This document shows positions 1-64,000 of a stretch of DNA of 64,000 nucleotides, in pieces. Under the pieces are notes generated by a model that made no database searches, had not been told where the DNA came from, and worked only from the letters and a program-made list of their open reading frames with translations. Source of the DNA: an uncultured Spirochaetota bacterium (GTDB lineage Bacteria > Spirochaetota > Brevinematia > Brevinematales > JAOACQ01); assembly GCA_963783575.1 (NCBI GenBank), contig CAWAOD010000014.1, positions 379,218-443,217 of the forward strand, read 5' to 3'. Both the position numbers and the translations under genes were made by a program. Position 1 is the stretch's first letter, and the number at the start of each line of letters is the position of its first letter.

Positions 1-1058
1 TACTTTATCATGATTTACTACAGTTAAATTAACCTGCAATGCCTGAGATTTCTGAAATTTCAAAATCTGCGAATAAAAATCTTCATCGAACTTCATTATA
101 TTATCAAATTTATCAGCAGAGAAAGTTACGGTAATGGATAACTTGTCGGTATCAGATCTTAAAATGCGATCCGCGGTAAAATTGACAAGACCCTGATCGT
201 CACTGATATTTCCGGATTTAGTAATAATATTTGCATTGGAATTATTTTCGGTAATTAATAATGTAAAGCCTGGAACTCCCTTTCCAATTTTTGAGGATGA
301 TGTTTTGACTAGTATTGGATCGCTGCCGCCTTCAATGAAAGCATATCTGGAAGAACTTTCAAGAGAGAATGTTATGCTTGAAAGTATAAGTGTTATAATA
401 TTTCTGGATTCATCGTAAAGATCCGAGTTTTCTGCTGCTTTTTCGCTGATTATCAGAGCGCCTAGCGATAAATCAAGGGCTTTTGCAAGTTCACCGTTTT
501 TGATGGCAGCATCGGCTTCAGTCAGGTATTGGGTTGATGTTGATCTTTGGTCGCTTACCAGTTTCTGGAGCCTATTTCTTTCTTTATCAATCCAGCTTTG
601 TGGAAACTTTATTAATGAATACATTATAATCGTATTATCTGAATATTGTTCATAATACACATCTTCAAGATCAACGGCAACATTCGCGCTGCCTTTCCCC
701 TCGATGGTTTGAATTATATCCTCTTTAAAACTGGAAATGTTGTCAAGATCGGCCATTTCTTTCCTGGATTGAAATTTTGTTGTAGCCCTTACCCCGATAT
801 AATCAACCAATTGTGTAGTAGCGTCATTAATAGATTCACTTTTAGCCGATTTAAGATCGGCAGATTTCGAACTGATTCCTACAAAATAAATATAAGCACC
901 GCCGCTTTTTTCTTCAATATCCAATCCGGTTCTTTCGGAGCAGATGTTTTAATTACTTTCGGCGGCTCATTTGCTTTTACAATTGTATTTTGATCATTGC
1001 AGGATATAGCTGTAACTAAACCTAAAATTATTATCACTTTTAATAAAACACTTTTCAT
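1..1058 (-). pseudogene. Lipoprotein (LPP20-like N-terminal region), frameshifted, runs off the left edge
   Basis: Hand translation: AAGGAG RBS, ATG at 1058, MKSVLLKVIIILGLVTAISC (lipobox Cys), stop TAG at 879-881. The -1 frame continues GAYIYFVGISSKSADLKSAK... with no stop down to position 1. The shift is at the A6 run (T6 at 906-911). Confidence 0.7.
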
Positions 1059-1154
1059 AAATACTCCTTCAGGGTCTATATTTCTATATTTAATATACCT
1101 TATATTAAGCCTGTTTTCATAAAATCTATCATCTAATTTTCTAATAAGATTTAT

Positions 1155-1745
1155 TTATGATAAAAATTGATATACAAAATAAGAAAAATTTTTTGATAAT
1201 GAATGGCTTATTAAAAGCCTGAATTTAATCCCATTTTTTTCAATTGTCATTTCACTGTTTTGCATTCTAATATCAAACTGATTTAAAACCGGTGAAATAT
1301 TTCTTCCAATTAAATCTTTTTGGGTCCATTCCAATGCATTTTTGTTTGCATAGATTATTTTTTTGAAATGATTGGTTATGATCATTGGCTGTTCAAGATA
1401 GTCAAATACATTTTCATAATTAAACTTTTCGATATAATCTTCGAAATAAAATTGACAGGTAAATTCTTCATAAGAAATAATACGAATGAGTTTTCCGGCT
1501 TTATCTATTACCGGAATTTTTGTATTTTTTACTGCTTCATTTTTAAATATAGTATTTGGAATAAGATTGGCTTTCATAAAGTTAATATTTTCAAATAAAT
1601 TAAAATTACCCTCCATTATACCGATTTCAATATCTCGTTTCAAAACAACGCCAAGATAATCGTTGTCCTCAAATACCAGAATTCCATTAACTGCCGGAGC
1701 ATGAAAAAAAAGTTCCATCAATTCTTTTGCCAATTCCACTTCCAT
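1155..1745 (-). CDS. Hypothetical protein, degenerate CBS-like N-terminus plus PAS-like C-terminus
   Basis: 196-aa ORF with CBS-like YLGVV..RDI and IPVIDKAGKLIRIIS, and PAS-like MIITN...IIYANKNA. Confidence 0.55.
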   Translation of the reverse strand: MEVELAKELMELFFHAPAVNGILVFEDNDYLGVVLKRDIEIGIMEGNFNLFENINFMKANLIPNTIFKNEAVKNTKIPVIDKAGKLIRIISYEEFTCQFYFEDYIEKFNYENVFDYLEQPMIITNHFKKIIYANKNALEWTQKDLIGRNISPVLNQFDIRMQNSEMTIEKNGIKFRLLISHSLSKNFSYFVYQFLS

Positions 1746-1754
1746 AATGATTAC

Positions 1755-2753
1755 TCATTTTCTTCCATTTGTGAAGAAATCATCTGCCTTAAATTTGAAT
1801 TTATTTGTCAAATCATCACCGTCAATTGTAAAAATTCCCAATTTTTGTGGTGAATAAGCATAATAAAATCCATTTGTTTCCTTTTTTCCAACCATAAGTT
1901 CATTTGTAATAGATTCCATTGAAATAAATCTTGCATAAAACAAAGGATTTTTTAATCCGTAAAATGTTAACACAGATTCGTCAGTAACAATATCCAGAAA
2001 CCTGGAAATATTAAGCGAATAAATATCCATTATTTTTGATTTTACGGAAAAATTATCGGATTCGGTTTTTATCGGGAAATTCATAATGAATTTTTGACCG
2101 CCTGAATTTGTTTCGAACTTAAATTTTAAAGTACCGCCGTATTCCGACTGCAGTTCAATACTTTTCAACGATTGTAATGGAATATTAAAAATATCCCTGC
2201 TTCTTAATTCATTCGGTTTTTTTTCCATATTCAGGAATTTGCCGCAGGGAACAAGATATATCTTATCAATATTTTGATTTAATATAGTATAGTACATATT
2301 ACCTGAAGAAGTTTTACTGCCGTTTATTAATTCTATAATCTGGGAATTGTTGAAATAAATTTTTATTGAATCAACGGGCCGGTCAAAACCCAGTTCTTTC
2401 ATTTTATCTTCCGAAAGATTTGTTATTAGTGAATAGCTTTTCAAACCCGACAGATCATTGATAATTTTTAAAACGCTTTCATCATCGGCTTTTTCCATCA
2501 GGGGGAATGTTTCCATCCATTCATTGGATATATATTCCAGAAGGGTTACATTTAAATTAGTACCATCATTATAGGATATTTCTAATTTATTTATATCATT
2601 TTTTTGAAGATTTTCCATCATAATTATTTTATCCCAATTTTCCTTTTTCTTATTTTCCGGAATTATTCTATAATAGTAATAACCGGCAATTAATAATAAA
2701 ATAATCATCAAAGTTGAAATTTTCAGTATGTTATTTAATATTTTCTTGTTCAT
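1755..2753 (-). CDS. DUF4340-like membrane-anchored periplasmic protein
   Basis: One N-terminal TM helix and two repeats with W..P..AD, GFD.P/YGL..P and G..T..G..YY patterns. Likely start is MNKK at 2753 (the ORF extends to 2771). Confidence 0.7.
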   Translation of the reverse strand: MNKKILNNILKISTLMIILLLIAGYYYYRIIPENKKKENWDKIIMMENLQKNDINKLEISYNDGTNLNVTLLEYISNEWMETFPLMEKADDESVLKIINDLSGLKSYSLITNLSEDKMKELGFDRPVDSIKIYFNNSQIIELINGSKTSSGNMYYTILNQNIDKIYLVPCGKFLNMEKKPNELRSRDIFNIPLQSLKSIELQSEYGGTLKFKFETNSGGQKFIMNFPIKTESDNFSVKSKIMDIYSLNISRFLDIVTDESVLTFYGLKNPLFYARFISMESITNELMVGKKETNGFYYAYSPQKLGIFTIDGDDLTNKFKFKADDFFTNGRK

Positions 2754-2877
2754 TGAGTTTAAACCTTCCATACATTAATAAATTATTATATTGATTTTAG
2801 CATAATTCGATTAAAAACAAAACTAAATCAAATTAGTGTTTTTTATGAATTGTGACCAATTTTGTTTTTGTTAAAAT

Positions 2878-2906
2878 TTGACAAAATCCAGGCCTCAATC
2901 TAATAT
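2878..2906 (+). promoter_or_regulatory. Putative sigma70 promoter of the hydrogenase operon
   Basis: TTGACA-N17-TAATAT. Confidence 0.45.
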
Positions 2907-3169
2907 AAATATTCAAAAATATTGAGCAATAGAGTAATATTAAGGGTATTTTAAAATAAAATTATTTGAAAATGTTAATCTTTATTATTTCGATTGACAT
3001 ATCGAGAACCTGAGTTTACCCTGTTCATTTTTTACATATGTTTCAAATCTATGTATGTCTTACTTTAAAATGGCTCAGTCTTGAAACATAAATAAACTAT
3101 CCCCGTAACAGTGGGGTATTCTGAAAGAATAACGCTTGTTAAAATTCTATGCAAGGAGAAATAAGCAGA

Positions 3170-4609
3170 ATGAATGGTCAAATCCTAATATTAACCGCTA
3201 TATTTGTTCCTTTTTTTGGCGCTCTATTACTTCCTTTTATCGGGTTCATTTCAATCCGTATAAGAAACGGTCTTTCATTGATTATGGTAATGGTTTCATT
3301 TATTGCCTCCGCTGTAATGATTCCTCCGGTCTTTAACCATCAATACACATCGATTATCATGAATCTTAACGCCGGTTTTTTAGGAAATAATCCTGTACTA
3401 TTCAAGGCTGACGGACTGGCCGTTTTTATGGCTTTAATTTCATCATTCATAGGCGCTGTAATTGTTTTTTATTCTTTCGGATATATCAGCCACTATAAAA
3501 ATCAAAATGAGTATTATCTTCTTGTCGTTTTGTTTCTTGGTTCCATGATGGGCATTGTTTATTCCACTCATTTAATTTTTCTGTATTTATTCTGGGAAGT
3601 TACGGCAATCTGCAGTTGGAGACTGATTGGATTTTACAGGGAAAAAGATCATGTTATTAAAGCCGATAAAGCTTTTATGGTGACCTTTTTCGGCGCTATT
3701 GTTATGCTCATAGGCTTTATTATGATATATCAGCAATATCATACCTTTGATCTGACGCAAATCCCGAAGGGAACAATGCTTTCAGATTTGACCATTGTTT
3801 TGATAATGTTCGGAATTCTTTCAAAATCATCAACATTGCCTCTTCATACCTGGCTTCCCGATGCCGGTGTAGCTCCCGCTCCAGTCACATCGCTGCTCCA
3901 TGCTGCCGTGCTGGTTAAAATAGGTATATATGTTTTTGCAAGACTTTTTGTTGTTTCTTTTTCACTGGGAACTGCCTGGCATACTATTATTCCAGTTATT
4001 GCAGGAGTCAGTGCTCTGGTTTCGGCAGGAGTTGCCATTCTTGAAACGGATCTTAAAAGGATCATTGCTTATTCCACTGTCAGCCAGATCGGTTTTATAT
4101 TTTTAGGCCTGTCTACCGGCAGTCCTATCGGTATAGCTGGCGGACTTTTGTATATACTTATGCATGGCCTCGCTAAAGGCGGATTATTCCTATGCGCCGG
4201 TATCATTGAACAGAATGCAAAAACCAAGGATATTACTAAACTTGGCGGGCTTATTTCTGTGATGCCTGTTACAGCGATAGCTTTTGTTACATGCGCTTTT
4301 TCAATAATGGGTATACCTCCTTTTGGGGGATTTTTCAGTAAGTTTATGGTTATCAGCGGCGCAGTAGATTCAGGCCAGCCATGGATTGCATTAACATTCG
4401 TATTGGGAGCAGTTTTGACTGTTATTTATCTGTTCAGGGCTTTTATCACCGTGTTTCTGGGGCCCTTAAAAGCTGTTTCAAGCAGGGAGGGATCATCAAC
4501 AATGGTTGCCAGTGTTGTTCTTCTCGCTTTCCTTTCTCTGGCAGGAGGTCTTTTAATCAATTTTCCGTCTGATTTTGTTCAAACTATCTTACAGGGAGTG
4601 AAAGGTTAA
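3170..4609 (+). CDS. Antiporter-like membrane subunit (NuoL/MrpD family) of the membrane-bound hydrogenase
   Basis: Very hydrophobic; FWEVT, PLHTWLPDA..AP, KRIIAYSTVSQIG. AGGAG precedes ATG 3170 (ORF from 3149). Confidence 0.9.
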   Translation: MNGQILILTAIFVPFFGALLLPFIGFISIRIRNGLSLIMVMVSFIASAVMIPPVFNHQYTSIIMNLNAGFLGNNPVLFKADGLAVFMALISSFIGAVIVFYSFGYISHYKNQNEYYLLVVLFLGSMMGIVYSTHLIFLYLFWEVTAICSWRLIGFYREKDHVIKADKAFMVTFFGAIVMLIGFIMIYQQYHTFDLTQIPKGTMLSDLTIVLIMFGILSKSSTLPLHTWLPDAGVAPAPVTSLLHAAVLVKIGIYVFARLFVVSFSLGTAWHTIIPVIAGVSALVSAGVAILETDLKRIIAYSTVSQIGFIFLGLSTGSPIGIAGGLLYILMHGLAKGGLFLCAGIIEQNAKTKDITKLGGLISVMPVTAIAFVTCAFSIMGIPPFGGFFSKFMVISGAVDSGQPWIALTFVLGAVLTVIYLFRAFITVFLGPLKAVSSREGSSTMVASVVLLAFLSLAGGLLINFPSDFVQTILQGVKG

Positions 4610-6475
4610 ATGGACAATAGAATTATTTTATTACCTATACTGGTTCCCGCGGTCTTGTCATTATTTTTATTTATTTTACCGAAAAAAGATCGCTGGTTAA
4701 AAGAAACTATCGCCCTTATAGCTGTAACTTTTAATATGATCCTCTGCATTTTTTTATTCGGTAAGGAAGCATCTGTTCAGGTTCCATGGATAAATCTGAA
4801 TGGGTTTAAGGTTGATTTCAGCCTGCGTCTCTACCAATTCAGCGCATTTATTATTTTAGCAGTTTCGGGTTTTTCTTTCCTTGTCACGCTTTATTCTGCG
4901 GTTTTTATGAAAGGCAAAGAAAACCTCCGGCAATATTATGCTTTTTTATTGATTTCATTAGCCCTTGTAAACGGGGCCGTTCTGGCAAATAACCTGGTAC
5001 TGATGCTTTTCTTCTGGGAAGGACTTCTTATAACCCTTTTCGTAATGATTATGTCGGGCGGGAAAACAGCTTTTGCAACCGCAGTAAAAGCTTTTGTTCT
5101 TGTCGGAGTTGCGGATTTCTTTATGATTATGGGTATCGCATTGATAGCCTTTCTCACAAAGGGAGAAATGACTCTCGATGTTATTCAGAAAAATCCTCTC
5201 TCAACACAGACTTTACTGGGCGGGTTTGCTTTTGTAATGATAATGCTTGGAGCAATTGCTAAGGCCGGCTCCATGCCCTTTCACAGCTGGATACCGGATG
5301 CGGCAATCGACGCGCCTCTTCCTTTTATGGCATTTTTACCGGCATCGCTGGAAAAACTTCTGGGTATTTACTTTTTAGCAAGGATCTGCCTGGACATATT
5401 CAATCTCAAGCCCGGTTCTCCTATGAGCATATTACTTATGACCATAGGCTCCGTTACAATACTGCTGGCAGTAATGATGGCGATTATTCAGAAAGATTAT
5501 AAGAGACTTTTATCATACCATGCTATAAGCCAGGTCGGTTATATGATTCTGGGAATAGGTACTGCAATACCTGTCGGAATAGTCGGCGGTTTATTCCATA
5601 TGATAAACCATGCTATGTATAAAAGCTGCCTTTTTTTAACCGGCGGTTCCGTTGAAAAACAGGCAGGTACTACCGATTTGAAAGAGCTTGGAGGTTTGGG
5701 CAAAAAAATGCCTGTTACATTTACCTGTTTTATTATAGCGGCGGCGGCAATATCCGGAGTACCGCCTTTTAACGGTTTTTTCTCTAAGGAACTGGTGTTT
5801 GACGGCGCTCTTGAAAGCGGATACCCGGTGTTTTATATTTTTGCCTTACTCGGCGCTTTCTTAACAGCCGCATCATTTTTAAAACTCGGGCATGCGGCTT
5901 TTCTGGGTAAACCGAAGAGAGATTTCAGCAAAGTAAAGGATCCTTCCTGGCCAATGCTTGTACCGATGATCCTAATCGCTTTCGGATGCATTCTTTTCGG
6001 AGTTTATAATGCCCTCCCACTTCATAATTTGATTGAACCTATCCTTGGCTCAAGGCTTGAACACAGCTTTGCAGGCTTGCCTTCAAACTGGCTTCTTGTC
6101 GGTATTTCAGTAGTAGTTTTAATTCTTGCCTTTTTAAACCATCTTTATGGTGTTAATAAAACAAAAAGCGGGATCGGGGCAGTAGATCATATTCATTACG
6201 CTCCAGTTTTATCTTCTATTTATAAAGGAGCTGAAAAGAAGTTTTTTGATCCTTATGATCTGGGAATGATAATTGCAAAGGCTTTTGCCAACCTGGCTTT
6301 CTGGATCGACAGGGCTGTGGACTGGTTCTACAATGTTTTTTGTGTCTGGGCTGCCGAAAAGCTGTCGTTATATATCAGGAAAGCACAGACGGGTAACCAT
6401 GCGCTTTACTTATTATATTCAATATTGGGTATGGCTTTAATTATAGTAATTTTTGTTACCGGTTTTAAGTTTTAA
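4610..6475 (+). CDS. Antiporter-like membrane subunit (NuoL/MrpA-like, with long C-terminal lateral-helix region)
   Basis: FFWEG, PFHSWIPDAA, KRLLSYHAISQVG, and NuoL-like C-terminal DRAVDW...AQTG. Confidence 0.9.
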   Translation: MDNRIILLPILVPAVLSLFLFILPKKDRWLKETIALIAVTFNMILCIFLFGKEASVQVPWINLNGFKVDFSLRLYQFSAFIILAVSGFSFLVTLYSAVFMKGKENLRQYYAFLLISLALVNGAVLANNLVLMLFFWEGLLITLFVMIMSGGKTAFATAVKAFVLVGVADFFMIMGIALIAFLTKGEMTLDVIQKNPLSTQTLLGGFAFVMIMLGAIAKAGSMPFHSWIPDAAIDAPLPFMAFLPASLEKLLGIYFLARICLDIFNLKPGSPMSILLMTIGSVTILLAVMMAIIQKDYKRLLSYHAISQVGYMILGIGTAIPVGIVGGLFHMINHAMYKSCLFLTGGSVEKQAGTTDLKELGGLGKKMPVTFTCFIIAAAAISGVPPFNGFFSKELVFDGALESGYPVFYIFALLGAFLTAASFLKLGHAAFLGKPKRDFSKVKDPSWPMLVPMILIAFGCILFGVYNALPLHNLIEPILGSRLEHSFAGLPSNWLLVGISVVVLILAFLNHLYGVNKTKSGIGAVDHIHYAPVLSSIYKGAEKKFFDPYDLGMIIAKAFANLAFWIDRAVDWFYNVFCVWAAEKLSLYIRKAQTGNHALYLLYSILGMALIIVIFVTGFKF

Positions 6476-6496
6476 TTAATGTCGGGAGGTTGTTAA

Positions 6497-7945
6497 GTGC
6501 AGGCTCTATTTATCATAATTCCTTTTTTTGTTTTATTGATTTTAAATTTACCCTATAAAAAAAACTGGAGGAAATATAGTTTTTATGTGGGGCTGTTTAT
6601 AGCTTTATTCCAGATATTATTGTCGCTGACAAGCGGCGCGCTCATCTGGAACAAAATTATTCAGGTATTCCAGATAAATTTTATTACTGAGCTTAAGATA
6701 GACTATATCAGCCTGGTAGTTTTATTTACAATCGGCCTTATTGCCGGAACAGCTTTATGGGTTGGCAGATTTTTACCGGGAAAAAACGATCCATCCAGAG
6801 ATGATTTCAATTTTGTGAATCTCATAATTCTGGCTGTAATGGGAATGAACGGTGTTGTGATGGTAAGGGACCTGTTTTCACTATATGTTTTTCTTGAAAT
6901 TACAGCTGTAGCGTCATTCATTTTAATATCCATCAATCGCGACAAATTTGCATTCGAAGGTGCATTCAAATATCTGATAATGTCTGCCTTGGCAACGATA
7001 TTTATGCTTGCGGCAATTGCCCTTATTTTTATGAATACGCAGGACTTAAGCTATGGAGCCGTTAGCGGTTTATTGAAAAATTTAGGCAATAATCCGAATC
7101 CTCAGTTGATTCTGGCTTTAATTTTATTTATTACTGGCTTTTCAATAAAAGCCGGGGTTGTACCTTTTCATGGATGGCTGCCTGATGCATATTCTTCAGC
7201 TTCATCACCGGTTTCGGTTTTTCTTGCAGGAATTGTTACAAAGGTCGCCGGAGTATATACATTAATTAGATTATCATACGACGTTTTCAATAATAACCCG
7301 GCGATCGGAAATATCATGATGCTATTCGGGCTTCTTTCCATAATAATCGGGGCATTCGCAGCAATAGGACAGTCCGATTTCAAGAGAATGCTCGCATATT
7401 CAAGTATAAGCCAGATAGGATATATCATCTTCGCTGCCGGTATCGGAACACCACTGGCATTAACAGGAGCAATGCTTCATTTTTTCAACCATGCGATATT
7501 CAAATCCTCCTTATTTGTAAATTCGGCCGCTGTTGAGAAAGAAGCCGGTACGAGGGATATAAATAAGCTTGGCGGTCTTGCGTCAAAGATGCCGATAACA
7601 GGAGGCACTTCAATAGTGAGTTTTTTATCCACTGCAGGTATTCCGCCTCTTTCCGGTTTCTGGAGTAAATTTATAATAATACTTTCAGCATGGATTACAG
7701 GGTTCCATTCTTATGCCGTTATAGCATTACTTGCCAGCATCCTTACTCTTGTTTATTTCCTTATTCTTCAAAGAAGAGTATTTTTCGGCAAATTGGCAAT
7801 CGGTTTCGAGAACATAAAAGAAGGGAATATCGGGGTTACTTTTCCCGCTTTGATTTTATCAGGAATAACAATCCTCCTCGGTTTGCTCTTTCCTGCTGTT
7901 GTTGCATATCTGCAGTCAAACGGATTGCTGAATTTTAATTTATAG
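6497..7945 (+). CDS. Antiporter-like membrane subunit (NuoN/MrpD family)
   Basis: YVFLEI, EGAFKYL, KAGVVPFHGWLPDAY, KRMLAYSSISQIG. Confidence 0.9.
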   Translation: MQALFIIIPFFVLLILNLPYKKNWRKYSFYVGLFIALFQILLSLTSGALIWNKIIQVFQINFITELKIDYISLVVLFTIGLIAGTALWVGRFLPGKNDPSRDDFNFVNLIILAVMGMNGVVMVRDLFSLYVFLEITAVASFILISINRDKFAFEGAFKYLIMSALATIFMLAAIALIFMNTQDLSYGAVSGLLKNLGNNPNPQLILALILFITGFSIKAGVVPFHGWLPDAYSSASSPVSVFLAGIVTKVAGVYTLIRLSYDVFNNNPAIGNIMMLFGLLSIIIGAFAAIGQSDFKRMLAYSSISQIGYIIFAAGIGTPLALTGAMLHFFNHAIFKSSLFVNSAAVEKEAGTRDINKLGGLASKMPITGGTSIVSFLSTAGIPPLSGFWSKFIIILSAWITGFHSYAVIALLASILTLVYFLILQRRVFFGKLAIGFENIKEGNIGVTFPALILSGITILLGLLFPAVVAYLQSNGLLNFNL

Positions 7946-7960
7946 TCAGGGGAACTACCT

Positions 7961-8464
7961 ATGAATTTTATTTTAATATTTATATTAATCGTTTTAATAC
8001 TAGCCGCTTTAGCTTCGATCATGCTTAGAAATCTTTTAAAAGCGGCAATATCACTGGCAGTTGCCAGCGCTTTACTTGCAGCGGCAATGTTCATTATGGG
8101 CGCCTGGCTTGCCTCAGTTATTGAACTGTCAGTTTGCGCCGGATTAATAACTGTTATTTTTATAAGCACAATCAGCTTGACAAAGCCCCTGTCCAGGAAA
8201 GAGGATATTGAGGAAGGCAGAAACCGGATGAAACGTTTTATTTACTTGCCATTCATATTGATTATAGTTTATATTTTACTTATCCTTGCCTGGAAAAGAG
8301 GATTGATTAATATTAAATTCGATAACATTGCCCAGTCAGGTTTAATTACTTTACGTCAGACAATATGGGAAAAAAGACAGCTTGATATTGTCGGGCAGAT
8401 AATAGTAATCCTGACCGGAGTATTCGGGGTTGTAGTTCTATTTAAGGAGCGTGAAGTAAAATGA
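7961..8464 (+). CDS. NuoJ/MrpB-like membrane subunit
   Basis: Hydrophobic 167 aa with ELSVCAGL and R.LD..GQ; position in operon. Confidence 0.75.
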   Translation: MNFILIFILIVLILAALASIMLRNLLKAAISLAVASALLAAAMFIMGAWLASVIELSVCAGLITVIFISTISLTKPLSRKEDIEEGRNRMKRFIYLPFILIIVYILLILAWKRGLINIKFDNIAQSGLITLRQTIWEKRQLDIVGQIIVILTGVFGVVVLFKEREVK

Positions 8465-8772
8465 GTCTCGATATTAATTTTTTTATTTTTTCAACAATAG
8501 TTTTATTGTTTGTAACAGGACTGTACTGCCTGCTTTTATCAAAGAATTTATTGCGGATAATTATCGGCCTTGAAGTAATGACAAAAGGAATAACGCTTTT
8601 ACTCATAGCAGCAGGTTACTCCAACGGCGGGGGCTTTCTGTCTCAGTCTTTTGTGATTACTTTGATCATAATTGAAGTGGTCGTGATGGTTGTAGCCAGC
8701 GGTATTATCATCGGCGTATGCCGGCTTAATAACTCTCTGGATACCAGCAATCTAAAGAATTTAAAGGGCTAA
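8461..8772 (+). CDS. NuoK/MrpC-like membrane subunit
   Basis: Three TM helices; GLY..L..NLLRIIIGLE and IIIEVV. Confidence 0.85.
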   Translation: MSLDINFFIFSTIVLLFVTGLYCLLLSKNLLRIIIGLEVMTKGITLLLIAAGYSNGGGFLSQSFVITLIIIEVVVMVVASGIIIGVCRLNNSLDTSNLKNLKG

Positions 8773-8783
8773 AGAGGAATTAT

Positions 8784-9104
8784 ATGAAGAACATTTTATT
8801 ATCACCGCCGGTAGTTTTTATTATATTACTTGCAGTTTCATTTCTATTTTCCGCTTTATTCAGGATTTTTGCTTTTACGGGAAAAGAATCGCCGGGAAAG
8901 ACAAAATCATACTCTTGCGGAGAAGATGTTGCAATTAATAAAGTCCAGACCGATTACAGCCAATTTTTTCCATTCGCGTTTTTCTTCACGATTATGCATG
9001 TTGTGGTATTAATGGTTGCAACGATTCCGCTTGGTTTTTCAGTAATGCCCGTTGTTTATATTGTTGCGGCGGTAATGGCGCTTTCCATATTGTTCAGGAG
9101 GTAA
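8784..9104 (+). CDS. NuoA-like membrane subunit
   Basis: K..SYSCGE loop followed by FF.FA.FF; three TM helices. Confidence 0.75.
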   Translation: MKNILLSPPVVFIILLAVSFLFSALFRIFAFTGKESPGKTKSYSCGEDVAINKVQTDYSQFFPFAFFFTIMHVVVLMVATIPLGFSVMPVVYIVAAVMALSILFRR

Positions 9105-9105
9105 A

Positions 9106-9537
9106 ATGTCGATTCTAAAAAAAATAATAACCTGGGCAAGAATAAAATCTCCCTGGATCATACATTTCAATTCCGGAGCCTGCAATGCATGCGATATTGA
9201 AATTCTTGCTGCATTGACACCGAAGTTTGATGTAGAGCGTTTCGGCGTTCTTTTAAGAGGCACTCCAAGGCATGCCGATGTAATGGTTTGTTCAGGTCCT
9301 GTAACCCTTCAGACAAAAGACCGTCTTGTTAGAATTTATGAACAGATGGCCGAACCGAAATTTGTTGTTGCAGTTGGAACCTGCGCGTCTTCCGGCGGAG
9401 TTTTTAAAGGCTGCTATGGTGTCTGTGGTGGAATTGATTCCGTTATACCGGTTTCGGCTTACATTCCGGGTTGTCCCGCAAGGCCGGAAGCAATTATTGA
9501 CGGTGTTGTCAAGCTCCTTAAAAGCTTGGAAGGATAA
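9106..9537 (+). CDS. Hydrogenase small subunit (NuoB/EchC/MbhJ family)
   Basis: CNACDIE, PRHAD, GTCA and PGCPARP Fe-S ligands. Confidence 0.95.
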   Translation: MSILKKIITWARIKSPWIIHFNSGACNACDIEILAALTPKFDVERFGVLLRGTPRHADVMVCSGPVTLQTKDRLVRIYEQMAEPKFVVAVGTCASSGGVFKGCYGVCGGIDSVIPVSAYIPGCPARPEAIIDGVVKLLKSLEG

Positions 9538-9549
9538 TTGGGGGTTTAT

Positions 9550-10026
9550 ATGGAAAAAGCCAGGAACATAGAATTGGATATGGTAAAGAAATTTGGTTTC
9601 CTTGAAGGTAAATTCAAAATCACACGAAGCAGAAGGATATTTCTGGATGTGCCGATGGAAAACTTCATGGATGTTGTTAAATATGCTAAAGAGAAAGGAT
9701 TTGATTGGCTTTGTACAATAACAGGTCTTGATGTTGTTGAAAGTTTTCAGGCAATATATCATTTGACAGATAAAGACGGATGTTTATTAAACCTTAAAAT
9801 ATCGATTCCAAAATCTAATCCGGTCATTAAAACGATTACCGGAATTTTTGAGAGCGGTGTATATTACGAAAGAGAATTGAAAGACCTTCTTGGAATAGAA
9901 GTTGAAGGATTACCCGCCGGAAGGCATTATCCGCTTCCGGACAACTGGCCTGCAGGACAGTATCCTTTGAGAAAAGACTGGAAGAATGAAGATACCTGCG
10001 AATGCAAAGATGGAGGTGAAAAATAA
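9550..10026 (+). CDS. NuoC/EchD/MbhK-like subunit
   Basis: TITGLD, YEREL.DL.G, W..G.YPLRKD. Confidence 0.9.
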   Translation: MEKARNIELDMVKKFGFLEGKFKITRSRRIFLDVPMENFMDVVKYAKEKGFDWLCTITGLDVVESFQAIYHLTDKDGCLLNLKISIPKSNPVIKTITGIFESGVYYERELKDLLGIEVEGLPAGRHYPLPDNWPAGQYPLRKDWKNEDTCECKDGGEK

Positions 10027-11240
10027 TGGGAAGAGTAGCAATACCCATTGGACCTCAACATCCCGCCCTTAAAGAACCGGCTAGTTTTACTCTTTATCTT
10101 GAAGGCGAGAGGGTTGCAGCTGCCAATGTTGCACTGGGATATAATCATAGAGGTGTAGAAAAGGCATGTGAAGAGAGAACTTATATTCAGGATATTTATT
10201 TGATAGAAAGAGTTTGCGGAATTTGTTCGCATTCCCATTCCACCTGCTTTATCCAGGCCGTGGAAGAGGTCGCCGGTCTTGAAATACCGAAAAGAGCGGC
10301 ATATATCAGAACTTTGATCGGTGAACTGGAAAGGATTCATAGCCATCTTTTATGGCTTGGGGTTGCCGGCCATGAATTAGGTTTTGACACGCTCTTTATG
10401 TACAGTTGGCGTGACAGGGAGATTGTTATGGATCTTCTTGCTATGCTTACTGGTAACAGGGTAAATTACGGCATCAATACGATCGGCGGAGTTAGAAGAG
10501 ATATCACTCCGGAGCAGGTCCAGGAAATTCTTAAAGCTGTTGATATTTTAGAAGAAAGAACAAAATACTACATACAGGTTGCTTATGAAGAAACAACCCT
10601 AATTGGAAGGCTTGCCGGGGTTGGAAAGCTCGCGACTGCCGATGCCATTCGTTTCGGAGCTACAGGACCAACAGCCCGCGCAGCTGAAGTTAATAAAGAT
10701 GTAAGAAGGGACGATCCCTATGCCGCTTATTCGGAAGTGAGCTTTAATGTGATTACCGATAATCACGCCGATGTTTTGGGAAGGACGATTGTCAGGGTTA
10801 AGGAATTAATGGAAACATTCAGTATAATAAGGCAGGTGTTGAAGCAGCTTCCCGAAGGTCCGATAGCCGTCAGGGCACCCAGAAAAATCCCTGCAGGTGA
10901 AGCAATAAGCCGTTATGAAGCGCCACGGGGTGAAGATGTACATTATGTAAAGGGAAACGGCTCGGAAAAACCTGACCGTGTGAAAGTACGCGCTCCTACA
11001 CTGGCCAATCTTACGGCAATAACTCATATGATCGAGGGCGGTTATCTGGCAGACGTGCCGATAGTTATAGCGGCAATAGATCCATGTTTTTCCTGCACGG
11101 ATAGAATGATAGAAATAAACGACCCTAAAAACGGCCAATCATTAATGAATTGGCAGGGTCTGCATGATTACAGCATAAATTGGTATAAAAACAACGGTAT
11201 AGATTTTAAGAATATTACTTCATTAAGGGAAGGCAGGTAG
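10026..11240 (+). CDS. Group 4 [NiFe]-hydrogenase large subunit (EchE/MbhL/NuoD family)
   Basis: GPQHP, ERVCGIC (L1) and DPCFSC (L2) give all four Ni-Fe cysteine ligands; EAPRGE. Confidence 0.95.
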   Translation: MGRVAIPIGPQHPALKEPASFTLYLEGERVAAANVALGYNHRGVEKACEERTYIQDIYLIERVCGICSHSHSTCFIQAVEEVAGLEIPKRAAYIRTLIGELERIHSHLLWLGVAGHELGFDTLFMYSWRDREIVMDLLAMLTGNRVNYGINTIGGVRRDITPEQVQEILKAVDILEERTKYYIQVAYEETTLIGRLAGVGKLATADAIRFGATGPTARAAEVNKDVRRDDPYAAYSEVSFNVITDNHADVLGRTIVRVKELMETFSIIRQVLKQLPEGPIAVRAPRKIPAGEAISRYEAPRGEDVHYVKGNGSEKPDRVKVRAPTLANLTAITHMIEGGYLADVPIVIAAIDPCFSCTDRMIEINDPKNGQSLMNWQGLHDYSINWYKNNGIDFKNITSLREGR

Positions 11241-11245
11241 TCGAT

Positions 11246-12205
11246 ATGGCGGATATATTACCAAGCATCTTTTCAATTCTTGTTTTCCCCGGCTTCCTAT
11301 TTCTGAGTATTTACAGCCTTATTCTTGAATTTATTGACCGGAAACTTTATGCCAGATTTCAGAACCGTGTCGGACCTCCATGGTTTCAACCGCTGGCAGA
11401 TTTTATTAAACTTATAAGTAAAGAAACCATTATACCTGCCGATGCCGATAAAAGAATGTTTAAATGGCTTCCTGTTTTTGCTCTTACAGCGGTTACGACT
11501 GCTTTTTTATATATACCGATCTGGAGTACCGGATCGCTGCTTCCCTTTAAAGGCGATGTTATTGTAGTACTTTATCTTTTGACCATACCTACTCTGACAT
11601 TTTTCCTCGGCGGATGGCTTTCTTCATCACTTTTTGCGACCCTGGGTTCTGTAAGAACATTAACCCAGCTTTTCGCTTATGAAGTCCCTCTGTTTATGGC
11701 TATACTAGGCCCTGCGCTTCTTGCCGGCGACGCCGGTAACTGGTCAATCAGCGGAATATCAAAATTTTTCAATACGAACCCGCTATATCTCCTTTTCAAT
11801 ATCCCTGCTTTCGCTGTGGCTTTGATCGCCGTTCAGGGGAAGCTTGAAAGGGTGCCCTTCGATATGCCCGAAGCTGAAACTGAAATAGTCGCTGGGGCTT
11901 TTACCGAATACAGCGGCAAGCTTCTTGCTATTTTCAGGATGGCCATCGATGTTGAAATGGTTGTTGTTGCGGCTCTTCTTGCAGCGATTTTTATGCCTTT
12001 TTTTGTTACAACAAACGCAATAGTCAATTTTGTTTTGTTTATAATCAAAACATTGATAGTTGTTTTCTTACTCGCCATAATACGTTCTTCAATGGCAAGG
12101 CTAAGGATAGAACAGATGGTTAAATTCTGCTGGAAGTACTTGACCCCTATCGTTATTATACAAATATTGATTGATTTGATTGTTAAAGGAGTTTTTAAAA
12201 TATGA
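11246..12205 (+). CDS. NuoH/EchB/MbhM-like membrane subunit
   Basis: RK..AR.Q.R.GP, QP.AD..KL..KE, R.PFD.PEAE.E...G...EYSG. Confidence 0.95.
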   Translation: MADILPSIFSILVFPGFLFLSIYSLILEFIDRKLYARFQNRVGPPWFQPLADFIKLISKETIIPADADKRMFKWLPVFALTAVTTAFLYIPIWSTGSLLPFKGDVIVVLYLLTIPTLTFFLGGWLSSSLFATLGSVRTLTQLFAYEVPLFMAILGPALLAGDAGNWSISGISKFFNTNPLYLLFNIPAFAVALIAVQGKLERVPFDMPEAETEIVAGAFTEYSGKLLAIFRMAIDVEMVVVAALLAAIFMPFFVTTNAIVNFVLFIIKTLIVVFLLAIIRSSMARLRIEQMVKFCWKYLTPIVIIQILIDLIVKGVFKI

Positions 12206-12549
12206 GCAGACCGGGAAAAATGATTCCATTTATAATGCGTATGCTTATAAATAAACCTGCTACAGTTCTCTATCCTTACGAAACTGTAAAAATACCTGAA
12301 AATTTCAGGGGAAAACTGGAATTTTACGCTGATAAATGCATAGGCTGTAAAATGTGCATGAGAGATTGCCCTTCTGATGCGATCCTTATTGAAAAGATCG
12401 GGGAGAAACAGTTTAAATGCGAAGTTTACCTTGACCGATGTATTTACTGCGGACAATGCATGGAGAGCTGCCCCAAAAAAGCCCTCAGAAATACAAAGGA
12501 ATTCGAGCTTGCGAATTATACAAGGGATAAGCTTAAGGTTGAAATCTAA
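12202..12549 (+). CDS. 2x[4Fe-4S] subunit (NuoI/EchF/MbhN)
   Basis: CIGCKMCMRDCP and CIYCGQCMESCP. Confidence 0.95.
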   Translation: MSRPGKMIPFIMRMLINKPATVLYPYETVKIPENFRGKLEFYADKCIGCKMCMRDCPSDAILIEKIGEKQFKCEVYLDRCIYCGQCMESCPKKALRNTKEFELANYTRDKLKVEI

Positions 12550-13044
12550 GTGAACATTGATTTTGAAACTGCTATGAAAGACCGGCTAAAATTTGCAAAT
12601 AAAGTCGCTATTTTAGGCATCGGTTCGATTATAATGTCGGATGATGCCGCCGGAATCAGGATTGCGGAAAATCTGCAAAAAAGATTCGTGGATAAGGAAA
12701 AAATAAAAACATATCTCGGCAACACAGCCCCGGAGAACTTTACCGGTGAGATAAAAAATTTTCAACCCGATCATTTGATAATAATCGATGCCGCCGACCT
12801 TAAAGAAAAACCCGGAAGCATAATGATAATCGATCCGGAAGTTATAGATGGAATTTCTTTCAGTACTCATATGCTTCCATTAAGAGTGATGGTTGAATAT
12901 TTGAAAAAAGAAGCCGGTTGTCAGACAACAATACTTGGCGTTCAGCCTGAAAACATTTCCTTCGGTGAGAATTTAAGCCCTTCCGTAGAAATTGCCGTTC
13001 AAGAAATGTCTGATATAATAGGCAACGCTATTCCGGCAGCATAA
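12550..13044 (+). CDS. hycI: Hydrogenase maturation protease (HycI family)
   Basis: GIGS...DDAAG, APEN, IIDAAD, STH..PL. Confidence 0.9.
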   Translation: MNIDFETAMKDRLKFANKVAILGIGSIIMSDDAAGIRIAENLQKRFVDKEKIKTYLGNTAPENFTGEIKNFQPDHLIIIDAADLKEKPGSIMIIDPEVIDGISFSTHMLPLRVMVEYLKKEAGCQTTILGVQPENISFGENLSPSVEIAVQEMSDIIGNAIPAA

Positions 13045-13133
13045 TTCTGCATTCAAAATTCATAGAATATAACTTTCTTTCTTTGCCATTTTATCCATAT
13101 TCTAATCAAAATTTTAAAAGGGGAAAATATATA

Positions 13134-13790
13134 ATGGAAGGTAGAGAAGTATTTGGAATTTTACGATTCAATAAACTTGAATATTTAGAGTCTCTTTTAT
13201 CTGGAAAATTACATATGAAGTTAGGAAGTTATTATCAACAAGAGATAGAAAATATTAGAAAGGACAATAAAGATTGTATTAGTCAGTTGTTACAAAAGGA
13301 TAAAATCACAGTTAAAATTGGAGAGCATATAATTAATTCTGATGATTTAACAAGTCCTGTAATAATAGCTAATTCTTCAGATTTAAATGTGAAAGTAATG
13401 TGTTGTTATGCTATAACAAATGATTTAATTGACAATGGCAAATTGAAATATAATTCAAAAATATTTGAATTTGGTGATTATTTTATTGTATTTCATAATG
13501 CTATTGAATTTACTAATAGAATTCATAAATCTCTTGATAAATCATCTCTAATAAAATGGCATTTAACAGGTAAGTTAATTCAATACAAAGATTTTTCTAT
13601 ATATCATGGAAACGTTGGCCCCTTTATTAAGGATAAAGAATATAGTTATCAAAATGAATGGAGATTTGCAATTTATCATGATGATAAATCCAAAGCAATA
13701 GACTTAGATATTGGAGATATATCTGATATTGCAAGTATTCATAAAACTTGCGATATTGAAAAATTAACAAAAATCACTCATTTAAATTAA
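13134..13790 (+). CDS. Hypothetical AT-rich protein with a K..Y.YQ.E.R motif (loosely DUF2971-like)
   Basis: ATG 13134 after AGGGG; FIKDKEYSYQNEWRF; more AT-rich than the flanking operons. Confidence 0.7.
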   Translation: MEGREVFGILRFNKLEYLESLLSGKLHMKLGSYYQQEIENIRKDNKDCISQLLQKDKITVKIGEHIINSDDLTSPVIIANSSDLNVKVMCCYAITNDLIDNGKLKYNSKIFEFGDYFIVFHNAIEFTNRIHKSLDKSSLIKWHLTGKLIQYKDFSIYHGNVGPFIKDKEYSYQNEWRFAIYHDDKSKAIDLDIGDISDIASIHKTCDIEKLTKITHLN

Positions 13791-13842
13791 AATCTGAATA
13801 GGCATAAAAAAATTAATAATAAGAATCTACCTGAACGAACTT

Positions 13843-14095
13843 GATAGGTATATTATTTTATATTGAGCAAATAGCCTAATATGAACTGAGTTTATTATAA
13901 GCCCTTCGACAAGGCTCTGTGCAGGCTCTGCTCAACAACCGCACATGGACCACAAAAGACAGAAGCGGAACACAGAAACTACATAAGGACTCTTCAAGCA
14001 ACATAAAAACTGTAGCGAACGCAAGTTAGCCATGCCCAAACCATATAAGGCACATGGACGTACCATGATAACTACCCTATAGTCAAACAGGCCGC
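13843..14095. repeat. ~255-bp direct repeat, copy 1
   Basis: Aligns by eye with 14736-14993 from gatagg(t/c)atattattttatattgagca to aactaccctatagtcaaacaggccgc. Confidence 0.9.
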
Positions 14096-14195
14096 CGGAT
14101 TCTTTGGCGTCTATTTCAGTTATTGCAATGAAATACACGGAAATCATTTGCAAATCACAACAATAATCTAAAACAAATTTCTCTAAATCAGTCAT
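13932..14195 (-). pseudogene. 5' gene remnant that reads through into repeat copy 1
   Basis: Strong AAGGAG RBS 7 nt before ATG 14195; only ~33 codons lie outside the repeat. Confidence 0.45.
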
Positions 14196-14263
14196 TTGAA
14201 ATCTCCTTTTATTTCCAATTTTATTTAGTAAGATATATAATAAACATAAAAAGGGGGCCTTTT

Positions 14264-14710
14264 ATGGAAGAAAATTTATCTTATTTAATTTCAATAAGGA
14301 ATAATCTTAAAGCGATGTCTACTCAGATTGCACAAAACAATCCAGACTTTGATTTAAGTCTTTGTTTAGAAATGATTTCAGAATTTAATCTTAAAATAAA
14401 ACTTCAAGAGAAAGCTAAAGAATTAATGACAAATATGAATAAAGTTCTTGGTAATTTGGCAATGGATTTTAAAAACAATGATAATGAACCGTTAGAATTA
14501 AATTTTAAGAAAAGCAATAGAGATTATTTAATATCTTATGATTTTAATAATAATACCAAGGAAGGAGAAATCTGTTTTAGGGATATGACAAAAGATAATA
14601 GTTTTCCAGCAAATACGCTTTATTTAGGTTTAATCTATGAAGTTGTAAATTTTAATGAGTCTTCAGATATTAGGAATCTCAACCTTGATTTACAAAGTAA
14701 GCTTCCTTGA
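14264..14710 (+). CDS. Hypothetical protein (orphan, AT-rich)
   Basis: 148-aa ORF with AGGGGG RBS; no motif recognised. Confidence 0.7.
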   Translation: MEENLSYLISIRNNLKAMSTQIAQNNPDFDLSLCLEMISEFNLKIKLQEKAKELMTNMNKVLGNLAMDFKNNDNEPLELNFKKSNRDYLISYDFNNNTKEGEICFRDMTKDNSFPANTLYLGLIYEVVNFNESSDIRNLNLDLQSKLP

Positions 14711-14735
14711 TTATTACATAATTATGCAACATAGG

Positions 14736-14993
14736 GATAGGCATATTATTTTATATTGAGCAAGTAGCCTAACATGAGTTGAGTTTATTATAAGCCCTTC
14801 GACAAGGCTCTGTACAGGCTCTGCTCAACATCCACATATGGACACACACAAAAGACAGAAGCGGAACATAAAAACTACATAAGGACTCTTCAAGCAGCAT
14901 AAAGACCGTGGCGAACGCAATTTCAACAAGACCAAACCACATATGGCACACACGAACGTGTTATGAGAACTACCCTATAGTCAAACAGGCCGC
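14736..14993. repeat. ~255-bp direct repeat, copy 2
   Basis: Aligns with copy 1; contains GCCTAAC at 14767-14773 and is followed by GTTAGTT at 14999-15005. Confidence 0.9.
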
Positions 14994-15089
14994 TGAACGT
15001 TAGTTCGGCGAGCGGCACGATGTCAATAGCTTTTATTTATTCAATAATAATGCCGAACGAATGTGCGGCGGCGATGTCGCAAGGGCTTG

Positions 15090-17072
15090 TTATTCCTTAT
15101 AAATGCCCAATCCCTCGAACTTTTTTCCATTTGCACGGAAATATGACATGAAGAATTCATAATATTCAAGTCTCAGAGATTGTATCGCTACAATTCCCCC
15201 TTCAAAACCGACGACAAAGAGGTTTCCGATAAGAATGATAAGCCATTGAACGGGAAGTATGTTCGACATTCCGGCAAGGATAAAGAAAGCCCCCATAAGT
15301 GCGGCATGGTTAAGCGCAAAGGCCCCGATTCTCATAAATGATATGGTTTTACTGATGAAAGAAATCAGGGTTTCAAAAACATCGACAAAACCAAGTATCA
15401 TACTTGGCTTTTCTTCATGTTCACCTTCTTCGTGCTTGTGAGGAAAAAGGAGTTCTAGTCTTTTTTCTAAAAGTATCGCTATCATACTTATTAAAATGAT
15501 AATAATAATAGTTATATTTAAAATGCCGGAAAGTGGGAAACCCTTTCCGCTGATCAAAGAATAACCGATGTCGACAAGACCTAAATACAGCAGAAGTCCG
15601 GCAATTCCTGTGGTTGAAAAAAACAAACGCCCGTAATTCCTTTCAAGAATGCTGTTGATAATGCTGAGGATTGTTCCAAGTGTTATGATAACGGCACCGA
15701 AGGCAATAGTAACCATCAATATACCCATGATATTCCCGGAAGGATTCATCCATAGAGGTTTAAAAATATTCTCATGCCCAAAGACGGAACCGTATAAAAA
15801 ACCGAATATTATTGACGATAAGCCTACATAAAACACAACTGTGGCAAAGCTTTTCATCGATTTAAATTTCTTCACCAGCATACCTGTCAATCCGATAAGG
15901 GCAAGAACAAAGCCATGGCCGACATCACCGAACATGGCGCCATACATTAAAACATAAGCGGCTGCGGCAAGAAGAGTCGGATCGATCTCTTTATAATTGG
16001 GTATTCCGAAAGTCGAAACCAGTCCTTCAAAAGGTTTTAAAAATTTTGGATTGGAAAATTTAGTCGGAGGAATAAGGCCTTCCTGAATCATCGCATCAAT
16101 CGCATCCATAGATAGAAAAATACATCTGCCGAAAGTCATTTTTTCAATAGAATCCTTCAATGAATCGACTTCCTGGGCAGGAACCCATCCTGAAAAAAGA
16201 CGAACATTTGCGGTGGAAACCATTTCTCCTTTTAATTTTGACATTGATTGATAATATTGAATATTATATTTCAGATTATGAATTACAGGAATTGATTTTA
16301 CAAAAATTTTATGAAATCTACGCTCAAGCCAGATTTCCTCATCCTTTGAATATGATAGATCGAAAGCGAATTTAACAAGGCTTGATTTTCCATTCGGCTC
16401 AAGATCATAGGGTAAGCCATAATCCTTGAAATAGACATTCTTTAAAATTATTTCTATTTTGCTTTTTTCTTTAATAGGCGCCGCAAATAGTATCAATGCA
16501 TCCGTACCTATGTTGTCTATAAACTGAACGGTAGATGGAATGATACTCATCGCAGAAATAAAGCCCTCATAGCTTGTTGACGGTACAACACCAAAACCCG
16601 CATAAAAATGTTCAAGGTCTTTAAGCCTTGTTAAATCCAGATTTGAACCGTAAAACAGGTTCATTTTCCTTATTTTTATTGCAATATCATTTTGCCTGGA
16701 TCTTAATTCTTCCAGCTTTATATTGTAATCATTCAAATCGGTTTCTATCTCTTTTATCTGTTCTTCAATTTGAAATTCATTTATAACCACCGGTTCCGCA
16801 ATGTAGTCAACTTCACCAATTTCAGAAGCTATCGAGTAATTTTCAAAAGTTGAATGTAAAAAATTAACCCTTCTTTCAAATTCCTGCAGTTTTGCTGAAA
16901 AATCATTTTCCGGTGTTTTTTCAAGAAGATACTTTTTTGCTTTTTCACCAGAAATCTCAATAACCTGAAAATCACCGAATTTGACAATTTCTTTTGATAC
17001 ATTATCAGAAAATTTCTTATGGATGAAAACATCCACTTTCTTCATTCTTTGTGATACAAACATTATCGTCAC
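15090..17072 (-). CDS. atpI: V/A-type ATP synthase subunit I (a)
   Basis: P.Y.EIDPT, YGAMFGDVGHG, SF.RIGAFALNH, QSLRLEYYEF. Confidence 0.95.
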   Translation of the reverse strand: MTIMFVSQRMKKVDVFIHKKFSDNVSKEIVKFGDFQVIEISGEKAKKYLLEKTPENDFSAKLQEFERRVNFLHSTFENYSIASEIGEVDYIAEPVVINEFQIEEQIKEIETDLNDYNIKLEELRSRQNDIAIKIRKMNLFYGSNLDLTRLKDLEHFYAGFGVVPSTSYEGFISAMSIIPSTVQFIDNIGTDALILFAAPIKEKSKIEIILKNVYFKDYGLPYDLEPNGKSSLVKFAFDLSYSKDEEIWLERRFHKIFVKSIPVIHNLKYNIQYYQSMSKLKGEMVSTANVRLFSGWVPAQEVDSLKDSIEKMTFGRCIFLSMDAIDAMIQEGLIPPTKFSNPKFLKPFEGLVSTFGIPNYKEIDPTLLAAAAYVLMYGAMFGDVGHGFVLALIGLTGMLVKKFKSMKSFATVVFYVGLSSIIFGFLYGSVFGHENIFKPLWMNPSGNIMGILMVTIAFGAVIITLGTILSIINSILERNYGRLFFSTTGIAGLLLYLGLVDIGYSLISGKGFPLSGILNITIIIIILISMIAILLEKRLELLFPHKHEEGEHEEKPSMILGFVDVFETLISFISKTISFMRIGAFALNHAALMGAFFILAGMSNILPVQWLIILIGNLFVVGFEGGIVAIQSLRLEYYEFFMSYFRANGKKFEGLGIYKE

Positions 17073-17132
17073 CCGCTACCTAAAATGGTAATCTATTAAG
17101 ATTATGATTTTATTATATTATGATATTATGTT

Positions 17133-17198
17133 CGCTCCCTGAGTGTTTTTCGGTTTTCTTCTTGTTCTACTAGCCCGAAAAATGTATCGAAGGGAGCG
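17133..17198. repeat. REP-like imperfect palindrome inside the ATPase operon
   Basis: cgctccct/agggagcg outer stem, tttttcgg/ccgaaaaa inner stem; CCCTGAG...TCGAAGGG ends. Confidence 0.7.
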
Positions 17199-17208
17199 CA
17201 GATAAATC

Positions 17209-18207
17209 TCAAAAAGCAAGCAGATCCTTGATTTTCTCAATACTCACATTCAGCTTTTTACTCTCTAAAAGCATTATCAAATTTCTAACACTCAGAAAGT
17301 GAAGGATAATAAAACCTAAAAAAACCGCGAGGCTGAAAGGAGTGCCCCTGAGGTATCCCCTTGCTTTATCTGACAGATTCTTATACATTTCTTTTTCTAA
17401 GAGATAATCCTCGGAATAATCCCTTTGAACAAATTTAAACGTTTTCAAATTAGCTACAAAATCATCGGCTTTTTCAGATTCAATCAGTTTTTCATACCTT
17501 TTTCTTGATAAAACGTTCAAAATATTGGGAATAAGAGAAATAACCTGTTCGGTCTGCATACCGTAATTGAACCTGCTTCTATATATCCATAAAATACGGT
17601 TGATTTCAAGAAAAAAGAAAATAAGTTCCTGCGCGACCTTTTTATCTTTAAGAGATAAATGAGAATATTGTTTTTTTAGATTTAGAGCATAATAATTATC
17701 AAGGTTCATTTCAAAATAAAAAGCGTTGTTTTCTTCTTTAACCCTGGGCAGTGAATCCTGAGCCAGACGGTAGTAATCGGTTCCTCCCAGAAACTCCTGC
17801 AGTTCTTCCAGTGTTTTTAGATCCTTGACCATTTCAATCTGAATTTTACTGAATTCTCCAAGCTGATATAAAAAACCGACTGGTTTTTGATTAATAATCG
17901 CCCTGGTTAAAATCTTAAGGTTGTCAATTTCATATATTTTTGACCATTCTTCTATAAAGTCTTTTGTGGTGCCGGAAAGAAATCTCAATCCGCTTTTGAT
18001 AAAGAAAAAGGATTCCTGTTTTAACAATCCTTCAATTTGAACGGTTTCATCCGATTGAATATCTATTTTCTTTGTCCGCTTTTTTAAATAAGCAAGATAT
18101 TCGTTTAACGGCATTCTGGAAAGATCTTCCAGTTCATTTTCTTTAAGTAGAACCGGTATCCAGGATTTGACTTTTGAATAAATAGAAGTATACTCTTCAC
18201 CTATCAT
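17209..18207 (-). CDS. atpC: V/A-type ATP synthase subunit C (d)
   Basis: 332 aa; YEIDNLK.L.R, FE..LD..Y, N.LWIYR...Y; operon context. Confidence 0.8.
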   Translation of the reverse strand: MIGEEYTSIYSKVKSWIPVLLKENELEDLSRMPLNEYLAYLKKRTKKIDIQSDETVQIEGLLKQESFFFIKSGLRFLSGTTKDFIEEWSKIYEIDNLKILTRAIINQKPVGFLYQLGEFSKIQIEMVKDLKTLEELQEFLGGTDYYRLAQDSLPRVKEENNAFYFEMNLDNYYALNLKKQYSHLSLKDKKVAQELIFFFLEINRILWIYRSRFNYGMQTEQVISLIPNILNVLSRKRYEKLIESEKADDFVANLKTFKFVQRDYSEDYLLEKEMYKNLSDKARGYLRGTPFSLAVFLGFIILHFLSVRNLIMLLESKKLNVSIEKIKDLLAF

Positions 18208-18215
18208 ATCAGCCC

Positions 18216-18527
18216 CTATAACTCAAGGATAGTTTGTACTATTTTATCTTTCAAATCCTGCTTTCTTTTCTCCAGATTCTGTTTTTTAAGGACTATTTCA
18301 TTCTGAATTTTTTTCTTCAGTTCATCTTCGTATATTGCAGCTTTTGACATGACAATACCGGTTTTTTCGCTCTTTTCCTTTTGAAAATCATTTTCGAATT
18401 CCTCGGCCAGAATTGTTATTTTTCTTCTTGTTGACACCAGGATACCCTGGGCCTCATTTTGAATATCCTGTTCTTTATTTTTCAGGTTTTCTTCAGTTTT
18501 TATAATAGTTTCTATCAATTCTATCAT
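18216..18527 (-). CDS. V/A-type ATP synthase peripheral stalk subunit G/H
   Basis: Small, charged, coiled-coil-like protein (I..II..EE...) within the operon. Confidence 0.65.
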   Translation of the reverse strand: MIELIETIIKTEENLKNKEQDIQNEAQGILVSTRRKITILAEEFENDFQKEKSEKTGIVMSKAAIYEDELKKKIQNEIVLKKQNLEKRKQDLKDKIVQTILEL

Positions 18528-18976
18528 AATTCATCTCCAACAACAATAACATCCTGGGGAGCAAAAAGCAGTATCTTCCTTTCCAGATCCGAGAATATAT
18601 CCTTCATATACTCTCCTCCGCTTTTTTTAGCTATGCAGATGATCTTGTAAGGTTCATTGTCATGCTTTATATAATCTATAATCGCATCAAAAGGATTACC
18701 TTCCAGGAGGATTTCCGTAACCTTCACCCCTTCTGATTCCCCTTTTCTTTTTGCATAGCTTAAATACTTTTCGGTATTTTTTTTCATACTATCCGCAAAT
18801 AAAGAAGATTCTTCCTTTAGAAAAATTTTATAACGCTCCAGCTTTAGAATCAATTCTCTGTTTATCACACAAATGGCTATAACTTCCATATTAAATTCTT
18901 TTGCCATAGCAATTGCTTTTGTGACAGCTTTTCTTGACTCCGTAGATTCGGTAATCGGGACATATATCTTACCCAT
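18524..18976 (-). CDS. Universal stress protein (UspA family)
   Basis: KIYVP...S..S.KAV..AI..AK, EG.P.DAI, C-terminal AP.DVIVV. Confidence 0.85.
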   Translation of the reverse strand: MGKIYVPITESTESRKAVTKAIAMAKEFNMEVIAICVINRELILKLERYKIFLKEESSLFADSMKKNTEKYLSYAKRKGESEGVKVTEILLEGNPFDAIIDYIKHDNEPYKIICIAKKSGGEYMKDIFSDLERKILLFAPQDVIVVGDEL

Positions 18977-18992
18977 AATTTACCCCCATCTC

Positions 18993-19631
18993 CTATTCGT
19001 TGGCTGTCTCATGCGCGCTTTTAATTCTCTTCATCTGAAAAAAAGTTTCTCTCTCTCTTTCTTCCAGAGTATCCTGAATAAATTTTATTATTTCTTTAAA
19101 TTCGGGAATATATACATTTTCCAGAGCGTTGACTCGTCTCTGAGTTTTTTTAATTTCATAAGCGAGCCTCCAGGCCGCGGCCTCCACCTGGGCTACTTCA
19201 ATAACAAGTTTGGTAAGTTCCCTGGCATTTTTGAAAAGCCGGTCGAAATTTATGTTTGTCGTATAAAACGATATATCCGGACGTACAGGAGCTTCTATTT
19301 TATCCTTATATTTTACATTGGGCAGATTTACGCCCATAATTCCCTTTTCATGGACATCCACATCCGGTATCATTTTATGCCCCAGCACGATCCTTTCAAG
19401 TTCATATTCGCCCATCTCGATCTCAACAAGCCTCAGGAGTTCATAGCTTTTTTTCAGCAATAAATTCAGCCTTTCACGCTGTTCCTTGATCTTTGATATT
19501 ATCTCCACCAGGTGCATCACCAGCACTTCCCGCTTTTCTTCAAGCAGCGAATGTCCGTCAATTGAAAAAATCAACTGCGCTTTATATTCAAAGAGATTTG
19601 TTTTGGTTGGAGCGATTTCAGACGGATTCAT
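18993..19631 (-). CDS. atpD: V/A-type ATP synthase subunit D
   Basis: PTKTNL, LLEEKR, EIKKTQRRVNALE, LEERERE.FF. Confidence 0.95.
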   Translation of the reverse strand: MNPSEIAPTKTNLFEYKAQLIFSIDGHSLLEEKREVLVMHLVEIISKIKEQRERLNLLLKKSYELLRLVEIEMGEYELERIVLGHKMIPDVDVHEKGIMGVNLPNVKYKDKIEAPVRPDISFYTTNINFDRLFKNARELTKLVIEVAQVEAAAWRLAYEIKKTQRRVNALENVYIPEFKEIIKFIQDTLEERERETFFQMKRIKSAHETANE

Positions 19632-19640
19632 AAATGACCC

Positions 19641-21038
19641 CTATTCCTGTTTTTCACCCATATAATACTTTTGTATTTCTTCTTCCTTTAACCCTGACAA
19701 TTCGGTTTTAGGCAGCATAGAAACCATTTTCCATCCCAGGTTCAGACTGTCTTCCATCGACCTGTCCTCGTGAAAACCCTGTCCTATAAATTCCCTTTCA
19801 AAACGATCGCCGAACTTCAAATACGCCTGGTCTACCTTGCCCAATTCCTCTTCACCGACAATTGATGCGATCGAACGTACCTCTTTAACTCTTGCATAGC
19901 TTGCGTAAAGCTGCATAAAGAGATGGGGATGATCGTCCCTGGTGTATCCTTTACCGATACTGTCCTTCATTAATCTTGAAAGCGACGGAAGAATGTCCGA
20001 AGCCGGGTAAATGCCTTTTCCGTTAAGTTCCCTGCTCAGTACAATCTGGCCTTCTGTGATATATCCTGTCAGATCGGGAACCGGGTGTGTTATATCATCA
20101 TTGGGCATGGTTAAAATCGGTACCTGGGTTATGCTCCCAACTCTACCTTTAACCCTTCCGGCTCTTTCGTAAAGCGTAGAAAGGTCGCTGTACATATAAC
20201 CCGGAAAGCCTTTCCTGGCAGGTACTTCACCCCTTGCGTTGGCAATTTCTCTCAAAGCCTCGCAGTAACTCGTCATATCTGTCAGAATAACAAGGACATG
20301 CTTGCCTTTCTCGTAAGCCAGGTATTCCGCGGCTGTAAGAGCCACCCGGGGAGTAATTATCCTTTCTATTGAAGGATCGTCGGCAAGGTTAAGATACATT
20401 ACAACATTCTTTAGTGAACCTGTCTCTTCAAAATTATTTATAAAGAAAAACGCGTCATCGTGCTTGATCCCCATTGCCGCAAATACAACTGCAAAGTTTC
20501 CTGTTTCTTCCCCGGGGAGTTTGGCCTGGGCTGCGATCTGAGCGGCCAATTCGTTGTGAGGAAGTCCCGCCGCTGAAAATATCGGCAGCTTCTGACCTCT
20601 CACAAGCGTATTCATCAAATCTATAGTTGATACGCCCGTTTCTATGTATTCACGGGGATATGCCCTCATCACCGGGTTTAACGGCTCGCCGTTCACATTT
20701 TTTCTCACCTCGGGAATGATATCGGCTAAACCGTCAGACGGCCTGCCGAGTCCGTCAAATACCCTGCCGAGAATATTTTCAGACAACCCGATTTCCAGTG
20801 GTTTACCTGTAAAAAGCACCCTTGATTTCTTCGGGTTGATGCCGCTTGTACCTTCAAAAAGCTGGATAACAACAGCGTCATCCGATGTTTCCAGCACTTT
20901 GCCATGCCGAACGGTTCCATCAGGCAGTTTGATCTCCACCAATTCATCGTAGCCGATGCCTTTCATACCTTTAACAACCGCTAACGGCCCATTTATACCG
21001 GCAATACCAATGTGTTCTTTTATCATTTCCACAGGCAT
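19641..21038 (-). CDS. atpB: V/A-type ATP synthase subunit B
   Basis: [39 protein letters not shown]. Confidence 0.97.
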
Positions 21039-21061
21039 TTTACCACTCCAAAAATCTAATA

Positions 21062-22837
21062 TTATTCTTTATATACTTCTTCAAGGGTTTCGAATTCTTT
21101 AATCATAAACTTTTCAATTTCATCGATTTCCTGCAGCTTATCATTCGGAACACTCATTTTAATCCGGATAATTCTGGTTATGCACTGCATTTCTTTAATC
21201 TCAAAAATCGGGGCACCCATTCTTATAACATCTGCGGCCCTGTCAAAGAATTTCAACATCAATTTTAACATTTTCAGCTGTTTATCCGGGGTTGAATAAG
21301 TATCTATATCGTCATACGCGCCCTGTTGAAGGAAACCAAGCTTGATGATCCTGGCAACCTCAAGATAAAGCCTCTCACTATCCGGAAGGGCGTCCGGACC
21401 TATAAGTTTGACAATCTTCTGCAGTTTGTCCTCTTTTTGTAGAATTTCAAAAGATCTGTTTCGGATATCAAAATACTCTTTGGATACATTTTTATCCCAC
21501 CATTCCCTGCATTCTTCAACATACTGGCTGTAGCTTCTGATCCAGTTTATCGAGGGATAATGGCGGCTGCTGGCCAGCGTTTTATCGAGTTCCCAGAAAC
21601 AACGGACAAATCTTTTAGTATTTTGAGTGACAGGTTCGGAAAAATCCCCCCCGGGAGGAGAAACCGCGCCAATTGCTGTGATGGAGCCTTCTAACCCGGA
21701 TTTTACTTTTACATAACCCGCTCTTTCGTAGAAAGCGGCGAGCTTAGAGCCAAGATAAGCCGGGAAACCTTCTTCAGCGGGCATTTCCTCAAGCCTTCCC
21801 GAAAGTTCCCTCAACGCCTCAGCCCATCTTGAGGTTGAATCCGCCATTAAAGCGACATCATAACCCATATCACGGTAGTATTCCGCAAGCGTTATACCTG
21901 TATATATTGAGGCTTCCCTTGCCGTTACAGGCATATTCGAAGTGTTAGCAATCAAAATGGTTCTTTCCATCAATGGTTTACCGGTACGAGGATCGATTAA
22001 TTTTGGAAAATCCTCAAGAACTTCTGTAATTTCGTTTCCTCTTTCCCCGCATCCGATGTATACTATCACCTGCGCGTCAGCCCATTTGGCAAGCTGGTGC
22101 TGGGTTATAGTTTTACCGGTGCCGAAACCACCGGGAATCCCTGCTGTTCCGCCTTTTGCAATCGGGAAGAATACGTCCACCACCCTCTGCCCGGTTAAGA
22201 GCGGTATGGTAGGCTTCATTCTCTGCATAATCGGCCTAGGAAATTTTACAGCCCAGCGATGATAGAGTTTAACCTCAACTTCTTCATCCTGATCGTTTTT
22301 GACAACAGCGATTACGTCATTTAATGTATAGTCCCCTTCTTTTACAATATTTAAAATCGTACAGTTTAAATTCGGCTCCAGCAAAATCTTGTGTTCGATT
22401 ATGCTTGTTTCAGGAACCTTTCCAATTATCGATCCTCCGGTTAATTTCGCTCCGGCGGCAACTGCCGGTGTAAAGTGCCATTTCCTGTTTCTGTCAAGAG
22501 ATGAGACATTAATACCTCTTCCAATATATATTCCGCTTCTTTTGGCAATTTCTTCCAGCGGTCGCTGAATACCATCAAAAATATTTCCGATAATTCCAGG
22601 CCCTAATTCAACTGACAACGGTAAGCCTGTCCCAAAAATATCGTCTCCGGGTTTTACTCCGCTGGTATCCTCATAGACCTGAACTGTCGCAAACTCACCC
22701 TGTATGCTCAAAACCTCACCGATCAGATGATATTCGGAAACTTCAACAAGTTCCATCATCTTAAGCATGTCAAACAATTCCGCTTTAACGATCGGGCCGT
22801 TTACTTTAATAATCTTTCCAACCGCCTTATTTTCCAT
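21062..22837 (-). CDS. atpA: V/A-type ATP synthase catalytic subunit A
   Basis: Walker [42 protein letters not shown]. Confidence 0.97.
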
Positions 22838-22872
22838 AATCATCCTCAAAATACATAATAATTGACTCTATG

Positions 22873-23577
22873 TTATTTTTGAACCGCCCTGATTATACCC
22901 ATTGGGGTTTGCTCCCTTGACTGTCCCAGGGGATTATCCCTGAGAATGCCGAAAAGACTGTCTTTATCAAGCGATTTATCCGACCTTCCCAGAATTTTAC
23001 CTCCAAGATCGTTCAAATCCACAATTATAACTTTCACGTTAATTGTTTTACTGACTCTTTCAGCGGCCTTATCCGGTTTATCCGGGCCTAAAACCACATA
23101 TGTATTATATGGGGGCAATGTATTGTAAGTCGGCCCGTCTATCGATGACGCTTTATAACCGGCGACCCTGTAAAAATCCCCCTTCCTGCCCAGAAGTTTT
23201 CCAAGAAAACCTATAAATGCCGCAAATAAAATCCTTATGACTCCGCATTCCTTGAGTGCCATCTCCATAGTTTCAGGTATTCCCAGCCCAATACCGGCCG
23301 GTGTCTTTGTAACATGGTTTGAAAGAAATATGGCGAGAGGCCTGGGTTTGATTTCTTTCACCGGGAAAGCCCTTCCCTGGGTAATCGCAACGGCTTTTTC
23401 GCTGATAAAAAGTATGTCTCCGGGCTGAAGAATATTTAACGCGTATTTTTTAGCTATTTCCGCAATATCTTCTCCCTTTACTATCACATGAGTTTTTATT
23501 GGAATCCTTAAATAAGATTTTCTCTCAAACTCAATTTCCGCCATTTTTTCTTTCGTATTATTCTTTATATCTTGCAT
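22873..23577 (-). CDS. CofE/F420-0:gamma-glutamyl ligase-like protein
   Basis: PIKTH, ISEKAVAITQGR, IDG, LGP..P, IVDLNDLG, DNPLGQ..EQTP. Confidence 0.8.
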   Translation of the reverse strand: MQDIKNNTKEKMAEIEFERKSYLRIPIKTHVIVKGEDIAEIAKKYALNILQPGDILFISEKAVAITQGRAFPVKEIKPRPLAIFLSNHVTKTPAGIGLGIPETMEMALKECGVIRILFAAFIGFLGKLLGRKGDFYRVAGYKASSIDGPTYNTLPPYNTYVVLGPDKPDKAAERVSKTINVKVIIVDLNDLGGKILGRSDKSLDKDSLFGILRDNPLGQSREQTPMGIIRAVQK

Positions 23578-23609
23578 TATAACAACCTTATGACCACATA
23601 TATTAGTAG

Positions 23610-24200
23610 CTAGCTGCCAGTGACTGACATTGACTCGGATATCATTTTAATAAATCCTGGCTTCAGCTTATTAAATATATTTTCCAGTGAATTATCGATA
23701 TAGGAATCACCGGCAATGCCAATTACGCCACCCATAATTTTTACAGGAGGTAATAACGACAGTTTTTGATTAAATGCTTTATTGATTTCATTAAAAAAGG
23801 ACTCATCCTCTTTATTCAGAGAAATTCCTATATTATCCACACCAATTATATTGATGGTATTCGATATCAATTTAATCAAAAAACCTTTGTATTTTTCAGG
23901 ATTATTTTTCAGGAACTGGAATAATTCATGACAAGATTCGTTTAACAGATTGTCGATTAATTCAACTTCAATTTTCTGTTTTTCCCGGTAAGCGTCAAGC
24001 TCGGCTTTTGCCATGAGTTTGGAAGTCAAACGCTTTAAATCGGATTCCAGAGTGTTTTTCTGCTTTGCATAATAAGCGTTCAATTCCTCCATTTTATCAA
24101 CAAGGACTTTATCAGCCTGCATTTTTGCCTGGTTTAATATATCATTATTAACAGCCTCAGAATCTTTATTAATCTCATCCAGAATCTCTTGTAAACCCAT
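23610..24200 (-). CDS. atpE: V/A-type ATP synthase subunit E
   Basis: MGL..I..EI coiled coil; I.GGVI....IDNS. Confidence 0.85.
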   Translation of the reverse strand: MGLQEILDEINKDSEAVNNDILNQAKMQADKVLVDKMEELNAYYAKQKNTLESDLKRLTSKLMAKAELDAYREKQKIEVELIDNLLNESCHELFQFLKNNPEKYKGFLIKLISNTINIIGVDNIGISLNKEDESFFNEINKAFNQKLSLLPPVKIMGGVIGIAGDSYIDNSLENIFNKLKPGFIKMISESMSVTGS

Positions 24201-24215
24201 AATTCCACCTTCAGG

Positions 24216-24527
24216 CTATATTCTGATACCAACAGCTTCTTTTATATAATCAGCGAGGTTTTTCATCGCTTCAACAGGACCCCTCGCACCGGGAATATCC
24301 AGAACCAGCGGAAGATCTTTTGAAAACCTTAGCTGCATAATAGCTTCCGAAGCCCACTGAGAGACCTCTTCGGTAACAATCAAAATACCGTAACTTTTTG
24401 ATTTTTTAATCCTTCTGATCTCCTCGATAGCCTCATCCTGATTCTCAATCACTTTCCCCTCAGCGCCTTCAAGCGCAAAAAGGAGAACGCTTTCTTTATC
24501 CCCTAAAACAATTGTCCTCATACTCAA
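24216..24527 (-). CDS. atpF: V/A-type ATP synthase subunit F
   Basis: LGD......F.L.G, PLV..IP, I..AVGI. Confidence 0.9.
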   Translation of the reverse strand: MSMRTIVLGDKESVLLFALEGAEGKVIENQDEAIEEIRRIKKSKSYGILIVTEEVSQWASEAIMQLRFSKDLPLVLDIPGARGPVEAMKNLADYIKEAVGIRI

Positions 24528-24560
24528 TTACCCGATATTAAAGCCGTACAAATAATCCGG

Positions 24561-25022
<462 letters not shown>

Positions 25023-25053
25023 TTATCCTCCAAAAATATTCTATTCTGAAAAT

Positions 25054-25082
25054 ATTATATATCTAATTTATTATAAAATCAA
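25054..25082 (-). promoter_or_regulatory. Putative sigma70 promoter of the ATPase operon
   Basis: Minus strand TTGATT-N17-TATAAT, 35 nt upstream of the atpK start. Confidence 0.6.
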
Positions 25083-25140
25083 TAATAATATTATTGCTAT
25101 CGGTAATAATACATGATTAACAATTTGAATCAATTATAAA

Positions 25141-25710
25141 CTACCACTTTTCATTCTGGTATATAAGTGACAGGAATTCACTTCTGGTCGTATGTGATTT
25201 CCTGAAAACCCCAAGCACGGAAGATGTTATCATATTTGAATTCTGTTTTTCCACACCTCTCATCATCATGCACAGGTGCCTTGCTTCAATGACAACACCC
25301 ACTCCCAAAGCATTTATATTCTCCTTAATCGCGTGAGCAATCTGATCAGTTAGCCTTTCCTGGATTTGCAGTCTTCTTGAAAACATATTCACAATCCTTG
25401 CCAGTTTACTGGCTCCGAAAACTTTTCCATCGGCAATATAACCGATATGACAACGTCCATAGAACGGCAGCATATGATGCTCGCACATACTGTATACTTC
25501 AATATCTTTAACAATAATCATATTACTGGTTTCCTGAATAAAGATCGCTTTATTAATCACATCTTTGATATCAGTATTATAACCGGAGGTTAAAAATTTT
25601 AAAGACTCAGCAAATCTGTGAGGGGTTTTTACCAGTCCGTCCCTGTCCGGATCTTCCCCTATTTCGATTAAAATCTCCCGAACCAATCTTTCAATTTTTT
25701 TGTTGTCCAT
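25141..25710 (-). CDS. folE: GTP cyclohydrolase I
   Basis: [36 protein letters not shown]. Confidence 0.97.
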
Positions 25711-26221
25711 TTTCAATAATCCTCCTGAGTATTTCAGTATAATGTAATAAAGGCCGCATCAGCCGGCCATCAAATCTTTCGGCAATTTTACGGATCGGAA
25801 TATTAAATTCAGGTAAAATAAGTGCGGGAAATAATTCAAATAAAGGGATCGCTATAAAAGGCCTTTCCATAATTTCCGGATCGGGAATATCCAATTTTCC
25901 ATTATGTATTACTTCATGATCGTACAAAAGTAAATCCAGGTCAATCAATCTTGCGGCAAACTTATCGGTTGAACGCTTACGGCCAATTTCGGCTTCAATT
26001 TTTCTCAATATAGAATATTTTAATTCATAAGGCGGCACGTCCGTTTCAATCATTAAAACTCCATTATAATATGCCGGCTGTTCCGGTCGCTCAACAGGCA
26101 ATGTTTTGTAAAATGTTGAAATTCTACGAATAAAAACTTTTAATAAAAGAAGCCTTATAGCTTTTTCAATATTCTTACCGGGATTAATGTTTGACCCTGT
26201 TCCGATAAATGCCGAAGACAT
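25691..26221 (-). CDS. folK: 6-hydroxymethyl-7,8-dihydropterin pyrophosphokinase
   Basis: IG.GSN, Y.N.V, IE...[14 protein letters not shown]....R.F. Confidence 0.93.
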
Positions 26222-26225
26222 AATA

Positions 26226-26579
26226 TCATACCTTTTCCCTTATTACTTCAACACCTACACTCCTTGCAAACCTTAGAGCTGACGGCTTCTCCACAAGAAC
26301 CTTCACTGCAAGGACCCTCTCAAATTCCAGGCAGATTTCCGCGATTTTCCCGGCTAAAGCTTCAATTAAAAAATATTGTGAAGATTCAGCAAAACTATAG
26401 ATTCTCTTTTTAATTGCCCTGTAATCAACTGCATCGGCTATGTTATCCGTCGAACCGGCAATTTTGAGATCGGCCGAGATTGTAATATTAATAATGACAT
26501 CCTGTTTATCGCGCCTTTCTTCTTCATTGATGCCGATTATGCATCTGACCAGCAGTTCTTTAATATAAATCTTATCCAA
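26226..26579 (-). CDS. folB: Dihydroneopterin aldolase/epimerase (FolB/FolX family)
   Basis: IGI..EER..KQ, VDY, LIE.LA, KP.A. Confidence 0.85.
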   Translation of the reverse strand: MDKIYIKELLVRCIIGINEEERRDKQDVIINITISADLKIAGSTDNIADAVDYRAIKKRIYSFAESSQYFLIEALAGKIAEICLEFERVLAVKVLVEKPSALRFARSVGVEVIREKV

Positions 26580-26583
26580 ATGT

Positions 26584-27315
26584 TCACTCCTTTAAACTCT
26601 TGCCCCCATCTACATAAATAACCTGCCCTGAAATAAAATCATTTTTAAGTAAAAAAATAACACTATCGGTTATATTATTCAAATTACCATGCTTTTTTAA
26701 TGGAATTGATGCTGCCAATTCATCCATGAAGGGTTCTCCTTCTTTTTGAGGCGGCAGGATTAATCCCGGGGCGATACCATTCACCCTTATTTCCGGTGCG
26801 AATTCCAGTGCCATCACTCTTGTAAAAGATTCAAGGACCTGTTTGCTGATAATATATCCGGTATGCTTAAAATCGAATCCTTTAATCCTGGTATCAAGAA
26901 GATTTATAATGCAGCCCTTTTTAATTTTTTCTGTAAATGACCGTGAAAGGGAGAAAGGAACCCAGGCATTAATTATCAAATCTTCAATAAAACCTTCTCT
27001 TGTTAAATTCCATACTGTGCTTTCATTAAAAGTCGAGGCACTGTTAATTAAAAAATCAATGCCGCCGGACTTTTCAACAGCTAAATCGATAATATTTTCA
27101 TATTCATCCTGATTTTTAAAATCCGCTTTTAAAAGCCAGGATTTAACAGAAAATTTATCAAGTTCAATCTTTAAATCCCGTGCCTCGCTTTCTGATTTTC
27201 GGTAGTGTATTATTATATTTACCCCTTCCGAAGCAAGGGAAAGGCAGACAGCACGGCCGATTCTTTTAGCACCCCCTGTAACCAGTGCGATTTTACCTGA
27301 TAGTTTGTTATCCAT
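26584..27315 (-). CDS. folM: Pteridine reductase-like SDR (FolM/PTR1 family)
   Basis: TGGAKRIG, HY..S, INSAS.F, Y..SK, RVNGIAPG. Confidence 0.75.
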   Translation of the reverse strand: MDNKLSGKIALVTGGAKRIGRAVCLSLASEGVNIIIHYRKSESEARDLKIELDKFSVKSWLLKADFKNQDEYENIIDLAVEKSGGIDFLINSASTFNESTVWNLTREGFIEDLIINAWVPFSLSRSFTEKIKKGCIINLLDTRIKGFDFKHTGYIISKQVLESFTRVMALEFAPEIRVNGIAPGLILPPQKEGEPFMDELAASIPLKKHGNLNNITDSVIFLLKNDFISGQVIYVDGGKSLKE

Positions 27316-27335
27316 ATTAATCCCATAATCTATAA

Positions 27336-28544
27336 TTAGAAAGGTATTGCGGTTTTCAATTCTTCAGGGTTTATTTTATTCTGCTTTTTGATTAATTCCC
27401 TGGCGGCTTCAATTTTATCCCATACATTACACAACATTACACCCTTAACAATGCCATCGCTTATATAATATATAATCCCGGTATCGTTTTCCTTTTTCCA
27501 GACAGTTTGTATCTGGAGCTGTGAATTGATTTCACCGGCCGCCTCATAGCCGAAATCAAATAAATCCGAGAAAAAGTAAGGAATTACATCAAATTTTATG
27601 CTCGCTCCCGCCATATTTCTCCCAGCCGCTTTACCCTGTTGAATTGAATTGTCCCAGTGTTCCAGGCGCATACGCTTATCAAGAAAAGCCATCATAAAAT
27701 TAGTATTATCGCCTGCGGAAAAAATATCCGGATTAGAAGTACATAAATATTCATCAGCTATAATGCCGTTGCCGGTTTTTAAACCGGCTTTTTCCGCAAG
27801 TACGGTATTCGGAGCAATCCCGATACCGGCTATAACGATGTCCGATCTTATTTCTTTTCCTTTCCCGGTTTTAGTAATAATCCGGCCATTCATTTTCTCA
27901 AAAGAAACAGGTACATCCCCATTTACAACTACAATCCCTTTTTCAATATAGAACTTTTGAACCGTCTTTCCGAGATTTTCAGGAAAAATCCTTTGAACGA
28001 TATAATCTTCAGGGAAGATCATAGTAACATCAAGATTATTGATTTTAAGCGCTGCAGCGATTTCCGAGCCGATAAATCCTCCGCCGATAATAACCGCTTT
28101 TTTACCTGTAGATGCCAGCCCTCTTAAATTCTTATAGTCATCAAGGGTTCTGAAATATATTATTTCATCCAGATTGCCGCCCGGGATATTAAGTTTTCTC
28201 GGATTTCCGCCGGTTGCCAGAAGCAGTTTTTTATATCCGAAGTCATCGCCTTTATCCGTTGTTATAGTTTTTTTTATCGGATTGATTCCGGTAATTTCAG
28301 TCCCCAATAACAGATCAATATGTTGATTGTCATAATATACCTTATCATGAATAAAAATCTGCTCGACTGTTTTTTTTCCGAACCACAATTTTTTTGAAAG
28401 ATGCGGCCTGTCATAAGGCAAATCATTTTCCAAACCGGCAAGTAAGATCGGACCTCCGTGGTCAATCTCCCTGATTCCTTCAATAGCCGAAGCCCCGGCT
28501 AGCCCTCCGCCGATAATCACATATTGAAAATTTTTTACAGCCAT
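27336..28544 (-). CDS. FAD/NAD(P)-dependent oxidoreductase (ferredoxin reductase/MDAR-like)
   Basis: GGGLAG, PYDRP.LSK, LLATG, GGGFIG.E, AGD, EHWD.....G, PYFFSD. Confidence 0.9.
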   Translation of the reverse strand: MAVKNFQYVIIGGGLAGASAIEGIREIDHGGPILLAGLENDLPYDRPHLSKKLWFGKKTVEQIFIHDKVYYDNQHIDLLLGTEITGINPIKKTITTDKGDDFGYKKLLLATGGNPRKLNIPGGNLDEIIYFRTLDDYKNLRGLASTGKKAVIIGGGFIGSEIAAALKINNLDVTMIFPEDYIVQRIFPENLGKTVQKFYIEKGIVVVNGDVPVSFEKMNGRIITKTGKGKEIRSDIVIAGIGIAPNTVLAEKAGLKTGNGIIADEYLCTSNPDIFSAGDNTNFMMAFLDKRMRLEHWDNSIQQGKAAGRNMAGASIKFDVIPYFFSDLFDFGYEAAGEINSQLQIQTVWKKENDTGIIYYISDGIVKGVMLCNVWDKIEAARELIKKQNKINPEELKTAIPF

Positions 28545-28763
28545 AAAAACCTCCCTATCTTTTCTAAATAAATTTACAGTTTCCGGATTCTGATTATTGA
28601 AAATTAATTATCAAATAAATGATAGTTAATAATACTTATTAATGTCAAGGCATATTCAAGATTATTATTATTTTCAGAAACATTTGAAAAAATGTGAATA
28701 TTTGATAAAGATCTGACATTATATTAATATTTAAATAGAATAATTTATTTTATGGAGATTTTG

Positions 28764-29120
28764 ATGAATAGATTTTTATTATCGATAAAATTTGTTGTAA
28801 TATTTATTACAATTTTAATATATACCTCATGTCCGGTAACACCCAATGAAAATACTCCATTTGTTCAAAATTATGTTGATATAAGAAACAATACGTTTAA
28901 TCCTTCAAGCCTTACTGTACCAATAAATACAACTGTTTACTGGACAAATAATGATTCAGCGCCGCATGATGTAATAAGCACTCTATCCGCTCCTTCTTTT
29001 GACTATCCTTCCCTTCAGCCAGGCACGGGGTGCAGCGTATTCTTCTCTAAAGCCGGTACAAACAGCTATCATAGTAATTCTCCAACTTATTTTACAGGTG
29101 TTATAATAGTAACGCAATGA
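28764..29120 (+). CDS. Cupredoxin-fold lipoprotein with a degenerate copper site
   Basis: Lipobox TSC; F.PS.LTV...TTV.WTN.D..PHDV; L.PG. Confidence 0.75.
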   Translation: MNRFLLSIKFVVIFITILIYTSCPVTPNENTPFVQNYVDIRNNTFNPSSLTVPINTTVYWTNNDSAPHDVISTLSAPSFDYPSLQPGTGCSVFFSKAGTNSYHSNSPTYFTGVIIVTQ

Positions 29121-29254
29121 TATTTTATTTTCTAATATCCCTTCATCGAATGCGCAATTTCCTTAACTAAAATCCCGGGAATTTATCCGGGAAGATGAAA
29201 AATATTATCCGAAAATAAATATAGTGCAAAATAAAAAACGGTTTATAAAATATA

Positions 29255-29280
29255 AAACGGGACGGCAAACCATCCCGTTT
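29255..29280 (-). terminator. Rho-independent terminator of the porin-like gene
   Basis: aaacggga..tcccgttt stem followed by a T-rich run on the minus strand, ~46 nt after the stop. Confidence 0.65.
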
Positions 29281-29326
29281 GATTGTTAACTATTAAAAAG
29301 GATTTTCTTCTTAATCAACCTACAAG

Positions 29327-30607
29327 CTACTGCCAGATTGTAAAGTTGATCTTATAATCAAGCTGGACATAAAAATTGATATAACCGTCATTTTTCGCAC
29401 CTGGAGCCATTGTAACTTCATAGAACGGCTTGATCTGTAGATTCGGAGTAGGCGAAATATTTAAACCGAGAAATAGATTGGAGTATTTAACAGCCGTTGC
29501 TGAAGAAACATTTGTAGCCTGTGCCTGGTCATTCTCATTAACTATATCATACCTTATATAAGGAGTAACGGTATTATCCAGCAATCCATAACCCAGCATT
29601 ACTGATACAACAGAACCATTCCATACATTGTTTGTGCTGGCGACAGAGTTATCTGCATTTCTGAGTGAAACGCTCTGGTTTTCTCCAATATACTGAAAGA
29701 GGAAATCCACGGGTATTTTTAAATCACCGATTGCTATATTTTTTGCGGCAAGCAGGATGTCATAAGAAGCCTGAGTATTGGTGGTAGTATTTGTTACACT
29801 GCTGCTAAGCATCTTAACGACAGGATTCATACGGTAAGTAGCTCCTACTGAAACTCCCTGAATAGGCATAATATAAGCAGCTCCCTGAAGGGCGAGATTA
29901 TTCGCCTGGTTGTCGGAAGCGTCAACTACCAATGTATCATAACCTTCTCCGTTCAAAACCTCGAGATAATATTTCACAAGACCGTTGGGATTGTCATCAG
30001 TGGATAAAAATTTCCCCGAAAACATAAAACCGTAGTCTGCCGATGCGCTTGGTTTAACATTGCCGTACATTTCCGTAGCATCCTTGACAGGTATCGGGTA
30101 CTGCCAATCCGCTATATTACCGAAATATGACTTAATCAAACCGCCCGAGAAAACAACTTCATTTTTTAAGCCTAATGCGGTCAGAAAAGCATAATCAATG
30201 TAAGCGAATTTGATCGGTGTAGCCACAGGAACCGGAGTTAATGCAGTGGTTGAGGTTGATGTTGATGCGGCATTTGTTTTAATCGTACCGTCGCTATTTG
30301 TTGAAACGGTTGTTTTTGTAGTTGTAGTAGTAGCAGCACTTACTTTATTGAACTGGTCTTTCGCCAGATCAAATGTGAATCTTGCTTTAAGACCATTGCC
30401 AAACCAGTCTTTACCTATGTCACCCTGGACAGTCACATAAAACCTTGAAATTTGAAACGCGCCGCCGTCTTCAACTGGATAGTTCGGGTAGTTTGTAGTA
30501 ATAGTTTGATTATAATCCGCCCAGCCCTGAAGTTCCAGCGTTACAGACGAAAATGCGGAAACACCGCAGACCAAACAGATTAAAAGTACCAGAAACATTC
30601 TTTTCAT
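29327..30607 (-). CDS. Outer-membrane beta-barrel/porin-like protein
   Basis: Signal peptide; F.ISRFYV, KFAYIDY, NGEG and RYD motifs; alternating aromatic C-terminus. Start MKRMF follows GGAGG. Confidence 0.7.
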   Translation of the reverse strand: MKRMFLVLLICLVCGVSAFSSVTLELQGWADYNQTITTNYPNYPVEDGGAFQISRFYVTVQGDIGKDWFGNGLKARFTFDLAKDQFNKVSAATTTTTKTTVSTNSDGTIKTNAASTSTSTTALTPVPVATPIKFAYIDYAFLTALGLKNEVVFSGGLIKSYFGNIADWQYPIPVKDATEMYGNVKPSASADYGFMFSGKFLSTDDNPNGLVKYYLEVLNGEGYDTLVVDASDNQANNLALQGAAYIMPIQGVSVGATYRMNPVVKMLSSSVTNTTTNTQASYDILLAAKNIAIGDLKIPVDFLFQYIGENQSVSLRNADNSVASTNNVWNGSVVSVMLGYGLLDNTVTPYIRYDIVNENDQAQATNVSSATAVKYSNLFLGLNISPTPNLQIKPFYEVTMAPGAKNDGYINFYVQLDYKINFTIWQ

Positions 30608-30827
30608 GATATCCCTCCAAAAATTTCTTTTAAATGCCAATACCTATTTTTTGGCAATAGTATTCTAAACAAGTTTTATTAGGTTATAATGAAATAATTG
30701 TTAATTTTTTGTTTATTTTGAAATCAGGTTTGATTTTATTTTATGTACTCTTTAAAATAGAAATATTGTAGAATTTCTATATTATTATTACAATGTTTTG
30801 GTCTAAAAAAATTAATGGAGGGGCATA

Positions 30828-31397
30828 ATGACAAAACAAAATCCTTCTATCGGATGCTGCGGGTTGGATTGCGGACTTTGCCCCAGATACTATACCGAAG
30901 GGTCCTCAAGGTGCCCCGGATGTTGCGGTCCGGAGTTTTTCTCTAAGCATCCGTCATGTTCCATTGTTACCTGCTGCTTAAAAAAAAATAATTTTGAAAC
31001 ATGTTCAAATTGTGCCGGATTTCCTTGTAATAAATATTCAAAAGAAACTATCGAATTTGATTCCTTTATAACTCACAGGAATTTATTGAAAAACCTGAAT
31101 CTTATCAAAGCATCGGGATTGCAGGAATTTATTGATAAGCAAAAAGAAAGAATCAGACTTCTTCAAATAATGCTTGAAAACTATGATGATGGGAAATCAA
31201 AAAGTTTTTATTGCCTATCCTGTACATTGATCTCAATATCCGGTTTAACCCAGGCAATCAAATTTAGTGAAAAAAAAATAAAAATTAATATAATCCAAAC
31301 CGATAACATTAAACAAAAAGCTGAAATTTTAAGAAATTATTTAAATATTGCCGCAAAAGAAGAAAAAGTAGAGTTAAAGTTAAGAAAGAAATTATAA
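30828..31397 (+). CDS. DUF3795 family Cys-rich protein
   Basis: CCGLDCGLCP, CPGC, C....CC......C..C..FPC. Confidence 0.8.
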   Translation: MTKQNPSIGCCGLDCGLCPRYYTEGSSRCPGCCGPEFFSKHPSCSIVTCCLKKNNFETCSNCAGFPCNKYSKETIEFDSFITHRNLLKNLNLIKASGLQEFIDKQKERIRLLQIMLENYDDGKSKSFYCLSCTLISISGLTQAIKFSEKKIKINIIQTDNIKQKAEILRNYLNIAAKEEKVELKLRKKL

Positions 31398-31539
31398 TAT
31401 CAAAGAATGAGATAAAACAAACCATATTTCTTCATCTGCCGGAAAATTTGCCCTGCAAATAAAATTTTGACAACCCATAATAGTATGAAAAAGAAAAGTA
31501 AGTTATAATATCTATCATTTAATAATAAGGCGGATTTTT

Positions 31540-34044
31540 ATGAGTGAAATTAAAGAAGTCAACAATGATATGGTAAATGAAATAAAGAATTCATTTCTAT
31601 GGCACCGTAAATCTTCGCTTGCAAAAGACGAATATACAGCGACAGCGCATGATAATTATCTTACACTGGCTCTTACAGTTCGTGATATGCTGATAGACGG
31701 CTGGATTCAAACCCAACAGAAATACTATGATATAGATGCAAAACGAATCTATTATCTATCATTGGAATTTCTTATAGGCAGAACCCTCGGCAACAGTATG
31801 ATAAATCTTGGTATATTTAACGAATGCGAAACCGCTATGAAGGAGCTTGGGATCGATCTTGACGGGCTCCGCGATGAGGAGAAAGACGCGGGACTCGGCA
31901 ACGGAGGTCTTGGAAGGCTTGCCGCATGTTTTCTGGACTCGATGGCAACCCTGGGTTATCCTGGTTATGGCTATGGCATTCGCTATGATTACGGTATTTT
32001 CAATCAAAAGATTAAAAACGGTTACCAGGTTGAGGAACCTGATGACTGGCTTAAACTCGGCGATCCATGGGAAATAGAAAGACCGGAGTTTGAACTGCGT
32101 GTCCATTTTTATGGAAATGTCCGTTCGGAAAGCGGTCCGAAAGGTAAAATAATCTACCACTGGGAGAATACACAGGATGTTTTTGCAATTCCTTACGATA
32201 TTCCGATTCCCGGTTATAATAACAATACCGTTAATACCTTAAGGCTCTGGGTGGCGCGTTCGGTCAATGAATTCGATTTCGGCGATTTTAATGCAGGAAA
32301 TTATATTGATGCGGTGGAAGACAAAAATATTTCCGAAAACATATCTAAAGTTCTTTATCCAAACGATAGCAGCGTCGCGGGTAAAATCCTGCGTTTAAAG
32401 CAGCAGTATTTATTTGTAGCCGCCTCCATCTGGGATATTTTCCGCAGATATAACAAATATCATAAAGATTTCAAAGAATTTCCGGAAAAAGTCGCCATTC
32501 AATTGAACGATACTCACCCGGCAATAGCTATCGCTGAATTGATGCGTCTTCTGATCGATGAATATGGTGTTGAATGGAAAGAAGCCTGGCGAATTACAGT
32601 TAATACCTTTGCTTACACGAATCATACTCTTATGCCCGAAGCTCTTGAAAAATGGCCTGTCAGTATGATCGAGAAGCTTCTGCCAAGGCATATGCAGATA
32701 ATATACCAGATGAACCTGGAATTTTTGCAGGAAGTACAGAGACATTATCCGGGTGATCTGGACAGGATGAGAAGGATGTCGCTGATAGATGAATCCGGGG
32801 AGCGTTATGTTAGAATGGCATTTCTTGCAATTATCGGCAGCCATTCCGTAAACGGAGTAGCAGAATTACATACTAAGTTACTAAAACAAAATCTGTTAAA
32901 AGATTTTTACGGTATGTATCCGGATAAATTCAATAATAAAACCAACGGCATAACTCAGCGCCGGTGGCTTTTGAAATCCAATCCCGGCCTTTCAAGGCTT
33001 ATTAACGAAACAATCGGTAATAAGTGGATAACAGATCTTTATGAATTGAAAAAACTTGAAAAATATGCTGACGACCCCGGATTTCAAAAAAAATGGCAGG
33101 GGGCAAAAAAAGAGAATAAAAAAAGACTTGCAAAGGAAATAGAAAAAGAAACAGGAATTATAGTCAATATTGATTCTATTTTTGACGTTCAGGTTAAAAG
33201 ACTCCATGAATACAAAAGACAGCTTTTAAATGTTTTAAATATAATAAGCCAGTATTACTGGATTAAAGATAATCCGAAAAGCATTTTTGTACCCAGGACA
33301 TACATTTTCGGCGCAAAAGCGGCTCCTGGCTACCAGATGGCAAAACTGATAATTAAACTTATAAACAATGTAGGTAATGTCATAAATTATGACCTGGATA
33401 TCGGCGATAAAATTAAGGTCATATTTTTACCAAACTACAGGGTTTCTCTTGCGGAAATAATTTTTCCGGCTTCCGATCTATCGGAACAGATATCTACGGC
33501 TGGAACCGAAGCAAGCGGGACAGGCAATATGAAGTTCGCACTAAACGGGGCTCTTACAATCGGAACGCTCGATGGCGCTAATGTCGAGATAGCTGAGGAA
33601 GTGGGAATGAATAATATTTTCATCTTCGGTCTTAAAGTTGAAGAAGTTGAAGAAATTAGGCTTAAAGGTTATAACCCGGGATATTTCTATCAGAACAATA
33701 AAAGTCTTAAATTAGTTATTGATCGAATAGCATCAGGTTATTTTTCACTCGGCGAGGACCCTAATCTTTTCAAACCAATTGTCGATATGTTATTAAATTA
33801 CGACTATTATCTAAATATGGCCGATTTCGAATCTTATACCGGCTGCCAGAAGAAAGTATCTGAAGAATTCAATAATGAAAAAGCATGGACAAGAAAATCA
33901 ATTTTAAATGTTGCCAGAATCGGTAAATTTTCAAGCGACCGTACAATTAAACAATATGCCGAAGAAATCTGGAAGGCAAAACCTGCCGATATCAATATCG
34001 CCGAATCAAAAATAAAATTCTGTACAGATAATGAGAAACATTAA
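31540..34044 (+). CDS. glgP: Glycogen/starch phosphorylase
   Basis: [42 protein letters not shown] (PLP lysine). Confidence 0.97.
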
Positions 34045-34147
34045 AAATAATTATTTAAACTGAACAATTCGTTTATTTTTATTATCTTTTGCAATATCCT
34101 TGCAGATAAGCTAAAATTTATATGATAGTAAAGTACTATTTTAGGAG

Positions 34148-34786
34148 ATGATTATGAGATCTGGTTTTATTTTTAGCGGATTCTTCTGGGGACTGCTTCT
34201 AATATTCTTTGGCGTATGTGTTCTTCTAAAGGCATTTTTAAACATAGATATCCCTTTACTTCAGTTGTTCTTATCTTTTCTATTTATTTACATCGGTCTA
34301 AGGATAATTTTCGGTGGATTCTTCTGGAGAGGGCATTTCGGCCCTTCACATATCGGGCATCAGACATTATACTATGATCCTGAAAGTAAAAATAATGAAT
34401 TCAGTATTTCTTTCGGCAGCGGTTTGATTGACCTGAGTAATGTATCTCTTGAAAAAGAAACTGTCGATATAAAAGTTAGTTCGTCTTTCTCGGGCTGCTG
34501 TGTTCTTTTAAACCCTGATTCACCTGCTATTATTAAAGTTAATTCTTCTTTCGGCGGTGCAACTTTCCCAGATGGAAACTGTTTAAGCTTCGGTAACACT
34601 ACTTATAAAACAAAAAATTTCAGTAAAGATTCAAATCATCTAAGTATAGAGGCGAGTGTTTCTTTCGGCAGTTTGAGATTTGTAACTTCAAAAGATGACG
34701 CTGACAGCTTCTGTAATATGGACGGCAGGGATTGGAAGAGTGAAAAAAGATACTGGAGAAGATACCGTAAATGGCACAATCATTGA
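34148..34786 (+). CDS. LiaF-like membrane protein
   Basis: FWG..LI..G TM pair followed by repeated SFG beta motifs (FG...IDL). Confidence 0.65.
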   Translation: MIMRSGFIFSGFFWGLLLIFFGVCVLLKAFLNIDIPLLQLFLSFLFIYIGLRIIFGGFFWRGHFGPSHIGHQTLYYDPESKNNEFSISFGSGLIDLSNVSLEKETVDIKVSSSFSGCCVLLNPDSPAIIKVNSSFGGATFPDGNCLSFGNTTYKTKNFSKDSNHLSIEASVSFGSLRFVTSKDDADSFCNMDGRDWKSEKRYWRRYRKWHNH

Positions 34787-34807
34787 AGGAGTTGACTTAA
34801 GAAGGTT

Positions 34808-35182
34808 ATGAATCAGGATTTTAAAAAATTCATCTGTATCAGATGCCCGAGGGGATGTGAAATTAAAACAACTCTCGACGGATATGGAAATTTAACTGAA
34901 ATTACAGGCAATGTTTGCCGTCTTGGACTTGAGTATGTAAAAGAAGAATTATCCGATCCCAGGCGTATTCTTACAACAACAGTCCGTGTTAAGAATGGTA
35001 TTCGCCCGCTTGTACCTGTCTGGACTGAAAATTCTATCCCAAAAGACAAAATAATACCTTTGGCTGATTTATTAAGAAAAGTTATAGTAGAAGCCCCTGT
35101 TCAAACCGGCCAGATTATTTTACAGAATGCTCTTGATCTTGGAGTAAATGTTATAGCGAGCGGATCAAACCCAAGAAGTTAG
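34808..35182 (+). CDS. DUF1667 family protein
   Basis: CIRCPRGC, G..C..G..Y...E...P.R.LTTTV, APV..G. Confidence 0.85.
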   Translation: MNQDFKKFICIRCPRGCEIKTTLDGYGNLTEITGNVCRLGLEYVKEELSDPRRILTTTVRVKNGIRPLVPVWTENSIPKDKIIPLADLLRKVIVEAPVQTGQIILQNALDLGVNVIASGSNPRS

Positions 35183-35211
35183 TATTAATCAAACAAAATT
35201 AAATTAACTTT

Positions 35212-35742
35212 TCATTTTCTGCTTAATTTTAGAAACGGAAAAATCATCGGCACTTTTCGTTTGTATTCAATAAATTCATTTCCGAAGTCTTTATAGAGTC
35301 TTTTTTCCTCTGTCTGCTTAAGATAAAAAACAACCAGGAATAAAAATACAATCAATGCGGTAAAGCAGGCTAATGAATCAAGATATAAGGATATTGAAAA
35401 ATAGAAAAAGAATGCTCCGAATACCATGGGGTTGCGGGACAGTTTGTATGGCCCTGTGATTACAAGTTTTTTAGTTCGTGGGGTTACAGCTATACCGAAA
35501 CCGTCAGTTGGTCCTCCTTTTCCTATAATAAACAAAGCGAAATTTGACCAGAGAAAAAAAACTGCACCGATTGCTAATAAAGGAATTGCTATTATCAATC
35601 GTATAGTAAAATTATTAATGATTTGAATATTTAGCATCGGATCTACCGCACCTGACAATTTAAATAAAAGAAAAGGAATCAACAATACAAAAATAAAAAT
35701 ACCGATTATATAACCTATCAAATACTTCAGAAAATTTTTCAT
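35212..35742 (-). CDS. Isoprenylcysteine carboxyl methyltransferase/PEMT family membrane protein
   Basis: LV.TGPY..SRNPM, EE.RL...FG.EF..YK..VP. Confidence 0.85.
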   Translation of the reverse strand: MKNFLKYLIGYIIGIFIFVLLIPFLLFKLSGAVDPMLNIQIINNFTIRLIIAIPLLAIGAVFFLWSNFALFIIGKGGPTDGFGIAVTPRTKKLVITGPYKLSRNPMVFGAFFFYFSISLYLDSLACFTALIVFLFLVVFYLKQTEEKRLYKDFGNEFIEYKRKVPMIFPFLKLSRK

Positions 35743-35761
35743 AATAATAATCCTCCCCGGA

Positions 35762-36109
35762 TTACTCAAGATTTAAAACCAATTTAATCCCATTTTCCAC
35801 TTTTTTCATTGTGCTCCTTTTTACAGAGCCGGCACAATCCGTAAAAAATTTTTTGTCCAATGTGATAATTTGAGAAATATTAATAACCGAATCTATCGGT
35901 AAATTGGATTCATTAGATTTGATTAAAACATTGCCGGGTGCTTCCGATATTTTTAAATTTGAATTAATAATAATACAAATAATAGTATTTATTTTACTCC
36001 GGTTAAAATGATCCGATTGGATAATTAAAACCGGCCTTCTATAACCGGGTTCTGAACTTTCATGATCAGGTAAATCAGCCCACCAGATTTCTCCACGGGT
36101 CATTACCAT
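35762..36109 (-). CDS. mazF: Type II toxin, PemK/MazF family endoribonuclease
   Basis: RGEIWWADL, EPG.RRPVLIIQSD.FN, DSV.NISQI.TLDK; alternative start at 36103. Confidence 0.9.
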   Translation of the reverse strand: MVMTRGEIWWADLPDHESSEPGYRRPVLIIQSDHFNRSKINTIICIIINSNLKISEAPGNVLIKSNESNLPIDSVINISQIITLDKKFFTDCAGSVKRSTMKKVENGIKLVLNLE

Positions 36110-36338
36110 TCTTCCTTTTCAAGCGATTTTAACTGGGTTTTTAATATTGGTTTTTCAATTAAACTCTGTCCATTGGAATAAACCTGATTTAATTTTTCTG
36201 TTATTTCATTCGATTCATGGTATTTAATATATTCTTCAATAGCATCGGATATAAATTTACTTCTTGAAATTCCCTTTTTGAAATATAATATGACAGAGAT
36301 TTAAAAAGCTGATCGGGTATTGAAATTGCCGTTTTCAT
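36103..36338 (-). pseudogene. Cognate RHH antitoxin (MKTAISIPD type), frameshifted
   Basis: MKTAISIPDQLFKS... One extra A in the A5 run (T5 at 36275-36279) restores KKGISRSKFISDAIEEY...ITEKLNQVY...EKEEW*, whose stop overlaps the toxin start. Confidence 0.8.
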
Positions 36339-36344
36339 ATGAGT

Positions 36345-36373
36345 AGTATAACTATTGATATACCATAAATCAA
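36345..36373 (-). promoter_or_regulatory. Toxin-antitoxin promoter (probably leaderless) with overlapping operator palindrome
   Basis: TTGATT-N17-TATACT ending 6 nt before the ATG; GTATA-N8-TATAC at 36346-36363. Confidence 0.6.
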
Positions 36374-36771
36374 TTTTTTGTGATAGTCTGTCATCAGCAT
36401 TTTTTCAAAATCTATTTGGTTTGTTTTTATATTATTTAGTGCTTGAACGGAAATTCAAATTTTACCACAGATACGAAGACACCGGGTTTTAGATATTAAG
36501 TATTTTTATTTAGTAGCCAAGAATTTCATGGCTTCCTACCTTCTTTGTGAAATACACAAATATCCCCGATTAAATATTAATTTATAAGTTGAAAAAACAT
36601 TACGCAAAAACCAGAAAACCTTAATTTTAAATTTTCATATCTCAAAATGACATTTCCAATAAAACCGGTTATAATATTTCCCTGTTTATTACCGATTTAT
36701 TTTAAAAAAAAATTTGTAAATATTAAGCAGTATAAATTCGTTATCTACAGAACAAACATTTTTTGTTTTTA

Positions 36772-36822
36772 GCCACTAATTTCACTTAATGCGAATCAGA
36801 GATAAGTAGTTTAATTAGTGGC
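36772..36822. repeat. Intergenic palindrome
   Basis: gccactaatt ... aattagtggc 10-bp inverted repeat. Confidence 0.55.
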
Positions 36823-36902
36823 AAATAATGTATAAATATTTAATATGTAGCACCTGAGTAGATACTAAAATTTTTACCATTAATTAACAGAGGAGATTGC
36901 TA

Positions 36903-38018
36903 ATGGATAGTGAAAAAATAACCCGCGTTCCTTATGAAATACTGGAAAATTTCATGAAGGATGTTTTTATAGGCGTCGGTGTCCCGGAAAAAGACGCTGA
37001 AATTTGCGCTGAAATATTGATAACATCAGATAAACGCGGTATCGACTCGCATGGAATCGGGAGACTCAAGCAATTCTATATTGACAGGATTAAAATCGGG
37101 CAGATAAACCCTGTGACTAATATCGAAATAGTAAAAGAAAGTCCCACGACAGCTGTTGTTAATGGTAATAACGGAATGGGTTTGGTAATCGGTAAAAAAT
37201 CCATGCAGATTGCAATAGACAAAGCAAAAAAATATGGTATGGGCATGGTTGCGGTTAAAAATTCTAATCATTACGGAATAGCCGGTTATTATGCTTTAAT
37301 GGCAGCCGGGAGCGGTATGATTGGAATTACAGGGACAAACACCAGGCCCGGAGTGGCCCCTACTTTCGGAGTTGAAAATATGCTAGGGACAAATCCGCTT
37401 ACATTCGGAATGCCGACTGACGAAGAATTCCCTTTTATCCTTGACTGCGCAACTTCTTTGATACAGAGAGGAAAGGTCGAAGTATACGCTCGTACCGGTA
37501 AAATTATGCCGGAAGGATGGGTAATCGGACATGATGGTAAAAGTAAAACTGACCCTGTCAGCGTTCTTGAGGAACTGGTCAATGGAAATGCAGCAATGAC
37601 TCCATTGGGCGGTATCGGAGAAGAAGGAGCCGGTCACAAAGGTTACGGATATGCGACAGTTGTTGAGATTCTTTCATCAGCACTACAGGGCGGATTATTC
37701 TTAAAATCGTTGAACGGTTTTGAAAATGGAGTTAGAGTGCCGTACCGGCTGGGACATTTTTTTATTGCGATTGATATATCCGTATTTACCGAATTGGATA
37801 ATTTTAAAAAAACAACCGGGGATATATTGAGACAACTCAGGGCATCGCGTAAAGCGCCGGGCGCCGATAGAATATATACTGCGGGGGAAAAAGAATACAT
37901 TATCTGGCTGGAAAGAAAAGATAAGGGAATACCTCTTGATGATGCCGAAAAGAAAGAAATTGTTCAACTTCAAAAAGAATATAAACTTGATAAATATAAT
38001 TTCAATTTTAAATTATGA
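36903..38018 (+). CDS. Ldh_2 family (malate/L-lactate-type) oxidoreductase
   Basis: GIDSHG, NS.HYG.AGYY, GTNP, LDCATS, HKGYG. Confidence 0.9.
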   Translation: MDSEKITRVPYEILENFMKDVFIGVGVPEKDAEICAEILITSDKRGIDSHGIGRLKQFYIDRIKIGQINPVTNIEIVKESPTTAVVNGNNGMGLVIGKKSMQIAIDKAKKYGMGMVAVKNSNHYGIAGYYALMAAGSGMIGITGTNTRPGVAPTFGVENMLGTNPLTFGMPTDEEFPFILDCATSLIQRGKVEVYARTGKIMPEGWVIGHDGKSKTDPVSVLEELVNGNAAMTPLGGIGEEGAGHKGYGYATVVEILSSALQGGLFLKSLNGFENGVRVPYRLGHFFIAIDISVFTELDNFKKTTGDILRQLRASRKAPGADRIYTAGEKEYIIWLERKDKGIPLDDAEKKEIVQLQKEYKLDKYNFNFKL

Positions 38019-38026
38019 GGTAAGAT

Positions 38027-39322
38027 TTGAAAAAGAATAAAATTGATATGATTGAAGAAGCATTAAGATATCATTCTGAACCTACGCCAGGTAAAATTTC
38101 AGTTAATCCTACAAAGTCCTGCAGAACAGCCGGGGATCTTTCTCTCGCATATACTCCTGGAGTTGCCCACCCGGTTCTAGAAATTGAAAAGGACCCGGAA
38201 AATGCTTACCTTTACACAAGCAAAGGCAACCTTGTCGCTGTAATTTCAAATGGAACTGCAATTCTGGGACTCGGAGACAGGGGCGCATTATCCGGCAAGC
38301 CGGTTATGGAGGGCAAAGGCGTCCTTTTCAAAAGATTTGCTGACATCGATGTTTTCGATATTGAGATTGATTCGAAGGACCCGAAAAAAATAATAGAAGT
38401 TGTCAAATTGATTGAGCCTACTTTCGGAGGCATTAATCTTGAAGATATCAAAGGGCCGGAATGTTTTGAGATTGAAGAAGAATTGAAAAAAATCTGTAAT
38501 ATCCCGGTTTTTCATGATGATCAGCACGGAACAGCGATTATTTCAGCCGCAGGACTTCTCAATGCCCTGGAGATCACAGGCAAGAAAATTGATACCGTAA
38601 GGGTTGTTTTTAACGGTGCCGGAGCAGCGGGCATAGCATGCGCAAAACTATTTGTAAAACTAGGTGTCGGATTGGAAAACATTTTAATGTGCGATACAAA
38701 AGGAGTTATCTATCGCGGCAGAGGAGACGGAATGAACCGGTACAAGGCCGAATTCTCAGCAGAAACAAAAGCCAGAACCCTTGACGATGCAATGGTTGGC
38801 GCGGATGTGTTTGTTGGAGTATCATCGAAAGATTGCATAACCCCAAAGATGCTTTTATCAATGAATAAAAATCCGATTGTTTTTGCAATGGCCAATCCCG
38901 ATCCTGAAATTACATACGAACTCGCAGTCCTGACAAGAAAGGATATAATTATGGCAACCGGCCGGTCCGATTATCCAAACCAGATAAACAACGTTCTGGG
39001 ATTTCCTTTTATTTTCAGAGGAGCTTTAGATGTGAGGGCCAGACAGATTACCGAGGGCATGAAAATCGCCGCAGCAAGAGCATTGGCCGATTTAGCGAAA
39101 ATTGAAGTGCCTGATATTGTAAAAAAAGCTTATAATAATAAAAATTTTTCATTCGGACACGATTACATTGTTCCAAAACCATTTGACCCCAGAGTAATAG
39201 AATGGGAATCCGTAGCAGTTGCAAAAGCCGCATGTGAAGAGGGTGTCGCTTTAAAACCAATTCAAAACTGGGATAATTATAGAACCAGTTTAAGAAAAAG
39301 AATGGCAAAAAATCAATGCTGA
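38027..39322 (+). CDS. Malic enzyme (NAD(P)-dependent, no PTA domain)
   Basis: [46 protein letters not shown]. Confidence 0.95.
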
Positions 39323-39337
39323 AAAAAATTCATCACT

Positions 39338-40927
39338 CTATTTAGCAGATTTTACAAGTATACTTCCTATCCCCAGCTTTTCCAGCTTTCGTTTAACCTC
39401 AACGGCAGTTTCAAGATGATCATATTTACCTACCCGTATTCTGGTAAATTTTTTCTTATTAACAATTATTTCCATCTGGAATACTTCAAAACCTGATTTT
39501 CTTAATTTGTTATAGAGTGAAAAGGCATTTTTATTATTGGTAAATGCTCCTGTCTGGATACAATAAGCATAAGAACCCGGCAGCGAAGGCATATTTACAG
39601 TGTTTGCCTGCACATTAGTTACATAATTAGTAATAAAATTGGTTAATGATATCTGCACATAATTCGTTAGCGCAACATTATTGGTAACATAATTTGATAT
39701 TACAAATACGGCAGGGTTTATTGATTCAGATTGTATTTGCATTTCGGATGACGCATTGACATTCGATACAGAACTTATATTTGTAAATACATTTGAAATA
39801 ATATTTGTATTGGTTTTTAATTGAGGGATTAAAACGGCATAGCTCTGCCCGCTAAGGGAATTACCTGAATATATACCTCTTGAGCCAGTGTCTATGCAAT
39901 ATAATTTACCATCATCACTTCCGAAATAGGCTTTTCCATCGGCTATGCAAGGGCTGGATTCTATATTATTTCTGGTCCCGTATTCCCAGACTTCCTTTCC
40001 GGTGTCAATATCTACACAATAAAATTTCTTATCATGGCTCCCAAAATAAACTTTACCATCAGCTACACTAGGAGAAGACTGGATGTCTCCGCCGGTTTTA
40101 AATTCCCATAATTTCTCCCCGCTCTCTTCATCCAGACAATATAGTTTGTCATCATAACTTCCCAAAAAAACTTTTCCGTTAGTAACAAATGGACTTGAAA
40201 CAATAATGTCGCCGGTTTTAAATTCCCATTTTTTTGTGCCGTCATTAGCATTCAGGCAGTATAAATTCCTGTCCTTGCTACCAAAATAAACATAATTGCC
40301 ATTCCCAGATGCTGTCGATTGAATTTCACCGTTCGCCTGAAATTCCCAGCTTTTGATACCGCTTAATGCATCCAGGCAATAAAATTTTTTGTCAGAATTT
40401 CCGATATAAACCTTTCCATTCATAATAAATGGACTTGAACGGATAATCCCTTTTGTATCAAAAACCCAGCTGTTAGTAGAAATTTCATCATAACAGTAAA
40501 TTTTCTTATCCCCGCTTCCGAAGTAGATTTTACTATTCCATTCATGAGGACTTGATTCAATTTCACCCTGGGTTTTTAGTTCAAGAGACTTTTCACCAAT
40601 CAGTGTGTCCAGAATTATGAATTTTTTATTTTTATTTCCGCCAATATATAATTTATCATTTGCTACATAAGGGCTTGACAGGATCTTATTCCCCGAATCT
40701 TCAGTCTTATAACTCCAGAGCGCTTTTCCATTTGTTGCATCAAGGCGGAATATTTGATTTGCCGAATTTCCAAAGTAAACTGAATTGTCAGCAACACAAG
40801 GACTAGATATAATAGAATTACCAGTATCAAAACTCCAGATTAAATTGCCCGGTTTTCCGGGATCTTCTGAATATAACAATCCGGAAAATAATAAACAAAA
40901 CAATAAAATTAAACCGGATATTCTCAT
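39338..40927 (-). CDS. PQQ-like beta-propeller (BamB-like) with C-terminal SPOR domain
   Basis: Eight ~40-aa W.F.T...I.SSP...G.VY.GS.D repeats, an Asn/Thr-rich linker, and SPOR motif IQTGAF....NA...RIRVG.Y. Confidence 0.85.
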   Translation of the reverse strand: MRISGLILLFCLLFSGLLYSEDPGKPGNLIWSFDTGNSIISSPCVADNSVYFGNSANQIFRLDATNGKALWSYKTEDSGNKILSSPYVANDKLYIGGNKNKKFIILDTLIGEKSLELKTQGEIESSPHEWNSKIYFGSGDKKIYCYDEISTNSWVFDTKGIIRSSPFIMNGKVYIGNSDKKFYCLDALSGIKSWEFQANGEIQSTASGNGNYVYFGSKDRNLYCLNANDGTKKWEFKTGDIIVSSPFVTNGKVFLGSYDDKLYCLDEESGEKLWEFKTGGDIQSSPSVADGKVYFGSHDKKFYCVDIDTGKEVWEYGTRNNIESSPCIADGKAYFGSDDGKLYCIDTGSRGIYSGNSLSGQSYAVLIPQLKTNTNIISNVFTNISSVSNVNASSEMQIQSESINPAVFVISNYVTNNVALTNYVQISLTNFITNYVTNVQANTVNMPSLPGSYAYCIQTGAFTNNKNAFSLYNKLRKSGFEVFQMEIIVNKKKFTRIRVGKYDHLETAVEVKRKLEKLGIGSILVKSAK

Positions 40928-41103
40928 AAAAACCTCTTCTTAATAAATCTTTATAGTTAAATACTATCATATTATAATCTATTAAGGTAAAACTCATAAT
41001 TTAAAATATAAATTTGCTTTTATAAAAACTCATTATAAAAAGTGCCAATTTAAATATTGGTGAAGTTTTTGCCTTTCTTCAATATGTACTTGCAAAAGCT
41101 TAA

Positions 41104-41156
41104 GGGCAGTTCCGAGCTTATAAAAAGACTTGTTTTATGAGATTTTGGAACTGCCC
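41104..41156. repeat. Intergenic palindrome (REP-like)
   Basis: Perfect 10-bp gggcagttcc/ggaactgccc plus an inner ataaaa/ttttat stem. Confidence 0.65.
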
Positions 41157-41257
41157 ATATATCATAACAAATAAAAATAAATTGTCAATTTTCAAACTTT
41201 TAATTATAAAATTATATCTCAATATCGGCAATGATATTAAATAAATAAAATAAGCAT

Positions 41258-42214
41258 TTATTTCCAGTTTACATTATATTTTCCAAAAGATATCGTTATT
41301 CTTCCAAAAAAACCGGAATATTCTTCCCTGGAATAATTATCAGAAGTAGCAGCAGGAAGATATAGCCACCCAAAAGATAAAGACAATCCGTTAAACATTA
41401 TTTTTACTCCAATATTAAGATATGAATATTGAGGTAATAAAAATCCCCAATCGCTATAAAGATAAATATCTTTTCTATTATAAGCGTATTTATCGGGAAA
41501 TATATATATTGGTATTAATAATTGAAGCGGAAGAACTGTTCCGGCGTTTGGTCCAAGAATATCAAAAGCCTCGGTGGAAATACCGAAACCAAATGGAAGA
41601 TTCGGAAACATCCATACAATGCCGTATTGAAAAAAGTCAAAACCGAAAGCAAGTGGAAAATCAAATAGGTATCCATAAGGATAACTCATTGGTACATTTA
41701 TTATATTAATTATTTCGGCTCCGGTAGGAATTAAATTTTTATTTATTTTATTCATTCTGCCATGAATTTTTTTATAATCACTTATTTCCCTGTAAATCAT
41801 AACCTTTCGGCCATTTAGTTTTTTCATAATCCGGTCTGCCAATATTTTAATGCAATCCTTCAAACCCTCCCTGGACCATAAGTCATAGGTATATACTTCA
41901 TCCTCCAAAATCTTATCTGGATTAATTATATCCGAGAATTTGATATATATTGTATATTTTTCCTCATAATATGATACAGAACCGGTGAGAAAAAAATCAG
42001 GTTTAGACTCAATTATACCTGATGGGCTTAAATCAATCCGTAATAGATTATTATTTTGAAAATCGACAATCATTTCATTTGTAACAAAATTATATGTATC
42101 CTGGTCTAATTCTCCCGAGATTTCAATTGAATTCAATATATATCCTGCATGATCCAAAGAAAATGATAGCCGGAAAGCAAAAATAATTATTAGTGAATAA
42201 ATAAGCCTTAACAT
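41258..42214 (-). CDS. Hypothetical exported/outer-membrane protein
   Basis: Signal-like N-terminus at MLRLIY; aromatic/Gly alternating C-terminal half. Confidence 0.6.
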   Translation of the reverse strand: MLRLIYSLIIIFAFRLSFSLDHAGYILNSIEISGELDQDTYNFVTNEMIVDFQNNNLLRIDLSPSGIIESKPDFFLTGSVSYYEEKYTIYIKFSDIINPDKILEDEVYTYDLWSREGLKDCIKILADRIMKKLNGRKVMIYREISDYKKIHGRMNKINKNLIPTGAEIINIINVPMSYPYGYLFDFPLAFGFDFFQYGIVWMFPNLPFGFGISTEAFDILGPNAGTVLPLQLLIPIYIFPDKYAYNRKDIYLYSDWGFLLPQYSYLNIGVKIMFNGLSLSFGWLYLPAATSDNYSREEYSGFFGRITISFGKYNVNWK

Positions 42215-42363
42215 AATCAATAATTTCCCTGATTCTGAATAAACCATCTTTACATAACCGATCACAGCTTGTATAGAGTTAGTTTATTTGATTATCGATA
42301 AAAAGTTATACATTGTTTAAATATTTTATAAATCTGGTTTTAATGAATGGTATATCAGTGTTT

Positions 42364-42816
42364 TTATTTTGAAGAATCATCCAATGCTTTTTTGAATTTA
42401 GGATTTTTTTCCAGAAATGTGTTTATTTCATCATAGTGGTTTTCACTGTACTTTGTAAAATCATCCTCAGTTAAACCATAATTATGATAAAATTCCCGCC
42501 TTTTTTTTGCCAGTAAAGTCTCAGGGTCTTCACTGGAATTGGTATTTTTATTAACCTCATCAAGCCAATTTTTCTGATCATATAAAAATAATATCCATAT
42601 CTGAACAAACTTTGACGGGCTGTCCAATTGAACTTTATCACCTTTCTTAAGTGTTATCATATTGGTATCAATTGTAATTATATCAGTTGCAGTATTATTT
42701 GTGCCTGCATTTGAAGAAATCTGCTTTTTTGTACAAGCATTAAATACTACTATACAAACTAAAATAAACAAGTAAATTGAAAATACCTTTACAACTGCAA
42801 ATTTACTTTTCAACAT
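42364..42816 (-). CDS. Hypothetical lipoprotein
   Basis: Hydrophobic N-terminus ending FNAC. Confidence 0.65.
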   Translation of the reverse strand: MLKSKFAVVKVFSIYLFILVCIVVFNACTKKQISSNAGTNNTATDIITIDTNMITLKKGDKVQLDSPSKFVQIWILFLYDQKNWLDEVNKNTNSSEDPETLLAKKRREFYHNYGLTEDDFTKYSENHYDEINTFLEKNPKFKKALDDSSK

Positions 42817-43064
42817 CTACCTTCTATACAAATATAAACAATAATATATTTTATAAATCATTATAAAAAAAAGCAAGTGAAAGCATTATTTTAAACTTGT
42901 AAAAGTTTAATATCAAAGTATAAAATTATTTCCAAATTATACTCAAATTTTATTATAAATAATAAAAAAGAAAATAGGATAATTCTTTTATATAGTAAAT
43001 TTGAAAAAAGTTTCTGTCAGTAGTTATAATATATATTCAAGAATTTATGCTTTAGGAGTCAATA

Positions 43065-44153
43065 ATGATTAAAAATGAGAAGCAGTCATTAGGTGAATTT
43101 TTCAGAGAAACAAGAAAAGATAAAGGCATTTCGATAGATGAAATTGTTAGGGATACCAATATCCCTAAAAGATACCTGGAATCAATCGAATCAGATAGTT
43201 TTGATGTTTTTCCAGGTGAAACTTACGCGATCGGCTTTGTTACAAACTATGCCGATGCACTGGAAGTCGATAGAGATTTGGTAATTTCCCTGTACAAAAG
43301 GCAAATGAAAATCGAGCAGGATTCTCCAATTGAACAGCTTGTAGGTAAAAAAAAGCAATTTATACCGAATATGAATATGCTTATTATTGTTGGCGTTATT
43401 ATTATCTCTTTTATTTTTATTTTATTAATTTCATATATTATTAATAGAAATTCACCGAGATCAAATGAGACAGAAAATTCAAACCCAAGAATTTATACAT
43501 ATACTTTTGATGACATCAATAAAATTTCAAACCAAAAATTCAAAATTGGAGACTCTATAACAATAAGCAATGAATCAAAATCGATCTCACTTAGTTTTAT
43601 CTCCGTTAATGCTTCACATTCCCTTTTGATGAAGATTAACAGCCTTGATTACAATATGAAAAGCGGCGATTTATTGAGCATAGACAGCGACCGTAACGGA
43701 ACGAATGATCTCGGTATTGAGCTTTTTTCCGCAAAGGAAAAAGATATTAAATTATCCATTACTTTAATGAAAGAAAATTTCGATTCAAATTCGATGTCAA
43801 TTCAGGATGATCTATATAATAAATATAGAGAATATATTCTTTCAGAAGACGATTTATTTACCAGTAAAACCAGAACTAATATAGATTTGAAAATTGTTAT
43901 GTCTGGAAACTCATGGATAAGCTATATTCCGGACAACAAAGAAGAAAAGGAAATGAATCTTAATAACGGAAGTACTATAACAATAAATTTTATCAATAAT
44001 TTGGTTCTATATCTGGGAAACAGCGGCGCCGCAAAAATAATTGTCGGGAATAAGGAAGAGGACGGCGGAGGCTGGGGAGAGGTAAATAAATCCTTAATAT
44101 ATTGGAAAACTAAAAACGGTCAGTTTACTCTTGTCCGGGGCATATTGAAGTGA
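43065..44153 (+). CDS. rodZ: RodZ-like HTH/transmembrane protein
   Basis: LGE..R..R..KG.S, YL..IE...F..FPG..Y..GF..NYA; one TM helix; C-terminal GN.G; upstream of rimO-pgsA. Confidence 0.75.
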   Translation: MIKNEKQSLGEFFRETRKDKGISIDEIVRDTNIPKRYLESIESDSFDVFPGETYAIGFVTNYADALEVDRDLVISLYKRQMKIEQDSPIEQLVGKKKQFIPNMNMLIIVGVIIISFIFILLISYIINRNSPRSNETENSNPRIYTYTFDDINKISNQKFKIGDSITISNESKSISLSFISVNASHSLLMKINSLDYNMKSGDLLSIDSDRNGTNDLGIELFSAKEKDIKLSITLMKENFDSNSMSIQDDLYNKYREYILSEDDLFTSKTRTNIDLKIVMSGNSWISYIPDNKEEKEMNLNNGSTITINFINNLVLYLGNSGAAKIIVGNKEEDGGGWGEVNKSLIYWKTKNGQFTLVRGILK

Positions 44154-44166
44154 GGTTTTATAGTAA

Positions 44167-45519
44167 GTGAAAATTTATTTTGATGCTCTGGGTTGTCCGA
44201 AAGCTCTGGTGGATGCGGAAAGAATGAATTATTTCCTTGAAAAAGAAAGTCATGAATTGATACTTAATCCCGAAGAAGCAGAAGTTATAATTATTAACAC
44301 ATGTGGTTTTATAGAAAAAGCTAAAAAAGAGAGTATTAATGCGATTTTAAGCTATATTCGCCTGAAAAAAAACAATCCCGAATTAAAAATAATCATATCA
44401 GGATGCCTAACAGAACGTTATAAAAAAGAATTGCTTGAAGCCCTTCCGGAAGTTGATAATGCGATAGGTGTTAGGAATATTGCTAAAATAACTGATGCAC
44501 TTGATTTTTCTAAAAATAATAATAACCGAATTACAGATGATGGTGACTTCAGGAATGAAGATTATACTATACAGAGGAGCTTGAAGTATTCGGGTCTGTA
44601 TTATGCATATATAAAAATAGCCGAAGGATGTAACAGGAATTGCTCATTCTGTACGATTCCAAATATCCGCGGTAAGTATAGAAGCAGGACAATTGAAAAT
44701 ATACTGAGTGAGGCTGAATTTTTAATAAATCAGGGAATCAGGGAATTGATACTTGTCTCAGAAGATAACTTATACTATGGAACTGATATTTATGGAAGAA
44801 AAGCTTTAAAGAATCTTTTGGAATCATTAATTCCATTAGGTTTCGATTGGATAAGGATCATGTATCTTTATCCGGAGGAAGAAATTCTGGATATTGCTGA
44901 ACTGATGAACCGGACTGCCTGTATTTGTAATTATATCGATATTCCGCTGCAGCATGCAAGTAAAAATATTCTTAATTCAATGCATAGAACCGGTAGTTTT
45001 GAGAATTATATAAAACTTTTTTCAAAAATGAGGGAAATTAATCCGGATATTAAGATAAGGACTTCATTTATATTAGGTTATCCTGGAGAAACTGAAAGTG
45101 ATTTTGAAATATTGAAAAATTTAATTAAGGAAGTTCAGTTTGACAGGATTGGATTTTTTGAATATTCAAGAGAAGAAGGAACAGTTTCTTACAATTTAAA
45201 AAATAGGATAAATAAAAGAATTGTTAAAGAAAGAATAAATGAACTCTCGCATATTCAGGAGGGTATTTCCATTATAAATTTAAAGAAACTTATCGGTAAA
45301 ACATTAACTTGCATTAATGACGGGATAGAGCATAAAATACATAATAAAATGTTTGCCGCTTTAAGGAGCGAATATGACGCACCTGAGATAGATGGAAATG
45401 TATATATTGAATTATCTTCAAGGAATAAAAATTTGATTTTTAATAAAGAATTTGTTAAAGTTAAAATTGAGGGTAATTTCAGCTATCATGATTTATCAGG
45501 TTCCATAGTAATTGATTGA
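44167..45519 (+). CDS. rimO: Ribosomal protein uS12 methylthiotransferase
   Basis: LGCPKA.VD.E, NTCGFI..AK.ESI, EGCNRNCSFC.IP, APEIDG. Confidence 0.93.
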   Translation: MKIYFDALGCPKALVDAERMNYFLEKESHELILNPEEAEVIIINTCGFIEKAKKESINAILSYIRLKKNNPELKIIISGCLTERYKKELLEALPEVDNAIGVRNIAKITDALDFSKNNNNRITDDGDFRNEDYTIQRSLKYSGLYYAYIKIAEGCNRNCSFCTIPNIRGKYRSRTIENILSEAEFLINQGIRELILVSEDNLYYGTDIYGRKALKNLLESLIPLGFDWIRIMYLYPEEEILDIAELMNRTACICNYIDIPLQHASKNILNSMHRTGSFENYIKLFSKMREINPDIKIRTSFILGYPGETESDFEILKNLIKEVQFDRIGFFEYSREEGTVSYNLKNRINKRIVKERINELSHIQEGISIINLKKLIGKTLTCINDGIEHKIHNKMFAALRSEYDAPEIDGNVYIELSSRNKNLIFNKEFVKVKIEGNFSYHDLSGSIVID

Positions 45520-45531
45520 GGTTTTAATTAG

Positions 45532-46167
45532 ATGAAATTTGTTTTAACTATACCGAATCTTCTGACTATCTTTAGAGTATTACTAATTCCAATAATACTT
45601 TATTTTATTTTTAATGATTCGCTTTTAAATATCTTCCTGGCGCTCTCCCTATATGGAATATCAGCTCTCACCGATGCTTTTGACGGTTTATTGGCACGAA
45701 AACTGAACCAGGCTTCTGAATTCGGTGCCTACTTTGACCCGCTAGCGGATAAGTTTTTAATATGGAGTGTTTTTACCGTTTTCAGTCTGAAAACAAGCCT
45801 TTTTATTCCATTGTGGCTGATACTATTTATCTATTTCAGAGATTTATTTATAACTTTTTTAAGATCCCATTCAAGAAAAAAAAATATTGTATTTAAAACA
45901 TCTTTTGCTGCAAAAGCAAAAACTACCGTTCAGATGATTTCGGCCGCCATAATAATGACATACATATTAATAACACAGTTCTTAAAAGTTATATATAGAA
46001 TAAAATCACAGAATTATTCGGAGATCTGGCAGGCAATTATTCCTAATCTGTACTGGCTGATTATTTATATCCCGCTGATTTTAACAATATTTGCCGTATT
46101 ATTTACATTGTATACCGCAGTTGATTATCTTTTTATTTATTATAATAAGGCCGTAAAAAGTGATTAA
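45532..46167 (+). CDS. pgsA: CDP-diacylglycerol--glycerol-3-phosphate 3-phosphatidyltransferase
   Basis: PN.LT..R, TDAFDG.LAR......FG.YFDPLADK, K.KT..Q. Confidence 0.9.
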   Translation: MKFVLTIPNLLTIFRVLLIPIILYFIFNDSLLNIFLALSLYGISALTDAFDGLLARKLNQASEFGAYFDPLADKFLIWSVFTVFSLKTSLFIPLWLILFIYFRDLFITFLRSHSRKKNIVFKTSFAAKAKTTVQMISAAIIMTYILITQFLKVIYRIKSQNYSEIWQAIIPNLYWLIIYIPLILTIFAVLFTLYTAVDYLFIYYNKAVKSD

Positions 46168-46651
46168 TAATTTTAATAAAAAGTTAAATGAATTAATTGC
46201 TACGGTATTTTTTACCGGTTACTCACCTTTTATGCCTGGAACGGTCGGTACATTGGCCGGTGTTATTATATATGTCCTTTTCAGCCGTTTTTTTCCAATC
46301 TATAATATCGCTCTCATTTTGTTAATTATTATATCGGTAAGGGTTTCCGATTATGCAGAAAAAAATATTTTCAAAAGTAAAGACTCTTCCCATATCGTAA
46401 TCGATGAAGTAATAGGTTATCTTATTTCAATGATTTCATTTGAGTTTAGTGGATCAGTAGAGAGCATCAAATTCATGGTAGTAGGTTTCATCTTATTCAG
46501 AATATTTGATATCTGGAAACCTTACCCTATCAAGCAATCGCAGAAGCTGGAAGGGGGTCTTGGAGTTGTAATTGATGATCTTATGGCGGGAATTTATACA
46601 AACCTTTTACTTCAATTCCTGAGATTTAAATTTCCTTTCTTTAATTTATAA
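46160..46651 (+). CDS. pgpA: Phosphatidylglycerophosphatase A
   Basis: PGT.GT, D...IVIDEV.G, FR.FDI.KP.P, G.V.DD..AG. Confidence 0.92.
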   Translation: MINNFNKKLNELIATVFFTGYSPFMPGTVGTLAGVIIYVLFSRFFPIYNIALILLIIISVRVSDYAEKNIFKSKDSSHIVIDEVIGYLISMISFEFSGSVESIKFMVVGFILFRIFDIWKPYPIKQSQKLEGGLGVVIDDLMAGIYTNLLLQFLRFKFPFFNL

Positions 46652-46669
46652 CATTATACAAACAGTATT

Positions 46670-47425
46670 TCAGAATTGCTCACCCGCTTTTTTTAAGCTG
46701 TCCCTAACCCTTATAAAGTTATCGCTCATTACAGTATTTGCAGGATTATCTTTTAATGCCAGCTGAAAATTTTTATAGGCCGATTTTAAATCATGCATTG
46801 CCTCATAAGCGACGGCGAGATTATTATAGTAGAAAGACCTTACAAACGGGCCATCATCGGGACTATAAAATAAGGCAGCTTTAAATGCAGTTTCCGCCTG
46901 GTTATAATTTTGCAATTTCAGCAGGGCAAGCCCGATCCGGTTATAAATATTCGGATCATTCGGCTGTATCTTAAGGGCAAATTGATATGATATGAGAGCC
47001 TTGGATGAATCACCAAGGTATTTGTTTTCATCGCCGACAATAAGATAAAGATTAACATTTCCTCCAATATTTTGAATCGCTTTTAATGCAATTTTTAATC
47101 TATCTTTTCTTCTACCCTCATTTGTGTAAAATTTCAGCAGACGGTTATATACATCAGCATTTTTAGGGTTGGCGTCAAGCATTGCCAGTTGTCTGGCTTC
47201 ATCAAAAACAACCACGGCAGGCTGTTCTTTGACTGCAGTATTTTGTTGAGGTGCGGCATTTTCTTTTTTCACCTGTTCGTTTGTTGTCGTTTTCTCATTC
47301 TGAGGAGCAGCATGAGTTTCCTCCTGGGCAGGTTCCTCGGTTGCTTCGCCTTTCTGCGCTTCATCCTGTGCGTAAGATATTGTAATCGCAAATAATATCG
47401 AAAGAATAATTGTTAAAATTTTCAT
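46670..47425 (-). CDS. Exported TPR-repeat protein
   Basis: Signal peptide, E/Q/A-rich linker, TPR motifs (YNRIGLA, YNNLAVAY). Confidence 0.8.
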   Translation of the reverse strand: MKILTIILSILFAITISYAQDEAQKGEATEEPAQEETHAAPQNEKTTTNEQVKKENAAPQQNTAVKEQPAVVVFDEARQLAMLDANPKNADVYNRLLKFYTNEGRRKDRLKIALKAIQNIGGNVNLYLIVGDENKYLGDSSKALISYQFALKIQPNDPNIYNRIGLALLKLQNYNQAETAFKAALFYSPDDGPFVRSFYYNNLAVAYEAMHDLKSAYKNFQLALKDNPANTVMSDNFIRVRDSLKKAGEQF

Positions 47426-47593
47426 CTTCTTCCCCTGATAATTTTAATTTCCAAACATAAAATTTTAATTAATAAATTGAATTTTGTAAATTTATTTGAT
47501 AGATTTCAATATATTATATATTATTATTCTGTAAAATATAATTAATGAGGCTGAAATTTACCGTAATAAATTAGTTTATGGGGAGCAATTATC

Positions 47594-48031
47594 ATGAAAA
47601 ATTTAATAAAAACATTTATTTTATTCTTTGTTATTTATGTACCTGCCTACTCTTCCGATATCAGGATCGAAACTATAGGATTTATGAGCGGCCAGAATAT
47701 TTATATAACTTATCTGGCGCTTGGTTTTTTATATGACAGTTATGAAAAAGGTGTATATGATGCCGGCTTTACTTCTTTAATGGTAAAAGAAATAAATGCA
47801 TCTTGTAAAAAATCCAAAATTAATACACAGGATCTTCTCGATAAGAAAGTTTTAACCGGCAACGATGAAGATTATGGGAAAAACATAATAGACACATACG
47901 ATACTTTAATGTCCGAGGCAAATTCAATAAACAGTGTTATTGAATCCGGTAATTCCGATACAGTCAAACAGTTTGAAAGGAATAAAAGCAAAACCTGGGA
48001 TAAAATACAAACTCTATTAAATATAGAATAA
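47594..48031 (+). CDS. Hypothetical exported protein
   Basis: Signal peptide (AYS); helical composition. Confidence 0.65.
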   Translation: MKNLIKTFILFFVIYVPAYSSDIRIETIGFMSGQNIYITYLALGFLYDSYEKGVYDAGFTSLMVKEINASCKKSKINTQDLLDKKVLTGNDEDYGKNIIDTYDTLMSEANSINSVIESGNSDTVKQFERNKSKTWDKIQTLLNIE

Positions 48032-48060
48032 TACCGCTTTTGTAAAATGGGGGTTTCATA

Positions 48061-49008
48061 ATGAAATTGAGCCAATGGCTGGATAATAAGCTTCAGAAAA
48101 TATCTTTGAAAATTGTAGAAATTAATGAAAAATACTTTTTTCCTGATAATACTATAGGGTTTGAAGGCAAAGAATCCGTTTACCGTCTGATAGAACTTTT
48201 TAGAGAAGCAATATTTCCCGGAGTTTACGATAAACATCATATAGACAGATACCGAATGAATATATTCATAGGCAATCTTTTAAGAGAAGCCGCCCTTAAC
48301 CTTTCTTACCTTATTGAGAAAGTTCTGGAGCACCAGTGTAAAAATAAAGACTGCAAAACATGTGATTTTAAGGAAACTGCAAATGAGATCACGATAGAAT
48401 TGATCAATGAATTTCCTTTGATAAGGGAAATTCTTCAAACCGATATTATAGCTGCCTATAACGGTGATCCTGCCGCGAAATTCAATGAAGAAATTATACT
48501 TAGTTACCCGTCAATCGAGGCATTAAGCATATACAGGATTGCACACTTTCTTTATGAAAAGGACGTCCCGCTTATACCCAGAATTATGACAGAACACGCC
48601 CATCAAAAGACCGGTATCGATATTCATCCGGGGGCTAAAATCGGAAAATATTTTTTCATAGATCATGGTACGGGCGTGGTAATCGGTGAAACAGCTCGAA
48701 TCGGCAATAATGTAAAAATTTATCAAGGGGTAACTTTAGGCGCGAAAAGTTTTCCCCTGGATGAGTTCGGCAACCCGATTAAGGACCTGAAGCGCCATCC
48801 GGATATTGATGATAATGTGGTTATTTATTCCGGTGCTACAATTCTTGGGGGAGATACAAGGATCGGGCATAATTCCACCATAGGCGGCAATGTATGGCTT
48901 ACACATTCAGTACCGCCAAATTCGATGGTTTATAATTCACAGCCTTCGCCGATTGTAAAAACCAAGAATAATAAAGATAATTATGGGGATTTCGATTATA
49001 ATATTTGA
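48061..49008 (+). CDS. cysE: Serine O-acetyltransferase
   Basis: GDPAA, YRIAH, GIDIHPGA.IG..FFIDHGTGVVIGET, KRHP. Confidence 0.93.
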   Translation: MKLSQWLDNKLQKISLKIVEINEKYFFPDNTIGFEGKESVYRLIELFREAIFPGVYDKHHIDRYRMNIFIGNLLREAALNLSYLIEKVLEHQCKNKDCKTCDFKETANEITIELINEFPLIREILQTDIIAAYNGDPAAKFNEEIILSYPSIEALSIYRIAHFLYEKDVPLIPRIMTEHAHQKTGIDIHPGAKIGKYFFIDHGTGVVIGETARIGNNVKIYQGVTLGAKSFPLDEFGNPIKDLKRHPDIDDNVVIYSGATILGGDTRIGHNSTIGGNVWLTHSVPPNSMVYNSQPSPIVKTKNNKDNYGDFDYNI

Positions 49009-49043
49009 AAAAAGATTAGATATTATAATTTATTAGGAATCAA

Positions 49044-49712
49044 TTAATAAAGTGCGAATATTTCACTTGTAAACATTTCCAGTTTTTTTTCATCAAGTTT
49101 ACCGTTTGTCCTAAGTCCGCTGCATATGTCAAGTCCGAATGGACGGACTTCCTCAATAGCTTCTATAACATTATCGGGATTTAAACCACCTGCCAAATAT
49201 ATAGGTATATTAAGCTTCTCCCGAATTTCCTTACTTATTTTCCAGTCATGAACTCTTCCCGTACCGCCCAATTCTTTTACTTTAGTATTTTGGTTCCCTG
49301 AATCAAGTAATATTGCATCAACATACGCTGAAACTTTGACTGCTTCAAATACGGATTCTTTTCCGCGGACATGAACAACCTGAACTATGGAAATTCCCAG
49401 CATAGCGTCTTTAAGTTCCGCATAGCTTCCTTCTAAAAGGCTGTCGCATATCTGGATAGTATTAGCACGGCAGTATTTCTGATCCTTAATTATTGACTCA
49501 GCATCCCGTTTACTGGTTAACAGAAAAGTTGACACTCCTGCCGGTATTTCTTTAATAATCTTCCTTATCAAATTAAGGGAAATCACGCCGGGACCGCTGG
49601 GCATTTCAGAAACAAAACCCAGGGCATCTGCACCGTATCGGATAGCCATCCGGGCTTCTTCTATATTCTCAATACAGCAAATCTTTATCCGCGGTCTAAA
49701 ACTTTTTTCCAT
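49044..49712 (-). CDS. trpF: Phosphoribosylanthranilate isomerase
   Basis: IKIC.I, GADALG, LLDSG, GGTG..HDW, LAGGL.P.NV, D..SG. Confidence 0.85.
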   Translation of the reverse strand: MEKSFRPRIKICCIENIEEARMAIRYGADALGFVSEMPSGPGVISLNLIRKIIKEIPAGVSTFLLTSKRDAESIIKDQKYCRANTIQICDSLLEGSYAELKDAMLGISIVQVVHVRGKESVFEAVKVSAYVDAILLDSGNQNTKVKELGGTGRVHDWKISKEIREKLNIPIYLAGGLNPDNVIEAIEEVRPFGLDICSGLRTNGKLDEKKLEMFTSEIFALY

Positions 49713-49731
49713 ATTTAATTTCCGTCCCTAA

Positions 49732-51045
49732 TTATAGCGAGTATACATCCCTTCTATCAACTACTCTTTTTGCCTTTCCCAGGCTTCTTTCAATTGTTCT
49801 GGGTTCAACAAGTTTCAATTTAACCTTAATTCCAAGGACTGCATAAAGTTTGTTTACTATTCTGTTTTCCAGTTCTACAATTTTTTTCATTTCATCAAAG
49901 AATATTGAATCAACAGCTTCAACCCTTATTTCAAGAGAGTCAATATTATGCTGCCTATCAACAACAATCTGATAGTGCGGAGCAACACCTTCAATCTCAA
50001 GAAGCACTTCCTCAATTTGAGAAGGAAATACATTTACACCGCGGACAATAAGCATGTCATCGGTTCTGCCCATTATTTTCATAATTCTTGCCGTTGTTCT
50101 GCCACAGGAACAAGGTTCTTCATTAATAACGGACAAATCCTTGGTTCTATAACGGAGAAGCGGCAGGGCTTCTTTATCCAGAGGAGTAATGATTAATTCC
50201 CCTTTTTCACCTTCATCTAACCATTCTCCTGTTTTAGGGTCTATCACTTCAATTATAAAAGAGTCTTCATTTATATGCATCCCTTTCTTTTCAAGACACT
50301 CGCCTGATATGCCGGGGCCGATAACTTCCGACATACCGTAATTATCCGTTGCCGTAAGTTTAAAACCCCTTTCAAGCTCATTTCTGATCGATTCACTCCA
50401 TGGCTCGGCTCCGAATAAGCCGAATTTCAGTTTGAGGTCTTTTTCAGGTTTTATATTCATCTCTTTCATCATATCAAGAATGTGAAGGGCATATGATGGC
50501 GTCCCAACAAGAACAGAAGCTCCAAAATCCTTTAAAAGCTGAAGCTGGCGCTGAGTATTCCCGCTTGATACCGGTATAACCGCCGCACCAATTTTTTCAA
50601 GCCCGTAATGAAGCCCGAAACCCCCGGTAAATAAACCATATCCGAAAGAAATATGCGCGATATCATTCTTTGTTGCCCCTCCTGCTGAAGCAATACGTGC
50701 AACCATCTCACTCCACCACTCAAGGTCTTTTCTGGTGTATCCTACAACAGTGGGCCTTCCGGTAGTACCGCTCGACGCATGTATTCTCACTATGTCAGAC
50801 ATTGGAACCGCAAAAAGACCATAAGGATAATTATTCCTCAAATCATCCTTTGTAGTAAAAGGAAGCTTTTTTAAATCCTCAATTTTTCTGATATCGCCGG
50901 GACTGATCCCGAAATCGTCCAACTTATCTCTGTAAAATTTTACATTATCATATATGTAATAAATCATTTTCTTTAATTTTTCCAGTTGAATTTCTTTTAT
51001 TTTTTTCCTGGGCATTGTTTCGATTTCCTTGTTCCAGATTGGCAT
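49732..51045 (-). CDS. paaK: Phenylacetate--CoA ligase
   Basis: [50 protein letters not shown]. Confidence 0.92.
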
Positions 51046-51376
51046 ATAAACTCCTGAATATTATTATAAGCGATTATAGTTTTATGGATTGCTTAATAAA
51101 GGCAATTAATAATAAATAATATTTTACTATAATTTTAGCGGGCATATTAGCTGAATTTCTAGAATTGCCCTGGTTTTTAGACATAAAAAAATTATTAAAT
51201 TGAAAACTAAATTTTTGATAAGACTTTATTTTATTATAAGATTGGATTTCTATCAAATATAAAGTGAAAACCTAAATTTTGATCGGATTTTGCAATATGG
51301 CAATTAAATAACGTGGCTTAATAATTGTTTTCTTATTAATAAACAATTTGAGAATTAAATCTTGTAATACAATAAA

Positions 51377-51682
51377 TTATTTTATTTTTGCGATCATTTC
51401 TTTTTCTTTTTTTAAAAGCTGGGCCAGTTTTTCAATCGTGGCCGAATTACCCCTGGAAGTCATCAAAAACAGAAGTTCTTTGAGATTGTAATCATTAATA
51501 ACATATTTGGATGAATTATTTTCCTTTTTTTCGCTATTATTTTCGGCAGTTTCTTTCTCAATTGCTTCTTTTTTTACAGCTTCCTTCTCAACATTGAGTT
51601 CCTGGGTAAGACGTTTTTCCGCAAGGCTGGCAATTTGCTGTTCCTGATTTATCAGGCCCGGACTTAAACCATTGATAATCAT
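51377..51682 (-). CDS. Hypothetical protein
   Basis: 101-aa charged ORF with AAGGAGG RBS. Confidence 0.6.
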   Translation of the reverse strand: MIINGLSPGLINQEQQIASLAEKRLTQELNVEKEAVKKEAIEKETAENNSEKKENNSSKYVINDYNLKELLFLMTSRGNSATIEKLAQLLKKEKEMIAKIK

Positions 51683-51817
51683 AAATTCCCTCCTTGGAAT
51701 TTAATCATAATAATTTGATTCCGTCATCCATTACGAAATATTTTTATTATTATGTATATATACTATCGATTATTTTTATTATTATCTTTATTTTTTTCAA
51801 AAATTTATTTTCAATAC

Positions 51818-52474
51818 TTATTTTTTTTCAAAATTTTCAATGTTTTGATTTGTAATTTTTCGAATTATTCCGCTTAAATCTATTTTGTTATTATAACAAT
51901 AAGTTAAAAGACTCTCGATGAAATTCACTGTATCATTTTGATTATCATTATCAAAGAATTTGTTAAATAATCCGATGAGCTCTTTATTTTTAAGCTCATT
52001 AATTTCTTTACCAGACAATTTTATTTTATCCATTATTTTAAAGTATCTTTGAACTTCGGGCAGACCTTTCGGAATTCCGTCAAAAGGGGTTTTTCTTTTT
52101 AAGTTTTTACTTTCGGTAAGTTTTATTGATTCCCAGTTTTCAATAATCGTATCCACACCGTCAACTTTAAGGCCGGCAAATACATGAGGGTGTCTTCTGA
52201 TAAGTTTATCGGAAATTTTCTTTATTACATTTTCAATAGTCAGCTTATTTTCCTGCTCGGCAATATATGATATAAATAAAATTAAAAACAAAAGATCGCC
52301 TAATTCTTCTTCAAGATCATCAATTTGATTATTATCTATAGCATCAATAACCTCATAGGTTTCTTCTATTATATCAGGAGCAAGTGTTTCGATTGTCTGT
52401 TCCCTGTCCCATGGACATCCATTATCACCTCTAAGAGTTTTAATAATATTAAGAAGCCTCTGAAATTGTTCCAT
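51818..52474 (-). CDS. mazG: MazG family NTP pyrophosphohydrolase (second domain degenerate)
   Basis: LR....CPWD..QT, EETYE, EELGDLL, KLIRRHPHVF. Confidence 0.88.
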   Translation of the reverse strand: MEQFQRLLNIIKTLRGDNGCPWDREQTIETLAPDIIEETYEVIDAIDNNQIDDLEEELGDLLFLILFISYIAEQENKLTIENVIKKISDKLIRRHPHVFAGLKVDGVDTIIENWESIKLTESKNLKRKTPFDGIPKGLPEVQRYFKIMDKIKLSGKEINELKNKELIGLFNKFFDNDNQNDTVNFIESLLTYCYNNKIDLSGIIRKITNQNIENFEKK

Positions 52475-52492
52475 TTTAACACCTGCTTATAA

Positions 52493-53044
52493 TTATTTAA
52501 GATCAGAATCAATTTTAGATTTTAATTTAATCTGTTTTTTACCCTGAGTACTATTTTCCGACAGATAATTTTTCCGGAATTCCTGTTTAACTTTATGAAG
52601 TATACCATTGATATAATTTGAAGTATTTTCTTCGCAGTATTTTTCCGATAATTCATTAGCTTCCGAAATGGCTACTTCAATCGGAACATCATACTGATAT
52701 AATAATGAATAAATGGAAATTCTTAAAATCGCCTTATCCATAGCATGCAAACGGTCGAATTCCCAGTTGACAAGATGTTTCTTTATGATTGTATCGATCC
52801 TGGCAAGATTACCTACCGCACCATTTATTATCTGGCCTGTAAAATGATATATATCTGATTTTATAGACAAAGGAATGTAGAATAAATTGCCGTCTTCATT
52901 TCCAAATTTATAAATTTCATCATACCATTTAAAATCAAGAATATCATTCAATAAAGAATTGTTAGCATCATACATATATATGGAAATTACAGCCAGTTCT
53001 CTGCCGAGTTCGCGAACACCCCTTGACTGTTTATATTCAGACAT
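52493..53044 (-). CDS. nusB: Transcription antitermination factor NusB
   Basis: ID..I..HL.NW.FDRL..MDKAILR, VAISEA.EL...Y, YINGIL; follows ribH. Confidence 0.9.
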   Translation of the reverse strand: MSEYKQSRGVRELGRELAVISIYMYDANNSLLNDILDFKWYDEIYKFGNEDGNLFYIPLSIKSDIYHFTGQIINGAVGNLARIDTIIKKHLVNWEFDRLHAMDKAILRISIYSLLYQYDVPIEVAISEANELSEKYCEENTSNYINGILHKVKQEFRKNYLSENSTQGKKQIKLKSKIDSDLK

Positions 53045-53056
53045 TAGTGTTTTCCT

Positions 53057-53527
53057 TTAACTTTTTATCTGGGAATAAAGGCTCGCCATTTCAACTGCCG
53101 AAACAATTGCATCATATCCTTTATTGCCGCTTTTGGTTCCAGCCCTGTCAATTGCCTGTTCCATATCATCAGCTGTTATAAGTCCATATATAACAGGAAT
53201 AAAACCCTCTGCCGATAATTCCATAATTGATTTGGAAGAATTGGAAGCAACATATTCAAAATGAGGAGTCTGCCCGCGGATAATCACACCAAGACAGACT
53301 AAAGCATCGTATTTTTTTGAATCCATTAATTTTCTTGCCACCCCAGCAATTTCATAACTGCCTGGGACCTTAAAAATATCAAGATCATTTAAATCACCGT
53401 CAAGTTGAAGATAAGCGTTTTTCGCGCCATCTAAAAGCTTGTCGCCAATAAACGAGTTGAATTTACTCAGTATGACGGCTATTTTAATACCCCTGGCATT
53501 CAATTTACCCTCGAATAAATTCATCAT
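53057..53527 (-). CDS. ribH: 6,7-dimethyl-8-ribityllumazine synthase
   Basis: S.FN..I...L..GA, VPGS.EI, LGV.IRG.TPHFEYV, G.KSGNKG. Confidence 0.97.
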   Translation of the reverse strand: MMNLFEGKLNARGIKIAVILSKFNSFIGDKLLDGAKNAYLQLDGDLNDLDIFKVPGSYEIAGVARKLMDSKKYDALVCLGVIIRGQTPHFEYVASNSSKSIMELSAEGFIPVIYGLITADDMEQAIDRAGTKSGNKGYDAIVSAVEMASLYSQIKS

Positions 53528-54557
53528 ATGCTCCTTTATAATTATTATCCTGGATTTTTACCGGTATTTCACCTTTTGTAATTTTTTCAATTATTAATTT
53601 ATGAAATATTTCTTGAATCCGGTCATCTTTCAGCTTATTTTCTATTAAAGGACGGGCTTTTTCAAAACTGATTGTTTTTGGCGGTTGTCTGTCTATTAAT
53701 TTAATAATCAAAATTGTATTTTTTCCATTTTTCTTTAAAGGGACAACCTGAGGACCGAATACAACACCGTTAGTCATAGTTATTGAACTTAATGTGTTTA
53801 ACTGGATTTTTTCCATTGTAGATATACCAATAACCTCTTCTGGATAACCCATATAATATAGATCATAAACCGATTTAAGCCCGGTTCTTCCGGAGTAGGA
53901 TTCAAACTTGACGTTTTTATATTTTAGAAGTATTGAATCAATATCATTTGTTGATTTCAATAAAGTTGAAATTTCGGTAAATGTATTCTCGAACTTCTCC
54001 AGATTGTTTAAACTAAGATTTGTCGGCTGTACTGCCGCGATAACAATTATATCAATCATAGCAGGATCTATCATTGCATTTGAATTTTTTGTATAATACT
54101 CTCTTGAATCATTTTCAGGAATGTCTGCATTTACTTTTTCTTTGACTTCCTGATCATAATACATCATTGCCCTTACGATCTGCTGTTTTTTAATCTGAGC
54201 TCTATACTGATCCGGAAAATCCTGGAATAACTTTCTCCTTATTTCAACTCCAGGATCTTTTGAATTTGTTATGTTTGTAACTGAATTAATAATATTTTCA
54301 AGTTCCTGAGGCTGTAAAATGATTTTTTTATTGTTATCAGATAAGTAGAAAAGGCTGTAAATTGATATAAGTTCTTTAAATGCGAAATTAGTATCATTAT
54401 TCAACTTTCCGGTGTTTTCCTTGTCAAAATCAGACATCAGTTTAATATCATAAGAGGTTATTGCGTAATTACCTATACTTGCAGCAATGGAATAAACTGC
54501 TTTTCCATAGCTTAATGCTGATAAACCCAGTAGTAATATCAGTGTACAACGAATCAT
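53505..54557 (-). CDS. SurA/PrsA-like periplasmic chaperone (divergent PPIase)
   Basis: Signal peptide; IAA.IG..AIT.YD, YY..N, SFE.AR..I...L. Confidence 0.6.
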   Translation of the reverse strand: MIRCTLILLLGLSALSYGKAVYSIAASIGNYAITSYDIKLMSDFDKENTGKLNNDTNFAFKELISIYSLFYLSDNNKKIILQPQELENIINSVTNITNSKDPGVEIRRKLFQDFPDQYRAQIKKQQIVRAMMYYDQEVKEKVNADIPENDSREYYTKNSNAMIDPAMIDIIVIAAVQPTNLSLNNLEKFENTFTEISTLLKSTNDIDSILLKYKNVKFESYSGRTGLKSVYDLYYMGYPEEVIGISTMEKIQLNTLSSITMTNGVVFGPQVVPLKKNGKNTILIIKLIDRQPPKTISFEKARPLIENKLKDDRIQEIFHKLIIEKITKGEIPVKIQDNNYKGAYDEFIRG

Positions 54558-54647
54558 AATATATCTCCCGATTAAAATCAATCAATCTTGAAATGTTAAT
54601 TAAATTATTATGAATAAAATAAGTTAAATAGTAAAGTCTTTAAAGAT

Positions 54648-56225
54648 TTATTTATCTTTTTCATTTTCTATTTTCATCAATATATAATTCATACTGTCAA
54701 CAAGAGCATGCCAGCTTGCTTCGATTATATTTTCCGATACTCCGACAGTTCCCCATTCATAGCCATCGAAACGGAATAAAATCAAGACCCTTGTTTGAGC
54801 TGCCGTTCCGGCTTTCGGATTCAAAATCCTCACTTTATAATCGATCAATTTTACGCTTTTCACAACCGGATAAAATACGGACAAAGCATTCTTCAGGGCA
54901 ATATCAAGGGCATTTACGGGGCCATCTCCCTCCGATACTGTTAATTCCTCGAGCTCTCCTACGCGTATTTTAACCGTCGCTTCAATAACGGGTAAAATAC
55001 CTTCTTTAACATAAGTAAATGTTTTAAATGATTCAACACTAAACCTGTCTTTAAATAAACCTGTAATTTTCTTAACCAGGATTTCAAATGATGCATCGGC
55101 TCCTTCGAATTCATAGCCCATATTTTCCATTTCTTTAATTTGCTCAACAAGTTGAGGAATAAACTGTTTATCAATTTCAAGACCAAGTTCCCTTGTTTTT
55201 TCCAGGATATTCGATTTACCAGCCTGATCAGAAATCAATATTCTTCTTTTGTTCCCGACTAGTTCAGGATTTATGTGTTCATAAGTTTTGTTATTTTTTT
55301 CCATAGCGTCGACATGAACTCCTGCTTTATGGGTAAAAGCACTGGTCCCCGTATATGGCTGGTGGGCATCGGGAATTAAATTAGCCATCTCGTATATATA
55401 ATGGGATAGTTCAAGCAATTTCTGCATTTTCTTTTTATCTATATAGTTAAATTTATATCCCATTTTAAACATCAAATTCGGTAAAATTGAACATAGATTG
55501 GCGTTGCCGCACCTTTCACCGATGCCGTTGATCGTGCCCTGGATATGAACTGCTCCATTTCTTACTGCCTCAATGCTGTTTGCAACGGCGCAATCGCTGT
55601 CATTATGAGTATGAATACCGATTTTAGATTTGATTTCACTGCGAATAGCTCCCATTATTTCTCCAATATTTTGAGGCAGCATTCCGCCGTTTGTATCGCA
55701 TAGAACTATTGTATCAGCCCCTGCTTTTTCAGCTTTTCGTATAACCTTAAGAGCATAATCCGGATTTGCTATATAACCGTCAAAAAAATGTTCGGCATCA
55801 AAAATTACTTCTTTATTTTTTGATTTTAAATAAGCAAGGGAATCATAAATCAATTCAAGATTACTTTCGAGTGAAATATTAAAAACATCAATTACGTGCA
55901 GATCCCATGATTTTCCGAAAATTGTTACAACAGGAGTATCAGCAAGGATCAACTCTTTAATATTTACATCCTCACTCACTTTATTCTTCGCATGCCTTGT
56001 TCTTCCGAAAGCAGTAGTTTTTGCATTCATCATTTCAATTTTCTTCAGTTCTTCAAAGAAACTTTTATCTTTCGGGTTAGACCCAGGCCATCCGCATTCA
56101 ACATAATCAACCCCGAAACTATCCAGTTTTTTTGCAATAGAAATCATATCCTGGATGGAAAAATTAATCCCTTCCGACTGTTTTCCGTCTCTTAATGTCG
56201 TGTCATATACCAATAATTTTTCCAT
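54648..56225 (-). CDS. cimA: Citramalate synthase
   Basis: YDTTLRDG.Q, GWPGSNPKD, GKSWDLHV, FDAEHFFDG, HTHND, GDGPVNALD. Confidence 0.92.
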   Translation of the reverse strand: MEKLLVYDTTLRDGKQSEGINFSIQDMISIAKKLDSFGVDYVECGWPGSNPKDKSFFEELKKIEMMNAKTTAFGRTRHAKNKVSEDVNIKELILADTPVVTIFGKSWDLHVIDVFNISLESNLELIYDSLAYLKSKNKEVIFDAEHFFDGYIANPDYALKVIRKAEKAGADTIVLCDTNGGMLPQNIGEIMGAIRSEIKSKIGIHTHNDSDCAVANSIEAVRNGAVHIQGTINGIGERCGNANLCSILPNLMFKMGYKFNYIDKKKMQKLLELSHYIYEMANLIPDAHQPYTGTSAFTHKAGVHVDAMEKNNKTYEHINPELVGNKRRILISDQAGKSNILEKTRELGLEIDKQFIPQLVEQIKEMENMGYEFEGADASFEILVKKITGLFKDRFSVESFKTFTYVKEGILPVIEATVKIRVGELEELTVSEGDGPVNALDIALKNALSVFYPVVKSVKLIDYKVRILNPKAGTAAQTRVLILFRFDGYEWGTVGVSENIIEASWHALVDSMNYILMKIENEKDK

Positions 56226-56398
56226 AACACACCTCCAAATATATGCAGTAAAATAAGTTAGAAAATAGTTTATTTCATTGTTTATTATCGAACCATTAAT
56301 TAAGCAGACTGGATTTTATAACTCAATTTCATGTCAATAGATATGCTTTAAAATACAAATCTGGCTTTTCTATATTAACATCTTAATTTTCTTATTAT

Positions 56399-56422
56399 TA
56401 TACTTGATTTTTATCAAGTATA
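56399..56422. promoter_or_regulatory. Perfect palindrome containing an FNR-type box
   Basis: TATAC-TTGAT-TTTT-ATCAA-GTATA. Confidence 0.45.
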
Positions 56423-56563
56423 GCTTGAAAAAGGTTTATAAAAACATTAATTGAAATTCCATAAATAGTATAATTTGAAACTCTATTAGTGTCAAGGTAA
56501 TAAATGATTACTAAGGTTAATAATCAGGAAGTCCGGAAAACAAAATGTCTTTTTCAATAATAT

Positions 56564-57298
56564 TTATCTTAAATTGTGCTCCGTTAGAAATTTTTCATCT
56601 TGAAGTATCAGTATAGATTTTCCAGTACGGATAATGTTATGTGATTCCGAAAGAACTAAAGTCTTTTCAAAAATACCTTCGATATATTCAAATTCGTGAG
56701 TAGCACAAATTATTGTCTTACCGGATTTATTAAGATCTATAATTAGGTCTTTCATAAATCTCTTTATCCTGGGATCTAGCCCATTCATTGGCTCATCTAG
56801 AGTGAGAACCTCAGGATTAAGCGCTAAAACTGAAGCAATTGCCACCTTCTTTTTCTCACCCTCACTAAGGTGATAGGGTTCCCGGTGTTTCAAATGCTCT
56901 ATACCAAGCATACCAAGGCAATCCTGTACTCGGCTGTTTACAGCTTCCTCTGTAAAACCCATCTGCCTTGGGCCGAACGCAATCTCCTCATAAACATTCT
57001 GACAAAAAAGCTGAGCATCGGAATTCTGAAATACAAAACCTATACTTTTATGAAATTTTTTGGAAAAATACTTGTCGCTTAATTTTTGTAAATTAATAAT
57101 CTCCCCATTGAAAAAATATTCGCCAGAATCGGGAAGTATGATGCCGTTTATCAGTTTTAACAGGCTTGATTTTCCGCTCCCGTTCGGACCGATTATAGCG
57201 ACGGATTCTCCTCCGGCAATACTCAGGTTTAAATTTATCAGAGCGGAATTATTCCTGTAGCCGTAATTAATATTTTTCAGTTCGATAATATTATTCAT
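56564..57298 (-). CDS. cbiO: ECF transporter ATPase (NikO/CbiO)
   Basis: GPNGSGKS, FQNSDAQLF, EIAFGP, LSEGEKKK, LDEP. Confidence 0.9.
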   Translation of the reverse strand: MNNIIELKNINYGYRNNSALINLNLSIAGGESVAIIGPNGSGKSSLLKLINGIILPDSGEYFFNGEIINLQKLSDKYFSKKFHKSIGFVFQNSDAQLFCQNVYEEIAFGPRQMGFTEEAVNSRVQDCLGMLGIEHLKHREPYHLSEGEKKKVAIASVLALNPEVLTLDEPMNGLDPRIKRFMKDLIIDLNKSGKTIICATHEFEYIEGIFEKTLVLSESHNIIRTGKSILILQDEKFLTEHNLR

Positions 57299-57317
57299 TT
57301 GCTTCCCTAACCCATTT

Positions 57318-58106
57318 TCAAAAACAAAAAAATGAAGCAATCAGCAGGCAGTTTGCGCCAAAATATATACAATCTTCAGGTTTTATATGATATTTCCAAG
57401 AGGGAAGGTAACGCCCGTTAAAACCTCTGCATTCCATTGCGGAATACGTCAACTCAGCCATTTCTTTTGACTTAAGGAACAACACCCCCATAAGGTTTGC
57501 CAGCGATTGGTGTTTTTTGTCATTTTTTCCGATTGATCTTAACCGTATTGAGTAAAGCATGTTGATTGAAAATTCCCCCAGTATGAAAATATATTTTATA
57601 GTTATATCAAGTACAAGTATTAGAACATCCGGTATTTTGATAAATTTTAAGGAACGTGTGAGATGGCTCCATTTGGTAGAATTTGCAAGAATATTTACGG
57701 CTGTAATATTACCGATAATTTTTAATAAAAGAATCGTGGTATTGTGAAGGTTTCCCATAAGTGCTGAGGGAAGAAGGATCAATGAAGCAAAAATTCCCGC
57801 TACAATTATTAAGACCGCGGTTCTTTTAATATCTCTCCATTCAAGCATTCCCAATATGAGAATAATGTATGAATCGCAAAGCAGTATGAACTGAAAACTC
57901 TGTGAAAGCGATAATATTATAATTAATATAAAAGTAAAAATAAATTTCAGTGTTGCGTCTATGCGGTAGAATACACCGTTTTCCGTTTTGCCGGCCCACC
58001 GGATACCGGACAGCATACTCAGAATAGAGAGGATGCTTTTATCAATAAATACATCCCTGTCTTTCCGGGGATAATATTCATCCTTCTTTGTAAGCCAATC
58101 GGTCAC
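57318..58106 (-). CDS. cbiQ: ECF transporter T component (NikQ/CbiQ)
   Basis: Multi-TM; G.LFL.S, Y.AMECRGF; GTG start. Confidence 0.85.
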   Translation of the reverse strand: MTDWLTKKDEYYPRKDRDVFIDKSILSILSMLSGIRWAGKTENGVFYRIDATLKFIFTFILIIILSLSQSFQFILLCDSYIILILGMLEWRDIKRTAVLIIVAGIFASLILLPSALMGNLHNTTILLLKIIGNITAVNILANSTKWSHLTRSLKFIKIPDVLILVLDITIKYIFILGEFSINMLYSIRLRSIGKNDKKHQSLANLMGVLFLKSKEMAELTYSAMECRGFNGRYLPSWKYHIKPEDCIYFGANCLLIASFFCF

Positions 58107-58171
58107 ATTCCCTCCGTTTTTATAGTTAAAACACTACTGCTGTAAAACCCGCAAGAGTGTTTTGTGATTTT

Positions 58172-59164
58172 TTATTCGCTTTTAGCAGGTTCTTTATTCT
58201 TTTTAAATAAAGATGAAACTACCTTAAAAATAATCAGAAGCAAAGCCGCACCGGCAACTGCCGATATCAGATAACCGGCGATATCACTCTTAAGAGCAGG
58301 CAGATTATAATCCTGCAGCGGAGCTTCCAGATGAAACCCTTTAGCTATACTGCCCGGGACTGTAATGTTCATTTTCTGCAATTCGTCGGCAGCCCATTCG
58401 CCCCATGCTGTTCCCGAAGCAATAAGCCCGATCGGTGTTAAGACCGTCATTAAAGCAAGAAGTATGTAAAGCGGCCCGTAACGCGGTTTTGTGTCGCTAT
58501 CCGCATGAATGATTTCAGGAGATACGCGCCTGATATAAAGCAAAACCCCAGATGTAACAATGCCTTCGACAATACCCGCAATCAGGTACGCTATAAGCAT
58601 AGCCGGAATTGAGGCAGATAGGCCGTAGGGGCAATAGAGAGGCAACCCTGCCGCGTCCTTGAATAGAAGGGGCTGAATCCCGAATTCTACGGCCGCGAAT
58701 AATGCGGCAAGATTGATGGCGATATAACCTGCTATAAAGGCGATGATAATTTCACCCTTTTCACTTTTCCAGACCTTTTTTAAAAAAGTATAGATAAAAT
58801 ATCCGGTGAACGGAATGACAAACGCCATATTGAAACAATTCGCCCCGAAGGATAATATACCCCCGTCGCCGAACAGGAGGGCCTGGATCAGAAGGGCGAT
58901 TGAGACCGCGATTGTCGCCGAGTATGGCCCCAGGAGTATTGCTATCAGGGTGGCCCCCACTGCATGTGCAGATGTTCCTCCTGGGATAGGCACATTGAAC
59001 ATCATTAGTAAAAAGGCAAAAGCGGCAGAAATGCCCAGCAGAGGGATTTTTTTAGCTGTAACTTCCTTTTTGACTTTGTTAACCGCGATAGCCCAAACCG
59101 GAAGCATGATCGCGCCCATCATAGCGCAAGTCTGGGGACTGAGATAATTATCGGGTATATGCAT
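58172..59164 (-). CDS. cbiM: Nickel/cobalt ECF substrate component, fused NikMN/Lar(MN) type
   Basis: MHIPD N-terminus, GGTSAH, ALLFGDGG, C-terminal AWGEW...AP..DY domain. Confidence 0.93.
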   Translation of the reverse strand: MHIPDNYLSPQTCAMMGAIMLPVWAIAVNKVKKEVTAKKIPLLGISAAFAFLLMMFNVPIPGGTSAHAVGATLIAILLGPYSATIAVSIALLIQALLFGDGGILSFGANCFNMAFVIPFTGYFIYTFLKKVWKSEKGEIIIAFIAGYIAINLAALFAAVEFGIQPLLFKDAAGLPLYCPYGLSASIPAMLIAYLIAGIVEGIVTSGVLLYIRRVSPEIIHADSDTKPRYGPLYILLALMTVLTPIGLIASGTAWGEWAADELQKMNITVPGSIAKGFHLEAPLQDYNLPALKSDIAGYLISAVAGAALLLIIFKVVSSLFKKNKEPAKSE

Positions 59165-59404
59165 ATTTTACTCCTTTCCTTCGTCATCACTCAGGATGAC
59201 CTTTGAATCCGGTACCGTTGAAAATGATATGGAATATCAAAACCTAAAGTACCGGATATTAAATCCGACAAAGTTAATTCAATACAAAACTGATGCGGAG
59301 TATCCGGTATGCCAAGAAAGATTACCGGAATGATGTTCAGGCCGCCATAGTTACCGAAAGCATAGGGATTTTATTATTATAAAAGAAGTTGTTAAATTTT
59401 ACAA
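59165..59404 (-). promoter_or_regulatory. Promoter and structured ~200-nt leader with an 8-codon uORF (candidate metal-responsive RNA element)
   Basis: TTGTAA-N17-TATAAT at 59404-59376; uORF 59363-59337; several inverted repeats. Confidence 0.55.
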
Positions 59405-59504
59405 ACAAACCTTTTCAATTTCAGGAATCTTATTTTTGCAATATTTATTTTTTTGCGTCATAATTTGCAGGTTTTTAACCCAAGCATATTTTTGAGGAGA
59501 CATT

Positions 59505-60358
59505 ATGTGGGACGTAAAAGGTAAAGTGGTTTTGATTACAGGGGCTACCAACGGTATTGGAAAAGAAACAGCGATAGGGCTGGCGCAAGCGGGTGCCAAT
59601 GTTGTTATTCATGGACGGAGTACTTCAAAAACCGAAGGAGTTGTCCGTGAAATTGTTCAAAAAACCGGAAACCGAAACGTAGATATGGTCACCGGGGATT
59701 TATCATCATTGACCGATGTAAAAAAGATAGTTGATGAATTTCAATCGAAATACAATTCGTTGAACATACTTATCAACAATGCCGGCGGGCTTATATGGAT
59801 GAACCTGTTTCCACAGACGGTTTTGAAATGACTTTTGCAGTAAATTACCTTTCGCATTTTTTGTTAACTAGTCTTCTTTTAGGTCAAATCAAAAAAAGCG
59901 CTCCGGCCAGAATTATTCATTTATCATCATCGGCTCACAAGATGATGATAAATATTAATATGGAAAAAATATACAGGCCCGGAGCGTATGGTTTTCTTGT
60001 TTACTGCGCTGCCAAGCTATGCGTTACTATGTTTGCCTATGAGCTGGCTGAGCGTTTAGAAGGTTCCAATGTAACCTCAAATGCAGTCCATCCCGGCATG
60101 GTCAAGACAGGTTTCGGTTCAAATAACAATAATATCTTCTGGAAAATATTCGCACCATTCTGCTTTGCAATATCAATTCCTCCTGAAAAAGGCGCGTCAA
60201 CCTCTCTTTATCTGGCCACTTCGAATGACCTTGAGGGAATTACAGCCAAGTATTTTGTCGGGTCAAAAGAAAAGCTATCAACAAAATTAAGTTATAACAA
60301 GGAAAAGCAGAAGGAATTATGGGTGCTAAGCGAAAAATTAGTGAAGGATTTTCTATAG
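59505..60358 (+). pseudogene. Short-chain dehydrogenase/reductase (retinol-DH-like), frameshifted
   Basis: TGATNGIG...INNAG in ORF 59505-59831 continues as DGFEMTFAVNYL..Y.AAKL..HPG in ORF 59795-60358; shift near 59792. Confidence 0.85.
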
Positions 60359-60367
60359 GAACAAAAG

Positions 60368-60765
60368 CATGATAACGGCTCCGGTAAGCCGGCGGCTGAT
60401 TTTTAATCTTCAATCCATGCGGGGATGGTTAATCTTGCAGATTTCCAGGGAAAAGTAGTGATATTGTCTGCCTGGATTATTGTCCCCTTACTCTATCAAA
60501 AATAAAAAGCGCTATTTCAACGTTAACAATTCAAGAAATTAATCAAGTTAAATTCGTTATGATTTCAGTCGATCCGGAGCGCAATAAAATAAAAAATTAC
60601 GGATTATATTAACAGATTCCATACGGATTTTATCGGTTTAACTGGAACACCGGCTGAAATCTATGATGCCGCCAAGAAATATTAAAAGAAAAAGTTAATT
60701 CTGCTGCCGGAGACCTCATCGATCATACCCAGCATACTGGTTCAGGACAAACAGGGGAGATTATG
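60368..60765 (+). pseudogene. Decayed SCO1/SenC family gene
   Basis: Fragments in different frames: LADFQGKVV, CLDYCP (60469-60486), ISVDPER, FIGLTGT, IDHT, DKQGRL. Confidence 0.75.
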
Positions 60766-60844
60766 TGCCAAACAAAAGAATCCAAATTGTGTTATTTTTT
60801 ATTATTATGGTATAATAATAGAAATGATTTTTGGGAATATTAAT

Positions 60845-61666
60845 ATGAATATTGAAAATAAATTTGAGAATTTAAAAAATATAATATTATCAAGCGAAAA
60901 AGCCGCAGTGGCTTTTTCCGGCGGTGTTGACAGCTCATTCCTCGCAAAATTTTGCTACGATCTTCTTAGAGAAAACAGCGCGGCAATAACAATAGCTTCA
61001 CCAATGATGCCTGCTGGCGAAATTGAAGAAGCAAAAGAAATAGCTCATCTGATCGGTATAGATCATTACATAATCGAGGATAATTCTATTGATGAAGAAA
61101 TCGCGTCAAATTCCTCAAAGCGCTGTTATTATTGTAAAAAGATGGAATTCTCAAAAATAAAACAGAAGGCTTCAGAATTGGGTATTAATAATGTTTTCGA
61201 CGGATCTAATATGGATGACTTATCGGATTACAGGCCTGGTCTTAAAGCCCTTCAGGAAGTTGGAATAGTCAGTCCTTTACGGGAAATTGGTTTGACAAAA
61301 ACAGAAATCCGCGAACTTTCAAAAAAGCTCGGTTTAAAAACCTGGGATAAGCCTGCTTATGCATGTCTTGCATCAAGAATACCTTACGGCGAGAAAATTA
61401 CAAAGGAAAAACTTGAACTTATTGATAAAGCCGAAGCTTATCTTAAAAATCTTGGTTTCAGGCAGTACCGGGTTAGATACCATGGGACAATTGCCAGGAT
61501 TGAAATAGCCGCGCAAGAAAGAAAAAAGATGTTTGATGAAAATTTGATGGATAATATATCCAGGGTTTTCAAAGCTTTCGGTTTTATATACGTCGCACTT
61601 GAACTTGAAGGATATCAAACCGGAAGCCTTAACCGCACACTTGAAAAAGGCAGGGCAGATAAATGA
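60845..61666 (+). CDS. larE: ATP-dependent sulfur transferase LarE
   Basis: AFSGGVDS PP-loop, RCYYCK, D..DYRPG, WDKP..ACLASRIPYG, RVRYH; alternative start at 60824. Confidence 0.93.
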   Translation: MNIENKFENLKNIILSSEKAAVAFSGGVDSSFLAKFCYDLLRENSAAITIASPMMPAGEIEEAKEIAHLIGIDHYIIEDNSIDEEIASNSSKRCYYCKKMEFSKIKQKASELGINNVFDGSNMDDLSDYRPGLKALQEVGIVSPLREIGLTKTEIRELSKKLGLKTWDKPAYACLASRIPYGEKITKEKLELIDKAEAYLKNLGFRQYRVRYHGTIARIEIAAQERKKMFDENLMDNISRVFKAFGFIYVALELEGYQTGSLNRTLEKGRADK

Positions 61667-62439
61667 GGGAAAAAGATCTGCTGGAATTACTTAATTCCGT
61701 CCGTGACGGAAAACTCAAAATTGAAGAAGCTTTAAATAAATTAAAAGAGCTTCCGTTTATTGATATGGAATACGCGAAACTTGACACACATCGCGAAATA
61801 AGGACAGGATTTCCGGAAATCATATTCTGCGCCGGTAAAACCATCGAACACATTAAGGGCATAGTATCCCATATGATGGAAAAACGGATTAATATACTTG
61901 CGACAAGGGCGGAACAGAATGTTTTCCTAGCGTTGAAAAATGAAATTCCGAATATCGAATACTTTCCCGAGGCAAGAATTATCTATATTAAAAATTCAGA
62001 TATACATTTAAACAAAAATAAAATACTTGTCGTTACAGGCGGCACATCCGATATTCCGGTAGCGGAGGAAGCAGCTGTAACTGCCGAAAAATTGGGCAAT
62101 CAGGTCTCAAGGCTTTATGATGTTGGAGTTGCTGGCATACACAGGCTTCTTTATAATCAGGATAAATTGAACGACGCGAGTGTCATAATCGCGGTCGCAG
62201 GTATGGAGGGAGCACTGGCCAGCGTTGTAGGCGGCCTAGTGGATAAACCGGTAATAGCAGTACCGACAAGTATCGGATATGGAGCCAGTTTCGGAGGACT
62301 TGCTGCCCTTCTGGCGATGCTGAACAGCTGTGCAAGCGGGATCAGTGTAGTCAATATCGACAACGGTTTCGGGGCGGGATATTTTGCGGCTGTGATAAAC
62401 CGTCAAATAGAAAAAGCCGCCGGAGATAATAAAAAATAA
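61663..62439 (+). CDS. larB: NPN cofactor carboxylase/hydrolase LarB
   Basis: D..R..RTG.PE, GTSD.PVAEEA, DVGVAG.HRL, AGMEGAL, VPTS.GYG, VVNIDNGFGA. Confidence 0.95.
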   Translation: MREKDLLELLNSVRDGKLKIEEALNKLKELPFIDMEYAKLDTHREIRTGFPEIIFCAGKTIEHIKGIVSHMMEKRINILATRAEQNVFLALKNEIPNIEYFPEARIIYIKNSDIHLNKNKILVVTGGTSDIPVAEEAAVTAEKLGNQVSRLYDVGVAGIHRLLYNQDKLNDASVIIAVAGMEGALASVVGGLVDKPVIAVPTSIGYGASFGGLAALLAMLNSCASGISVVNIDNGFGAGYFAAVINRQIEKAAGDNKK

Positions 62440-62451
62440 AGTTCGAGAAAA

Positions 62452-62535
62452 CAAACCCCAACCCCTCATTCAGCAGAGCCGGTCCTGAGTCTGAAGAAGG
62501 GTTCTGTACATCGTTTCGTAGGAGGGGAGGTTTTG
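62452..62535. repeat. REP-like hairpin between larB and larC
   Basis: Outer cccctc/gagggg stem; inner cagagcc..cctgag..gaagg..ggttctg. Confidence 0.6.
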
Positions 62536-62566
62536 ACAATATGTCTATGAATTATAGGAAGAAGGA

Positions 62567-63748
62567 ATGGAAAAGAAGATACTGTTTTTCGACTGTTTTT
62601 CAGGAATCAGCGGGGATATGACTATCGGCGCGCTCCTGGACCTAGGTGTTGACAAAGACTATTTTCTTGATTGTATCTCAAAATTAAATATTAAAGGTTT
62701 TGAGATAAAAATAAAAAAATCGTCAAAAAAAGGGATCGGGGGAACGGATTTCAACGTTAAAATCGATAGCGAAATAAAACAACCACAAAGAAATTTAAAC
62801 GATATTCTTGAAATAATCAATCAAAGCGGCCTGAATGAAAACATAAAATCTTTAAGCGAAAAAATATTCAGGATTATAACTGAAGCCGAGGCAGCGGTAC
62901 ACAATAAGCCGGTGGAAGAAATACACTTTCACGAAATTGGGGCTGTTGATTCTATTGTTGATATTGTAGGGACCGCAGTCTGCATTGACAGTATAAATGC
63001 CGATGAAATTTTGTCCTCGCCCTTAAACCTCGGAAGCGGTTTTGTCGTTTGCAATCATGGGACAATACCTGTCCCGGCACCAGCCACGCTTGAAATACTG
63101 AAAGATGTACCGGTCTATTCCTGGAATATTAAAAAAGAAATGACAACACCTACAGGCGCAGGTATTATCAAAGCTCTTAGCACAGGATTTACAGATTTTC
63201 CTTCAATATCAATCGAGAGGACAGGCTATGGTCTAGGAAAGAGGGACCTGGAAATACCAAATGTTCTTCGTGTAGTTCTTGGAAAAACACGGGAAATTAA
63301 AGCAATAACACTTCTGGAAACAAATATCGACAATATGAATCCTGAAATTTACGGGTACATCTTTCCGAAACTTTTCGAAAAAGGTGCTCTCGACGTGTAC
63401 ATTACCCCGATTATAATGAAAAAAAACCGCCCGGCATGCATATTGAGCGTTCTCTGCCCCGAAGATAAATCTGCTTCAATTGAGGATTTCATTTTCCGTG
63501 AAACACCAACACTTGGCATCAGGAAATATAAAGTCGAAAGGGAAGAAATGGATAGAAAAACAGTTATAGTTGAAACAAAATTCGGAAAGATAAGCGTGAA
63601 AGCCGCTTATCTCAATAATAAAATAGTAAAATTCGCGCCTGAATATGAAGAATGCTCGAAGATAGCGGAAAGCTCCGGGATTCCGATATTCGAAGTTTAT
63701 CAGGAAATCATATCATCCGCAAGGAATTTAATTAAAGACCTGGTTTAA
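62567..63748 (+). CDS. larC: Nickel insertase (cyclometallase) LarC
   Basis: GISGDM, IHFHEIGA.DSIVD, HG..PVPAPA, TPTG, ETNID, MKK.RP, PEYEEC. Confidence 0.95.
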   Translation: MEKKILFFDCFSGISGDMTIGALLDLGVDKDYFLDCISKLNIKGFEIKIKKSSKKGIGGTDFNVKIDSEIKQPQRNLNDILEIINQSGLNENIKSLSEKIFRIITEAEAAVHNKPVEEIHFHEIGAVDSIVDIVGTAVCIDSINADEILSSPLNLGSGFVVCNHGTIPVPAPATLEILKDVPVYSWNIKKEMTTPTGAGIIKALSTGFTDFPSISIERTGYGLGKRDLEIPNVLRVVLGKTREIKAITLLETNIDNMNPEIYGYIFPKLFEKGALDVYITPIIMKKNRPACILSVLCPEDKSASIEDFIFRETPTLGIRKYKVEREEMDRKTVIVETKFGKISVKAAYLNNKIVKFAPEYEECSKIAESSGIPIFEVYQEIISSARNLIKDLV

Positions 63749-64000
63749 TATCTGGTAGTTCATACCCATATTCCAGAAGGTATATCCCATATTTATCGAA
63801 TCCTGAACTCCCCTAACCTCATTTTTTATGTAATTACTTCCAAAATAAGTCCTATCATAGGAGATATTCATTTTAAAAGCCTGTACATAAGGCCTTATAA
63901 TTAGGTCCTTCATTCCAAGATAATAATTTCTCAAACATCCATAATAGTAAATCCTGTATGTTTTTAATTCAAACGGTTTAAAATTCATAAATTCAGGAGC
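63728..64000 (-). CDS. 3' end of a gene entering from the right edge (hypothetical, aromatic-rich)
   Basis: The frame is open to the window edge; the stop overlaps the end of larC. Confidence 0.5.
   Translation of the reverse strand, partial: APEFMNFKPFELKTYRIYYYGCLRNYYLGMKDLIIRPYVQAFKMNISYDRTYFGSNYIKNEVRGVQDSINMGYTFWNMGMNYQILNQVFN

Follow-up and report, generated by a model that had tools for sequence, protein, structure and literature searches.

Two direct repeats of about 255 bp, each placed behind an open reading frame (ORF), were noticed in a 64-kb stretch of DNA (64,000 nt; hereafter the window) from an uncultured Spirochaetota bacterium. Such an arrangement raises the question of whether the repeats are sites that capture and move neighbouring genes, RNA elements that act on them, or something more ordinary. 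A sequence-only reading of this locus had offered three options, namely a recombination substrate, a structured RNA and a non-autonomous element. In our analysis, the window repeats were probably a locally duplicated and decayed mosaic of two dispersed families of non-coding, non-autonomous hairpin repeats, likely persisting as relics. In the 5' third of the repeat, a BOX-like palindromic family with an A-X-C layout would be represented by a long imperfect hairpin. The remainder would be two head-to-tail members of a family of ~100-nt units that, when intact, carry three hairpins (H1, H2 and H3).

The repeat pair and its surroundings

The presence of the direct repeat pair was confirmed (Table 1). 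A repeat finder aligned the copies without gaps in three blocks, which were 108 nt (92% identity), 104 nt (87%) and 54 nt (81%) long. A MAFFT alignment that included the flanks had a mean column identity of 89%; of its three indels, two (3 and 2 nt) fell within the repeat and the third, of 3 nt, close behind its 3' end. The 3' end said to be shared by the copies was indeed identical over 26 nt and occurred exactly twice in the 64-kb window (mean of 0.00 in shuffles). Likewise, a 27-nt stretch of the 5' part occurred exactly twice in the window (shuffle expectation 0.00). The spacing from the upstream genes was as described, since the ORFs stopped at 13790 and 14710 and the repeats began 52 and 25 nt later. 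The A/C-rich middle was also real (GC skew of -0.13 and AT skew of +0.22 over positions 13800-14199). The proposed repeat borders at 14095 and 14993 were not sharp, however: decayed similarity extended through one more hairpin.

Table 1. Features at the repeat locus (positions in the window; z, folding score)
Feature	Position	Strand	Remarks
orfA, 218 aa	13134..13790	+	about 24-27% GC
Repeat copy 1	13843..14095	+	decayed similarity to about 14110
5' imperfect hairpin, copy 1	13863..13935	+	fold z -1.65
87-aa ORF	13932..14195	-	good ribosome-binding site
Decayed subfamily B unit, copy 1	13957..14035	+	H1 lost; fold z +1.48
Decayed three-hairpin unit, copy 1	14031..14135	+	model R1 E 4.2e-4 (weak); z -0.19
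orfB, 148 aa	14264..14710	+	about 24-27% GC
Repeat copy 2	14736..14993	+	alignment, repeat finder
5' imperfect hairpin, copy 2	14756..14828	+	fold z -2.36
Three-hairpin unit, 3' end of copy 2	14927..15034	+	model R1 E 1.2e-9; z -1.29
Further partial unit after copy 2	15027..15094	+	H2-like 15052-15069, H3-like 15070-15080
V-ATPase subunit I gene	15090-17072	-	stop abutted by partial unit after copy 2

The two upstream ORFs were unrelated to each other, as had been claimed (best BLASTP E = 20 between orfA and orfB), and both were AT-rich in comparison with the contig, which had a GC content of about 36%. Three distant metagenomic homologues of orfA were found (27-31% identity); in the protein atlas it fell into unnamed clusters only, with a weak DUF2971/ApeA-like lead. 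The orfB product was an orphan that matched only itself among 5.8 billion clustered proteins. Neither ORF reached the curated cut-off of any Pfam family (the one match of orfB stayed below it, E 0.0028) or belonged to a PADLOC family. On the minus strand, an 87-aa ORF had its first ~33 codons outside copy 1, and the remainder entered the copy; it was probably a truncated or spurious gene.

This island was flanked on one side by a hydrogenase operon (Complex1_49kDa/NiFeSe, NADHdh, Fer4 and HycI) and on the opposite side by a V-type ATPase operon encoded on the other strand. The closest named relatives of the hydrogenase came from uncultured Spirochaetota/Brevinematales metagenome-assembled genomes (MAGs) with 81-83% amino-acid identity, and the operon was kept at four related MAG loci as well as in a genome of the same genus. 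In the available flanks of the hydrogenase at these four loci and in the same-genus genome, we found no V-ATPase neighbour, orfA, orfB or repeat element. Therefore, no empty site was definable. In one DNA sequencing run, two short contigs covered positions 12970-13339 of the window only and had no joints.

Anatomy and predicted folding of the copies

The two copies shared one layout: an AT-rich leader of 20 nt came first, then the 5' hairpin and a decayed remnant resembling H3, and finally a unit of subfamily B and a second unit. No insertion sequence interrupted either of them. The 5' stem TTGAGCA...TGCTCAA that the sequence-only reading had drawn was also predicted when the 73-nt segments of both copies were folded by themselves (Table 1). 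In copy 1, this hairpin was made of a boxA-like arm, a loop module with CCCTTCGACAAGG and an inverted arm, and it was related to the A-X-C palindromic family of the genome.

The subfamily B unit had lost H1 in both copies, and in copy 1 it kept the conserved linker ...CTCTTCAAGCA.CATAAA.... In the second unit of copy 1, only a degenerate H2 was left (14093-14109), and the copy ended after it. Thus, copy 1 was truncated at its 3' side. The corresponding unit of copy 2 had an intact H2 and partly decayed H1 and H3. It was followed by a further partial unit closing with a boxC-like end (GGGCTTGTTA) that touched the V-ATPase stop codon. Both copies had a boxA-like arm; a boxC-like end followed copy 2 only.

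The description of the repeats as structured did not hold for the elements as a whole. The full elements folded much like dinucleotide shuffles, with z values of -0.54 for copy 1 and -1.32 for copy 2, the latter computed with its tail included. Moreover, the suggested imperfect pairing between the element ends was present in neither centroid structure. The z values of the unit parts (Table 1) went along with the loss of most unit hairpins.

A family of three-hairpin units

With copy 1 as a BLAST query, 9 matches at E <= 0.01 were obtained in the genome (4.9 Mb in 18 contigs, 89.85% complete). A profile built from the two copies gave 25 matches at E <= 0.002, the window copies included, and most of these spanned only the 3' 65-150 nt of the element. 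When the matches were read, a recurring unit of ~100 nt was recognised. An nhmmer profile of this unit, seeded with 28 sequences picked by a regular expression, had 116 matches at E <= 0.01 on 13 of the 18 contigs, and covariance model R1 had 108 matches in the genome, among them window positions 14927-15034 and 14031-14135.

Stem conservation was evaluated in the best 40 of 57 distinct full-length matches (alignment A2), for which four helices were noted down. In this set, where the top-scoring choice favoured intact hairpins and related copies inflated the shuffle tests, 87.1% of cells were paired in comparison with 77.9% in shuffles, 81 cells with double changes were counted in comparison with 20.5, and both sides had changed in 13 of 23 pairs. 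None of 500 shuffles reached the observed values of the paired percentage, the both-side-changed pairs, the double-change cells or the covariation score. As a control, sliding the 3' partners by 1-3 columns left only 25-35% pairing in the 40 units. H1, H2 and H3 were paired in 94.2, 97.5 and 93.3% of cells in these best 40 of 57 units; a fourth helix, H0, was weak (48.8%). The H1-H3 stems of the unit family covary strongly. Five of six canonical units folded at z -2.6 to -4.3 and the sixth, from subfamily B, at -1.39; the two units of this subfamily that were tested are counted here, and all six had H1-H3 in their minimum-energy structure. A genome-wide count of copies had been proposed as a check on the locus, with only two copies lacking covariation pointing to a simple duplication. 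Instead, the count revealed dispersed families with more than 100 copies and stem covariation.

Pairwise identity among the 40 units had a median of 67% and a maximum of 87%, which indicated that the family is old and has had no recent burst. By part, identity was 79% in stems, 78% in loops and 46% in linkers. The only identical units were six that each lay beside an IS5/IS1182-type transposase gene. A short peptide starting from the conserved ATGA after H1 was considered and rejected, since by eye its stops and frames differed between copies.

The distribution of the units was narrow. Model R1 had 4 matches in the sole other genome of the genus (57% complete), one of the four loci having a clear counterpart in the source genome, and 0 matches in 10 other genomes of the family. 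With stricter filters, matches were found in 2 of 43 genomes of the class and in none of the 41 others. Exact searches returned 0 matches for the H2-H3 core in a genome contig collection (from which the source genome itself may be absent and diverged relatives would be missed), 0 for window-type patterns in a metagenome collection and 0 for the unit core in a viral collection, diverged relatives being able to escape both of the latter. Thus, this is an undescribed, genus-restricted unit family in an uncultured lineage. A MITE carries terminal inverted repeats that match an insertion sequence and is bordered by a target-site duplication. No terminal inverted repeat was visible in the 40-unit alignment and no empty site was found for comparison, nor did we find a target-site duplication for the units or the window copies; the units are presumed to be mobile.

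Genomic context of the units

Gene positions were taken from greedy non-overlapping ORFs of at least 100 aa, which serve as proxies and not as a curated annotation. With these proxies, 110 of the 116 units (95%) were intergenic. Of the 86 clusters into which the 116 units merged, 61 held one unit, 20 held two and 5 held three; the 25 multi-unit clusters comprised 18 direct arrays and 7 mixed ones. Among the 82 clusters that could be classified by gene orientation, 26 lay in gaps between convergent genes, where the expected share was 13% from the number of gaps or 15% from their length (binomial p 1.2e-5 and 1.5e-4, respectively). Gaps between divergent genes held 13 of the 82 compared with 23-28% expected. 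The unit neighbours were ordinary genes, such as those for a short-chain dehydrogenase, an RNA methyltransferase, MatE and PEP mutase. Unit clusters showed no excess of AT-rich flanks (below 27% GC in 4 of 85 compared with 193 of 2319; Mann-Whitney p 0.65), which argued against a general role of the units in bringing foreign genes.

This bears on the idea that an ORF with its downstream element forms a mobile cassette captured by site-specific recombination, either integron-like or a new analogue. Integron attC sites are single imperfect hairpins of roughly 57-141 nt with the core RYYYAAC ... GTTRRRY. In agreement with a cassette, the window has co-oriented, unrelated, AT-rich orphan ORFs with a copy after each, all between two housekeeping operons, and at another locus (contig C13:128603-129780) two inverted units enclose AT-rich DNA that contains broken ORFs. 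The attC-like words reported earlier were present in copy 2 (GCCTAAC with a downstream GTTAG). However, they were not conserved: copy 1 had GCCTAAT and lacked GTTAG at the corresponding position, and GTTAGTT of copy 2 broke the RRRY part of the core. Moreover, the 255-bp element held several separate hairpins rather than one. The best match to the integron integrase model TIGR02249 scored 100.5 bits against a cut-off of 265 in this 89.85% complete genome; none of its matches fell on the contig of the window, and all 14 control genomes likewise gave sub-threshold matches only. Most units were situated between ordinary genes, often in tandem and with no intervening ORF, and the composite existed as this one pair only in the genome BLAST and in the exact-pattern metagenome scans. 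Given no conserved attC core, no integrase above the cut-off and only two gene-plus-element units, the recombination-site reading lacked support, and we regard capture of cassettes at these repeats as very unlikely.

RNA readings and links to transposons

Another interpretation is that the repeat is a structured non-coding RNA gene or a cis-regulatory element in the 3' untranslated region of the upstream ORFs. Both copies were indeed co-oriented with an ORF and close behind it, and the family showed covarying stems with loops far better conserved than linkers. In addition, the sole terminator-like site in our scan was the degenerate H2 hairpin of copy 1 at 14093-14109, which has a T-rich tail. 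On the other hand, Rfam had no match at the gathering score in the whole window, and at E <= 1 it gave only chance-level miRNA and snoRNA matches (E 0.5-0.6) in positions 12500-16000 and in 15.5 kb of canonical loci. The promoter-like scan stayed at background, with 15 sites found in comparison with 12.4 +/- 3.4. The units had no orientation bias in gaps between co-directional genes (28 along the genes and 32 against), and their arrays lay on either strand. Also, the whole elements folded like shuffles, and the hairpins that covaried in the family were those lost from the window copies. Thus, the suggestion of a structured RNA found no support in the Rfam searches, the orientations or the state of the window hairpins, and we consider it improbable.

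A more specific RNA reading is that the element provides the guide or scaffold RNA of a transposon nuclease or recombinase, that is, the omega-RNA of TnpB/IscB or the bridge RNA of IS110. The conserved 3' boundary with variable sequence downstream would fit it, as would the higher abundance of the 3' part than of the whole element, and IS110-family genes were present in the genome (12 matches to PF01548, 10 of them above the cut-off). However, the TnpB/Cas12f Zn-ribbon (PF07282) had no match in the genome, and no transposase gene adjoined the window copies. Three identical IS110 copies had ~330 nt in common upstream of the start codon, which by eye had no likeness to the element, and the element profile had no match at the IS110 upstream places. 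Two of these three copies sat in a further flanking repeat. This guide RNA reading is close to refuted.

A linked Y1/RAYT transposase, another of the checks suggested from the letters of the window, was looked for as well. The genome had two Y1_Tnp matches, neither of them flanked by units. They belonged to a two-copy IS200-like element, both ORFs of which looked split, and the two loci had perfect palindromes of their own that were unrelated to the units and confined to these loci. No mobilising enzyme for the repeats was identified in the genome.

The A-X-C palindromic family and insertion sequences

When the first ~125 nt of the repeats were used as a profile, only weak partial matches on both strands were found, all of them centred on the motif ...CCCTTCGA.AA.CTCAGGGCAGGCT.... 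A loose regular expression for its 13-nt palindromic core matched 162 times in the genome, with many chance matches at 2 mismatches. No occurrence of this core was found in the full-text literature, and a word search of publications on spirochaete intergenic palindromic repeats found nothing on this hairpin-repeat family.

A reliable signal came from the boxA-like (..TCAAG.AGCCTGCC..) and boxC-like (GGGCACGCTTGTTAAA) words, which formed 34 pairs on one strand, in comparison with about 3 expected by chance according to a rough estimate. The pairs spanned 39-591 nt from boxA to boxC, 27 of them falling within 39-97 nt, and two of the 34 contained a unit. Conserved and mutually complementary ends surrounded at least four kinds of inner module. 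One of these modules, ..CTGAG.TAGTTTATAGTGAGCC.., was the counterpart of the loop of the window 5' hairpin, whose right arm was an inverted boxA. Longer elements related to that of the window were found at C5:557.2k, C3:166.0k, C12:75.4k, C4:141.2k, C13:162.1k and C13:193.8k. They kept the order of the parts, with a palindromic module followed by an H3-like hairpin and a subfamily B unit with the conserved linker, then in some cases another unit, and lastly a boxC-like end. A 22-nt motif of the 5' module (<=1 mismatch) was present in 11 of 301 genomes and in 8 of 125 genera of the phylum, and a reversed control gave 0. This indicated that the palindromic module was more widespread than the unit.

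The end motif of an IS1182-family element occurred 76 times in the genome. In 31 of the 76 cases the CTCAGGGCAGGC half of the palindromic module came no more than 8 nt after it, and in 4 the 3' half of unit H1 did; for the remaining 41, the complementary ..CGAAGGG.. half came next in 10-11 of the 15 listed. The loops of A-X-C hairpins are preferred sites of this IS1182-family element. IS5/IS1182-type elements also adjoined or carried single units, and no common ends were found between these elements and the units. The genome holds several repeat families, and its repeats attract two kinds of insertion sequence.

Origin of the pair

The two window copies were 87% identical by BLAST, and the next best genomic match was 79% identical over 148 nt. 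Since the copies were each other's closest relatives and shared their decayed hairpins, a single local duplication or recombination is the likely source of the pair, and it would have acted on an already degenerate composite. The DNA between the copies would then be AT-rich accessory DNA comprising orfB and a gene remnant. Of the three options offered earlier, that of a non-autonomous element gained support from the dispersed non-coding hairpin families, which numbered over 100 copies and had clearly covarying stems. Elements of the REP/BIME/BOX type may be regarded as non-autonomous DNA that builds up in places where it is nearly harmless, above all at gene 3' ends. As to the function of the family hairpins, the mechanism of their spread and their role at the RNA level, we infer that selection might have kept the hairpins because a putative mobilising or binding protein recognised them, or because they blocked exonucleases in 3' untranslated RNA.

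The window copies themselves do not serve to move the genes beside them and are most probably relics that have little function, if any. One circumstance remains a coincidence that the relic reading does not account for mechanistically, namely that two unrelated orphan ORFs each have a copy at their 3' side. A broader possibility is that the units and the A-X-C palindromes constitute one hairpin-directed system, in which loops repeatedly receive DNA and foreign genes are sometimes trapped. A putative hairpin-acting enzyme would disperse the units and from time to time enclose foreign genes between copies, and the window, with its two orphan genes and a copy after each, would be the fossil of such a capture. 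At least two unit arrays inside A...C hairpins, along with the IS1182 sites in loops, would be consistent with such a system; we hold it to be unlikely. A decayed mosaic of two hairpin-repeat families is our preferred explanation of the pair.

What looked like an exotic structured cassette site can thus be treated as ordinary repeat debris, and this guards against over-reading similar pairs in the genome. Model R1 is usable for masking the repeats in annotation and for marking assembly-prone sites. Moreover, old copies whose hairpins and loops were kept next to linkers of about 46% identity, together with two kinds of insertion sequence homing on repeats of this genome, may offer a natural system for studying repeat maintenance without a RAYT.

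Comparison with known repeat systems

The resemblance to integron attC sites was limited. Like the window repeats, attC sites follow ORFs and hold inverted repeats (PMC8352920), and copy 2 had an RYYYAAC-like word. Unlike them, the window element had a core that differed between the copies, was far longer, contained several hairpins and resided in a genome in which no IntI was found above the cut-off.

A REP is a single palindrome of 20-40 bp tagged with GTAG or CGTC (PMC3733652). Like REP/BIME and REPIN-RAYT systems, our family consisted of high-copy extragenic hairpins in mosaic clusters, with enrichment at the 3' ends of genes, was limited to one lineage and was a target of insertion sequences (PMC3733652, PMC3116915, PMC3337134). 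Unlike REPs, the unit was ~100 nt long with three hairpins, and its consensus and invariant columns, judged by eye, had no GTAG or CGTC tag at the stem ends. It also differed from REPINs, since its clusters were not mainly inverted doublets: 61 were single and the arrays were mostly direct (18 compared with 7 mixed). Nor was any RAYT gene in the genome flanked by units, as would be the case in a REPIN-RAYT system.

The architecture is closest to that of streptococcal BOX elements. BIME-type mosaics of REPs are also close in architecture. In BOX elements, boxA and boxC form the ends and enclose varying numbers of boxB modules; the elements measure 67-637 bp, their inner modules fold independently, and they appear dormant (PMC3049150). 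Like BOX of S. pneumoniae and S. suis, the repeats studied here were modular non-coding sequences dispersed in the genome; their conserved end modules pair, and their inner modules, which vary in number and kind, fold independently (PMC3049150). In both cases the elements are often found 3' of genes, would form predicted stem-loops if transcribed and are apparently dormant, and the size range is wide, from 67 to 637 bp in BOX elements (PMC3049150) and from 39 to 591 nt between boxA and boxC in our genome. The likeness was architectural only, and no relation in sequence would be expected. Unlike BOX, our repeats had a host from the spirochaete phylum, an interleaved family of three-hairpin units and an IS1182-family element in the A-X-C loops. 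The family would work like BOX and BIME repeats, is presumably not a member of either by sequence and lacks the features that define REP and RAYT systems. We conclude that the repeats are a new genus-restricted family of the REP/BIME/BOX kind.

Insertion sequences at the hairpins

One IS1182-family element encoded a 494-aa transposase with DUF772 and DDE domains, and the end motif of this element occurred 76 times in the genome. The motif nearly always lay directly against one of the two halves of a single palindromic module; in four of the 76 cases it abutted the H1 loop of a unit, the dispersed three-hairpin repeat. These junctions indicated that the element strongly targets hairpin loops.

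Each of the two Y1 (IS200-like) transposase genes was preceded by a perfect 32-nt palindrome. A second, similar palindrome apparently interrupted the reading frame in both cases, which would make both genes likely inactive. In the three near-identical IS110-family copies (361 aa), the roughly 330 nt that precede the start codon were also shared, and two of the copies had further flanking sequence in common beyond this stretch, farther upstream, which read ...AATGGCG.TC.TGC directly before the boundary. Similar words also adjoined several units elsewhere in the genome, a likeness that suggests yet another repeat family.

Locations of the features (G000, the genome of the window; G001, a same-genus genome)
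Feature	Location	Strand
Y1 transposase gene (L016)	G000 C3:120958-121520	
Y1 transposase gene (L017)	G000 C4:184400-184800	
IS1182-family end motif, example sites	G000 C5:365361, C5:368663, C13:159165, C18:47831	
IS110-family copies	G000 C13:280071, C16:220579, C5:69873	
87-aa ORF	window 13932-14195	minus
Inverted units enclosing AT-rich DNA	G000 C13:128603-129780	
129-nt tandem repeats	G000 C5, L018:1973-2438	
L146 and the G000 contig end (1.7 kb shared at 98% identity)	G001 C3:4274-7382; G000 C6:158059-159757	

Sequences beside the repeats and assembly quality

The 87-aa ORF had a good ribosome-binding site and about 33 codons of unique sequence, after which its frame continued into and across repeat copy 1. 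Possibly this ORF is what was left of a gene when the duplication that gave the repeat pair cut it. On C13, two units in inverted orientation enclosed about 1 kb of AT-rich DNA in which all ORFs were broken, and this was a second site, besides the window, with AT-rich accessory DNA between units. Separately, three tandem 129-nt repeats lay within a 424-aa ORF with matches to HNH and a DnaJ-type CXXCXGXG zinc finger.

A contig end of G000 was 98% identical to G001 over 1.7 kb, in contrast to only 68% for the hydrogenase operon; possible causes are a recent transfer, a mobile region common to both genomes, and an artefact of binning. Contigs C7 and C17 had GC contents of 52% and 49%, compared with 33-39% for the other 16, and may be the source of the 4.9% estimated contamination.

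Distribution of the palindromic module

A 22-nt word of the short palindromic module, TTCGACAAGCTCAGGGCAGGC(T), was present in 11 of 301 phylum genomes from eight genera (e.g., G077, G163, G247, G011, and G013), with at most seven copies per genome, while its reversed control had no match in the same 301 genomes. Judged by this word, the distribution of the module across the phylum is patchy.
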